A stretch of DNA of 50,560 nt, from contig JBFFSH010000007.1 in NCBI GenBank assembly GCA_041572575.1, positions 1 through 50,560 of the forward strand, read 5' to 3'. A program made the position numbers and the translations under genes. Below, in pieces: positions 1 to 50,560 of this stretch; the first letter of the stretch is position 1; each line of letters opens with the position of its first letter. A model generated the notes under the pieces. The model saw nothing but the letters and a program-made list of their open reading frames with translations. It had not been told where the DNA came from and made no database searches. Source of the DNA: Thermodesulfobacteriota bacterium (GTDB lineage: Bacteria; Desulfobacterota_D; UBA1144; Nemesobacterales; N074bin48).

Positions 1-677
1 CGGTTGATCGCCTTTGGTCCTGCTATATTAATAAGTCCTCTATATTCAGTATCAGCTAACTCCAAAATTGCCATTGCCAGATCGTCTCCAAATATTGGCG
101 ATCTGAATTCATCTGTAAATAAATTTAGTTCATTATTATTTTTTATTGAATCAACTATCCATGACACCTGATGACCCATCGGCTCTGGAGTGATTATCAA
201 AGATGTTCTTACAACTGCTATATTATAGTTCAGCACTAATAGCTCCCTCTCCATTTCGGCTTTATACTGGCCATAAGGCATTACCGGATTCGGCTTGTCT
301 GATTCTGTGTAATTACCTTTCTTACCATCAAATACAAGATCTGTAGAAATAAAAATAGCCCTGCTTCCTATGCTATTACATGTATTGGCAACATTGAGAG
401 AGCCATTAATAATAGCAAATTTTTTATCTTCATCATCTTCTATATTATTAATAGACCGATCACTTATGGCACAATTAATTACTATATGCGGTTTGATATT
501 TGTTATTAATTCTTCGATTTCATTCTTGTTAGTAATATCAAGCTTGAATGATTCGATATTACTCAGATTCAGCTTGTTAGAATAGTAAGTGGCAAATGTT
601 TTCCAGCTACCCGCATTTTTTATTATCTGATAGCCTAGCTCTCCACTCCCACCTATTACCAATAACTTTTTACTCAT
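1..677 (-). CDS. dTDP-4-dehydrorhamnose reductase (RmlD)-like SDR oxidoreductase, 3' end runs off the window
   Basis: Not in the ORF track. Manual translation from ATG at 677 gives MSKKLLVIGGSGELG (Rossmann), FISTDLVFDG, PYGQYKAEME (YxxxK) and FTDEFRSPI, all RmlD-family motifs. Confidence 0.8.
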   Translation of the reverse strand, partial: MSKKLLVIGGSGELGYQIIKNAGSWKTFATYYSNKLNLSNIESFKLDITNKNEIEELITNIKPHIVINCAISDRSINNIEDDEDKKFAIINGSLNVANTCNSIGSRAIFISTDLVFDGKKGNYTESDKPNPVMPYGQYKAEMERELLVLNYNIAVVRTSLIITPEPMGHQVSWIVDSIKNNNELNLFTDEFRSPIFGDDLAMAILELADTEYRGLINIAGPKAIN

Positions 678-747
678 TTGATTTTTATAAAATTCAATTT
701 GTAATGTAATATCTAATTTTAATTTCAGTTGTTAATTATACTTTGTA

Positions 748-1251
748 ATGCTTGATGCCCAAAAGATCATTGAAATGTTTGATTTAAAACCCCTGCCCCA
801 GGAAGGAGGATTTTATAAAGAGTCATACAGGTCTGATGATAAAATATTAAAGCAGGCATTGCCTGAGAGATATTCAGGTGATAAAAATTTTGGGACGGCT
901 ATTTATTACTTTCTCACACCTGAGACTAAATCTCTTATGCATAGATTAACTTCCGATGAGATATTTCACTTTTATCTAGGAGACTCTGTAGAAATGCTGC
1001 AACTTTTTCCAGACTCTTCAGGGAAAATAATCACTTTAGGAAGCAATATAACACAAGGACATCTTGTACAGGTCCTGGTTCCTAATGCAATCTGGCAGGG
1101 AATGAGATTAAGACCCGGAGGTAGTCATGCTTTAATGGGTACTACCATGGCGCCAGGATTCAATTTTGATGATTTTGAACTTGGCAGTAGAAGAAACTTA
1201 GTTGAACAATATCCTGATTTTAAAGATCAGATCATAAAATTAACTAACTAA
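748..1251 (+). CDS. Cupin superfamily protein (DUF985/Cupin_5)
   Basis: PxxEGGFYKE, TAIYYFL, HRLTSDEIFHFYLG and MAPGFNFDDF motifs. Confidence 0.85.
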   Translation: MLDAQKIIEMFDLKPLPQEGGFYKESYRSDDKILKQALPERYSGDKNFGTAIYYFLTPETKSLMHRLTSDEIFHFYLGDSVEMLQLFPDSSGKIITLGSNITQGHLVQVLVPNAIWQGMRLRPGGSHALMGTTMAPGFNFDDFELGSRRNLVEQYPDFKDQIIKLTN

Positions 1252-1254
1252 AAT

Positions 1255-2424
1255 ATGGAAGACTTTCCTTCATTTCAGGGCTTAATATCAGGAGACATAT
1301 TCACAGTCTCACAGATAAACGAAAGAATCAAATTATCTATAGAGGACGAGTTTGGTTTGGATTTTGTCTGGATTGTAGGAGAAATCTCAAACTTTAGAGG
1401 AAACTACTCAAGCGGCCACTGGTATTTTACTTTAAAAGACGAAAATACCCAGATATCTGCAGTCTGCTTTAAATGGGCAAACCAATATATAAAGTTCAAT
1501 CCCGAAAACGGCATGGAAGTAATCTGCTGCGGTCAGATTAATGTATATGAAAAACAAGGCTCATATCAGATAAATATCAGATACATAGAACCAAAAGGAA
1601 TAGGCGCTCAAGCTCTGGCATTAGAACAACTTAAGGAAAAATTATTTGCCGAAGGACTGTTCGATGAGAGCAGGAAAAGAGAGCTTCCTTTTCTGCCGGA
1701 AACAATCGGTATCGTAACCTCACCAACAGGAGCTGCCATAAAAGATATATTAAAGGTCCTTGATAGACGCTTTGCTGATCTTCATATTATTATTTCCCCC
1801 GCAGGGGTTCAGGGCAAAGAAGCTGCGGCGGACATTGTAAGTGCCTTGAATATTTTATATAAAGAAAAATATCTGGATGAAATCATAGTCGCACGGGGCG
1901 GGGGATCGAAAGAGGACTTGATGGTCTTCAATGAAGAATCTGTTGTAAGAGCTATAGCGAAGTCGCCTGTGCCTGTCATATCGGCAGTCGGACATGAGAT
2001 CGATATCACACTTACAGACCTGGTAGCAGATGTTAGGGCTGCTACACCTTCTATGGCAGCAGAAATAGCAGTTAGAGAAAAGGCTGATCTTGTGTATACA
2101 TTGGATGAAATTAAAAGCAGGCTCCTTTCATCTCTTGTCGGTTTTCAGCAAACATGGAATAAAGAAATTTCGGACTTGTATGACGATCTAACTAGAGCGC
2201 TTCGTTACAAGTTAGAGAGTACAGCAATGGAGCTTGGCTCTATTTCAGGACAGTTGGATGCTCTTAGCCCCTTAAAAGTTTTAGACAGAGGATATAGCAT
2301 TACTCAAAAGATTCCCGGAAACAAAGTAATCAAAGACTCAAAAAAACTACAAAAAAATGACGAAGTTTTGATTAGATTTCTTAAGGGAACTGCAAAGTGT
2401 AAGGTGGAAGAAACTAAAAGCTAA
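1255..2424 (+). CDS. xseA: Exodeoxyribonuclease VII large subunit
   Basis: GEISNF..SGHWYFTLKD OB fold, IVTSPTGAAIKD, RGGGSKEDL, SAVGHEID, ATPSMAAE and LSPLKVLDRGYS. Confidence 0.97.
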   Translation: MEDFPSFQGLISGDIFTVSQINERIKLSIEDEFGLDFVWIVGEISNFRGNYSSGHWYFTLKDENTQISAVCFKWANQYIKFNPENGMEVICCGQINVYEKQGSYQINIRYIEPKGIGAQALALEQLKEKLFAEGLFDESRKRELPFLPETIGIVTSPTGAAIKDILKVLDRRFADLHIIISPAGVQGKEAAADIVSALNILYKEKYLDEIIVARGGGSKEDLMVFNEESVVRAIAKSPVPVISAVGHEIDITLTDLVADVRAATPSMAAEIAVREKADLVYTLDEIKSRLLSSLVGFQQTWNKEISDLYDDLTRALRYKLESTAMELGSISGQLDALSPLKVLDRGYSITQKIPGNKVIKDSKKLQKNDEVLIRFLKGTAKCKVEETKS

Positions 2425-3413
2425 TTTGGCTTTGCATTTTGCTGTACTGCTATAACGTTAATGTTTTCACGTTTTAGCCTGTTTGATATATCAACCGCCG
2501 GCTCTTCATCCGTAATGAGATACCGCACCCTGCCGCCCAGCATGTGTTTTAAGCCTGTTCCGTTTAGGTTATTACAAATTTGTTCAATGCCGGATTTGGT
2601 TTCAAATAGTATAGTAGGTTTTGCTTCTAGTATATCCTCATAAAAACACTCTTTATCTTCGGCTATAACAAGCCTTATACCCAAACAAATTGCCAGCAAA
2701 TGAATAATTTTCTCATACAGCTCCGATGCGAGGAGATAAGAAAATGACTGATCCTCTGATGAAATAAATTTAAGCCTCTCACAAGCCCGAGATAGCATTT
2801 CGATTATAGTTTTATGATCAAACACAGTCTCAGTAATACTGTTGGTATTACCTGAATAAATTCTAAGTGCTATCTTATCGGGACTAATTGATTGTATTAC
2901 ATCTTTTAATTTATCAGATAATTCTTTCTTTTTGATCTGTCCAAATTTTATAGCAGCCATATATGGAACAACTTTGTCATCATCCCCAACCTTCGAATCA
3001 TCAAAAATAAATATTTTTTCTGATTTATTGTATATATCGGAATTACTTTTAAGCTCTGTTAAAAAGTTTTGATTTTCAACAAACACAAATTTTGGTTTTA
3101 ATTTACTTACGGATTTGCTATAAATAGAAGATGAATCGTAATTGCTAAAAGGAATAACCGTGCCGCCTAGGGAATAAATCGCAAGCTCACTAACAAAACA
3201 CTCATTATTGTTAGATGAAATTACAATGGCGTTATCGCCCGACTCAAACCCAAGGCTTAAAAGAAACGAAGCCATATTTTTGATTTCACTTTCAAAATCA
3301 AGCCAGGTGATCTGCTTCCAGCTCCAGCCGTCACGGCGCTGTACCAGAAGCCTGCTTTTGTATTTTTTGGTTAAATTCCCTAAAAGCTCAGGGATAGTCT
3401 CAGAATTTTCCAT
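2421..3413 (-). CDS. Truncated, degenerate AMP-binding (long-chain acyl-CoA synthetase-like) protein
   Basis: N-terminus resembles FadD15-type enzymes (WKQITW..F, LGFESGD, LGGRVRY). The P-loop is degenerate and the protein ends at 330 aa. Confidence 0.7.
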   Translation of the reverse strand: MENSETIPELLGNLTKKYKSRLLVQRRDGWSWKQITWLDFESEIKNMASFLLSLGFESGDNAIVISSNNNECFVSELAIYSLGGTVIPFSNYDSSSIYSKSVSKLKPKFVFVENQNFLTELKSNSDIYNKSEKIFIFDDSKVGDDDKVVPYMAAIKFGQIKKKELSDKLKDVIQSISPDKIALRIYSGNTNSITETVFDHKTIIEMLSRACERLKFISSEDQSFSYLLASELYEKIIHLLAICLGIRLVIAEDKECFYEDILEAKPTILFETKSGIEQICNNLNGTGLKHMLGGRVRYLITDEEPAVDISNRLKRENINVIAVQQNAKPN

Positions 3414-3490
3414 TTATTTATATTTCAATTACTTTATTGTTATCAGGTAAATTATAAAAGAGTTATAGTATTACCTAAAATATTTAAAAA

Positions 3491-4852
3491 ATGAAAAAAG
3501 TAATAAAATTAAAGCCAGATAATAGCAGCCTCTATATTGAAGCCAAAAAGATTGTAGAGCTTTTGCGCTCCAAAGGGAAAAAAGCGTTTATCGTCGGAGG
3601 CTCAGTACGAGACACCCTTTTGGGTTTTGAGCCAAAAGAGTACGACATTACCACAAGTGCAACTCCAGAGGAAGTTTGCAGTTATTTTAAAAATACTGTA
3701 GAAGTAGGAGCCAGTTTTGGAGTAATAATTGTTCTCGTTGATGGAGTAAAATTTGAGGTTGCTACTTTTAGAAAAGAGGAGAGCTACTCCGACGGCAGGC
3801 ACCCCGATGAAGTGCAGTACAGCACAGAAGAATCGGATGATGTGATAAGAAGAGACTTCACGATCAACGGACTACTCTATGACCCGGAGAAAGAACAGGT
3901 GATAGATTATGTAGACGGCCTTGCCGATCTTGAGAAGAAAGTCATAAGAACCATTGGCGATCCGGTTGATAGATTTAGAGAAGACAAACTGAGGATGATG
4001 CGTGCTGTGAGGTTTTCATGCAGGCTTGATTATGAAATTGACGAGCCTACTGACAAAGCGCTCAAGGAGCATGCAGAAGCAATTGTAGAGGTAAGTACAG
4101 AGAGAGTAAGGGATGAGCTTATAGCAATTATTACTCAGAACAACCCCGGAAAAGGCCTTATGGCATTGACCAACTATGGTTTACTAAGGCACATTATGCC
4201 AGAGATAGAAATAATGAAGGGAGTTGAGCAGCCACCGCAGTTCCACCCTGAAGGAGACGTTTTTGTTCATACTTGCCTGGTTCTGGATAAGATGTATGAA
4301 AATTCTGATGGAAATGTTAGCCCCGAGCTTGCACTCTCAGGCTTGCTTCATGACGTAGGAAAACCTCCCACTTTTACCGTTTCTGACAGGATAAGGTTCA
4401 ATGGTCATGACAGAGTGGGTGCTGCAATGTCTAAAAAAATATGCAGAAAACTAAAACTATCAAACAAGCAGATACAGAGAATTGAATCGCTCGTAAGAGA
4501 ACATCTAAAGTTTAAAGACGTATTTAACATGAGAGACAGCACATTTAAGCGCTTTGTAGCCATGGACTACTTTGATGATCATATGGCGCTTCATAAGGCA
4601 GACTGTGAGGCAAGCCATGGGATGATGGGAGCATATGAATTTATTATAAATAAGCGCTCAGAATTTACTGAAGATCAGATAAAACCCGAGCCTCTAATCA
4701 ATGGGGATGATCTCATTAGACTTGGATTTAAACCAGGGCCAATATTTTCTAAAATTTTAAACAGTGTAGAAGAAATGCAGCTTGAGGGAAATATAACAAA
4801 TAAGGATCAGGCTATAGATTATGTGAGAGATAATTATGCAGAAGCTAGGTAA
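3491..4852 (+). CDS. cca: CCA tRNA nucleotidyltransferase / poly(A) polymerase family with HD domain
   Basis: VGGSVRD, EYDITT, EVATFR, RRDFTING, EDKLRMMRAVRF, HPEGDVFVHT and LLHDVGKP. Confidence 0.9.
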   Translation: MKKVIKLKPDNSSLYIEAKKIVELLRSKGKKAFIVGGSVRDTLLGFEPKEYDITTSATPEEVCSYFKNTVEVGASFGVIIVLVDGVKFEVATFRKEESYSDGRHPDEVQYSTEESDDVIRRDFTINGLLYDPEKEQVIDYVDGLADLEKKVIRTIGDPVDRFREDKLRMMRAVRFSCRLDYEIDEPTDKALKEHAEAIVEVSTERVRDELIAIITQNNPGKGLMALTNYGLLRHIMPEIEIMKGVEQPPQFHPEGDVFVHTCLVLDKMYENSDGNVSPELALSGLLHDVGKPPTFTVSDRIRFNGHDRVGAAMSKKICRKLKLSNKQIQRIESLVREHLKFKDVFNMRDSTFKRFVAMDYFDDHMALHKADCEASHGMMGAYEFIINKRSEFTEDQIKPEPLINGDDLIRLGFKPGPIFSKILNSVEEMQLEGNITNKDQAIDYVRDNYAEAR

Positions 4853-5278
4853 CTATTTATCTGGTGACTGATAAAACTCATGAGAGAAATCGGGCTTTAC
4901 ATACCATGTATTTCCCCTCTCAACCCACTTTTCATAAAGCACATCTCTTTTTTCAGATACTGAAGGGTATGTATAGTAGGTTATGGCAACTTTAACTTCA
5001 CACTCTTTTTTATCTTCAGAGTATACATAGCCTTTTATCTCATAATTTGTAAAGTTGAGATCCTCTTCAAGCCTCAGAACAAAGTCTTCGTATAAAGCTT
5101 TATCTTCAGGGTCTATAAATACCTTGGCTCTATCATAGTACTTCCATTTTAAGACCTGATAATATCTCTCAGTGGCTTCTTGCAGATGTTGTGCACTCTG
5201 GGCGAATTTACCCCTCGAATAGCAGGAAGAACAAATAACTACAAGTACCATAAAAGAGATTACAGTTTTAAATCTCAT
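4853..5278 (-). CDS. Hypothetical lipoprotein
   Basis: Signal peptide with lipobox-like CSSC followed by a small soluble domain. Confidence 0.7.
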   Translation of the reverse strand: MRFKTVISFMVLVVICSSCYSRGKFAQSAQHLQEATERYYQVLKWKYYDRAKVFIDPEDKALYEDFVLRLEEDLNFTNYEIKGYVYSEDKKECEVKVAITYYTYPSVSEKRDVLYEKWVERGNTWYVKPDFSHEFYQSPDK

Positions 5279-5325
5279 ATTTTAATATAACACTACTATT
5301 CAGGTATGGGAAACCGGTAAATAGA

Positions 5326-5361
5326 AATTAAGGGGAGTGCCAAATGCACTACCCCTAAATT
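5326..5361 (-). terminator. Probable intrinsic terminator after atpE
   Basis: Stem AGGGG-AGTGC / GCACT-A-CCCCT (5331-5356), followed by a T-rich tract on the minus strand. Confidence 0.65.
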
Positions 5362-5369
5362 TTATGTGT

Positions 5370-5693
5370 TTAAATTTTTGATTGTAATAAAAATGTGATA
5401 GCCAAAGCATAGATCACAAGTGACTCGATAAGAGCAAGACCGATAATCATAGGTGTCTGAATCTTTGAAGCTGCACCCGGGTTTCTTGCAATACCGGTAA
5501 GAGCTGCTGCTGTTGCTCTACCCTGTCCAAGTCCTGCAACACCTGCTGCTATTCCAATACCAAGACCGGCACCGATAGCAAGACCAAGTTTACCAAGGTC
5601 TCCGCCACCACCTTCTGCTGCGTGCGCGTCTGGTGCTACCATAGCAAGTACTGCAAAAACCATAACACTCATAAAGGCAAATAACTTATTCAT
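5370..5693 (-). CDS. atpE: F0F1 ATP synthase subunit c
   Basis: Gly-rich helix 1, ARNP loop, essential Glu in IESLVIY, strong AGGAGG RBS, N-terminal signal-like extension. Confidence 0.97.
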
Positions 5694-5725
5694 GCTTACC
5701 TCCTCCTATTAATGTAATTTTATTT

Positions 5726-6415
5726 TTAGTGTTCATGTGCAATAGAAAGTGAAATATATATTGATGATAAAATAGTGAAAATAAATGCCTGTAAAAATGA
5801 TACAAACAGTCCAAGACCTACAAAAAGCACGGGGATAATAATATGGGTGAGGTCAGTAAAAATTCCAAGTACAAGGTGGTCACCTGTCATATTCCAAAAA
5901 AGCCTCAGTGAAAGTGAAAGTGGTCTTACAAGGTGACTTATTATTTCAATTATTAACATAAGCGGTGCCAGATATATCATTGGGCCCAGGAAATGTTTTA
6001 AATAGCTCCAGCCGTTCTCTTTAATTCCGTAATAGTTGTACATAACAAAGATTACAAGCGCTAGAGCAAGTGTAGTATTAAAGTTTCCGGTTGGTGGAAG
6101 AAACCCCGGAATCAGGCCGAGAATATTAGCAAATAAAATAACAAAAAATGAGGTGGCTAAAATTGGAAAGTATGTCCTGGCGGCTTTTTTCGATCCGAAT
6201 ATTCCTGCAATCAGATTAAGTAGAAAGTCTATAGACAAAATTTCAAATATATTTGTTAAGGAAAATTTCTCACCAGGCAGTACCGTATCGGAGTTAACTA
6301 TCTTTGACCTTACCTTTAGAGCTGCCAGCAAAAGTAACACTAATACTATTACCATTCCAAATAAATGATCATATTTAATTAAATCCAAATGAGTAAACCA
6401 GCTAAAATGTCCCAT
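5726..6415 (-). CDS. atpB: F0F1 ATP synthase subunit a
   Basis: RPLSLSLRLFWNMTGDH (essential Arg) and LQAFIFTILS. Confidence 0.97.
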   Translation of the reverse strand: MGHFSWFTHLDLIKYDHLFGMVIVLVLLLLAALKVRSKIVNSDTVLPGEKFSLTNIFEILSIDFLLNLIAGIFGSKKAARTYFPILATSFFVILFANILGLIPGFLPPTGNFNTTLALALVIFVMYNYYGIKENGWSYLKHFLGPMIYLAPLMLIIEIISHLVRPLSLSLRLFWNMTGDHLVLGIFTDLTHIIIPVLFVGLGLFVSFLQAFIFTILSSIYISLSIAHEH

Positions 6416-6417
6416 AT

Positions 6418-6792
6418 CTATTTATTACCTCGCAAACTTTCTCCTATTAGTACTATCACTACCCCAGTAACCCCAATAAAAAACCCATATATGTTTATCT
6501 TTGTAAATATAAAAAGCCCTACGGCAAGAGCTATCAGCATAAGCATTTTGAGCACAATAGCAAACACACTAAACGCTTTGGTTTGCTTCTGACCAATTAA
6601 CAGGTTTACAATGAATCTTATAGCAATAATGTTTGCAGTAAATAAAAACCCGCCGGCTGCAGCTCCCATTGCCATATCCTGATAACCTAGAAGCGCATTA
6701 GCACTCACAATTACAAGGGTTACAATTAGCGCAGCTTTTTCAATCCTGCTAAACTCAAATAATCCACTTTCACTCATTACTGTCGTTGTCAT
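6418..6792 (-). CDS. atpI: ATP synthase protein I
   Basis: Four hydrophobic helices directly upstream of atpB. True start may be the ATG at 6777, which overlaps the atpZ stop. Confidence 0.8.
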   Translation of the reverse strand: MTTTVMSESGLFEFSRIEKAALIVTLVIVSANALLGYQDMAMGAAAGGFLFTANIIAIRFIVNLLIGQKQTKAFSVFAIVLKMLMLIALAVGLFIFTKINIYGFFIGVTGVVIVLIGESLRGNK

Positions 6793-6994
6793 AATGTTTT
6801 AATAACTTTATTATAATAGTTGTACCTGCAAAAAGGCCGATTAAAAGACCGAGAAAAGTAAACCAGGGAGTATCTAATTTAAGCTTTCCGTCTATATAAT
6901 CACCTAATACCAAGCCTGCTATAACTGAAAACGCAAGCTCTACTCCAACTACTAAATACTTTGCCCAATTTAGGTTTTTATTTCTAACTTGCTA
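6770..6994 (-). CDS. atpZ: AtpZ / ATPase gene1-family protein; expected start position reads TAG
   Basis: Not in the ORF track. Open frame 6991-6770 reads QVRNKNLNWAKYLVVGVELAFSVIAGLVLGDYIDGKLKLDTPWFTFLGLLIGLFAG..., with the typical GxxxD..TPWF pattern. GGAGG SD at 7004-7000. Confidence 0.75.
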
Positions 6995-7008
6995 AAAACC
7001 CTCCAAAC

Positions 7009-8292
7009 TTATAAATCTTTAAGCGCTTTATGTATCGAATTTAGCGCAAAATTAAGCTCTTTTTCCGTATGAGCTGTAGAAATAAAAACAGACTCAAACT
7101 GCGAAGGCGGGAACATAATACCAGCACTCAAAAGATTTTTAAAGAACCTTGAGAAAATTTTTGTATCCGAGCAAAGAGCAGTCTCATAATCACAAACTTT
7201 CCCACTGTTAAAAAAGAGTGTAAACATAGAGCCTATCTGGTTAATATTGGCATTTATACCCAGTTTTTTTATTATTTCATTTATTTCTCCCACAAAATTA
7301 ACTGTGGTTTTTTCAAGTTTTTTGTATACAGATACATTCGCAAGTTCTTTTAATGTTGCAATACCGGCTGCCATTGCAAGTGGATTACCTGAAAGGGTAC
7401 CCGCCTGATATACGGGTCCGTCGGGTGCAATATGCTTCATTATAGCCTTTTTTCCTCCATAAGCCCCTACGGGAAGTCCTCCGCCTATTATTTTACCAAG
7501 ACACGTAAGGTCTGGATAAACCCCAAATATCTGCTGTGCTCCTCCTTTACTGAGCCTGAATCCTGTTATTACCTCATCGAATATAAGAAGGGATTTGTAT
7601 TTATTTGTAATAGAACGAAGCCCCTTTAAAAAACCCTTTTCTGGGGTTACTACACCCATATTACCTGCAACAGGCTCCAGTATTATTGCTGCGATTTGAT
7701 CCCCATATTTATTAAACAACTTTTTTACCGAATCAAGATCATTGTACTTTGCAAGAAGTGTTTTTGAAGTAAAACTCTTTGGTACTCCGGGGCTGCTTGG
7801 ATGGCCGAATGTGGTTGCTCCTGATCCTGCTTTTACAAGCAGATAATCAGCATGGCCGTGATAACAACCTTCAAATTTAACTATATAGTCCCTCCCAGTG
7901 TATCCCCTTGCAAGTCTTACAGCACTCATTGTAGCCTCGGTACCCGAGTTTGTCATACGAACCATATCGATGGACTTAAACGATCCAGTTACAATACTGG
8001 CAAGGTCTATCTCGGCCTTGCATGGCGCTCCGTAGCTTGTCCCGAGTGCCGAAGCAGTTTTTAGAGCTTTTATAACGTTTGGGTGTGAATGGCCCAGAAT
8101 TAAAGGCCCCCAGGATGCAACAAAATCTACATACCTGTTTCCATCTTCATCATGGAGATAAGGCCCTTTTGCCCTGGCTATGAATAGAGGGGCACCGCCT
8201 ACAGCGGAAAATGACCTCACAGGGCTGTTCACCCCTCCTGGCATTAGTTGTTTTGCTCTTTTAAAGTAGTTTTCTGATTTGGTTTTATGCAT
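7009..8292 (-). CDS. hemL: Glutamate-1-semialdehyde 2,1-aminomutase
   Basis: MPGGVNSPVR, SGTEATMSAVRLAR, FEGCYHGH, FDEVITGFR, LGKIIGGGLPVGA and YQAGTLSGNP. Confidence 0.98.
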   Translation of the reverse strand: MHKTKSENYFKRAKQLMPGGVNSPVRSFSAVGGAPLFIARAKGPYLHDEDGNRYVDFVASWGPLILGHSHPNVIKALKTASALGTSYGAPCKAEIDLASIVTGSFKSIDMVRMTNSGTEATMSAVRLARGYTGRDYIVKFEGCYHGHADYLLVKAGSGATTFGHPSSPGVPKSFTSKTLLAKYNDLDSVKKLFNKYGDQIAAIILEPVAGNMGVVTPEKGFLKGLRSITNKYKSLLIFDEVITGFRLSKGGAQQIFGVYPDLTCLGKIIGGGLPVGAYGGKKAIMKHIAPDGPVYQAGTLSGNPLAMAAGIATLKELANVSVYKKLEKTTVNFVGEINEIIKKLGINANINQIGSMFTLFFNSGKVCDYETALCSDTKIFSRFFKNLLSAGIMFPPSQFESVFISTAHTEKELNFALNSIHKALKDL

Positions 8293-8379
8293 AAGATTCT
8301 ATATTAATTGCTAATTTAAAAAAAAAGAATAATAAACAGAGTAAATCAGTCTAAGTCAAGTGAATTGGAAAAGAGCAAT

Positions 8380-8416
8380 AAAAAAGGGAAGAAAGCTTAA
8401 AAGCTCCCTTCCCTTT
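8380..8416 (-). terminator. Intrinsic terminator downstream of the pal-cpoB-pal cluster
   Basis: Minus strand reads AAAGGGAAGGGAGCT-TTTA-AGCTTTCTTCCCTTTTTT, a hairpin followed by a U tract. Confidence 0.75.
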
Positions 8417-8448
8417 CTATAACTTCAAATAAACTTAATTGTTAAATT

Positions 8449-9150
8449 TTATGAAGCTGGCTGCTCGTCTGCTTTTTTGAAATAAATAAGAGCGCCTGGT
8501 GAATTTCCTTCTACGAAGTGTGCTCTTCTGTTAAGCTGATAAGCATCTGATGAAGTACCTTCACCAAATATCTCTGTTTCACCAACTCCTACAGCCTGAA
8601 TTCTTGAGCTGTCAATACCAAGACCTTCAAGATATGCTTTAGCGCTATTTGCTCTTCTTTGAGCAAGGCCTATATTGTACTGTACTGAACCTCTAAGGTC
8701 AGCATAACCTTCAATTACAATATTAAGATCTGGATTGTTTTTCAATGTTTCAGCATTCTCTGCAAGTACTGCTTCAGCATCTGCTCTAATATTTGATCTA
8801 TCAAAATCAAAGAAAACATCTTTTAAACCATGATCTGTCATATCTGGAGGTGGTGTTGTAGCACAGATATTTTGAGCTTCTAAAGCTTTTGCTTTAGCAT
8901 CAATAAGAAGCCTTCTTGCTTCAAGCTCGCTACAAAAATCAGTAGCAAGGAATCTACCTTTTTTAAGTGCGCTTTCAGCTGCTGCACAAGCTTCAGGTGC
9001 GCATTCCGGACAGCCCGCTGCTGTTGCGTCTGCGTATGCGGCTTCAGCATCTGCAAGTTCCTGTGTTGGTGGTGGTGTAGGACACCCTGCCAACATCAAC
9101 CCAACCAGCAATGCCGGTATAATTGTTAATAATCTAACATCCCATCTCAT
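8449..9150 (-). CDS. OmpA/Pal-family lipoprotein with Cys-containing helical N-terminal domain
   Basis: Lipobox LAGC; C-terminal VFFDFDRSNI, IEGYADLRGS..YNIGLAQRRA and NRRAHF. Confidence 0.9.
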   Translation of the reverse strand: MRWDVRLLTIIPALLVGLMLAGCPTPPPTQELADAEAAYADATAAGCPECAPEACAAAESALKKGRFLATDFCSELEARRLLIDAKAKALEAQNICATTPPPDMTDHGLKDVFFDFDRSNIRADAEAVLAENAETLKNNPDLNIVIEGYADLRGSVQYNIGLAQRRANSAKAYLEGLGIDSSRIQAVGVGETEIFGEGTSSDAYQLNRRAHFVEGNSPGALIYFKKADEQPAS

Positions 9151-9278
9151 ATTACATTCCTCCTTTAACTATAATTATTTTTTTGCTGTACTGTAATATA
9201 TATAATTATTAACAGATTTTTCTATTGTAATACATTTGTAATAATTACACAAGCATTTTTTGCAATAATCAGAAATAT

Positions 9279-10013
9279 TTACTGTAGCGTTCTTAATTTC
9301 TCTTTTGCGCTTCTAGCTTCTTCAGACTGAGGAAATTTATCAATAAGGGTCTGAAAAAATATAATCGCTTCCTCTTTTCTGTCTATACTCACAAGAGATT
9401 CACCCTGTTTATAATACGCTAAAGGAACCTTAATATCCTTATCATAGTCTTCTATAAACTTTTGAAAGTCCAGAATTGCTTCTTCATACAAACCCTGCCT
9501 GAAATATGACTCGGCAATCCAAAACGCCGCATCGGAGGACTGGGGAGACTGAGGATATTTCTGTAAAAACTCTGAAAACTGCCCCCTGGCGTCTTCATAC
9601 TTATTTTCACTAAGAAACTTATAACCTCTGTTAAATATAACGGCTTCCTGATCAACCTCGGTTGTTGCAAAATCCCTTGTAGTGCCATTTTCTATTAGTT
9701 TTTCAGAGTCTGAAGGAATCACAGGATCGGCGCTCGAATATCTATTGGTTCTCTGAACTGCCGAAGTGAGTCTTTCCTGAGATCGTTCTAAAACAGCGAT
9801 TCTTTGCTCAAGCTCGGCTATCTTTTGTTCAGAGGCTGAAAATGATTCAGAACCCGGCTGATACTGCATTTCTTCAACCCTCTGCTCAAGCTTCTTTGTC
9901 TTGGCTTCAAGTCTTGACTGCCTTGCATAAATATTGCCCATATCATCGTGTGTAGCCACACAACCTGCTCCTAGCGCTACAGGGAAAAGTATAAGTAATA
10001 GACTCTTTTTCAT
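9279..10013 (-). CDS. cpoB: Tol-Pal system protein YbgF/CpoB (coiled coil plus TPR), lipoprotein
   Basis: Lipobox GAGC, N-terminal coiled coil, TPR repeats (FLQKYPQS..AAFWIAESYF, LIDKFPQSEEA), adjacent to pal. Confidence 0.88.
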   Translation of the reverse strand: MKKSLLLILFPVALGAGCVATHDDMGNIYARQSRLEAKTKKLEQRVEEMQYQPGSESFSASEQKIAELEQRIAVLERSQERLTSAVQRTNRYSSADPVIPSDSEKLIENGTTRDFATTEVDQEAVIFNRGYKFLSENKYEDARGQFSEFLQKYPQSPQSSDAAFWIAESYFRQGLYEEAILDFQKFIEDYDKDIKVPLAYYKQGESLVSIDRKEEAIIFFQTLIDKFPQSEEARSAKEKLRTLQ

Positions 10014-10025
10014 TATCTTAATAAA

Positions 10026-10760
10026 TTATTGTTCTTCTTCCATAATAGCGTCATCAGAATCCATCATCATAGAATCACTTGAACCGCCACCGCTTGAAAG
10101 CACTTTAAAGTGCGCTCTTCTGTTCTTTGCATAAGCAGATTCAGAAGCATCGGCTCCCCACTCATCTGTCTCACCCTTTCCTACTGATTCGATAATGTTT
10201 ATGTCTACTCCGATTCCTGCAAGATATGCTTCAACTGATTTCGCTCTTTTATCGGCAAGCGCTAAGTTATATTCGTCTGTACCGCGAGTATCACAATAGC
10301 CTTCGATTACTACCTTACTAATTCTTGCACTATTTTCTTTTATGATCCTTGCATTTTGACTAAGTACAGGGCCTGCATCGGGTCTTACTCTTGATTGGTC
10401 ATAATCGAAGAGTATATCAACCAATCCTATTTCAATTGGTGTTCCTTCAGGAACATCTCGGGTATCAGATCTATTAGCTAACTGAAGATCACCCTGTAAC
10501 TCAATTGCTCTGAATCTTGCTTCTTCGAGTTTTTTTTGTGCACCGAGACGATCCCCTGAAGCCAGCAGTTCTCTTGCCTCGGCAATCATTGCTTCTATTT
10601 CTGCGATATCCTCAGGATCACCGCCTTGTTCTCTTAGTTTTTCTAACTCAGTGTTGGCATCACTAAACTCTTTATCAAGCTTTTGCGCACAACTTGTAAT
10701 CATTAAACCAAAAGATAAAAAAGCTACTAAAATAAGTAATTTTGTCTGTAAATTTTTCAT
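10026..10760 (-). CDS. pal: Peptidoglycan-associated lipoprotein (Pal/OmpA family)
   Basis: Lipobox ITSC; ILFDYDQS, IEGYCDTRGTDEYNLALADKRA and KNRRAHF; immediately upstream of cpoB. Confidence 0.85.
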   Translation of the reverse strand: MKNLQTKLLILVAFLSFGLMITSCAQKLDKEFSDANTELEKLREQGGDPEDIAEIEAMIAEARELLASGDRLGAQKKLEEARFRAIELQGDLQLANRSDTRDVPEGTPIEIGLVDILFDYDQSRVRPDAGPVLSQNARIIKENSARISKVVIEGYCDTRGTDEYNLALADKRAKSVEAYLAGIGVDINIIESVGKGETDEWGADASESAYAKNRRAHFKVLSSGGGSSDSMMMDSDDAIMEEEQ

Positions 10761-10863
10761 ACAAGATCTCCCTATAATAAGATATTTTCAAAGTCTGACT
10801 TATTTTACATTTCAAGTCAAGGTGATTAATAGCTAATCAATAAATTGTAATAATTTACCAGTG

Positions 10864-13797
10864 CTATATTGGAAGAGTATTCATATTCTTATCCACAAGA
10901 ACATCTTTAACGGTTCTTGTAAGTTCTTCAATCTTGTATGGTTTGATCACAGCACCCTTAAAGCCATATTTATAGAAATTAGATACTATTTGTGCGTTTG
11001 AATACCCGCTTATTACTATCGCTTTAACCTCGGGATCTATATTTTGTAGCTGTTTTATTGTATCTTCAGCACCCATTCCTCCCGGTACCGTAAGGTCCAT
11101 AATAACAACATCATATTTCTGGTTGCCCTCATATGCCTCTCTATATAGATCAATTGCCTCTTTGCCATCTGAGGCAAATGAAACTTCATAGCCAAGGTAG
11201 CATAGAATTGAGCCTGCAATCTCTCTTATAACCTCATCATCATCCATTACCAGAATTTTACCGTGCTGCTGATTATCATCAGGTTTACCAATAACCGTCT
11301 GGGCAACTTCTTCATCAAGAAGGGGTATAACATCCCTGCTCGCCGGCAGATATATAGATACTTTTGTTCCCTTATCCTCAGAAGAATCGATTTTTATAAA
11401 CCCTTTGTGGCTCTTAATTGTCGTGTAGGTATTGGAAAGGCCAAGACCTGCGTGGTTTTCTTTTGTCGTAAAATACGGATCATATATCTTTGCAAGATGA
11501 TCTTCAGAAATCCCAGTTCCGTTGTCTTCAATAATAATTCTTACATACTCGCCGTCCACTGTCACATTGTTCACATTTTGCTTTATGGTTACATTTTGAA
11601 CTGACGTTTTGATGGTTCCCCCATCGGGCATTGCCTGAAGAGAGTTTAGAACTATATCATAAATAGATTGGATGAACTGCTTTTGATCAACCTCAACTAG
11701 CCATATATTTTCAGAACATTCAAATGTACATTTTACTTTTGAACCCGTTAGCAAGAACTTAACAGACTCTTTAACAAGATCGGATATAGATGATATTTTT
11801 TTGTTAGGTGAAACACCCTCTGCAAAATTTATTAGCTGCTTTGTAAGATCAGCTGCCTTAAAACATTCAATCTCTGCCTCTGTAAGCCTTTTATGTATTT
11901 TGTCGTCTGTATCTACATACATCTTTGATAGCGAAAGGTTTCCTATTATTCCCGTGAGAATGTTATTAAAATCATGAGCTATACCGCCTGCAAGGGTTTC
12001 AAGCGATTCAAGCTTTTGCACCTTTACAAGCTCCTGCCTTAACTTCTGCTTTTCTGTAATATCATTAAATACAATTACGTTTCCTACAATATTATTGTTG
12101 TTATCCTTTATATATGAGCCGCTTGCGCTTATTATCTTTTGTTTATCTGTTTTGGATCTAATCTTTATTTCGTCTTTTGTTCCAACTATTTTGCCCTGCT
12201 GCAGATCACGTCCTGTTTGAATATCGTTGATATTACTGTTTGCCTCAGAGTCCCATATCAATACTTCTTCTAGTTTTCTACCCTCGGCATCTTTTTGAGT
12301 CCATTCTGTGATGTTCTCTGCCACACGATTAAAAAGCAAGATGTTGCCATCACTGTCTGTGGTAATAACTCCATCACCTATCGACCTAAGGGTAGTTGAA
12401 AGCATCTCCTTTTCTTCGGTGATGGCATTTTCCATTTTCTTTCTGCCGCTTATATCCTCAAGAACAATCATTCCTCCCGTTACTTCATCATTAGAATCCT
12501 TGGATGGAGAAAGAGAGGCCATAAGCCATAAATCCTTTCTTTTGCCTGCAATTTTAAGGTTGAACTCACAGCGGGAAAAACTGCCTTTGAGCATCTTTCT
12601 GGATGCAGCCGTAAATTTTTCATTACCAAGTTCTCTAATATCCATTCCGACTATCTCATCAAAGGTTGTCTGAAGAATTTCTGCAATTCTTCTGTTACAC
12701 TGATAAACCCTAAAATCATTATCCAAAAGCAAAACACCCACCGGGGACTTGTCAAAAAGACTTTTAAAACGATCTTCGGATTGTTTTAGTTCCTCATTTT
12801 TGCTAATGTAGCCAAGAGTCATTTCAATCTGTGAGGAGACCGTATCAAAAAATTCTAAATCCTCTTCTGAAAAAGCTTCAGTATCACTTGTTGAAAACAG
12901 GCTTAATGAACCAATTGTTATTCCATTTTGTTTTAATGGAACCGAGAGGAAGCTTTTAACACCAAACTGCTTTTCAGTGTCTGTAATATATTTACTGTTA
13001 TTTACGTCTTTAATAAATACTCTATCCTCGCTTATTATTGCAGCCCAAGGAAGCCCTTTAGAATAGTTAAGAGATGAAGGAATATTTATGGTTTTATCAC
13101 CGGGTCGAGCAGAACATATCAACGCCGCCTTTTGATCTTCAAGCTTATATATGGAAACTAAATCCACGCTGTTCATACCGCTTTGCAAACTGGTAGCTAC
13201 AGCATTTAAAATTTCAGTAAAGTTGTTAGAACTGTACGTTGCATTTAATACAGATTTGAGTAGTGATTTATGATCGTTTGGGCTCTGTTCTACTTTGGGA
13301 GCTGTATCATTGTTTTCGTTTTGTAATACATCTGACTTAACTTCCTCTTTGTTTACTGTAGATGTAAAGAACCCAATATGATTTTCAGAATTGCTTGTTT
13401 CTTTAGTTTTCTGCTTACTAGATTCACTTTTATTTTCATCTATTAATGAATTTATACCGTCTCTGAGCTGTGTTTTCTTAAAAGGCTCTATAATGCATAT
13501 ATGTTTAAAATCTAATTTCTCTTTAATAAAGTTTTCGGCAGTGAGTTTATCGGTAATAAACAAAAAACTAGTCTTTAAATTAGTAAAAATTTCATTTGCA
13601 AGATCAAGACATTTTTTATAATTTTCCTTACTTGCATTAAACAGGATTAACCCCGGAGTTAATTCAGCCGCTTTATCCAAAAATATTTCATGATCTGTAA
13701 CAACTGTTGTTGGAAATCCAAGCTCTTTTACAATTGAGTTTAGATAATTGGCTATTTTAGAGTTCTGTTCATAAATAAGTACAGTCCTATCAAGCAT
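10864..13797 (-). CDS. Cytoplasmic hybrid sensor histidine kinase (pseudo-REC, GAF, PAS, PAS, HisKA, HATPase, REC)
   Basis: GGIAHDFNNIL H-box, DNGTGI and PYFTTK..GLGL, C-terminal receiver ILVMDDD..IMDL..KPY; no TM helix evident. Confidence 0.93.
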   Translation of the reverse strand: MLDRTVLIYEQNSKIANYLNSIVKELGFPTTVVTDHEIFLDKAAELTPGLILFNASKENYKKCLDLANEIFTNLKTSFLFITDKLTAENFIKEKLDFKHICIIEPFKKTQLRDGINSLIDENKSESSKQKTKETSNSENHIGFFTSTVNKEEVKSDVLQNENNDTAPKVEQSPNDHKSLLKSVLNATYSSNNFTEILNAVATSLQSGMNSVDLVSIYKLEDQKAALICSARPGDKTINIPSSLNYSKGLPWAAIISEDRVFIKDVNNSKYITDTEKQFGVKSFLSVPLKQNGITIGSLSLFSTSDTEAFSEEDLEFFDTVSSQIEMTLGYISKNEELKQSEDRFKSLFDKSPVGVLLLDNDFRVYQCNRRIAEILQTTFDEIVGMDIRELGNEKFTAASRKMLKGSFSRCEFNLKIAGKRKDLWLMASLSPSKDSNDEVTGGMIVLEDISGRKKMENAITEEKEMLSTTLRSIGDGVITTDSDGNILLFNRVAENITEWTQKDAEGRKLEEVLIWDSEANSNINDIQTGRDLQQGKIVGTKDEIKIRSKTDKQKIISASGSYIKDNNNNIVGNVIVFNDITEKQKLRQELVKVQKLESLETLAGGIAHDFNNILTGIIGNLSLSKMYVDTDDKIHKRLTEAEIECFKAADLTKQLINFAEGVSPNKKISSISDLVKESVKFLLTGSKVKCTFECSENIWLVEVDQKQFIQSIYDIVLNSLQAMPDGGTIKTSVQNVTIKQNVNNVTVDGEYVRIIIEDNGTGISEDHLAKIYDPYFTTKENHAGLGLSNTYTTIKSHKGFIKIDSSEDKGTKVSIYLPASRDVIPLLDEEVAQTVIGKPDDNQQHGKILVMDDDEVIREIAGSILCYLGYEVSFASDGKEAIDLYREAYEGNQKYDVVIMDLTVPGGMGAEDTIKQLQNIDPEVKAIVISGYSNAQIVSNFYKYGFKGAVIKPYKIEELTRTVKDVLVDKNMNTLPI

Positions 13798-13993
13798 TAC
13801 AATGTTCTCCTGATACAGTAAGCCCTTACAACTTCATAATTATACATCTATTTTTATTTAGCTGTTGTAAAATATTGTTGCAATTAAAATGCCAATTGTA
13901 ATGTTAGGAAATAGCTTAAGTATCTGAAGTTTAATAGTATCAAGGCATTTTAGATACTTGAGAAATTAGAGGTATACACTGGTAAATATTGAG

Positions 13994-15373
13994 TTAGCTA
14001 AGCCTATTTACAGCCTCTTTTAAAGGAGTTTCTACAATATTTCTAATTTCTTTGAGTCTGTTCTCATCTTGTGCTTCGAATCTTAACACTACTGCAGGCT
14101 GTGTATTTGATGCTCTAAGGAGTCCCCATCCATCAGGGAATTCAATCCTTAAACCATCGATCCCGTTTACCTCATACTGGCTGGAAAGCTCTTTTTTTAC
14201 TTCATCCACTGCCTTGAATTTAATATCATCAGGGCAGTCAACCCTTATCTCAGGAGTGGATAATGCCTCAGGCACGCCTGAGAGTAAGTCTGAAACCGTT
14301 TTGCCTGTTTTGGATAATATTTCGAGCACTCTAAGCGCCGCATATACAGCATCATCATATCCAAAAAACCTGTGTGAAAAAAATATATGCCCGCTCATCT
14401 CCCCGGCAAGCTCTGCACCTTGTTCCTTCATCTTGCTTTTTATAAGAGAATGCCCTGTTTTCCACATAAGGGGTTTACCGCCGCTTTGCTCAATAGCATT
14501 AAAAAGCCTGCCAGAGCATTTTACATCCCCTATTATCTGAGCCCCCGGGACTTCTTTTAAAACATCTCTTGCAAGAATAAGCATGAGCATATCGCCCCAG
14601 ACGATGTTACCATTTTCGTCTACTACACCTATTCTGTCCGCATCACCGTCAAATCCAATACCGATATCAAGACAATTTTCCTTAACTACCTTAATAAGGT
14701 CCTGCAGATTTTCTTCAACAGTTGGATCAGGGTGATGATTTGGAAAATTTCCATCAGGTTTTGTGTAAAGCTCAGTAACTTCACACCCTTTTCGTCGGAT
14801 AATATCTGGACCTACAAGACCACCCATGCCGTTTCCACAGTCAATCCCAACTTTAAGTCCGGGTTTAATATCAATGTTCTCAGTCAGGTAGTTTATATAT
14901 AAATCCATTATATCAGTCTTCTCAGTTTTGCCGTTTCCTGCTGCAAATTCCCCACTCTCGGCGATTTGCCTTATTTCCTGAATCTGGCTTCCATAAAGGG
15001 ATTCTCTTCCGATGCAAAGCTTAATACCATTAAAGTCACTGGGATTATGACTTGCTGTAATCATAGCACCGCCTCCAACCTCCAGATTAAAAAGGGAAAA
15101 ATAGACCATTGGTGTAGATACCATTCCAAGATCAACTACGTCAATGCCACAGGAGTTAAGCCCCTTGCAAAATGTTTGCGAATATAATGGGGAACTCTCT
15201 CTGCAGTCCCTTCCTAAGGAAACAATTTTTTTGCCATGATTGGATAGATACGTCCCATAAGCCTTTGCTATTATTTCAACTATTTGTTCTGATAGATCTT
15301 TATCAACTATTCCCCTTATGTCATATTCTCTGAAAATTCCAGGGTTAATCTGTAGCATTTGTACATCCTCCAA
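13994..15373 (-). CDS. algC: Phosphomannomutase/phosphoglucomutase (AlgC-type)
   Basis: FREYDIRG, ITASHNP, FDGDADR, GEMSGH and RASNTQP. Confidence 0.93.
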   Translation of the reverse strand: MEDVQMLQINPGIFREYDIRGIVDKDLSEQIVEIIAKAYGTYLSNHGKKIVSLGRDCRESSPLYSQTFCKGLNSCGIDVVDLGMVSTPMVYFSLFNLEVGGGAMITASHNPSDFNGIKLCIGRESLYGSQIQEIRQIAESGEFAAGNGKTEKTDIMDLYINYLTENIDIKPGLKVGIDCGNGMGGLVGPDIIRRKGCEVTELYTKPDGNFPNHHPDPTVEENLQDLIKVVKENCLDIGIGFDGDADRIGVVDENGNIVWGDMLMLILARDVLKEVPGAQIIGDVKCSGRLFNAIEQSGGKPLMWKTGHSLIKSKMKEQGAELAGEMSGHIFFSHRFFGYDDAVYAALRVLEILSKTGKTVSDLLSGVPEALSTPEIRVDCPDDIKFKAVDEVKKELSSQYEVNGIDGLRIEFPDGWGLLRASNTQPAVVLRFEAQDENRLKEIRNIVETPLKEAVNRLS

Positions 15374-15517
15374 TTTTACATCTGTAATTATTTGAAAAAT
15401 AAGTAATCAGTTAAGAATATATGATTGCAAGGATTATTACTGATTATATTTAATAAATAAACATCTTTACACAAAAGCCTATCCAATTAAATTTTATATA
15501 CTCAATTATAAGCATGC

Positions 15518-15546
15518 TTGACTAAACACTCTGCGCTTCTTATTCT
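15518..15546 (+). promoter_or_regulatory. Sigma70-type promoter of trpE, probably leaderless
   Basis: TTGACT (15518)-17 nt-TATTCT (15541), ending 7 nt before the ATG; no clear SD. Confidence 0.6.
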
Positions 15547-15553
15547 TTGAGCC

Positions 15554-17038
15554 ATGATTTTTCCTACTTTTACAGAGTTTAAGAAAAAACTGGATAAGGG
15601 AAATCTTGTGCCCGTTTGGAGTGAGTTTCTTGCTGATTTTGATACTCCGGTATCAGCACTAAAAAAGATAGATAAGGGTAAATACTCATTTTTGTTTGAA
15701 AGTGTTGAGGGTGGAGAAAAATGGGGTAGGTACAGTTTTTTGGGAACGGAACCCACAGTTATTTTCCGCTCAAAGGGAAACAAAATTGAAATAATAGAAA
15801 ACGGAAAGACTAAAACAGAACAGGGCAACCCGATTGACCGATTAAGGGTGCTGATGTCAAAATATAAACCAGTCCCTGCTTCAGAGCTGCCCCGGTTTTC
15901 AGGCGGGGCGGTAGGGTTTTTTTCTTATGACATTGTAAGGTTTGTTGAAGACCTGCCGGTAGATACAACTGACGACCTTGGCTGCTGGGACTGTCTATAT
16001 ATGATTACAGATACCATTTTGGTTTTTGATAATGTAAGCCATAAAATCAAAATCATCTCTAATGCCTTTGCTGAAAACAAGAAAGATGCCAAAGAAGCTT
16101 ATGATAATGCAATTAAAAAAATAGGTGAACTAAAATCAAGGATATCAAAGAAAGCCTCATTCTATGATAACCAGGCAACGGCAAAGAAACGTAGCAAAAG
16201 CAAGCCTGCTATAAAATCAAATTTCAAGCCCCAAGACTATAAAGAGGCTGTAAACAAGACTAAAAAATATATAAGAGAAGGCGATATAATTCAGGCCGTA
16301 ATTTCCCAAAGGTGGAAAACAAAGCTTAACACCGACCCGCTTGACCTGTATAGGGCTCTTAGGATATTGAACCCTTCACCATATCTTTTTTATTTAAAAA
16401 TGGGAACGGAGTATCTGGTAGGCTCATCACCCGAAGTAATGGTAAGAGTAGAGGGTAGTAATGTAGAGAACAGGCCTATTGCAGGCACGCGCCCAAGGGG
16501 AAAGAACGAATCTCAAGACAACAAATATGAAAAAGAGCTTCTTGCAGACCCTAAAGAGAGGGCAGAGCACATAATGCTTGTTGATCTTGCTAGAAACGAC
16601 CTTGGACGAGTCGCAAAGGTAGGCACGGTAAAAGTGGATGAATTTATGACTGTCGAAAGATACTCTCATGTTATGCATATAGTGTCTAATGTGATTGCAA
16701 AGCTAAAAAGAGGCAAAGATGCTTTTGATGTAATTAAGGCTACTTACCCTGCTGGCACACTCTCAGGCGCACCAAAAGTAAGAGCAATGGAAATTATAGA
16801 AGAGATGGAATCTACTAGAAGAGGGCCATACGGAGGGGCAGTTGGTTACTTCAGTTTTTCCGGCAACATGGATACTTCTATTGTAATAAGGACATTTTAC
16901 ATAAAGGACGGCAGCATTTATTTTCAGGCAGGCGCTGGTATAGTAGCTGACTCAGTTCCTCAAAATGAGTACAACGAATGCGTAAATAAAGCCAAGGCTT
17001 TAGTAAAAGCAATTGAGCTTACTGAGAGCGGCTTATAG
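15554..17038 (+). CDS. trpE: Anthranilate synthase component I
   Basis: [52 protein letters not shown] and [12 protein letters not shown]. Confidence 0.95.
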
Positions 17039-17058
17039 AATTAACAGAATAAAAACAA

Positions 17059-17637
17059 ATGATTTTAATGCTCGACAACTATGATTCTTTTACATACAAC
17101 CTTGTCCACTATCTTGGTGAACTTGGTCAAGATGTAGTGGTACACCGAAATGATAAAATCACAGTAGAACAAATCGAACAGGCCGACCCCGATATAATCA
17201 TGATATCACCCGGCCCATGCACGCCAAAAGAAGCCGGGATTTCTATGGATCTGGTTAACAAGTTTAAAGGTGTTAAGCCCATATTTGGAGTGTGTCTTGG
17301 TCATCAGTCAATTGCTGAAGCATTTGGGGCAAAAATCATCAAGGCAAAAAAACTGCTGCACGGAAAGACTTCGGAAATTTTTCATGATGGCAAAGGAATT
17401 TATAAAGGAATTGAGAATCCTTTTGTAGCAACGAGATATCATTCGCTTATAATAGATAAAAAAACCCTTCCAAAAGATTTTGAAATTTCTGCCTGGACAA
17501 AGGAAGGCGAAATAATGGGTATCAGGCACAAAAAACTGCAAATTGAAGGAGTGCAGTTTCACCCCGAATCCATACTTACTGAACGTGGTAAGGATCTGCT
17601 TAAAAATTATTTAGAAATACAAGAGCAGCTTAGCTAA
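17059..17637 (+). CDS. trpG: Anthranilate/aminodeoxychorismate synthase component II (glutamine amidotransferase)
   Basis: DNYDSFTYNL, SPGPCTP, GVCLGHQ, RYHSL and QFHPES. Confidence 0.93.
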   Translation: MILMLDNYDSFTYNLVHYLGELGQDVVVHRNDKITVEQIEQADPDIIMISPGPCTPKEAGISMDLVNKFKGVKPIFGVCLGHQSIAEAFGAKIIKAKKLLHGKTSEIFHDGKGIYKGIENPFVATRYHSLIIDKKTLPKDFEISAWTKEGEIMGIRHKKLQIEGVQFHPESILTERGKDLLKNYLEIQEQLS

Positions 17638-17678
17638 GAGCATAACCAATAAAAAATTTTTAATTATTAGGAGTTAAG

Positions 17679-19406
17679 ATGAAGCTATTATTTAGACCTC
17701 GTTACGAACAACATTTAGGAAAAAGGGAGCTGCCATTTGGCACTTTTGACGATCCAGCTACCTGGCTTCCCATAACCCGTTATTTAGAACAAGGGGCCGA
17801 GAAATTTCCAAGAAAAACACTATTCAAAGTAGCAGATAACGATGGAGTCTTAGTAGAGCAATATTCTTATGAACAGGCAAATGGCTGGGCAAACAGAGTT
17901 GCAAACGCCTTGTCATCAAAATACAAGATTCAAAAAGGTGACAGAATAGGTATCTACATGCTCAACTGCTCAGAGTTTATATTCTCTATTCTTGGCATAC
18001 ATAAGGTAGGGGGAGTACAAGTACCTATAAATAAGGACGAAAAGGGTGAGCGACTTTCTTATATTATTAATTATTCCGAGATGAAAGCTTTACTTGTAGA
18101 TAAATCCAGCCTGCCTTTTTTACAGGAGGTTTCAGATCAGCTTACAAATCTTGAAGTAATAATAATTACTGATGATCCTCAAAATATCCCTTCAAGAATA
18201 GCAAACATACCCTGCATAAGCTTTAGTAGTTTTAGCTCTTTTTCAAAGTTCAACCACAACCTTCTGGTGAAAACCTCTGATGTTGAAAGGTGTATGTTTA
18301 CCTCGGGTACTACAGGGATGCCAAAGGGAGTGCTTAGAGAGCATGGTGGCGTAATACTAACGGTAAGGGGTTATCTGCAGCAGCACGGAGTAAGAAGCGG
18401 TGATACACTCATGAGCGTGCTTACGCTTGCCCATGCAAATGCTCAGGTTATGTGCCTGTTTGCTTCAATTGCAGCAGGGGCAACAGCTGTGTTCTACCCA
18501 CGGTTCTCTGCATCAAGCTTCTGGAAATGGGCCTATGAATGCGGGGCTACCGTTACCAATATGCTTGGAGCTGTTGCTGAATACCTGTGGGCAGCAGAGC
18601 CTACAGAGTGGGATAGAAAACACAACGTAAGGACTGTTCTTTCAGGCCCTGCACCAAAAAACTTAGAAGAATTTCAGAGTAGATTTAACACAAGAACAAT
18701 TGACGGGTACGGCTCTACAGAGATGGGAATGGTACTCTGGAAAGACCCAGAAGACCATAGGCTCGGTTCATCAGGGTATCCGATGCAGGGTTATTATGTA
18801 GAACTACGAAATCCATTAAATCACAATGAAGTCTTAAGCCCCATGTGGGACCCTACCGAAGACCAGACTCCTCCAGAAGATGCTCAGGGGTTATTATTCA
18901 TTAGACCACTTATCCCTCATACTACACTAAATGAATATTTTAAGGACGAGCAAAGAACCAAGGAAGCTTTTGATGAAGAAGGATTTTTTAACTCAGATGA
19001 CCTCTTTGCAAGAGGCATGGACGGAAGGTATTACTTTGTGGGCAGGTATTCAAGAATAAGGGTATCCGGAGAGAATGTCGATCCTGTTGCAGTCGCAAAT
19101 GAAGCACTCAAATATGATTCCATTCACGAAGCTATAGCAGTCGGTATAAGACTACCAAATGTAGCCGATGATGAGATTAAGCTCAATCTCACTATTAAAC
19201 AGGGAGCTTCATTTGACCCTGTTGAGTTTTGTAAATGGATGGCAGACCGAGTAATTATTGCCATGGTTCCAAGATTTATTGAAGTCTATGAGAGCGGTTT
19301 TCCAACGACAGCCACACAGAAAGTAAGAGTAGCGGAGCTAAAAGAACTTTCCGAAAAGACCTGGGACAGAAATGAATCAGGGCTTAAATTTAGCGCCAGA
19401 AAATAA
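17679..19406 (+). CDS. Acyl-CoA synthetase, CaiC (crotonobetaine/carnitine-CoA ligase)-like
   Basis: FTSGTTGMPKG P-loop, YGSTE, RFSASSFW and C-terminal TATQKV lysine; AGGAG RBS. Substrate unknown. Confidence 0.85.
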   Translation: MKLLFRPRYEQHLGKRELPFGTFDDPATWLPITRYLEQGAEKFPRKTLFKVADNDGVLVEQYSYEQANGWANRVANALSSKYKIQKGDRIGIYMLNCSEFIFSILGIHKVGGVQVPINKDEKGERLSYIINYSEMKALLVDKSSLPFLQEVSDQLTNLEVIIITDDPQNIPSRIANIPCISFSSFSSFSKFNHNLLVKTSDVERCMFTSGTTGMPKGVLREHGGVILTVRGYLQQHGVRSGDTLMSVLTLAHANAQVMCLFASIAAGATAVFYPRFSASSFWKWAYECGATVTNMLGAVAEYLWAAEPTEWDRKHNVRTVLSGPAPKNLEEFQSRFNTRTIDGYGSTEMGMVLWKDPEDHRLGSSGYPMQGYYVELRNPLNHNEVLSPMWDPTEDQTPPEDAQGLLFIRPLIPHTTLNEYFKDEQRTKEAFDEEGFFNSDDLFARGMDGRYYFVGRYSRIRVSGENVDPVAVANEALKYDSIHEAIAVGIRLPNVADDEIKLNLTIKQGASFDPVEFCKWMADRVIIAMVPRFIEVYESGFPTTATQKVRVAELKELSEKTWDRNESGLKFSARK

Positions 19407-19489
19407 TGCCGGGAAAAAAATCTTCTTTACATTAGAACTTTGCTGTTATTATTATCAGCAACTAAATAACGATCCATTCAGTACCAACT

Positions 19490-22216
19490 ATGGCTCAAAA
19501 AGATACTGTTTATCTGATTGACGGAAGCTCCTATATATTTCGTGCATACCACGCTATAAGAATCCTTTCAAACTCCAAAGGATTTCCCACAAATGCAATT
19601 TATGGCTTTACCAACATGCTCCTTAAGTTTCTAAAAGACTACGACCCAAAATATATAGGCATTGTATTCGATTCTAAGGGAGATAATTTTAGAAATGAAA
19701 TTTATCCAGACTATAAAGCCAATAGAGGTGAGCCGCCCGACGACCTCAAACCACAGTTTGAAGAGATATTTGGTCTGGTTAAAGCTTTTAATATGCCCAT
19801 GGTTCTTATGGAGGGGTACGAAGCAGATGACATTATAGGCACCCTTGCAAAAAGGTTTGAGAGTGAAAATATGGACGTGGTAATAGTAACGGGAGATAAA
19901 GACTTCACGCAGATAGTTGATGACTCTATAACACTTCTGGATACAATGAAGGATAAGGTCACAGAGACTAAGGATGTGGTAGAAAAATATGGAGTGGAGC
20001 CTGATAAAATAATAGAAATATTTGCTCTAACCGGTGACAGTATTGATAATATTCCTGGAGTAAGGGGAATAGGAGGAAAAACAGCCACAACACTTATTCA
20101 GCAATACGGGTCGCTTGAAAATGTGTACAATAACCTCGATAAATTAAAGCCAAGGCAAAAAGAGCTTTTGGAAAATTCTAAAGAAAATGCACTTCTTAGC
20201 AGAGAGCTTGTAACAATCAAATCTGATATAGAAATGGATATTGATCTGGATGAATATGAATACACGGGTTTTAATAAAGAAAAATTAATAGAACTTTTTA
20301 AGCAATATGAGTTTTCATCTCTGCTAAAAGAACTCGATACCGACGGCAAAGAAAAAATCCAGACCAATCAGCAAACCAACTCTGCAAACAAATCAGATAA
20401 CAGCGTAACTTATGATAACTATAATTTAATAACCAATGAAAAAGATTTTGAAAAAGTCATAGATCTGATAAATAAGACCAAGACACTATCTATCGACTTG
20501 GAAACAACTTCTCAGCTTCCAATGGAAGCAGAAATTGTAGGGTTTGCTCTCTGCCCTCGGCCGCACCAATCTTACTATGTGCCTGTAGGGCACAGAAATC
20601 TTTTGGATGCAAAAAACCAATTGTCACTGCAATATGTGTGTGACAGATTAAAACCAATAATTGAAGATGAACAGATAAAGAAAATTGGTCAGAATCTGAA
20701 ATACGAATATGTAGTTTTGTCCAAATATGATATAGAACTTAAGGGTATCTATTTTGATACCATGATAGCAGCTCACCTAATAGATTCATCAAGGCTTAGC
20801 TACAGCCTGGATGAGCTTTCAAAAAATTATCTAAACCATAAGCCAATAAGCTATAAAGATGTTACTACCGAGGGCAGATTCAAAATCACGTTTGAAGAAG
20901 TGGACATTGAGCTTGCAAAAACATACGCTTGCGAAGATGCCGATGTAGCATATTTACTGAGTAAAATATTGTTAGAAAAACTAAAAGAGCTTGATGTATT
21001 AGAGGTTTATAACAAATATCTTTTAGAATTAATAGTAGCCCTGGCGGGAGTTGAAATCTCAGGGGTAAGGATTGATACAGACAAGCTAAACCATTTATCA
21101 AAAGAGTTTGAAAAAATCATTTTAGATACTGAAGAGAAGGTCTACAAAGAATCAGGCACCAAATTCAACCTAAATTCAACACAACAGCTTCGCGAAGTGC
21201 TTTTTGATAAGCTTGGGCTTCCTGCCAAGAAAAAAACCAAAAAAGGGGAGCCATCAACTGATGTTGAAGTACTCACTGATCTAAGCAAAGATCATATTGT
21301 TCCAAAAATGATGCTTGAGTACAGAGCACTTACAAAGCTAAAATCAACATATATTGACTCCCTGCCAAAACTAATAAACAGCAAAACCGGCAGGATTCAT
21401 ACATCTTTTAATCAGGTAGGAACATCAACGGGAAGAGTAAGCTCAAGCGACCCAAACCTACAGAATATCCCGATAAGGTCAGAAGAAGGAATGAAGATTA
21501 GAGAGGCATTTGTTGCGGAAAAGGATTATAAAATACTTTCTGCTGATTACTCTCAGATAGAGCTTAGATTACTAGCCCATTTTTCTGAAGACAAAAACCT
21601 GCTAAGTGCATTTATTTCAGGAAGCGATATACACAACAGAACCGCATCGGAAATATTTGGTGTTAAACAAGAGGATGTAACTGCGGATATGAGAAGGCTT
21701 GCAAAAAATATTAATTTCGGAATTATTTATGGAATAAGCCCTTTTGGTCTAGCAAAGCAGATTGGCACCGCCGTTAATCAGGCAAAAGATTATATTGATC
21801 AGTATTTCAGCAGATATAGCAGCGTAAAGCAGTATCTGGATGATTCAGTAAGAAATGCTCAGGAGCTTGGCTATGCCGAAACCCTAATCGGCAGGAGACG
21901 TTATATCCCCGAGCTTAGGTCAAGCGACCGGTCAGCCAGAGGTTTTGCAGAGAGGGCTGCCATTAATACACCTATTCAGGGATCCGCAGCTGATGTAATA
22001 AATACAGCTATGATTAATATAAATAAAGAGATAAGAAATAATTATAAGTCAAAGATGATTTTACAGGTGCATGATGAGCTGCTCTTTGAAGTTCATGAGG
22101 ATGAAATAAAGGCTTTTACAGAGTTTATTAAAACAAAAATGGAAGGTGCATGGAAACTAAAAGTGCCGCTTATAGTTGATATTAATATTGGAAATTCCTG
22201 GGCCGAGGCTCACTAG
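19490..22216 (+). CDS. polA: DNA polymerase I
   Basis: 5'-3' exo (LIDGSSYIFRAYHA, EADD), 3'-5' exo domain, polymerase motifs ADYSQIELR, AKNINFGIIYG and LQVHDEL. Confidence 0.99.
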   Translation: MAQKDTVYLIDGSSYIFRAYHAIRILSNSKGFPTNAIYGFTNMLLKFLKDYDPKYIGIVFDSKGDNFRNEIYPDYKANRGEPPDDLKPQFEEIFGLVKAFNMPMVLMEGYEADDIIGTLAKRFESENMDVVIVTGDKDFTQIVDDSITLLDTMKDKVTETKDVVEKYGVEPDKIIEIFALTGDSIDNIPGVRGIGGKTATTLIQQYGSLENVYNNLDKLKPRQKELLENSKENALLSRELVTIKSDIEMDIDLDEYEYTGFNKEKLIELFKQYEFSSLLKELDTDGKEKIQTNQQTNSANKSDNSVTYDNYNLITNEKDFEKVIDLINKTKTLSIDLETTSQLPMEAEIVGFALCPRPHQSYYVPVGHRNLLDAKNQLSLQYVCDRLKPIIEDEQIKKIGQNLKYEYVVLSKYDIELKGIYFDTMIAAHLIDSSRLSYSLDELSKNYLNHKPISYKDVTTEGRFKITFEEVDIELAKTYACEDADVAYLLSKILLEKLKELDVLEVYNKYLLELIVALAGVEISGVRIDTDKLNHLSKEFEKIILDTEEKVYKESGTKFNLNSTQQLREVLFDKLGLPAKKKTKKGEPSTDVEVLTDLSKDHIVPKMMLEYRALTKLKSTYIDSLPKLINSKTGRIHTSFNQVGTSTGRVSSSDPNLQNIPIRSEEGMKIREAFVAEKDYKILSADYSQIELRLLAHFSEDKNLLSAFISGSDIHNRTASEIFGVKQEDVTADMRRLAKNINFGIIYGISPFGLAKQIGTAVNQAKDYIDQYFSRYSSVKQYLDDSVRNAQELGYAETLIGRRRYIPELRSSDRSARGFAERAAINTPIQGSAADVINTAMININKEIRNNYKSKMILQVHDELLFEVHEDEIKAFTEFIKTKMEGAWKLKVPLIVDINIGNSWAEAH

Positions 22217-22234
22217 TACAATTTATCTATATTT

Positions 22235-23653
22235 ATGCGATCAAAATATTTAATTTATCTAACACTTGGAATATTTATATCCCTTGTATGTTATAAAAGC
22301 TCTGTTGCAGGATACAGTGAATATTCAACAAGGCTTCATAATATAATTCCCGCAAGCGCAAAAAAGAATAATAAGCTTGGCGTAGTTGTTAAATCTCTTA
22401 TAAACAAAAAAAAGATTTTTGAGTACAACTCGGATACGCTTTTTATTCCGGCTTCTAATCAAAAGGTAATAGTTTCTACAGTTGCACTTTCCCTTTTAAA
22501 ATCCAAGTTCAGATTCAAAACAGAATTTTACGCAGGCGGTGATATAAAAAGCGGAGTGCTCCATGGCGGGCTGTATATAAAGGGCTATGCTGATCCCACT
22601 ATCAACACTGAAACACTCAGACTCATAGCCATGCAGTTCAAGCAAAAAGGGCTTAAGCAGATAAATGGAGACATTTATCTCGATGATTCATATTTTGATG
22701 ACCTAAACTATCCCGTAGGCTGGAAGAGTGAATGGAGGGATGATTTTTATAGCCCACCTATAAGTGCCCTGTCTTTAAACTATAATAACATAGAAGTCGT
22801 TGCATATCCTTCAAAAAACAGATCGAAGGTTGTTGTTACCACAGATCCCAAAGTCCCGGGGCTTAAGATTATAAATTCAGCTTATCTTAAAAAGAAAAAA
22901 AACAGTATTGTAGCAAGATGGGCCGATGGTAAAGAACAGATTATAGTCTCGGGGAGATTATATACATACAGCAAGGGTGTAAGACTAAAGCTTCCAGTAA
23001 AATATCCTTCACTTTATTTTGGAAGGGTATTTAAAAATGGGCTTGCTGAGCAGGGAATCACTATTACAGGACAGGTTAAATTTGCCAATGTTCCAAGATG
23101 GGCCAATCTGTATCACAAATATGAGTCAGACCGTCTTGATGAAGTGGTAAATGAATATAATAAAAAAAGCGTAAATATAATTGGAGAGAACTTGATCAAG
23201 ACACTTGGGGCAGAATATATTGGTACTCCCGGCTCTTGGGAGGGTGGAAGAAAAGTCATCTCTCTTTTTTTAAAAAATATCGGCATTAAAGATGGCTTTA
23301 AGATAGTAGACGGCTCCGGCCTCTCGCTTCTGAACAGAGTCTCTCCCAATGCCCTTGCCGATGTTCTTGAATATGCATTTCAGAATAAGAGCGTAGGGCT
23401 TGATTTTATTACTTCGCTGCCTGTAGCCGGAATCGATGGAACTCTCAGAAAAAGATTTAAGGATAAGGATGTAAAAGGCAGAATTGTGGCAAAAACAGGC
23501 TATCTCAAGAACGTAAGATCACTTTCCGGGTATGTATTTACAACCACAGGTGATGTGCTTGTATTTTCCATTCTCTCTAACGGACTAGGTCACGAAGCCA
23601 AGAAATTTCAGAGTGACCTGCTGGCAGAGCTTGTGAGCTGCTGTGAGGGCTAA
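22235..23653 (+). CDS. dacB: D-Ala-D-Ala carboxypeptidase/endopeptidase (PBP4, peptidase S13)
   Basis: PASNQK (SxxK), SVN (SxN), DGSGLS and AKTG; signal peptide. Confidence 0.93.
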   Translation: MRSKYLIYLTLGIFISLVCYKSSVAGYSEYSTRLHNIIPASAKKNNKLGVVVKSLINKKKIFEYNSDTLFIPASNQKVIVSTVALSLLKSKFRFKTEFYAGGDIKSGVLHGGLYIKGYADPTINTETLRLIAMQFKQKGLKQINGDIYLDDSYFDDLNYPVGWKSEWRDDFYSPPISALSLNYNNIEVVAYPSKNRSKVVVTTDPKVPGLKIINSAYLKKKKNSIVARWADGKEQIIVSGRLYTYSKGVRLKLPVKYPSLYFGRVFKNGLAEQGITITGQVKFANVPRWANLYHKYESDRLDEVVNEYNKKSVNIIGENLIKTLGAEYIGTPGSWEGGRKVISLFLKNIGIKDGFKIVDGSGLSLLNRVSPNALADVLEYAFQNKSVGLDFITSLPVAGIDGTLRKRFKDKDVKGRIVAKTGYLKNVRSLSGYVFTTTGDVLVFSILSNGLGHEAKKFQSDLLAELVSCCEG

Positions 23654-24483
23654 TCAAGTTTACTTTTCATTGCTCTGCTCAAATCAACATAATTATTTAA
23701 ACTTAGCTGTTCAGCCCTGGATTTTTCATCAATATCTAACTCAGCAAAAATATCCAGCAAAGCGTTTTGCTCTAATATTGATTTCAAATTATTAATAAGT
23801 TTCTTCCTTCTTGTCTGAAATGATTTTTTTACTACTTCATTGAAAAGCGGCCTCAAAGTATCAGAGACTATCTTTTCTTTTCGAGGAGTCATTTTAATTA
23901 TTACCGAGTCAACCTCGGGTTTTGGCCAGAAGGAGTTTGGAGAAACTTTATGCTTTATTTCGGTATTAAAATATGACTGTATTATTACCGAAAAAGCTCC
24001 GTACTGCTTACAAGCTGGAGGAGAGCAGATTCTTTCGCCCATCTCTTTTTGAACCATTATTACTAAATTGGCAAATGAATCAGCACATTCCAGAAGACCA
24101 AAAATTATCTGTGAAGCAACGCTGTACGGCAGGTTGGATACAAATTTATATTTTTTGTCCCCTACAATGTCTTTGAACTTAATATCAAGGGCATCTTGAT
24201 TTATGAGTTCAATATTATTAGATTCACTTAGCTTTTTACTTATGTGACTGAAAACGGTTTTATCTTTTTCAATTGAAACAACCCTGCTAACCCGCTCTGC
24301 CAAAAAAGTCGTCAAAAACCCAAACCCTGTCCCTACTTCTATGATCTGGTCATCCGGACTTAACTCTGCTATTTCTCCAATTTTATAAAGAATGTTTTTG
24401 TCTATTAAGTAGTTCTGTCCGAGGCTTTTTTTTGGATAAGAGTTTATGGATGCAAAGAACTTCTTATATTCTGATATGGTCAT
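23650..24483 (-). CDS. rsmA: 16S rRNA adenine dimethyltransferase
   Basis: KKSLGQNYL, EVGTGFG, NLPY, MVQKE and PKPEVDS. Confidence 0.96.
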   Translation of the reverse strand: MTISEYKKFFASINSYPKKSLGQNYLIDKNILYKIGEIAELSPDDQIIEVGTGFGFLTTFLAERVSRVVSIEKDKTVFSHISKKLSESNNIELINQDALDIKFKDIVGDKKYKFVSNLPYSVASQIIFGLLECADSFANLVIMVQKEMGERICSPPACKQYGAFSVIIQSYFNTEIKHKVSPNSFWPKPEVDSVIIKMTPRKEKIVSDTLRPLFNEVVKKSFQTRRKKLINNLKSILEQNALLDIFAELDIDEKSRAEQLSLNNYVDLSRAMKSKLD

Positions 24484-24535
24484 AAAGAAAGGTTATACCA
24501 GATGGGAAAACAATAAAGAAAAATGCCAGGCAGGA

Positions 24536-24805
24536 TTACTTTGTAAACTTAATTATTTTTTCCCCTTCTTTTATCATTCCAAGTTCCTGGCGGGCAATTA
24601 CCTCAATATATTCCTGATCATTTTTCAGCGCTTCAATTTTTATTTTCAGCAGCTCGTTCTCTTTTTCGAGTGCGGCACCCTGTGTAATAATTTTTTCATT
24701 TTCATGCTTTAAGGCCTCAAGCTTTGATATCTCTTTAATAAATAAAAATGAAAAAACTATAGTTAAACACAGGATGATACTTATTCTTATGATATTAATA
24801 ACCAT
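24536..24805 (-). CDS. ftsB: Septum formation initiator FtsB/DivIC
   Basis: Single TM helix, coiled coil and IEVIARQELGMIKEGE. Confidence 0.85.
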   Translation of the reverse strand: MVINIIRISIILCLTIVFSFLFIKEISKLEALKHENEKIITQGAALEKENELLKIKIEALKNDQEYIEVIARQELGMIKEGEKIIKFTK

Positions 24806-25450
24806 TTAGAAAAGTAATGTTCCTCCGCCTAAAAAGGGGTTTGATCTTTTTTCAATATCAATGGTGGTAACAGGACCGTGGCCCGGATACACCTTGCTCT
24901 CAGGTGGATAGACCATAAGTTTTTTGTTAATTGAACCTACAAGCTCCTGCATGGATGTGCCTCCAGTGAGGTCCACCCTGCCGACACTTCCGGCAAAAAG
25001 TGTGTCTCCTGAGAATATGTGCTCGTCTACTACAAGACAGATGCTTCCCCATGTGTGACCTGGAACAAGGAGTACATCTGCTCTATATTTTCCGATTTCC
25101 ACTACATCACCCTCTTCGAGATACTCGTCAATCTCTGGAACTTCTACCCCTGAAAATTCCGGAAACCTTAGAGCTGATTCCGGCAGCAAATCCAAAACCG
25201 GTTTTTCCTTTGGATGCAGATAAAACTTCGCACCAAGCGCATCTTTTGCTTCCTGTACTCCCGATGCATGGTCGATATGCGCATGAGTATTTACAATCTT
25301 ATCGATTGTTAATCCCAGCTCCTCTACCCTCTGAATTACCTGCCCAACCTGAGCGCCCGGATCAATTATGATTCCTTGTTTAGACTCTTCGTCAGCAATG
25401 ATGTAGCAGTTAGTAAGAAAGCTTCCGCCAACAATACATTCTATAATCAT
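24806..25450 (-). CDS. MBL-fold metallo-hydrolase (glyoxalase II/YcbL-like)
   Basis: THAHIDH, PGHT, SGDTLFAGSVGR and YPGHGP. Confidence 0.9.
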   Translation of the reverse strand: MIIECIVGGSFLTNCYIIADEESKQGIIIDPGAQVGQVIQRVEELGLTIDKIVNTHAHIDHASGVQEAKDALGAKFYLHPKEKPVLDLLPESALRFPEFSGVEVPEIDEYLEEGDVVEIGKYRADVLLVPGHTWGSICLVVDEHIFSGDTLFAGSVGRVDLTGGTSMQELVGSINKKLMVYPPESKVYPGHGPVTTIDIEKRSNPFLGGGTLLF

Positions 25451-25471
25451 AGTTTAATTAATTTAAATAAT

Positions 25472-25752
25472 TTAGAATTCAATAGTAAAATCTGCAAGTT
25501 TACTTGAAGAAGCAACCTCTGTAATATCCACTTTTGTGACTTTTGCCATTTTTGGACCGGTGTTGCACCAGCTTATGAACTTGCTTATTTCCTCATCACT
25601 CCCCTCAGCAACTGCCTCGACAGTGCCATCTTTTTTGTTCCTCACCCAGCCTACAAGACCCAGTCTCTGGGCTTTTTGCTGAGTAGAAAAACGGAAATTC
25701 ACTCCCTGAACAATGCCGTGAACGATTAGGTATATCCTTTATTAGATGGCAT
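25472..25752 (-). CDS. acyP: Acylphosphatase, with an apparent 1-nt frameshift near the 5' end
   Basis: RIYLIVHGIVQGVNFR...GWVRNKKDGTVEAVAEG. The conserved frame extends 5' of the tracked GTG (25702) to 25738; the ATG at 25752 is out of frame by one base. Confidence 0.85.
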
Positions 25753-25863
25753 TTGTATAGTAGATAGATTACCAAAGCTCATTTTTTCTGTCAAACAAGT
25801 TTAATTTATAATCATAAATATTTGATTTGACTGAACTTTATAATATCTAATAAGAAAGTTTGA

Positions 25864-27234
<1,371 letters not shown>

Positions 27235-27277
27235 AAATTATTAAATACAAAATAATACGTTATAATTTTAAATGAGT

Positions 27278-27313
27278 AGGCCATGACCGGAATAATATTC
27301 GCAGTCATGGCCT
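27278..27313. terminator. Inverted repeat between convergent genes, possible terminator
   Basis: Perfect 10-bp stem AGGCCATGAC / GTCATGGCCT; U tracts are weak. Confidence 0.5.
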
Positions 27314-27350
27314 GTTCGATGGGGGAAAAACAACTTAAGTTTTAAATTTA

Positions 27351-28241
27351 TTAACTTCCAAATCTTATTAGTAAGTCCAGTAGAATACCTACGTCATCAG
27401 CAAATTCATCGGATTCTTCGCCTACCGGAATTTCAACACCTGCTCCAACACTAAATATCTGTCCGCCAAACCTGAACCCAGGTGTAATAAAAGCTTCTGT
27501 TCTGCTGTCTTCAAACGAACTAGCCGAAGCTAGTAGTACCTCAACCAAAAATGAAGTTGCAAAAGGTACCGGCATATGAGGAGTTACACTTGCTGTACCT
27601 CCATATCTCCATATTACTTCGGTATCATCGCCTTCAATTTCTTCAGCGCCTGTAATAATATCCGCACCCAGGTTTGCCTGAAATGCAAATATGTCTTTAC
27701 CGACTCCAAAAACCGCATAAGGTCTTATGGTAAAAGCATCATCAACAAATGAGGCGTATTCCCTAAAATATGTACGGGCTCCCATGGCAGCTAAGTTATT
27801 ATCCACTGTTGGTAGAAATCCCTCAATACCACCTGTAAGAACTGCTGTATTGCCCTGAAATATTGTGGATTTACCACCGATCACTATGTTTCCAAGAGCT
27901 ATGTCATCTTCATTTGTTGGATCAACATCCGTAATCCCTGCAATTGGTATTCTTGTATATAATGAAGCTTTGTTATCGTGAATGTTAACATCTGCCCTAA
28001 TCTCATTCATGTAAAGAGCATCTTCAATGTCAAGATCTATAATTTCAGTACTAATTTTAACACCTGTTATAGAATAAGGGTGCTCTAAAAAGAAAGACTG
28101 CGGTAGATCAACCCCGGCCGACCGGGCATCTTTTGTTACTGAAAAAACAGTTAAAACTATGAGTAAAACAGAGAATATGATATATTTATAAATCTTTTCG
28201 CCAGTTTGTTGTCTAATCATCCTCCACAACCTCCATCTCAA
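27351..28241 (-). CDS. Putative outer-membrane beta-barrel protein
   Basis: Signal-peptide-like segment, alternating amphipathic strands, GNIxIGxK...LPT pattern and Phe near the C-terminus. Start uncertain. Confidence 0.65.
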   Translation of the reverse strand: MRWRLWRMIRQQTGEKIYKYIIFSVLLIVLTVFSVTKDARSAGVDLPQSFFLEHPYSITGVKISTEIIDLDIEDALYMNEIRADVNIHDNKASLYTRIPIAGITDVDPTNEDDIALGNIVIGGKSTIFQGNTAVLTGGIEGFLPTVDNNLAAMGARTYFREYASFVDDAFTIRPYAVFGVGKDIFAFQANLGADIITGAEEIEGDDTEVIWRYGGTASVTPHMPVPFATSFLVEVLLASASSFEDSRTEAFITPGFRFGGQIFSVGAGVEIPVGEESDEFADDVGILLDLLIRFGS

Positions 28242-28359
28242 TCTTAAAAATTAATTTGTAATGATATTAATACATTTTGATTAATAATTCAAGTAGATTA
28301 TTAAATATTTTTTTAAACATTGTCATAACTCCCCTAATTTGTTATTTTATTTTTTATAT

Positions 28360-29001
28360 ATGAAACATAAATTAAAAGGTTTATACGTAATAACTGACAA
28401 AAAGCTAATTGAACGATCTAATTTTGTGCAGACAGTAGAAAAAGCGCTTGCAGGAGGAGCTAATGTGCTGCAGCTTAGAGAAAAAGAGACTGATCATGAC
28501 GAAATTGTTTATTTGGGGAAGGAACTACTGAAAATATCATCAAAATATTCTGTCCCTTTAATAATTAATGATAGCCCGGAGATTGCAAAAGAAATCGGTG
28601 CAGATGGTGTTCATCTGGGTAGGCAAGATGCCAATATTGAAAATGCAAGAAAGATCATGGGAGATGATAAAATAATTGGAGTATCCTGTTATGGTGAGTT
28701 AGAAAGAGGTCTGGATGCCCGCGCTCGGGGAGCAAGCTATCTGGCCTTTGGTACCCCTTATAACACTCCAACAAAGCCCGGGAGAGAACCTACGCCATTT
28801 AGTAATTTAATTGAGGCCAAAAACCAAATTCCCGATATTCCTATTTTTGCAATTGGCGGAATTTATAAAGAAAATGCTCAGGATGTACTGGATACCGGAG
28901 TTGATGGAATTGCAGTTATTACAAGTGTATTTGGTTCTGAAGATGCGGAAGCCGCTAGCAGGGAACTGTCCTCAATTATTAATAATCAAAAAAGTCTTTA
29001 A
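28360..29001 (+). CDS. thiE: Thiamine-phosphate synthase
   Basis: LYVITD, LQLREK, LIIND, DGVHLG, TPTKPG and AIGGI. ATG at 28360 preferred over TTG at 28339. Confidence 0.95.
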   Translation: MKHKLKGLYVITDKKLIERSNFVQTVEKALAGGANVLQLREKETDHDEIVYLGKELLKISSKYSVPLIINDSPEIAKEIGADGVHLGRQDANIENARKIMGDDKIIGVSCYGELERGLDARARGASYLAFGTPYNTPTKPGREPTPFSNLIEAKNQIPDIPIFAIGGIYKENAQDVLDTGVDGIAVITSVFGSEDAEAASRELSSIINNQKSL

Positions 29002-29011
29002 ATAATAAATA

Positions 29012-30055
29012 TTATTGCTTTTCAGTACTAAAAACCTGTATTGTAGAATCAGCAATTCCTGCGGCAATTAAAGAACCATTATGGGAAAATGAAACTGATT
29101 CTACTACATCTGGCATTTTATTATAAAACCCTATGGCCTTTGAACTGATATTCCATATAGCTACATTCCTTTCTTCGTCACCAGTAGCAAGATGGCCTTT
29201 ATCGCTATTAAAAGCAGAGGCTCTCATCCAGTATGATTTGAAACCTGATTCTTCGAAAATAGTATTTCCCTGCAGGTCTATAAGCCTAATACCGGATTCA
29301 GCTTGATGCTGCGTATCGAAAACAATTTTATTACTATCTGAAGAAAAAAAGATATTCCAAACCCCGACAATGAGTCCGCTTTCTCTTTTATCATACTTAA
29401 GAATAGGCTCTTTATTACCTGAAGAAATATCCCAGACTTCGATGAGTGTTTCATGCATACGTTTGTCTTCATGATACACACCCTCAGCCACAGCAACTTT
29501 GCTTCCGTCGGGAGATAAGGCTAGTCCGTTCCTTGCTGGAAGCTTAGTCCTATATTTTGCCTTGAGCGAATTTGATTTCAGATTCCAAACATAAACCTCC
29601 TCACTACCATCACCAATTAAAGCTAAATATTCACATTTTTTATCTACCGATGCCAATTGATATTTACCTCTGGTTAAGGAGCGTTTATTACGCGAAACAA
29701 TATCTGTAAGATAGATTGTATCATTCTCACTTGTTACTAACATATCTTTATCAGCACAATAACTAAATACCCGATTTGTTTTTGCAACCGATTCTTTAGT
29801 CTTTTTAGTTAGGTCCCACTGCTCAACATCACCATTATTTAGAAGAGTGATAATTTTAGAATCATCTTTGTTAAATTCAATTTCGATAGCCGCGGTCGGC
29901 GGTTCTTCGTTTGCAGATCTGGAAACTTTTTCTCCGAGACCATACAGATAAGTAAGCTTTTGGTTCTTTGCTTTTGTAAGATATATAGAAAGAATCAGGA
30001 TAAAAGCAACTATTACCACAAACGAGAATATAAAAACGGCTTTAGTTTTATTCAT
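29012..30055 (-). CDS. Membrane-anchored WD40/beta-propeller protein
   Basis: N-terminal TM helix; repeats ending VEQWD, VYVWN, IEVWD and VAIWN; LALSPDG and VSFSHNG. Confidence 0.8.
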   Translation of the reverse strand: MNKTKAVFIFSFVVIVAFILILSIYLTKAKNQKLTYLYGLGEKVSRSANEEPPTAAIEIEFNKDDSKIITLLNNGDVEQWDLTKKTKESVAKTNRVFSYCADKDMLVTSENDTIYLTDIVSRNKRSLTRGKYQLASVDKKCEYLALIGDGSEEVYVWNLKSNSLKAKYRTKLPARNGLALSPDGSKVAVAEGVYHEDKRMHETLIEVWDISSGNKEPILKYDKRESGLIVGVWNIFFSSDSNKIVFDTQHQAESGIRLIDLQGNTIFEESGFKSYWMRASAFNSDKGHLATGDEERNVAIWNISSKAIGFYNKMPDVVESVSFSHNGSLIAAGIADSTIQVFSTEKQ

Positions 30056-30098
30056 ACGGTTGTGATTGTAATAAATTAATAAAAATTGGCAATTAAGT

Positions 30099-31262
30099 TT
30101 ACGAGCTTATATTTCTAATCTCATTTCCAATAATCATAGAAGACGTATTGCAGCTCACCGTAAATCCAAAGAAAGCTCCAAAATCTGCTGTTGCAGGAAG
30201 ACTTGTAAAATAAAGTCCCGGTAGGCTGCTTTGGAATTTTGCTTTTAACTTTGGAAAGCCGTTATTTGTAGCCAATTTATCTAAAATATTTCCGTTTTTT
30301 AGAAATGGAACTCTTTGCAGATCGACCTTGTATCCGGTTGCAAACAGCAGGTGGTCAGCATTGAGGTTAGTTCCATTGCTGAGTATGACCTCTATGTTTC
30401 CATCTTTTGTAATATGCGACGAACAAACATTTGTTTGTTCATTAATTCCAATATCCTCATATTGATCCAGTTCTTTTAACCAGGGCTCGAGTTTCAATCT
30501 TCCTTCCTGCCAAAATCTGTCATTTATCTCCTTTTTTTCCAGGTCACTTAATTTAATATAGTAGTCAGGATCGTCGATCATTTTATCCAGAATTGGGGTA
30601 ACAAAGCCCCAGTCTGAATGTGTAAACTCCGGAGTTTTGTGCCTATGGACTATATCAATTTCCCTTACACCTGCTTCTTTCATTAATAATGCAGATTCAA
30701 ATGCACTCTGTCTGCCGCCGACTATTATACAATTTTTAGATTTAAGTTTTGAAAAATCTATTAGGTCAGCCGTGTGTGAATAGTAACTATTGGGCAAACT
30801 GGAACTCATTTCCTGCGGAATATTTTTAAAATAACCAAAACCAATTGCTACAAGAACAAACTGAGCTTCTATTACTTCATTATTAGAGAGGTAGGCCCTA
30901 AATCTATGTTTTTTATCTGCATAATAATCCAGCTTTGTTATATATTCTTGAATAGGTTCAATCTGTTTTTCTTTTCTGAACCAATCGACATATTCCAAAT
31001 ATAGATTTATTGGGATCGGACTTATGTTTTCATGGCTGATGTTCTTAGTTTTTAGAAAATTAACAAGTGTATACTCACCGAGCGGGTCAAGATGCCAGTC
31101 CGGTCCTGACCTGAGACGCATTCCAGCAGGCATATTTTTTTTCCAAAATTCCATGGTCCTGCCTACAATTTTGTAGTCAATATTCAGGTGCTTTGCATAA
31201 GCCGTCATAGACAGGCCAAAAGGTCCTGCGCCTATGATCAGAAAGTCAGTCTTTGTCCCCAT
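30099..31262 (-). CDS. FAD/NAD(P)-dependent oxidoreductase (flavin monooxygenase-like)
   Basis: IIGAGPFG, second dinucleotide motif VGGRQSA and ATGY. Confidence 0.85.
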   Translation of the reverse strand: MGTKTDFLIIGAGPFGLSMTAYAKHLNIDYKIVGRTMEFWKKNMPAGMRLRSGPDWHLDPLGEYTLVNFLKTKNISHENISPIPINLYLEYVDWFRKEKQIEPIQEYITKLDYYADKKHRFRAYLSNNEVIEAQFVLVAIGFGYFKNIPQEMSSSLPNSYYSHTADLIDFSKLKSKNCIIVGGRQSAFESALLMKEAGVREIDIVHRHKTPEFTHSDWGFVTPILDKMIDDPDYYIKLSDLEKKEINDRFWQEGRLKLEPWLKELDQYEDIGINEQTNVCSSHITKDGNIEVILSNGTNLNADHLLFATGYKVDLQRVPFLKNGNILDKLATNNGFPKLKAKFQSSLPGLYFTSLPATADFGAFFGFTVSCNTSSMIIGNEIRNISS

Positions 31263-31938
31263 TTAGTAAATCATTAAAACCTTTTTGTGACTCCGACACA
31301 AATTTTTTAACCAGTTCAGCATCTTTCTTACCGCTCAAATTTTCTACTCCTGTGTGTGTATCCACTCCGGCTGGCTTAACTACATTAATAGCATCCCTCA
31401 CATTTTCAGGGTTTAGTCCACCAGCAAGTATCACAGGCTTTGGTGAGATATTTACAATTTGCCTGCTTATTTCCCAATCGTGTGTTTTACCCGTAGCTCC
31501 GGTTCTTCCAGTTTTTGGATCGAATGTGTCAGTAATAAAATAGTCTGTAAAATCTGAAAACATATTTATTTCATCTGTTATTTCTTCTAAATTATCATTT
31601 CTTACAATCAGGCTTTTTATGATTAGCAGGTCTGGATAAAGTTTTTTAAGATTTCTAACTTCTTCTAATTTTATATGCCCATGAAGCTGGATAATATCTA
31701 CCTCTAAATACTCATAAAATTCTGAAATTTCTTTAGCATTTTGCTGGTAGGTGATTAGAACAGGTTTTGATATGGGTTTAATATACTTAATAATTTCTCT
31801 GGCACTTTGTTCAGATAAATCCTCTCTGCCATCTTTAAGTCTTAATGGAAATCCGATGTATTCAATACACTCATCTATAAGCATTAGAGCTTCTTCAAGA
31901 TTGATGACACCGGCAATTTGAATGAGATTATTTAACAT
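31246..31938 (-). CDS. trpF: Phosphoribosylanthranilate isomerase (TrpF)-like TIM barrel
   Basis: IQLHG, GATGKTHDW, LAGGLNPENV and GVDTHTGVE. N-terminal KICG motif reads QIAG. Confidence 0.75.
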   Translation of the reverse strand: MLNNLIQIAGVINLEEALMLIDECIEYIGFPLRLKDGREDLSEQSAREIIKYIKPISKPVLITYQQNAKEISEFYEYLEVDIIQLHGHIKLEEVRNLKKLYPDLLIIKSLIVRNDNLEEITDEINMFSDFTDYFITDTFDPKTGRTGATGKTHDWEISRQIVNISPKPVILAGGLNPENVRDAINVVKPAGVDTHTGVENLSGKKDAELVKKFVSESQKGFNDLLNGDKD

Positions 31939-32252
31939 TTATGACTCTTTAATGAGTTTCTAAACACCATTTTGAAAGTAAATACTAAACAAATCACAAA
32001 AATCAGAATTGCTCCAATTAACTCTATTTGTCTAATAACAGAAGGTGATTTAGTCCCAATTAGATTTTCAATAACCGTATAACATCCATATTCTCTGCCC
32101 GTGACATTATCAGCCGGATATAGCGAAAATGTGTTTGCATCAATAAAGAGTAGTAATGAACATAGGAATAATAAGAAGATGTAGATAAATTTATTAATAC
32201 TAATCCTTTTTAGATTCATTACCTGCCTCAAGATACATTTTAACATTTGCAA
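31932..32252 (-). CDS. Small hypothetical membrane protein (2 TM)
   Basis: Two hydrophobic segments; overlaps both neighbours; start may be the later Met. Confidence 0.55.
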   Translation of the reverse strand: MQMLKCILRQVMNLKRISINKFIYIFLLFLCSLLLFIDANTFSLYPADNVTGREYGCYTVIENLIGTKSPSVIRQIELIGAILIFVICLVFTFKMVFRNSLKSHKC

Positions 32253-32553
32253 GGGATTTAAAATGTTTGTTTGATTTTAAATGGCTGGTTTCTTTTAGGA
32301 GAGTAAAAATACTGTCCGAGCCAGGGTCAACATCGGCAATTAGGTCAAACTGCCCTGATTCCACTGTCGAAAATAATCCGAAATATTTTTTAACTTTATT
32401 GGGTTTAGAGAACCTGGGCTTTAATCTACTGCCCTTTTGATCAAAAAACTCATACACCCCGCTTTCTACGTCTATCCCCTCATAGTTTGTTCTGATCTCT
32501 TTAATTGTATCAACAATTTCTAAACAACCGTCTTCGGTAAATACAAAGAACAT
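32200..32553 (-). CDS. Hypothetical protein
   Basis: 117-aa ORF in a co-directional run; no motif recognised. Confidence 0.6.
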   Translation of the reverse strand: MFFVFTEDGCLEIVDTIKEIRTNYEGIDVESGVYEFFDQKGSRLKPRFSKPNKVKKYFGLFSTVESGQFDLIADVDPGSDSIFTLLKETSHLKSNKHFKSLANVKMYLEAGNESKKD

Positions 32554-32571
32554 ACGAGAGAATTTTTAAAT

Positions 32572-33228
32572 CTACTCTTCTTTTTTAGTCTCTGTTTCTT
32601 TACCGCTATTCTTGCCGTCTTTTAAGACTTCTTCTATCCTCATCGTCTGAACAACAGTTTTGTCTGCGGCAGGTTTACTTGTTGCTGGAGGTTGTTGTGA
32701 AGCAATCTTGCCGGATTGCTCGGCAAATACTCTTTCCATAAGTTTTTCAGGCTCTACGATTTCTACGTTCATATAATGCCCCGCAAGCTCTAAAGCTCCT
32801 CCACCTGCTGGCTGTCTTATGGTAAAAACTTCCTGATTTGCCTGCTTGTCATACTCGACCTTATAAACAAGGTAACTGTATATGCCGCCAAACTCCTTGG
32901 AATCATTTTTAACCTGCTTTGTATGCTGAAGCTCGTATGATTTTAAATTCCCATAGAAGTAACGATAAACCGTAAGCGACTTAAGCCAGTTTTCTTTAGG
33001 TACTACACTGAACATCTTATCTGAGTAAAGAGCTGTAGCCTTTTCAATCTCGCCGTTTTTTATATAATTAAGATACTTCTCAGCTAGAGGCTCCGGAGGC
33101 TCTATTTTTTGCTCAGGTTTACACGCATAGAGGCTAAAACTGCTAAGTAATATTAATAATGCTAGTACAGTAATTAAATTAGTTAGTTTAAAGGTATCTT
33201 TTTTATCCATAATTTTTGTATTATACAT
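32572..33228 (-). CDS. Hypothetical lipoprotein
   Basis: Lipobox LYAC, alpha/beta domain and low-complexity tail. Confidence 0.65.
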   Translation of the reverse strand: MYNTKIMDKKDTFKLTNLITVLALLILLSSFSLYACKPEQKIEPPEPLAEKYLNYIKNGEIEKATALYSDKMFSVVPKENWLKSLTVYRYFYGNLKSYELQHTKQVKNDSKEFGGIYSYLVYKVEYDKQANQEVFTIRQPAGGGALELAGHYMNVEIVEPEKLMERVFAEQSGKIASQQPPATSKPAADKTVVQTMRIEEVLKDGKNSGKETETKKEE

Positions 33229-33287
33229 GAATATTTTTTCAGTAAGTACATTTTGTAATTATTGACTTAACTTAATGCCTTTGGAAA

Positions 33288-33638
33288 TTATTTTTTCATA
33301 GACAATGCTTTGTCTATCAAAGCTTTAATATCATCTATTGGAATCTTGTCCATATCTCTAAAATTTATACAGCCCTTACCCGTCTTAATCTTGGGATACT
33401 TCTTTTTAAAATCAGAGATATGATCATAGCTGCATGTGTAGACTGAAATATAGTTTTTCTGATTTGCAATTGCCACCCAGTTTTTATCAAGATTAAAAGT
33501 AGGCATCTTGTATTTCATACTAACTTCAATGTCGGGATAATTTTGTGTAATGATATTGCTAATATGGCGAAGCTTTTTGAGTCTTTGCTCCGGGACTCCT
33601 CTATAATATCTCTCTACCTGTTCTTTTTCAGAACTCAT
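33288..33638 (-). CDS. DUF1801 (YdhG-like) protein
   Basis: MKYKMPTF, ANQKNYISVY and GKGCINF. Confidence 0.85.
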   Translation of the reverse strand: MSSEKEQVERYYRGVPEQRLKKLRHISNIITQNYPDIEVSMKYKMPTFNLDKNWVAIANQKNYISVYTCSYDHISDFKKKYPKIKTGKGCINFRDMDKIPIDDIKALIDKALSMKK

Positions 33639-34680
33639 ATCTTTGTCCCTGAACAGGTATTATAAAATCCACTCCCAGGTTGTTTAATTCATCAAGTTCT
33701 TTTCTTATTTCCTCTTTGGGATCAATACCCGCTCTGATGGTAGGTTTAATATGAGTTACAACTACGGGTAAACCTTTTAATGCCTGACCTGGAGTATCTT
33801 TATTTGCCAATTTAGCCAATACATTCAATTCGTGCATCATCCACTTCGGGGTCATGTGTCCATATAGCATATGATCGGGACGACCATTTGAAAAAGATGA
33901 TTCTAAAAATATTGCTCTAAGTTTCTTTTCTCTTACCATAGGCGCCACATATTCCCAGACACGCTTCATGTTATCCGCATTCTCTACCACATCAGGACCC
34001 GTATCACCAAAATACAAAACGCTATATTCACCCGAGCTTATAAGAAATGCAGTTGAAGGATAATGATCGTTTCCGTGGCTTAGCACAAATGATGTTACAC
34101 TCATTGCAGTTTCCGGGATAACGATTTCTTTAACTGGTAGAGCCCTTAAATACTTATACTGATTAATTTTGTGTCCTGCGCCTTCAGTTCCAAAATTTGG
34201 CCATATCTCCCAGTTAAATATATGGTCTCTTATATACTCAATAGTTTTAGGGATTCCTATGATAGTTTTTGTACTATCTGCTACTGAGTTAATTATCAAT
34301 CCGGATGTATGATCCAAATGCGCATGGGAAATCAGATATGCTTTTATATGGTGTCTTAAGATGTAGGATTCAAATTTCAATAATGAATTATCAGGAACTT
34401 GAATATCCTTAAAACTACCAAGCTCCACAGCTTTTTTTATTCCATAATAAATCGTGCCGGCATCTAAAGCTACATAGTTATTATCATTCTCCGGGGCAAC
34501 GAGGTAAGATGTCAGGTCTTGTTCATTAAGACCCCCACTGGCACCAAGTACAACTACTTTAAATTTAGGATCAACCGCAGCATCACTACGACAACTAAGC
34601 GCTGGAATTATTAAAAGAAATAATATCAATATTTTATAAAGGCATTTAAATCTCATATCAATATTATTGTAGAACATCAT
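33628..34680 (-). CDS. Class II 3',5'-cyclic-nucleotide phosphodiesterase (CpdP-like), exported lipoprotein
   Basis: LGASGG, LDAGT, SHAHLDH, FNWEIWPNF, YFGDTGPD, LYGHMTP and VTHIKP; lipobox ALSC. Confidence 0.88.
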   Translation of the reverse strand: MMFYNNIDMRFKCLYKILILFLLIIPALSCRSDAAVDPKFKVVVLGASGGLNEQDLTSYLVAPENDNNYVALDAGTIYYGIKKAVELGSFKDIQVPDNSLLKFESYILRHHIKAYLISHAHLDHTSGLIINSVADSTKTIIGIPKTIEYIRDHIFNWEIWPNFGTEGAGHKINQYKYLRALPVKEIVIPETAMSVTSFVLSHGNDHYPSTAFLISSGEYSVLYFGDTGPDVVENADNMKRVWEYVAPMVREKKLRAIFLESSFSNGRPDHMLYGHMTPKWMMHELNVLAKLANKDTPGQALKGLPVVVTHIKPTIRAGIDPKEEIRKELDELNNLGVDFIIPVQGQRYEF

Positions 34681-35870
34681 TTATTTGCAACCTCATATAG
34701 GCGTTTCTTATACAAGGGAATGAAATAATACAGCCCCAATACAGGGCCTGGAGTAAGGAGAATAAACACATACTTTGCATCAAACACGGTTAGAATAAAG
34801 TTTACTAACTCAATACTAAATATGGTTATAAAAAACCCTATACAGGTTACAATCGTAAGTGCCGAGCCCACATACTCTTTTGGCGCCGTCTGTGCAGTGA
34901 GAGTAGAAAACTGCGGAGAATCACCCGCTATTGTTATTCCCCATATGATTAGTACTAAAAAGAATATAGATTCCGGTGCGTTTATTAACAGAGGCGAAAA
35001 TAGACAACAAACCCCTGACACAGTCAATTGATAAAATGCCACAGAAGCGCTTCCAATTTTTTTTGATAATATTCCCCCTAAAGAGCAGCCTATCGAACCA
35101 CACCCTATGAATATAAAAGACCAAATCGGGATATTAATTTCAGTCCCATGTAAATTAGAATAAATGGTAAGTAGAACAGGAATAAAGGCCCACATCGCAT
35201 ATATCTCCCACATATGACCAAAATAGCCAAATGATGCGGCGCGCAGGTCTTTTGACTGGAAGATATGATAAATAGCCTTGTAATTAAATCTTGTGCCTTT
35301 ATATAGATTTGGCCCATCAGGTACTAATAAAAACATAAGAAGTCCGCCAAGTACGCATAAAATGGATACTGCGATAATTACACTGTTCCAATGAAGTGTC
35401 TCACCTAGCCCCTTTATCAAATGTGGAAATGCAGTGCCAAGCACAAGCGCTCCGACTAAAAATCCCATAGCCTGCCCAAGACCTTCCTTGTACCAGCCAG
35501 ATGCTATTTTCATACCAACCGGGTAAATACCGGCCAGAAAAAACCCGGTTAAGAACCTGAAAACAAGTAGGGTAGATAATCCGTCTGCAAACAGATAGAT
35601 ATTAAGGTTAGCTAAAGCACCAACAATGGAGCAGACAAAAAACACTTTCCTTGGAGAGAATACATCGGAGATTGCAAAAAAAGCGAAGCATAGCGTGCCT
35701 GTGATAAATCCAAATTGCACCGAAGAAGTTACCCAGCCTATCGAAGCTGGATCAAGATTCCACCCAAGCTGTAGATCTGAAATTATTGCATTACCCGCAA
35801 ACCACAGGGAAGTGCCTGCAAACTGGGAAAAGATCAGAACCGGAAGTATCCAATATGGTCTGTTATTCAA
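34677..35870 (-). CDS. MFS transporter
   Basis: About 12 hydrophobic helices; LAGIYPVGMK, GYFGHMWEIYA and DSPQFS. Confidence 0.9.
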   Translation of the reverse strand: MNNRPYWILPVLIFSQFAGTSLWFAGNAIISDLQLGWNLDPASIGWVTSSVQFGFITGTLCFAFFAISDVFSPRKVFFVCSIVGALANLNIYLFADGLSTLLVFRFLTGFFLAGIYPVGMKIASGWYKEGLGQAMGFLVGALVLGTAFPHLIKGLGETLHWNSVIIAVSILCVLGGLLMFLLVPDGPNLYKGTRFNYKAIYHIFQSKDLRAASFGYFGHMWEIYAMWAFIPVLLTIYSNLHGTEINIPIWSFIFIGCGSIGCSLGGILSKKIGSASVAFYQLTVSGVCCLFSPLLINAPESIFFLVLIIWGITIAGDSPQFSTLTAQTAPKEYVGSALTIVTCIGFFITIFSIELVNFILTVFDAKYVFILLTPGPVLGLYYFIPLYKKRLYEVANK

Positions 35871-35913
35871 AATTTATAAGTGATAATAATATTTAGGTTA
35901 TGATTATGTTAAA

Positions 35914-36411
35914 TCAGGTGCCAATAGTCTCAGTAAACTTAAAATTTGATTCAAGAATATTTATTATTTCTTCATTTTTTGCATACACCGCCCAATAGGC
36001 TGCATCCACGCACCTGAAAAACACGACTGCATTTTCTTCGATACTATCAGAGTCTGTGGGGTCAAACGTCTTCAACTTTTGTATATCATCATAACCGGCA
36101 AGCTCTACCCACTCAGAAAAAATGTATTGCCCAAAATTCTCAATAAACCCTCTGTGCATATAGTTTATTGATCTGGCCTTATCTTCATGAAGAAGATATT
36201 CTTCTAAATTCCTTTTTGTGATATTGTACTGTTCCTGTGTAAGACTTTCCGGAAAACTGTAGATGATACCTGTATGAGCCCAGTATAGCTCTGAAACAAG
36301 CTCTTCTATATTGTGTAATATTTCTGCAAATGAGAAATCCAGGGTAGAAAATTGTGACGATGCCCCGGATTCAGACATCCTTTCCTTTCCTAAAATCCTT
36401 ATGGCCTTCAT
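35914..36411 (-). CDS. Hypothetical protein
   Basis: 165-aa acidic ORF; no motif recognised. Confidence 0.6.
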   Translation of the reverse strand: MKAIRILGKERMSESGASSQFSTLDFSFAEILHNIEELVSELYWAHTGIIYSFPESLTQEQYNITKRNLEEYLLHEDKARSINYMHRGFIENFGQYIFSEWVELAGYDDIQKLKTFDPTDSDSIEENAVVFFRCVDAAYWAVYAKNEEIINILESNFKFTETIGT

Positions 36412-36426
36412 TTTGATATCCCGACC

Positions 36427-38388
36427 TTAATTTGATTCACATATGTTCTGAAATATTTCTAACTGATCATGACTCCCGATCACGGCCAGCCTGTCCCCGG
36501 CTTTAAAAATATATTCGGAGCCGGGATTTGGATTAACTCCACCACTGCCAAGTATACCTACTATTGAAACGCCCGTCTTCCTTCTTATATCAAGTTCCCT
36601 AATCGTTTTACCTAATAGCGGGCTGTCATCTGCTAGATTGATCCAGCTTAGATCAAGCATATTTGCAGCCTTCTTAAGATCGGCCATCTCTTTATATTCC
36701 TTGTTTATCCTGTAAAGAGGCTCATAGAGGTCTTGTCTTACGGCATCCTCATATTTTGTGATTTCGGCAGCGGGAACATTCAGGTGAAGCAGCGCCTGTC
36801 TTGTTATTTCCAGCCCGGCCTCAAAGTGTGGCTGTACCACTTCATACACACCCATATCGTGTAGTGTTTTTATATGCTCTATGTCTTCTGTTCTTGCCAC
36901 TATATGAAGATTCGGATTAATAGATTGAACGGTGCTAACTACAGATTGCGTTATCAGAATTGATGGAATTGTGACAATAAGCAGGCGTGCGTCATTTATT
37001 TTAGCAGCATCGAGCACTACTCCTTGTCTGATGTTTCCGAAAATTACGGGCATATCGGCATTTTTTGCGTCCAATACTCTGTTGTAGTTAAATTCGATAA
37101 TCACAAAATCAAGCTTTAATAGTTTTAATATTTTTGAGATATGTTTACCTACTCTGCCGTAACCAGCTATTACTATATGGTTATGAAGTCCTGACTTTGG
37201 GATATTCATGGTATCCATCTCTTCATAATGCAGCCTTCCCTTGAAAAAGGTATAAATCGGGCCAGTAAGACCCGAGATAAGCGGCGTCAATACCATCGTT
37301 ATTACAGCAGTGTTTAATATGAGAGAATAAAGCTCGGTGCTGATTGAGCCTGAGCTTAGACCGAGTCTTGCAAGTACGAAAGAAAACTCACCTACCTGAA
37401 ACAGTCCAAGACCAAGAGCAAAAGGTATTACGTTTCTGTAATTAAACAGAAGGCTTATTCCACTAAAGATTAAACCCTTCCCGATCATTACAAGCACTAC
37501 TAATAGCAATATTGTCTTTATATTTGAGATTAAAAATGAAGGATCAAGCAGCATACCCACAGATACAAAAAACAGGAGGCCAAAAATATCCCTTAGTGGA
37601 ACTATATCGCTTAGGGCCTGATGACCATAATCAGATTCGCTCAGCACAATTCCTGCTATAAATGCCCCAAATGCAAATGAAAGCCCTACCAGAAATGAAG
37701 CATATCCAACACCAAGACCTATTGCTGTTATGGCTATAAGAAACAACTCTCTTGAGTTCCAGCGCGCTATGTGTGATAAAAGAACCGGCAGGATTTTAGT
37801 TCCAACTAATATCATGACTCCTAAAAAGGTAAACCCCTTAAGGGCAGCTATACCAATCAAGGATATCCCAGACCCAAGGTTTGCTAGTTGAGGTAGAATT
37901 ATCATCATGGGAATAACTGCAAGATCCTGCACAATGAGCATGCCTATCATAACACGGCTTGATAGTGTACCCATCCTCCCCTGGCTCATTAGTGTTCTCA
38001 AAATAACCATGGTACTGGAAATTGAAATCAGCGCGCCAAACCATATGGAAGAGTTCCAGTCCAGATCAAATAGTCTTCCTATGCCTGCACCAAATGCAGT
38101 TGTAAGAATTATCTGGATAGGTGTTCCGAAGAGTGCAATGTTACGCACCGGGTTTAATTCTTTTAGAGAAAATTCGAGCCCCAAGGCAAAAAGCAGCAAT
38201 GCCACACCAATCTCTGCAAGAAGCTCAATATTGTGAACCTCAGATACTTCTATAAAACCTGTATAGGGACCTACCGCTACTCCTGCAAGGATAAACCCAA
38301 TAATAAGCGGCTGCCTAAGCATGCGCGCGGCAGAACCTCCGATAAGCGCTGCTACGATAATGATAGCTATATCAGCTGCAATTCCCAT
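36427..38388 (-). CDS. CPA2 cation:proton antiporter with TrkA-N and TrkA-C domains (YbaL/Kef-like)
   Basis: [45 protein letters not shown] and a C-terminal RCK-C domain. Confidence 0.92.
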
Positions 38389-38509
38389 AGCTATCTATTT
38401 TACCTGTCTATCGAACAAAAATTAGATTCATAAGAAATTTGTAAAGATAGTGGACTGTTACTGAATAATATGATCTTGCTTAGTACATCACTTATGATAC
38501 ACTTTCTGT

Positions 38510-38737
38510 ATGCCAACAAAAAACCCCCGAATTAACATTGTATTAGAAAAGCCGCTTTATAATGCGATTAAGAAGATCGCAAAAAAGGAAGGTATATCCA
38601 TCTCATTAAAGGCCAGGGATTTTATTCGAGAAGCATTAGAAACTCACGAAGATGCCCTGCTGGATGAAATTGCATCAGAAAGAGAAAAGGGCTTTTCAAA
38701 AGAAAAAGCTCTCTCTCATGAAGATATTTGGTCTTAA
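38510..38737 (+). CDS. Type II antitoxin (ribbon-helix-helix)
   Basis: RINIVL beta strand plus two helices, acidic tail ending LSHEDIW; directly upstream of the toxin. Confidence 0.85.
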   Translation: MPTKNPRINIVLEKPLYNAIKKIAKKEGISISLKARDFIREALETHEDALLDEIASEREKGFSKEKALSHEDIWS

Positions 38738-38749
38738 TACAATCATGCC

Positions 38750-39025
38750 ATGGCATACTCTATAATTTATCATCCAGATGTTAAAGATGACATTAAGAAA
38801 TTTGACAGTAAGATAAAACAAAGAGTACAAGATGCAATTGAACAAAGACTCTCTACTGAGCCAGAAAAATATGGAAAACCACTTAGAAAGTCACTAAAAG
38901 GATTCTGGAAGCTAAGAGTTGGAGACATAAGAATTGTGTTTAAGATTCTAAAAAGCGAAATAGTAGTTCTAGCAATCTTGAATAGAAAAGAAGTTTATGA
39001 ACGGATCAACAAACGAATAGAGTAA
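38750..39025 (+). CDS. relE: Type II toxin, RelE/ParE family
   Basis: GKPLRKSLKGFWKLRVGDIRIVF...RKEVY. Confidence 0.9.
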   Translation: MAYSIIYHPDVKDDIKKFDSKIKQRVQDAIEQRLSTEPEKYGKPLRKSLKGFWKLRVGDIRIVFKILKSEIVVLAILNRKEVYERINKRIE

Positions 39026-39034
39026 TAATTATTA

Positions 39035-39628
39035 TTAGATCTCATCCTCAGCAATCCAGTGCTGGACCTGAGGGGGTTTGTATTGTTCGAATTTTCCTAA
39101 CAGTGCTGAGGGGTCCGTTTCGACAATGAGCATCCTTCTGTATATATCCATAAAAAACTTTTCTTCTGATGTATGGTTTAAAAATTCGATGAGCTTGTCA
39201 TAAAACCCGAGCACATTGATTATGCCACAGGGTTTGCTGTGAAACCCAAGCTGACTCCATGTGAGCATTTCGAAGGTTTCTTCAATTGTTCCTATACCAC
39301 CCGGAAGCGAAATAAACCCATTAGATAGCTGTGCCATCTTGGCTTTTCTCTCATGCATCGACCCCACCACTATAAGATCAGTAATTGTATCATGAGCCAC
39401 CTCTTTTAAGGCAAGTGCTTCAGGAATAATTCCAATAACTTTACCACCAAGCTCAATTGCTCTCTCGGCAATCACTCCCATAAGCCCGATTCTGCCACCG
39501 CCATAAACAATCTCTATATCATGTGAAACAAGCTCCTCGGCAAGTTTTCTTGCCGCTTCAGCATACTCAGGTTTATTGCCTTTATTTGCTCCGCAGAATA
39601 CACATATTCTTTTCATTTTTCGTTCCAT
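39035..39628 (-). CDS. LOG family nucleoside-monophosphate phosphoribohydrolase
   Basis: VYGGGRIGLMG, MHERKAKM and PGGIGTIEE. Confidence 0.93.
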   Translation of the reverse strand: MERKMKRICVFCGANKGNKPEYAEAARKLAEELVSHDIEIVYGGGRIGLMGVIAERAIELGGKVIGIIPEALALKEVAHDTITDLIVVGSMHERKAKMAQLSNGFISLPGGIGTIEETFEMLTWSQLGFHSKPCGIINVLGFYDKLIEFLNHTSEEKFFMDIYRRMLIVETDPSALLGKFEQYKPPQVQHWIAEDEI

Positions 39629-39711
39629 TGTATTTAATTGGGCAGAAGATAACTGGCACGTTAATAATATTCAATCAAGTTTAGTAAAGTTAGTTTAGCG
39701 AATTACTTAGA

Positions 39712-40209
39712 TTATTCAGATTTATCTTCCAGTCCCAGACGCTCGTGCCAGCCGGCGATTGATTCGTCCGGGTATTCGGGATGCTCTTTATCTGCTGAGC
39801 CTTTTTGAACTTCAACCCAGCCGGCTTTATATTCAAGCATTATATGGGTTTTTTCAGGAGGCGTAGGAAGCTCTGTATCTATTGCACTTGCAAATGGATG
39901 CACCTGCTCCGGCCACCTTGGGTCCCAGACAAAGAGCGAGCTTCCACATTTTCTGCAAAAACTTCTTTCTGCAGGGCTCTTCTTGTCTTCCTTTGCATCT
40001 TTATCATTCAGGTAAGCTCGGTAAACAGTGATATTTTCCTTACCCTCAACTTTTAGTGTGCTGTAATCGCCGTTGAGATTTATTGCATACCCGCCTCCGC
40101 CTGCAGTTTTCCTGCAAATAGAGCAGTAGCAATACATATACGGATACGGATGCTGACTTTCTACACTGAATTTAACAGCTTTGCAGTGGCATGAACCTTC
40201 TAATTTCAA
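39712..40209 (-). CDS. GFA family Zn-binding protein
   Basis: GSCHC, CYCSICRK and FCRKCGS. Confidence 0.9.
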   Translation of the reverse strand: MKLEGSCHCKAVKFSVESQHPYPYMYCYCSICRKTAGGGGYAINLNGDYSTLKVEGKENITVYRAYLNDKDAKEDKKSPAERSFCRKCGSSLFVWDPRWPEQVHPFASAIDTELPTPPEKTHIMLEYKAGWVEVQKGSADKEHPEYPDESIAGWHERLGLEDKSE

Positions 40210-40227
40210 TATGACTCCCGGACTAAT

Positions 40228-41082
40228 TTATTTTTTAGCCATGATAAACCATGTACTCGATGGAAGATAAACTCCGTCTTCCCTGAGTGTCTTTCTCATT
40301 TCATCTTCCATGTCCTTCCTCACCTCTGGAAGCTTCTCTTTTCCAAGCTCACCGGCTTCTCTTATAATTTCTCCTGAGGGGCCTACTAGTATCTGAAAGT
40401 CAACGGCTTCTTCAAGGCTGGTACCAACACACACCTCGGCATCATTTCTTTTGAACAGCACAACATTATCAAATCCGGCTGCCTTTAGAATTTCTCTGTC
40501 AGTGTCTTCATTAGCCAGGAAAAACGGGCCCGGACCGCATGTTGCCGCATTTTCTCCCGGAGGAGGCAGGTGCTTTAGAGCTATCTGTTTTCCAAGCCCC
40601 CAGCAAGGGTTGTCATCTATAGTACGCCATACGATCATACATACCTTTCCACCAGGTTTAAGAGTCTTATGAGCATTCTTAAGGGCATAAACAACATTTT
40701 GAAAAAACATCACACCAAAGCGTGAATATACTACGTCATAGTAGTTTTCGGGCAGATCATATGTCTGCGCATCGCCAAGCTCAAACCTCACGTTTGTAAG
40801 CCCGGCCTCATCTCTTTCTTTGTTGGCAATATCCAAAAAAGCCTGTGTACAGTCCAGCCCGAGCACTTCACCCTCCGGGCCTACTATGCGTCCTATATCC
40901 AGGCATGTCTCGCCATAACCACATCCAATATCAAGAACTTTGTCACCGGGCTGAATATCAAAGTCGGCAAAAGCCATATCGCTGTGCACTCCGCCGTTTC
41001 CTGAAAGTATGTGGCGGAATCTGTTCCATTTTGGAACAAGTATCTCGTTCCAACAGTTTATAAAATCATTGTTTGCATCCAT
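40228..41082 (-). CDS. Class I SAM-dependent methyltransferase
   Basis: VLDIGCGYG, GDAQ, SRFGVMFF and LKPGG. Confidence 0.92.
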   Translation of the reverse strand: MDANNDFINCWNEILVPKWNRFRHILSGNGGVHSDMAFADFDIQPGDKVLDIGCGYGETCLDIGRIVGPEGEVLGLDCTQAFLDIANKERDEAGLTNVRFELGDAQTYDLPENYYDVVYSRFGVMFFQNVVYALKNAHKTLKPGGKVCMIVWRTIDDNPCWGLGKQIALKHLPPPGENAATCGPGPFFLANEDTDREILKAAGFDNVVLFKRNDAEVCVGTSLEEAVDFQILVGPSGEIIREAGELGKEKLPEVRKDMEDEMRKTLREDGVYLPSSTWFIMAKK

Positions 41083-41183
41083 ATTATTTCTCTCCCATAG
41101 ATACTGCTAAGATATATTAATTATAATACTATTAATAAAAAGTTATAGTCTTTTTAGTAACTAATACATTATATTTAATTACA

Positions 41184-41537
41184 ATGTGTGAAGATATTCT
41201 TTCCAGACTTAGCAAATCAAAATTCAGGAGGAGTTTCAGACTCAAAGGAAAGGAGCTTGAGTATTATAAAGCCAAGGGACACGATGAAATATTTAATCAT
41301 GCAAGGGATTTTATTGAAAGCAGACTTGCACCCGCGGATATCCCAAATGACGGCAAGCAGACTCCTTTCAGAAATCACCCAGTGTTTGTTGCCCAGCATG
41401 CTACAGCTACCTGCTGTAGAGGATGTCTTGAGAAGTGGCATGGGATTAAAAAAGGGAAAGAATTATGCGAGGAAGAAATTGAATATGTAGTTAATATGAT
41501 TGGAAAGTGGTTGGAAAATCAAAATGAAAATAATTAA
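41184..41537 (+). CDS. DUF4186 family protein
   Basis: SKFRRSF, NDGKQTP..HPVFVAQHATATCCRGCLEKWH. Confidence 0.88.
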   Translation: MCEDILSRLSKSKFRRSFRLKGKELEYYKAKGHDEIFNHARDFIESRLAPADIPNDGKQTPFRNHPVFVAQHATATCCRGCLEKWHGIKKGKELCEEEIEYVVNMIGKWLENQNENN

Positions 41538-41609
41538 TTTATTTATCTGTATCTTAATAATAAATCTGTTAAATTAAATACTTCAAATTTTAAATATACG
41601 GAGAATATT

Positions 41610-42164
41610 ATGGCACTAACACCCTCAAATATGATCCCACTGGGAACTACAGCACCTGATTTTACACTTCCTGATGCAGTGTCAGGAAATGATATGAATC
41701 TGGAACAGTTAAAGTCAGACAAGGCCACTGTAATAATGTTTATATGCAACCACTGCCCGTATGTAAAGCATGTGCAGAAGGGGCTTGTGGAGCTTGCAAA
41801 TGACTATATATCAAAAGGTGTGTCTTTTATTGCTATTAATTCAAATGATGTAGATAACTATCCTGATGACTCTCCGGAAAACATGAAAAAAGATGCTGAA
41901 AGATTTGGATATCCCTTTCCATATCTTTTTGATGAATCCCAGCAGATTGCAAAGGCCTATGATGCTTCCTGCACGCCTGATTTCTATATATTCGATGCCG
42001 AGCTTAAACTTGTATACCGTGGACAAATGGATGATTCACGACCGGGAAATGGCAGACCCGTTACAGGTAAAGACATCAGAAAGGCTCTGGATCAAATACT
42101 CGAAGGACAATCATTATCTCCCGATCAGATACCGAGTATAGGCTGTAATATAAAGTGGAAATAA
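41610..42164 (+). CDS. Thioredoxin-fold AhpC/TSA-like protein
   Basis: APDFTL, CNHCPYV, CTPDF, YRGQMDD and SIGCNIKW. Confidence 0.92.
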   Translation: MALTPSNMIPLGTTAPDFTLPDAVSGNDMNLEQLKSDKATVIMFICNHCPYVKHVQKGLVELANDYISKGVSFIAINSNDVDNYPDDSPENMKKDAERFGYPFPYLFDESQQIAKAYDASCTPDFYIFDAELKLVYRGQMDDSRPGNGRPVTGKDIRKALDQILEGQSLSPDQIPSIGCNIKWK

Positions 42165-42272
42165 CCCGTATTACTACCCACTAACAGCTAATTATACTTT
42201 CCAGTATTAGTTAAAAATTATACCATCCAACAAATCTAAATTAGAGCTAATTTCCTATTGCCTAATCAATAT

Positions 42273-42288
42273 TTTAGTGCATACTAAA
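42273..42288. promoter_or_regulatory. Putative DtxR/MntR operator 1
   Basis: Palindrome TTTAG-TGCATA-CTAAA overlapping a candidate -10 (CATACT, 42280), with TTGCCT -35 at 42258. Confidence 0.7.
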
Positions 42289-42324
42289 TATTTTATTAGT
42301 CAATACAACAACAAGGAGATTAAA

Positions 42325-43107
42325 ATGAAAAAGTTTATGATAGCACTACCGATTCTATTTATAATCTGTATGCCCAACATTTCATATGGAGTGGGAGGTA
42401 TATCAAACAGCAAGGTTATTGTTCCTAGCGCAGACACAGTACCCAAAAACAGATTTGAGGTTGAACCATTTTTTAGTTTTTCAGCCGTAGATGATGCAGC
42501 CGACTCAAGAAACTATGGGTTTGGCTCAAGGTTTACTTATGGATTTTTGGATAACCTGGAAGCGGGGTTTAATTTAAATTTCCTGGAGATTGAGGATTCT
42601 GACGTTCAGGACAGTAACTCTGATTTTGGAAATATAGAAGCAGGGGTAAAGTACAGGTTAATCGATCAAACAGATAATTTTCCATTTTCACTTGCCTATC
42701 AGGGAGGTGTTACATTTCCCACAGCTGGAGATGATGAGCCCTGGGTGTTTGAGCCTGTAGGGCTTATCCTTACAAGAAACTATACAGATAAATTATCATC
42801 CGATCTGGATGTTGTTTTCAGCTTCGATGAAGATGACAATGTAGCTGTAGTTTCCAATCTGGGCGTGGGATATTTTGTATCTCCCCTACTTCAGCCCGTT
42901 GTAGAGGTTTCATATACATATGAAGATCCTGAAAGCGGCAGCAGCACTGAGGTTTTTAATGGAACTGTGGGGTTTACCTCACCCGTTAATGAGATGCTTA
43001 CGATAATTATGGGTGTAACCTATGATTTATACACAGATAATACTGACGAAGCGTTTACAGTCTCAGCAGCGTTTACAGTCTCAGCAGCGTTTACCTTTTT
43101 ATTCTAG
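42325..43107 (+). CDS. Putative outer-membrane beta-barrel channel
   Basis: AAGGAG RBS before ATG 42325 (preferred over GTG 42277, which lies inside the operator). Signal peptide, FGNIEAGVKY..GGVTFPT, amphipathic strands and C-terminal Phe. Confidence 0.75.
   Translation: MKKFMIALPILFIICMPNISYGVGGISNSKVIVPSADTVPKNRFEVEPFFSFSAVDDAADSRNYGFGSRFTYGFLDNLEAGFNLNFLEIEDSDVQDSNSDFGNIEAGVKYRLIDQTDNFPFSLAYQGGVTFPTAGDDEPWVFEPVGLILTRNYTDKLSSDLDVVFSFDEDDNVAVVSNLGVGYFVSPLLQPVVEVSYTYEDPESGSSTEVFNGTVGFTSPVNEMLTIIMGVTYDLYTDNTDEAFTVSAAFTVSAAFTFLF
43050..43094 (+). repeat. In-frame 18-bp tandem repeat (2.5 copies)
   Basis: AGCGTTTACAGTCTCAGC twice plus AGCGTTTAC, encoding AFTVSA-AFTVSA-AFT. Confidence 0.95.
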
Positions 43108-43143
43108 CAAAAAGCATTTGACAAAGGTCTAAAAAAGATTAAA

Positions 43144-43159
43144 TTTAGACTATACTAAA
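43144..43159. promoter_or_regulatory. Putative DtxR/MntR operator 2
   Basis: Palindrome TTTAG-ACTATA-CTAAA overlapping the TTGACA (43118)-16-TAAATT (43140) promoter of the regulator. Confidence 0.72.
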
Positions 43160-43190
43160 AATATATATTTATTGATCTAAAATAATTATT

Positions 43191-43598
43191 ATGGAAATTA
43201 CACCGACTGTTGAAGATTATCTAAAAACCATTTTCTATTTACAAAAAGATAGTGAGGTGGTTTCTACCTCTTCACTTGCAGAGAGACTCAATATAAAAGA
43301 TGCTTCGGCTACAGCAATGATAAAGAAGCTATCCGAAAACAAATTTATAAACTATGTGTCTCATAAAGGGGTAAATCTAACAGATTCAGGAAAAGAGATC
43401 GCAATTAACATAATAAGAAAGCACAGGATTTTGGAAATATATTTGAATGAAAAACTTAATGTCTCAACGGATAAGGTACACGGCGAAGCTGAAAGGCTCG
43501 AGCATTATGTGTCTGAGGACGTTATGAAAAAAATCGAAAATATAGTAGGCCAGAGGGAATTTGGAATACATGGGGAAAAAATCCCCGTATTAAATTAA
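43191..43598 (+). CDS. mntR: DtxR/MntR-family metal-dependent repressor (short form, no SH3/FeoA domain)
   Basis: VEDYLKTI, wHTH (LAERLNIKDASATAMIKKL), RKHRILE and EAERLEH. Confidence 0.9.
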   Translation: MEITPTVEDYLKTIFYLQKDSEVVSTSSLAERLNIKDASATAMIKKLSENKFINYVSHKGVNLTDSGKEIAINIIRKHRILEIYLNEKLNVSTDKVHGEAERLEHYVSEDVMKKIENIVGQREFGIHGEKIPVLN

Positions 43599-43630
43599 TT
43601 TAAGGAAAATTAAGTACAACTAAAAAAAAG

Positions 43631-45523
43631 ATGAGCACAAAAAAAACATTAATTATAAGCACAGTAGCACTAACAATAGTTACAGCACTTGTTATTAACA
43701 CGAGTGCTCATATTGTTAAAGAACAGCCGTGGCACCCGCTGCCGGCTTCTTATTTAAGATCTGTTTTCTATCTCAATCTAAAACCCATTAACTGGGAACT
43801 TGTAGAAAAAGAGTACAGCTCTCAGGCAGGGTCCGGCTACGATTACAGATCAGTTTATGAAATACTCGACCAGATCACAAAGTTTAGCAACAAAAACTAT
43901 CAGGCAGAAATTAAAGAAGCTATAAGTTCCAAAAACAAAGAAAAAGTTTATCAAATTACAACTAATGCTCTTTCCAATTACATTAGATTTTTACTGTCAA
44001 AAGCTCAGCAGGAGATTGATAATCCTTCAAAGGCTTCTCAGTACATAAGCAATGCAAAAGAGCTATACAGAGCGTTTGAGAAGTTCATTCATAAATATGA
44101 CGAGCAAAACTATGTGATTCTTGGTAAAGCCTGGCTCAATATGAATACGAGCCTGGGATCGAGAGGAGTACTTGGCGCTGCCGAGATAAAACCCGATACA
44201 GCCACATTTACCAAATCTAAGAAGGCTATAGAGGATTACCTTATAGCTAACTATGAAAAGTCAGTAAGAAAGAACGTACTCATACCTGTTCCTCTTAGTG
44301 TTGATAAAAATGATACGAATAAATCAGATTTTGACTGGCTTCCTCCCGGAACCAACTTAAATGATCAGGTTCCACTGCCAAGACTTGTACTTAATTTTGA
44401 AGAACGAGGATTTGATGAAAAAGACCTGTTTTTGGTAGCCTATGGAGATATGCTTTTTGATTCCAAAGAAATTTTCGGAAGCCCTGCAAACGATCTTGGC
44501 ATCGCATGTTCTACGTGTCATAACAGAAGCGACATAAACAAAAGTTTTTTTATTCCCGGAATAAGCCACAAACCGGGCTCAATAGACGTGGACGGGCAAT
44601 TCTTTAACCCTCTCTTTAATGATCACAGGAATGACTCAATAGATATTCCAAGTCTTAGGGGAATAAGATTCACAGCACCCTATGGAAGGGACGGCAGGTT
44701 TGCAAGCCTTAGAGACTTTGTAAGAAATGTAATAGTGAACGAATTTGGAGGGGCCGAGCCTACCCCGCTTATGCTGGATGCGCTTGTTACCTATATGCTC
44801 GAGTTTGACTGGCTTCCATCACAGTATCTAAACCCTGACGGTACTCTCAATGAAAATGCTTCTAAACAGGCCAGAAATGGTGAAAAATTATTTAATAAGA
44901 AGTTTCATTCAATGGGAGGGAGAGCTTGCAGCAGCTGCCACATTCCAAGTTCTAACTTTATAGACGGTCTCAGGCATGATATAGGCTCTGGTAATGCATC
45001 CTCACCAAATGCAAGGGACAGCTTTTTCGATACTCCCACGCTTATAAATATTAAGTACACTGCACCTTATTTTCATGATGGGTCGCTTGAAAACCTTTCA
45101 GATGTGGTGGAGTGGTTTGATAATAAATACAAACTCAAATTAAATGAAAAAGAAAAATCCGATCTCACGGCATATCTTGATGAGGTTGGCACAGGGGAAG
45201 AACCGTTTGAAAATTTTGATTATGAAAACACACAGTTCACCCTGGACTGGTCTGAGCTTTCTACATTTTTAAGCACGCTAAACACACTCATACCTGCTGA
45301 GGATAAATTTCATATTGCCCTGCTCTTAAACACTGTATCAAAAGACCTGAAATTTGATGCAGCGGGGCTTAAAAATCTGGATCAGTCTTCACTTGTGTAT
45401 GAACTTACAGACAAACTGGACAATATATTGGATGCCGTAGAAAAAAATGACTGGCCGACATCTGCATCTTTATGGCTCGAATACAAAGAGCTTGAAAACA
45501 AGTATGGACCTAAATTCAAATAG
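43631..45523 (+). CDS. Exported di-heme cytochrome c, CcP/MauG superfamily, with N- and C-terminal extensions
   Basis: Sec signal; two CxxCH motifs (CSTCH, CSSCH); IPSLRG..TAPYGRDG and TPTLIN..TAPYFHDGS. Confidence 0.88.
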   Translation: MSTKKTLIISTVALTIVTALVINTSAHIVKEQPWHPLPASYLRSVFYLNLKPINWELVEKEYSSQAGSGYDYRSVYEILDQITKFSNKNYQAEIKEAISSKNKEKVYQITTNALSNYIRFLLSKAQQEIDNPSKASQYISNAKELYRAFEKFIHKYDEQNYVILGKAWLNMNTSLGSRGVLGAAEIKPDTATFTKSKKAIEDYLIANYEKSVRKNVLIPVPLSVDKNDTNKSDFDWLPPGTNLNDQVPLPRLVLNFEERGFDEKDLFLVAYGDMLFDSKEIFGSPANDLGIACSTCHNRSDINKSFFIPGISHKPGSIDVDGQFFNPLFNDHRNDSIDIPSLRGIRFTAPYGRDGRFASLRDFVRNVIVNEFGGAEPTPLMLDALVTYMLEFDWLPSQYLNPDGTLNENASKQARNGEKLFNKKFHSMGGRACSSCHIPSSNFIDGLRHDIGSGNASSPNARDSFFDTPTLINIKYTAPYFHDGSLENLSDVVEWFDNKYKLKLNEKEKSDLTAYLDEVGTGEEPFENFDYENTQFTLDWSELSTFLSTLNTLIPAEDKFHIALLLNTVSKDLKFDAAGLKNLDQSSLVYELTDKLDNILDAVEKNDWPTSASLWLEYKELENKYGPKFK

Positions 45524-45536
45524 CAAAGAGGATAAA

Positions 45537-46424
45537 ATGAAAAGACAATTAAAATTAAGTTTAATAATAACATTAGCGGCTGTGATTTTAACAGGGCTAA
45601 ATACTTATGCAGACCTGAAAGAAAACAACAATCAGGATACACTGACCCTTGCATTCATACCACAGGAAAATCCCGAAAAGCTACTTGGTGATATTAAACA
45701 AATTACAAAATATCTTGAAAAAGAAATAGGCGTTACTGTAAAAGGATATGTAACACAGGATCATGCAGCAGCGGTTGAGGCGCTTAGGAGCGGACAGGCC
45801 GATGTTTCATTTATGGGTGGTCTGCCTTATGTCCTTGCTCACAATGAAATAGGTGCAGAGGTATTGCTCTCTGAAGTGTACAGGGGAAGCCCTCTATATA
45901 AAGGAAGAATTTTTGTACGAAGGGACAGCGGGATTAACAGCTTAAAGAATCTCAAGGGTAAAAGCATAGCCTTTGCCGATCCCATATCTGAATCAGGATA
46001 CCTGTATCCGCTAGATCTATTTGTTAAACAGGGATTTTTAGAGCAGGGCGAAGACGCTAATAATTTTTTTAAAACCGTATACTTTGCTGGCGGCTATCAG
46101 CAGGCAATACAGGCTTTGGCAAACGGGCTTGTAGACGCTGCCGGAGTAAGTCAGTTTGCTGACCTTCTTCTCACTGCAGAACAGCTTGCAAAAGTAAAGT
46201 GGATAGCCGAGTCAGAGGACATCCCTTCTCATGTGGTTTGTTCAAGGAAAGGACTTAATCCTGTAATCAAAGAAAATTTCAAAAAAGCGATGCTTAAGTT
46301 AAACAGTTCAGAATATAGCCATTTACTTAAATATGTTTACAGCCCGGATGGATATGTGGAAGCTACACATAAAAATTACGAGCATGTTGAGCAGATGGCA
46401 AAGTTATATGGTTATTTAAAATAA
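45537..46424 (+). CDS. PhnD/PtxB-fold ABC substrate-binding protein with altered ligand residues
   Basis: GAGGA RBS and ATG at 45537, signal peptide; LKGKSIAFADPISESGY, FAGGYQQA and SEDIPSH. Confidence 0.88.
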   Translation: MKRQLKLSLIITLAAVILTGLNTYADLKENNNQDTLTLAFIPQENPEKLLGDIKQITKYLEKEIGVTVKGYVTQDHAAAVEALRSGQADVSFMGGLPYVLAHNEIGAEVLLSEVYRGSPLYKGRIFVRRDSGINSLKNLKGKSIAFADPISESGYLYPLDLFVKQGFLEQGEDANNFFKTVYFAGGYQQAIQALANGLVDAAGVSQFADLLLTAEQLAKVKWIAESEDIPSHVVCSRKGLNPVIKENFKKAMLKLNSSEYSHLLKYVYSPDGYVEATHKNYEHVEQMAKLYGYLK

Positions 46425-46453
46425 CAGGAATCTTAAAAGCGAGGATAAATGAA

Positions 46454-47251
46454 ATGGAAGTTTACATTGGACAGGATAAAAACTCAGTTAGTCGTCTGTA
46501 CTTACAAAAACCTGATGTGGTAATAAGAAAATTAGCCGTCAGATACCCGGGTGAAAACAGCGATGTACTGGACATTGATAATCTCATAATTCCCAAAGCG
46601 CAGACAGTTGGAATAATAGGTTCTAGTGGTGCAGGTAAGACTACATTACTCCGTACTATTGGTGGTTTTATTGAACCCTACTTTGGCTCAGTAGATGTAT
46701 CAGATAATAAAAGGGGCAACATTGGGTTTATATTTCAAAACTTTAACCTAATTGGAAGAAGTACTGTATTTGAAAATGTACTGTTTGGCAGGTTAGGGAA
46801 GACAAACAGAATTAAGAGTTTACTGGGAATGTTCTCTCAAAAAGATAAAGATCTTGCATATGAAGCAATAAAAGAAGTAAATTTATTAGATAAGATAAAT
46901 CAGAGAACCGATACACTAAGTGGAGGAGAAATGCAGAGAACCGCAATTGCAAGGGTGATTACCCAGCAGGCGGGGGTAATACTTGCAGACGAACCTGTGA
47001 GCAATCTAGACCCTGCACTTTCTCATGAAATTTTAGACCTGCTTGTAGAAACAAGCACAAAGCACGGAGCAACTCTTATTATTAATCTTCACCAGCCCGC
47101 ACTTGCAAAAAGATATGTACAAAGAATTATCGGCCTTAGAAAGGGAAGTGTAGTTTTTGATGCCGAGTCGGCAGAGCTTGATAACTCCCATCTTAACTTA
47201 ATTTATGAAACAGAATTCGAATCATCTATTATGTTCGATACTAAAAGTTAA
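46454..47251 (+). CDS. phnC: PhnC-like ABC ATPase
   Basis: GSSGAGKTT, IFQNFNL..TVFENVL.GRL, LSGGEMQR, LADEPVSNLDP and NLHQ. Confidence 0.85.
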   Translation: MEVYIGQDKNSVSRLYLQKPDVVIRKLAVRYPGENSDVLDIDNLIIPKAQTVGIIGSSGAGKTTLLRTIGGFIEPYFGSVDVSDNKRGNIGFIFQNFNLIGRSTVFENVLFGRLGKTNRIKSLLGMFSQKDKDLAYEAIKEVNLLDKINQRTDTLSGGEMQRTAIARVITQQAGVILADEPVSNLDPALSHEILDLLVETSTKHGATLIINLHQPALAKRYVQRIIGLRKGSVVFDAESAELDNSHLNLIYETEFESSIMFDTKS

Positions 47252-47262
47252 ATAACAGTAAT

Positions 47263-48048
47263 GTGAACACAAAAGACTCCCGCTCGATTAAGCCTGCATT
47301 TACCATACAAAGAATTGTAACCATACTTGTACTTGTATTTCTGTTCTTCTGGTCATCGAAAGGCGCTGATTTTCAGACCTCTAAGCTTATTGAAGGTTTG
47401 CCAAGGATGGCCGAATTTTTTTCCCGCATGGTTCCTCCTGATATGAGCGTAGCTCAGACTGTATTCAAATCTACTATCGAGACTATACAGATAGCGCTGT
47501 TTGGAACATTCTTAAGTGCAATAATGTCTTTCTTTGCTGGTATTCTCGCAGCAGAAAATATTACTCCAGCATATATAAACAGACCGGTAAAATGGCTTCT
47601 TGCAATGTTAAGAGGCATACCGGTAATCCTTCTTGCGCTTTTATTTGTAAGCACTGTAGGACTGGGACCTTTTCCAGGGGTACTTGCAATTGCGCTTCAT
47701 TCCACTGGTATGCTCGGCAAATTTTATTCTGAAGCTATGGAAAATGCCAAGATAGGACCTATTGAAGCACTTCAGGCAACAGGGGCTAACTTTGCACAGA
47801 AAATTAGATTTGGTATTTTAACTCAGGTAGCTCCAGATCTTGTACGGGATACTCTATTTAGGTTTGAGCTAAATCTCAGGGAATCTCTTATTCTGGGCCT
47901 TGTAGGTGCAGGAGGTATTGGGTTTTATATATTATTGTATATCCGTTCATTTCAGTACGAAAAAGTGGCTACACTTACACTTGTAGTTCTCATTGCTGTA
48001 GTTATTATAGAGCAAATAAGTATATCTATAAGAAAAAGTTTAAGATAG
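47263..48048 (+). CDS. phnE: PhnE-like ABC permease
   Basis: VGLGPFPGVLAIALHSTGMLGKFYSEAME, RFELNLRES and LGLVGAGGIG. Confidence 0.87.
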   Translation: MNTKDSRSIKPAFTIQRIVTILVLVFLFFWSSKGADFQTSKLIEGLPRMAEFFSRMVPPDMSVAQTVFKSTIETIQIALFGTFLSAIMSFFAGILAAENITPAYINRPVKWLLAMLRGIPVILLALLFVSTVGLGPFPGVLAIALHSTGMLGKFYSEAMENAKIGPIEALQATGANFAQKIRFGILTQVAPDLVRDTLFRFELNLRESLILGLVGAGGIGFYILLYIRSFQYEKVATLTLVVLIAVVIIEQISISIRKSLR

Positions 48049-48140
48049 GCCATCTTGAATTTATTACTCAAAGAATATAATATATAGATTCATTACTATC
48101 ATATAACTTCAACTTATCTTAATAAACATATTATTCTGTT

Positions 48141-48911
48141 ATGAAAATCAAGATATTGGGTTGTTCTGGTGCAAGAAGCACCAAAAGTAATCCTACATGT
48201 TTTTTAATTGATGATAAGATTTTAATCGATGCTGGATCCGTAACAAATAATCTTGAAGACTCAGCTATCAGAAACATCGATCATCTTCTAATTACTCACT
48301 CACACTTTGATCATATAGCTGACCTGCCTTTTTTACTTGAAAAGCTTTTCTGGATCAAAGAGAGTCCATTTACTATCTACTCATCCTCGGAGAGCTGGAA
48401 TACAATAAAATCACATATACTTAATAACAGCGTATGGCCAAACCTGATAGAAATAGCAAAGAGTAAAAATGAACTATTTAAATGGAAGGAATTTTCAAGC
48501 TTAAATTCATTTAAACTATCAAATTACGAAGTTACACCCGTTCGCGTAAACCATATAGTACCAACAGATGGGTTGATCATTGATAACGGGACGTGCTCCT
48601 TTGCTTTTACGGCAGATACATATAAAACAGACCAATTCTGGGAACAATGCAAAAATCAGCAAAACTTAAAAGCAATTATAGCCGGAGTTAGTTTTCCCAA
48701 CCATATGTATGAAACAGCTGAAATCACAAGACATCTAACCCCAGAATTTTTCCATGATGAAGTTAAAAGACTCGGCCGGGATGATATTAAATATTATATC
48801 TCACATATAAAACCTCTGTTTCAAGATGAAGTTCTTAAAGATATAGAGAAGCTTCCTATACAGGAAAACATTGAAATATTAGAAGATGGAAAACTGATAG
48901 AATTAGACTAG
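48141..48911 (+). CDS. MBL-fold hydrolase, class II cyclic-nucleotide phosphodiesterase-like (cytoplasmic)
   Basis: LGCSG, IDAGS, THSHFDH, LNNSVWPN, VNH, TADT, HLTP and SHIKP; no signal peptide. Confidence 0.82.
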   Translation: MKIKILGCSGARSTKSNPTCFLIDDKILIDAGSVTNNLEDSAIRNIDHLLITHSHFDHIADLPFLLEKLFWIKESPFTIYSSSESWNTIKSHILNNSVWPNLIEIAKSKNELFKWKEFSSLNSFKLSNYEVTPVRVNHIVPTDGLIIDNGTCSFAFTADTYKTDQFWEQCKNQQNLKAIIAGVSFPNHMYETAEITRHLTPEFFHDEVKRLGRDDIKYYISHIKPLFQDEVLKDIEKLPIQENIEILEDGKLIELD

Positions 48912-48923
48912 AAGGTTAGAGTA

Positions 48924-49784
48924 TCAGCCTTTTAAAGCTTTATTAAATCTTTTCTTCCTGAGCTCAACTTTTGCATCATCCTGCTCTGAAGCAGGAGCAA
49001 TAGATTTAAGTATGTTTATTCTTTCAGCAAGTCCGGGGTGTGTCTGCAAATCTTCTGATTCTACTTTATTGTGATGCTCTAGTACCTTTTTTTGATAATT
49101 AATCAAAGCTGACGGATCATATGCTGCCCTCTGTAAAAACTTTAAAGCATCACTGTCTGCAGCAAATTCCTGATCCTTATTATATCCTTTTTCAGATACT
49201 GTATTTGTTACTGAATCTACTGAAGATAAGAACGCACCGGAAAAACTAGAGAGATGAAGAGGTGTAAGACTTGCTGCAAATCTAAATGGTTCTAATAAAA
49301 TTGCAGAAAGTACACCTGATTTTCTAGCATCTTCTATAGACAATATACCATCAGGATTATTGATATGCGCAATTTCGTGAGCCAGAACCGCTGCAAGCTC
49401 ATCCTCTGATTCAAGTGTATCAATCAGGCCTTTTGTTACAAACACTACTCCACCTGGACATGCAAAAGCATTAATGTCTTTTGTATCTAAAACACCAAAA
49501 TGGTATCCAGCAGGGATATCAGGATTATCAGAATTTTCGGCAACGGTATTTCCTACCAGATTGAGATATTTTGTTAATTCTTCATCTTCGAGGATAGAAT
49601 AAGTAGATACTATTTTAGCTGCAACTGCCCTGCCAATATAATATTCCTGATCAGGTGTTATACCTTTAGAATTTTCTACAGCAGCCGAAATACGGTTTAA
49701 AGAACGTTCCGGAGCTTTTAAAACCTTCTTTGCTGAACAGCTGGAAAAAATTAATACACAAAGAAATAATATCAAAAATCTCAT
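48924..49784 (-). CDS. M48-family zinc metalloprotease lipoprotein
   Basis: Lipobox FSSC; INAFACPGG, AAVLAHEIAH (HExxH), QEFAAD and THP. Confidence 0.9.
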   Translation of the reverse strand: MRFLILFLCVLIFSSCSAKKVLKAPERSLNRISAAVENSKGITPDQEYYIGRAVAAKIVSTYSILEDEELTKYLNLVGNTVAENSDNPDIPAGYHFGVLDTKDINAFACPGGVVFVTKGLIDTLESEDELAAVLAHEIAHINNPDGILSIEDARKSGVLSAILLEPFRFAASLTPLHLSSFSGAFLSSVDSVTNTVSEKGYNKDQEFAADSDALKFLQRAAYDPSALINYQKKVLEHHNKVESEDLQTHPGLAERINILKSIAPASEQDDAKVELRKKRFNKALKG

Positions 49785-49888
49785 AATTATCTTGTTAATA
49801 CCCCAAATGCATTAATATAAAAAACCCCTAAGTCTGTAATTTTACAGAATATACTTGAGTCTTCTGATTTTACTCTAAAAAAGAAGAA

Positions 49889-50341
49889 TTAAGGTAAGTG
49901 TAAACTTCCTTCCTGAGCAAATTCTGCAAGCTGCTGCTCTGTTACTTCGAAGCTCTCAATAGCTTCCAATATACCAAATTTGGCATTGGGATTAGTAAAA
50001 GTATATAGTTCCTGAAAAAAACCTTTACCAGCTAGTGATACCTCGTTGTAAGATACAATATCATCTGATGAAGTATCGAGATTTGTAAGAGCTACTTTTC
50101 TCTCAGTGATAGCAGAATTATGAATACAGCCTTGTACATCTAAAAAACTCACCCAGTTCCAATCACCTTTTTTATCCAGAATGCTAAGTTCATCATTGTA
50201 ATTCACCTTTGCCTTCACAGGTGAAAAGAATTTACATTCTTCTCTTATAGCATTTACACTTGATAGAACCTTAACTTGTTCTGCATATGAAAAACCAGCC
50301 CCAACCAGTAAAACAGATAAAAATAGTAAAAATCTGGCCAT
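49889..50341 (-). CDS. Exported SH3-like domain protein
   Basis: Signal peptide; SH3b-like segment (IRE..KGDWNWV..GCIH) and EVSLAGKGF motif; GGAGGG RBS. Confidence 0.72.
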   Translation of the reverse strand: MARFLLFLSVLLVGAGFSYAEQVKVLSSVNAIREECKFFSPVKAKVNYNDELSILDKKGDWNWVSFLDVQGCIHNSAITERKVALTNLDTSSDDIVSYNEVSLAGKGFFQELYTFTNPNAKFGILEAIESFEVTEQQLAEFAQEGSLHLP

Positions 50342-50424
50342 TTTTCCCTCCTAAAACCTTTTTTACCCTACTCTCTTAATTTTTATAATTATTATATCTA
50401 ATTTTAAAGACTTATGCCTACCCT

Positions 50425-50560
50425 TGTAAATGCTCAGTAATTAAGTAACCAAATTAGTATATATTAATAACTAAGGAGGTGCTTAATGAAATACCATGAG
50501 ATAGTGGTAGTAAAGAGATGGATACCAATACTCAAAGAATACGAGAGAACTAAAGCCAAA
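50425..50560 (+). mobile_element. Possible left end of an IS481-family insertion sequence (truncated by window)
   Basis: TGTAAATGCTCAGTAATT begins with TGT and resembles my recollection of the IS481 end; an ORF with strong RBS follows. Confidence 0.3.
50486..50560 (+). CDS. Partial CDS running off the window (possibly a transposase)
   Basis: AAGGAGGT RBS, then MKYHEIVVVKRWIPILKEYERTKAK open to the edge. Confidence 0.6.
   Translation, partial: MKYHEIVVVKRWIPILKEYERTKAK

Follow-up and report, generated by a model that had tools for sequence, protein, structure and literature searches.

An MntR-associated cassette of a di-heme protein and a PhnDCE-like ABC transporter as a probable metal importer

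Gene layout and spread of the cassette

In the window (the whole stretch of 50,560 nucleotides that was analysed), six co-directional genes follow one another with gaps of 83, 32, 13, 29, and 11 nt (Table 1), as the first-pass annotation had described. The start of the barrel gene was placed at the ATG at 42325, behind an AAGGAG site; the ORF caller had selected the GTG at 42277. The last three genes encode a PhnD-fold protein together with its PhnC-like and PhnE-type partners. The binding protein belongs to PF12974, not to the ZnuA/TroA family PF01297; it passes the broad subfamily model TIGR01098, the permease passes TIGR01097, and neither the PhnD nor the PhnC equivalog cut-off is reached.

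Table 1. Features of the locus and their positions in the window
Feature	Position	Strand	Remarks
Operator 1, MntR/DtxR-type, TTTAG-N6-CTAAA	42273-42288	.	5' of the barrel gene
Outer-membrane beta-barrel (predicted), Phenol_MetA_deg/DUF5777-like	42325-43107	+	Accessory member, MntR operon
Sigma70-like promoter candidate, TTGACA-16-TAAATT	43118-43145	+	Consensus match only; overlapped by operator 2
Operator 2, MntR/DtxR-type, TTTAG-N6-CTAAA	43144-43159	.	5' of mntR
DtxR/MntR-family repressor, 135 aa	43191-43598	+	Lacks the C-terminal domain found in relatives
Exported di-heme protein, 630 aa	43631-45523	+	Signal peptide judged by eye
PhnD-fold substrate-binding protein	45537-46424	+	Remodelled pocket: H76/Y121/S151-E152-S153/Y187/H232
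PhnC-like ABC ATPase	46454-47251	+	TIGR02315, 237.5 bits (cut-off 266.1)
PhnE-type permease	47263-48048	+	TIGR01097, 275.7 bits (cut-off 216.7)

The core of the locus is a four-gene cassette comprised of the di-heme protein and the PhnD/C/E-like ABC importer. Linkage was counted in the best 80 of 361 matches, more than half of these loci being related alphaproteobacterial islands that are not independent of each other. Among these best 80, phnD lies directly 3' of the di-heme gene in all 73 loci that are long enough, from at least six phyla; PhnC is present in 67 of 68 loci and PhnE in 65 of 66. The reverse holds as well: among 151 genomes from a single Rhodobacterales family, all six copies of the binding protein adjoin the six di-heme copies. 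The linkage of di-heme homologs with phnDCE-like genes, proposed earlier as a check of the system, is therefore conserved.

The cassette occurs in many marine bacteria. The di-heme gene is present in 44 plasmid records, including those of cultivated Phaeobacter, Tritonibacter, and Roseovarius strains, and on Rhodobacterales plasmids the cassette sits in heavy-metal islands. No match to FTR1 or cupredoxin was found in the cassette loci by blastp.

The barrel, initially included in the system, is a member of the MntR operon but not of the core: a close homolog turned up in 5 of the 66 loci, and the barrel is also seen ahead of mntR-troABCD operons lacking a di-heme gene. Its Pfam family is also found beside the cassette in Acidobacteriota. 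The upstream thioredoxin-like and downstream MBL-fold genes were considered as further members and rejected (0 of 80 loci).

Regulation and the slot behind mntR

The window has exactly two copies of the palindrome TTTAG-N6-CTAAA (0.23 expected; 2 of 100 shuffles reach two), one before the barrel and one before mntR, which bears out the matching operators reported at these positions. Operator 2 overlaps the -10 hexamer of a candidate promoter, promoter-like sites overall occurring at a chance number. A matrix trained on the boxes of relatives and run genome-wide gave the top score in the genome, 20.1 bits, to the mntR box and less than 12 to the barrel box; a third intergenic exact match, at C6:24652, scored 12.0. 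Five sites genome-wide reached at least 15 bits, compared to 5-11 in shuffles, and since there is no excess over shuffles, no further regulon member is established. The box was present before mntR in 14 of 16 fetched regions of relatives holding an mntR, and the one upstream of the barrel also recurs at the equivalent position in relatives. Therefore, it is the conserved position that makes the operators convincing, not the score by itself.

The regulator in the window passes no NCBIfam cut-off. Its Asp9 and Glu101 fall at positions which we take to be Mn-selective, and Asn replaces Asp9 in two Dadabacterial orthologs. Elsewhere a divergent E. coli-type MntR stands beside the cassette and passes its cut-off in all four cases tested. 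With the E. coli MntR consensus, upstream regions stood out from controls only weakly, and the exact core was used instead. TTAG-N6-CTAA is found in 35 of 35 loci with the divergent E. coli-type MntR, in 0 of 75 controls, and in 12 of 33 loci without an adjacent regulator. Five loci without mntR contain Mur-box matches (13-16 of 16 positions; 0 of 75 controls), and 11 of 75 cassette loci have no recognised box. The cassette boxes agree with MntR and Mur sites published for mntH and sitABCD, so that the proposed search of homologous loci did yield Mn-type regulators and sites. By the adjacent MntR and the palindromic operator the locus is a probable member of the MntR regulon, and the upstream sites point to control by two MntR lineages and Mur. 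The mntR of Mesorhizobium sp. BNC1 is called enigmatic in the available text of PMC1698941.

Read coverage was flat over 30 of 30 bins, intergenic DNA included, in two runs labelled as RNA (X1 and X4), which for this reason look DNA-like. Coverage by X8 and X10 was sparse, and both were retrieved with this stretch itself.

We analysed the slot behind mntR in 91 genomes of the host order (Ca. Dadabacteria-like). It holds a TroA-type ABC system in 65, MntH (Nramp) in six, and the cassette in eight; nothing was detected in 12. Of the slot Nramps, one was scanned; at 609 bits it clears the MntH cut-off of 430. The slot TroA-type proteins pass no NCBIfam cut-off, their top model being that of zinc AztC (228 of 350). 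On plasmids, the slot opposite mntR carries the cassette, an Nramp, or a multicopper oxidase with a ZIP-like transporter (five hand-picked records). Two of the eight cassette genomes of the host order also have an Nramp and one has TroABCD in tandem; a Bosea carrier of the cassette has three Nramps. No Nramp or TroA-type protein was found in the host genome. As the cassette fills a slot held in relatives by known Mn importers, it is likely an undescribed Mn uptake system; the listings of a literature search, mostly over open-access papers, showed nothing on it or on a link between PhnD and transferrin.

The binding protein and its di-heme partner

The closest structures to the binding protein are PtxB, ArrX, AioX, and PhnD. 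The PtxB ligands Y55, Y100, S130, T131, S132, H160, and Y208 align to H76, Y121, S151, E152, S153, Y187, and H232, a set conserved in 75-78 of 78 rows. In place of the STS-H oxyanion motif with a Tyr/Asp cap, the protein has S-E-S, Tyr for His, and a His cap. Glu replaces T131, Tyr replaces H160, and His stands in for both Y55 and the cap residue Y208, which removes the defined phosphite contacts. Judging from the residues, the phosphite pocket appears lost, and the conserved His/Tyr/Glu/Tyr/His set resembles trivalent-metal sites.

These four substitutions speak against the annotated function, in which the cassette imports oxyanions or phosphorus compounds (phosphite or phosphonate, or else phosphate in the case of Mn-phosphate complexes) and is only co-regulated with Mn; we consider it very unlikely. 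That reading draws on the PhnE and TIGR01098 cut-offs passed, on the nearest structures, and on the two Ser residues kept in the anion motif; it conflicts with the missed PhnD and PhnC cut-offs and with the genomic context. In particular, no PhnJ was matched in the host genome, which is 96% complete, and the absence of C-P lyase noted earlier thus holds as to PhnJ; a PstS-type system is located elsewhere in the genome, and a scan of 38 recurring neighbour families gave no C-P lyase or phosphonatase. In the Pho-box scan, the genome's own pstS, the positive control, did no better than the operon.

The first structure match outside the PhnD family is diferric human transferrin (Z 21.8, rmsd 3.6 Å over 255 residues, 16% identity), a fold similarity that any PhnD probably shows. 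The Pfam family Transferrin (PF00405) did not match the binding protein. There were only weak profile matches (E 0.0013 and 0.0056), and PDB and Pfam searches toward transferrin returned ranges or nothing, with no residue-level alignment. Judged by topology, the likely counterparts of Y121, Y187, and H232 are transferrin Tyr95, Tyr188, and His249; transferrin Asp63 presumably has no obvious equivalent.

The sister cassette pocket is Y/Y/S/D/H with Glu206, that is, two Tyr, His, and carboxylates are retained. Of 11 loci with sister binding proteins that have Tyr187 and His232, three show iron-uptake genes around them (TonB receptor, TonB, FeoB, and DtxR in L174; DtxR, FTR1, and cupredoxin in L179; FTR1 in L183), compared to 0 of 66 loci in which the cap residue is not His. 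This makes iron the main rival cargo: the di-heme protein would oxidise Fe(II), and the Tyr/His/Glu pocket would bind Fe(III) like FbpA and transferrin, in an Fe(III) or dual Fe/Mn importer. Two Tyr, His, and a carboxylate form the classic Fe(III) set in the available text of PMC9957567, Mur boxes can overlap with Fur control according to that of PMC1698941, and no strong match to FeoB or an FbpA-type protein was found in the host. Still, we regard iron import as unlikely, since the regulators are MntR-type, the boxes match sites of mntH and sitABCD, the cassette exchanges with MntH in the slot, and the host has a separate FTR1 (on another contig) and two TonB receptors but lacks both classes of Mn importer seen in its relatives.

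The di-heme protein has its only four Cys residues in two CxxCH motifs, at 293 and 433. Its N-terminal domain is helical, a bCcP/MauG-like core spans residues ~253-530, and a four-helix bundle forms the C-terminus. The core fold resembles BccP (Z 10.9), MbnH (10.6), and MauG (10.2), and sequence matches to the bCcP/MauG superfamily have E of 1e-11 to 1e-5; with two CxxCH in a di-heme peroxidase fold, the protein belongs to this superfamily. Foldseek with the di-heme model found nothing at E < 0.001, and the N-terminal domain, barely covered by the fold search, had no usable Atlas match.

At heme 2, Phe496 (43 of 46 sequences) occupies the place where MbnH has Tyr at chain position 312, a heme ligand, and Arg353 (46 of 46) stands at what we take to be the inter-heme Trp position. 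The protein thus has neither the His-Met E heme and inter-heme Trp of canonical bCcP nor the His-Tyr E heme of the MauG type (MauG, MbnH, BthA), and it misses the MauG-type models (TIGR04039, 61.8 of 362.85; TIGR03791, 38.2 of 443.85). Given Phe496 and Arg353, a strong oxidant should not be assumed. The conserved Glu371 is retained at heme 1, and Met274, Met381, or His449 may be an alternative heme ligand.

A complex in which the di-heme protein docks on the binding protein is predicted with a score of 0.81, against 0.00 for the best control; the scoring mark is reached by 116 of 157 solved pairs and by 2 of 215 mismatched ones. Prediction runs have at least 95% of contacts in common, and partner pLDDT is at least 87. 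The confident interface is made by the helical domains of the di-heme protein, the heme domains not contacting the binding protein.

Such a docking surface would also suit an Mn importer in which the di-heme protein has another role: oxidative maturation of the binding protein, as by MbnH on MbnP, reduction of Mn(III)-ligand complexes releasing Mn(II), or a non-catalytic cap. What regulation and the slot say in favour of Mn holds equally here, and relatives of the MauG type act on partner proteins in the available text of PMC11951088 and PMC11892367. We find these roles doubtful, as the His-Tyr ligation and inter-heme Trp of MauG and MbnH are missing, no recurring electron-donor gene was found in the clusters beside the cassette, and the unmodified pocket already supplies two Tyr, His, and Glu.

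Proposed function and comparison with known systems

The first-pass annotation had proposed a metal-regulated importer misannotated as phosphonate uptake. The linkage, the Mn-type regulators and boxes, the slot shared with MntH and TroABCD, and the remodelled phosphorus pocket argue for this part of the claim. Very probably, the cassette imports a metal; that this metal is manganese seems to us reasonably likely, and how it is imported is more conjectural.

Given the MntR boxes in front, the cassette would import manganese under scarcity. Metal could enter through the barrel in lineages possessing one. The di-heme protein, docked on the binding protein, would oxidise Mn(II) to Mn(III), probably driven by peroxide at heme 1, which keeps its Glu, and Mn(III) would be loaded into a pocket that seems to suit a trivalent metal. 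Hand-over via the docking domains and delivery to PhnE and PhnC might follow. A trivalent route would evade competition from Zn, Cd, and Cu, which would fit the place of the cassette in the heavy-metal islands. Taken as a whole, the mechanism of di-heme oxidation and trivalent loading is the reading we favour, though a tentative one. Somewhat doubtful is its strongest form, a 'ceruloplasmin-transferrin' pair for Mn, in which a di-heme oxidase clamps a PhnD-fold transferrin-type trivalent site and loads it with Mn(III) for ABC import.

If true, Mn would have a new route of entry, a PhnD-fold importer working with a di-heme protein of its own; this would be the first redox-coupled Mn uptake, immune to Zn and Cd competition, and the di-heme protein would represent a new bCcP/MauG branch with unusual heme ligation. 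A whole subclade of PhnD proteins would bind Fe(III)/Mn(III) and might be related, as prokaryotic forms, to the transferrin site, although its members are tallied today as phosphonate transporters, and some marine phnDCE counts would be no measure of phosphonate use.

With the PtxABC/PhnCDE/HtxBCDE importers and the AioX/ArrX oxyanion binders, the system shares the fold (VIA Z 24-28), a PhnC/PhnE-type ATPase and permease, the hinge Tyr, and both anion-motif Ser. It departs from them at four of the seven pocket positions, which are now His, Glu, Tyr, and His, and in its MntR/Mur boxes, its obligate di-heme partner, and a host genome in which no PhnJ was found. Transferrin lobes and FbpA are similar in fold class and in the type of the putative ligands (two Tyr, His, carboxylate), although the binding protein is only 16% identical to transferrin and falls outside PF00405.

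The di-heme protein shares two CxxCH and the core fold with the bCcP/MauG superfamily (CcP, MauG, MbnH, BthA, hydrazine synthase gamma). By contrast, two helical domains add ~300 residues to it, Phe takes the place of the Met/Tyr ligand and Arg that of the inter-heme Trp, and it is predicted to bind an ABC binding protein.

In Fet3/Ftr1, an oxidase is coupled to a permease. The logic of an exported redox enzyme, a metal-binding protein, and a permease is common to EfeUOB, Fet3/Ftr1, imelysin-DUF1111 (IrpA-type) systems, and the cassette, which differs from them in its ATP-driven ABC importer, PF03150-like enzyme, and Mn-type regulation; in contrast to the EfeUOB and Fet3/Ftr1 operons, it has no FTR1, imelysin, or cupredoxin. 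Di-heme DUF1111 genes adjoin imelysins in the available text of PMC3143127.

With MntH and TroABCD/MntABCD/SitABCD, the cassette has the regulator, operator, and slot in common, in the host order and on Rhodobacterales plasmids, but unlike MntABC/TroABCD/SitABCD its binding protein has a PhnD fold and lies outside PF01297, the ZnuA/TroA family. To our knowledge, the Mn importers described so far in bacteria (Nramp, TroA/SitA-type ABC, P-type, and ZIP) all take up Mn(II) and have no redox partner.

A conserved four-gene cassette

The sequence bears out the first-pass annotation in its six genes, the gaps between them and both operators (table below). The host genome is 96% complete. Among named homologs, the one nearest to the di-heme protein (94% identical) carries the label Ca. 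Dadabacteria. With one genome per species scanned, relatives of the di-heme gene were found in 361 stretches, the best 80 of which were analysed; by record title, these 80 come from Dadabacteria/Thermodesulfobacteriota, Acidobacteriota, Chloroflexota, Spirochaetota, Methylomirabilota, and Alpha- and Gammaproteobacteria. The proposed linkage to phnDCE-like genes proved to be conserved: where the flank sufficed, PhnD directly follows the di-heme gene in 73/73 of these loci, with PhnC and PhnE in order in 67/68 and 65/66, respectively, although more than half of the 80 are related alphaproteobacterial loci, so that the counts overstate independence. The exceptional locus has phnC and phnE upstream instead. 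In one Rhodobacterales family, 5 of 151 genomes carry cassette genes, and all six binding-protein copies adjoin the six di-heme copies. The di-heme gene is also found in 44 plasmid records. At L254 and its related Rhodobacterales loci, the cassette sits within a metal island that recurs from locus to locus (P1B ATPase, CDF, ZIP, SCO, PCuAC, lspA, lnt, ArsR/MerR, and L,D-transpeptidases).

The barrel, which the annotation had included in the system, did not hold up as a core member: close homologs accompany the cassette in 5 of 66 loci, all from the host's group. A more distant relative in the barrel's Pfam family adjoins the cassette in Acidobacteriota (all four loci scanned and one more), and is located behind boxes in four loci. 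The thioredoxin-like flanking gene had no match in any of the 80 loci, and the MBL-fold gene is adjacent in a same-genus genome, yet in none of 80 other loci. Since these three genes rarely or never accompany the cassette, we define the core as four genes. Alignments with barrel relatives reach only residue 251 of 260.

Coordinates of the features discussed (G000, host genome; L256 and L257, plasmid records)
Feature	Location	Observation
Six-gene operon with two operators	42258..48048	
ORF, 91 aa	38750-39025	RelE/ParE-type toxin look (by eye)
Operators	42273, 43144	TTTAG-N6-CTAAA
Barrel	42325-43107	
Tandem duplication, 18 nt	43051-43086	Barrel 3' end; gives AFTVSA twice ahead of the terminal Phe
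mntR	43191-43598	135 aa; shorter than relatives (221-253 aa), whose C-terminal domain it lacks
Di-heme gene	43631-45523 (+)	
PhnD-like gene	45537-46424 (+)	
PhnC-like gene	46454-47251 (+)	
PhnE gene	47263-48048 (+)	
MBL-fold hydrolase gene	48141-48911	Resembles class II cAMP phosphodiesterase; scores weakly against PhnP (36 of 272 bits)
Second DtxR-family gene	G000:C3:60786-61457	Full-length; no obvious transporter beside it
FTR1-matching gene	G000:C104:3452-5671	739 aa, two FTR1 matches; likely the host's iron permease
Di-heme remnant, Dinoroseobacter shibae plasmid pDSHI03	L256:7628-7903	91 aa (by eye), faces mntR; remaining cassette genes missing from this stretch
Multicopper oxidase and ZIP-like transporter, Sulfitobacter pontiacus plasmid	L257:4486-7441	Opposite mntR; second pairing of oxidase and transporter under MntR, possibly also a redox-coupled Mn system

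Manganese-type regulators and the slot behind mntR

The repressor of the window passes no NCBIfam cut-off; it has Asp9 and Glu101, which we take to be the manganese-selective residues of the DtxR/MntR family. A different, divergent MntR is found in 35 alphaproteobacterial loci, and passes the E. coli-type MntR cut-off in all four cases tested. The 300 nt preceding the di-heme gene contain the exact core TTAG-N6-CTAA in all 35 of these loci, in 12 of the 33 that have no adjacent regulator, and in none of the seven co-directional loci; none of 75 control regions contains it. In five of the seven co-directional loci, boxes instead precede mntR or the barrel. The site resembles the R. capsulatus mntH box published in Table S5 of PMC1698941. 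The other 21 regulator-less loci include four with boxes before the barrel and one with a box further upstream, while five of the 21 and none of the 75 controls match the Mur consensus (Table S4 of the same source) at 13-16 of 16 positions; in 11 of the 21, no MntR or Mur box was recognised. Neither box is present in the upstream regions of L036, L038, L039, L065, L075, and L092. By eye, three Spirochaetota loci without either box share TTTGACAnAnCnAAATAT, and three such alphaproteobacterial loci share TTCATGT-type repeats; both may be other operators. The cassette appears to be a common target of two MntR lineages and of Mur, which is our main argument for manganese over iron. The mntR of Mesorhizobium sp. 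BNC1 is termed enigmatic in PMC1698941, having a single box, beside mntR itself; a divergent cassette facing this gene would account for this.

A DtxR/MntR gene is present in 90 of 91 genomes of the host's order. By coordinates, the gene directly behind it is TroA-type in 65, Nramp in six, the cassette in eight, and none of these in 12, the TroA-type class being the 73 top-scoring PF01297 rows alone, with 17 weaker matches left outside. A single slot Nramp was scanned, and it scores above the MntH cut-off. No cut-off is passed by the TroA-type slot proteins, which score best to the zinc protein AztC. The arrangement box-barrel-box-mntR also precedes troABCD operons (20 regions inspected), and in genome G030 a single run of genes comprises barrel, mntR, di-heme, phnDCE, and troABCD. 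Seven of the eight cassette genomes lack a TroA-type match, and two have Nramp elsewhere. In the host genome, a search for Nramp and TroA-type proteins found neither, only a ZnuA-type protein in the same contig stretch as the Fur-family gene. In five hand-picked plasmid records, the slot opposite mntR holds the cassette, its 91-aa remnant, Nramp, or a pair made up of a multicopper oxidase and a ZIP-like transporter.

The binding pocket and iron as a rival cargo

The phosphite ligands of PtxB, Y55, Y100, S130, T131, S132, H160, and cap Y208 (Bisson et al., PMC5700983), align to H76, Y121, S151, E152, S153, Y187, and H232, which are invariant in 78 rows, near-duplicates among them, apart from H76 (75/78). 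A structure search with the model (pLDDT 94.5) retrieved the PhnD family first, and then diferric transferrin (Z 21.8; Foldseek E 7e-15), whose metal ligands are two Tyr, His, and Asp (PMC9957567). Judging from hinge and helix positions, Y121, Y187, and H232 may be homologs of transferrin Tyr95, Tyr188, and His249. A quick tree was built from 122 rows, 12 of the 46 from cassettes and 110 of the 150 representatives. In it, cassette binding proteins form one clade (SH-aLRT 99), nested in a wider group in which a cap His prevails.

As a control for this wider group, 80 of 175 metagenome loci were fetched. Eleven had Tyr187 and His232: three lie among iron-uptake genes, two were too short to judge, and six had no metal gene among the genes scanned. 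The same queries matched none of 66 loci without the cap His, many of them short. The pocket type therefore tracks metal uptake, and, given the sisters among iron-uptake genes, iron is a real rival to manganese. The PhnD-fold ABC systems of L174, L179, and L183, in which the pocket is Tyr/Tyr/His and the STS motif intact, lie beside TonB receptor/TonB/FeoB or DtxR/FTR1/cupredoxin genes; they are candidate Fe(III) importers, undescribed as such and annotated for phosphonate transport. Other sister types, L176-L178 and proteins P0124, P0129, P0130, P0132, and P0134, have a Y/Y/S/D/H or Y/Y/M/D/H pocket. Of three Y/Y/S/D/H loci, only L177 extends upstream, and there it encodes a divergent di-heme homolog (37% identity), preceded by a box-like palindrome (by eye).

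The di-heme protein and comparison with known systems

The core of the di-heme protein (about 253-530) adopts the bCcP/MauG fold. On its N-terminal side lies a helical domain, and on its C-terminal side a four-helix bundle; pLDDT is low near the heme loops. The second heme is ligated by His-Met in canonical bCcP and His-Tyr in MauG types, most having an inter-heme Trp (PMC11892367). Here the aligned ligand position is Phe496 (43/46) and the Trp position Arg353 (46/46). Glu371, invariant in the 46 rows, is the putative peroxidatic acid; Asp558, His561, Asp572, and Asp576 of the bundle are also invariant. ESMFold2 predicts docking of the enzyme onto the binding protein, with a complex score of 0.81 vs 0.00 for the best control; this mark was reached by 116/157 solved and 2/215 mismatched pairs, counts that apply only approximately to our own alignments. 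Contact agreement between runs was at least 95%, and partner pLDDT at least 87. The predicted interface joins enzyme residues 133-186 and 574-590 to residues 74-80, 145-150, and 181-199 along the rim of the binding protein's cleft; the heme domains lie outside it.

The cassette is very probably a metal importer. Manganese would be its cargo, and we moderately favour manganese import with any role for the di-heme enzyme; MntR-repressed manganese import with oxidative loading is our preferred but more tentative mechanism, in which the enzyme would oxidize the metal and hand it over to the binding protein. The barrel may take part in uptake.

A targeted literature search, at listing level, found no description of such a cassette. 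It differs in defining features from PhnCDE/PtxABC, EfeUOB, and MntABC, as does the di-heme protein from canonical bCcP and MauG-type enzymes. In its proposed working, the cassette would be analogous to oxidase-permease systems.
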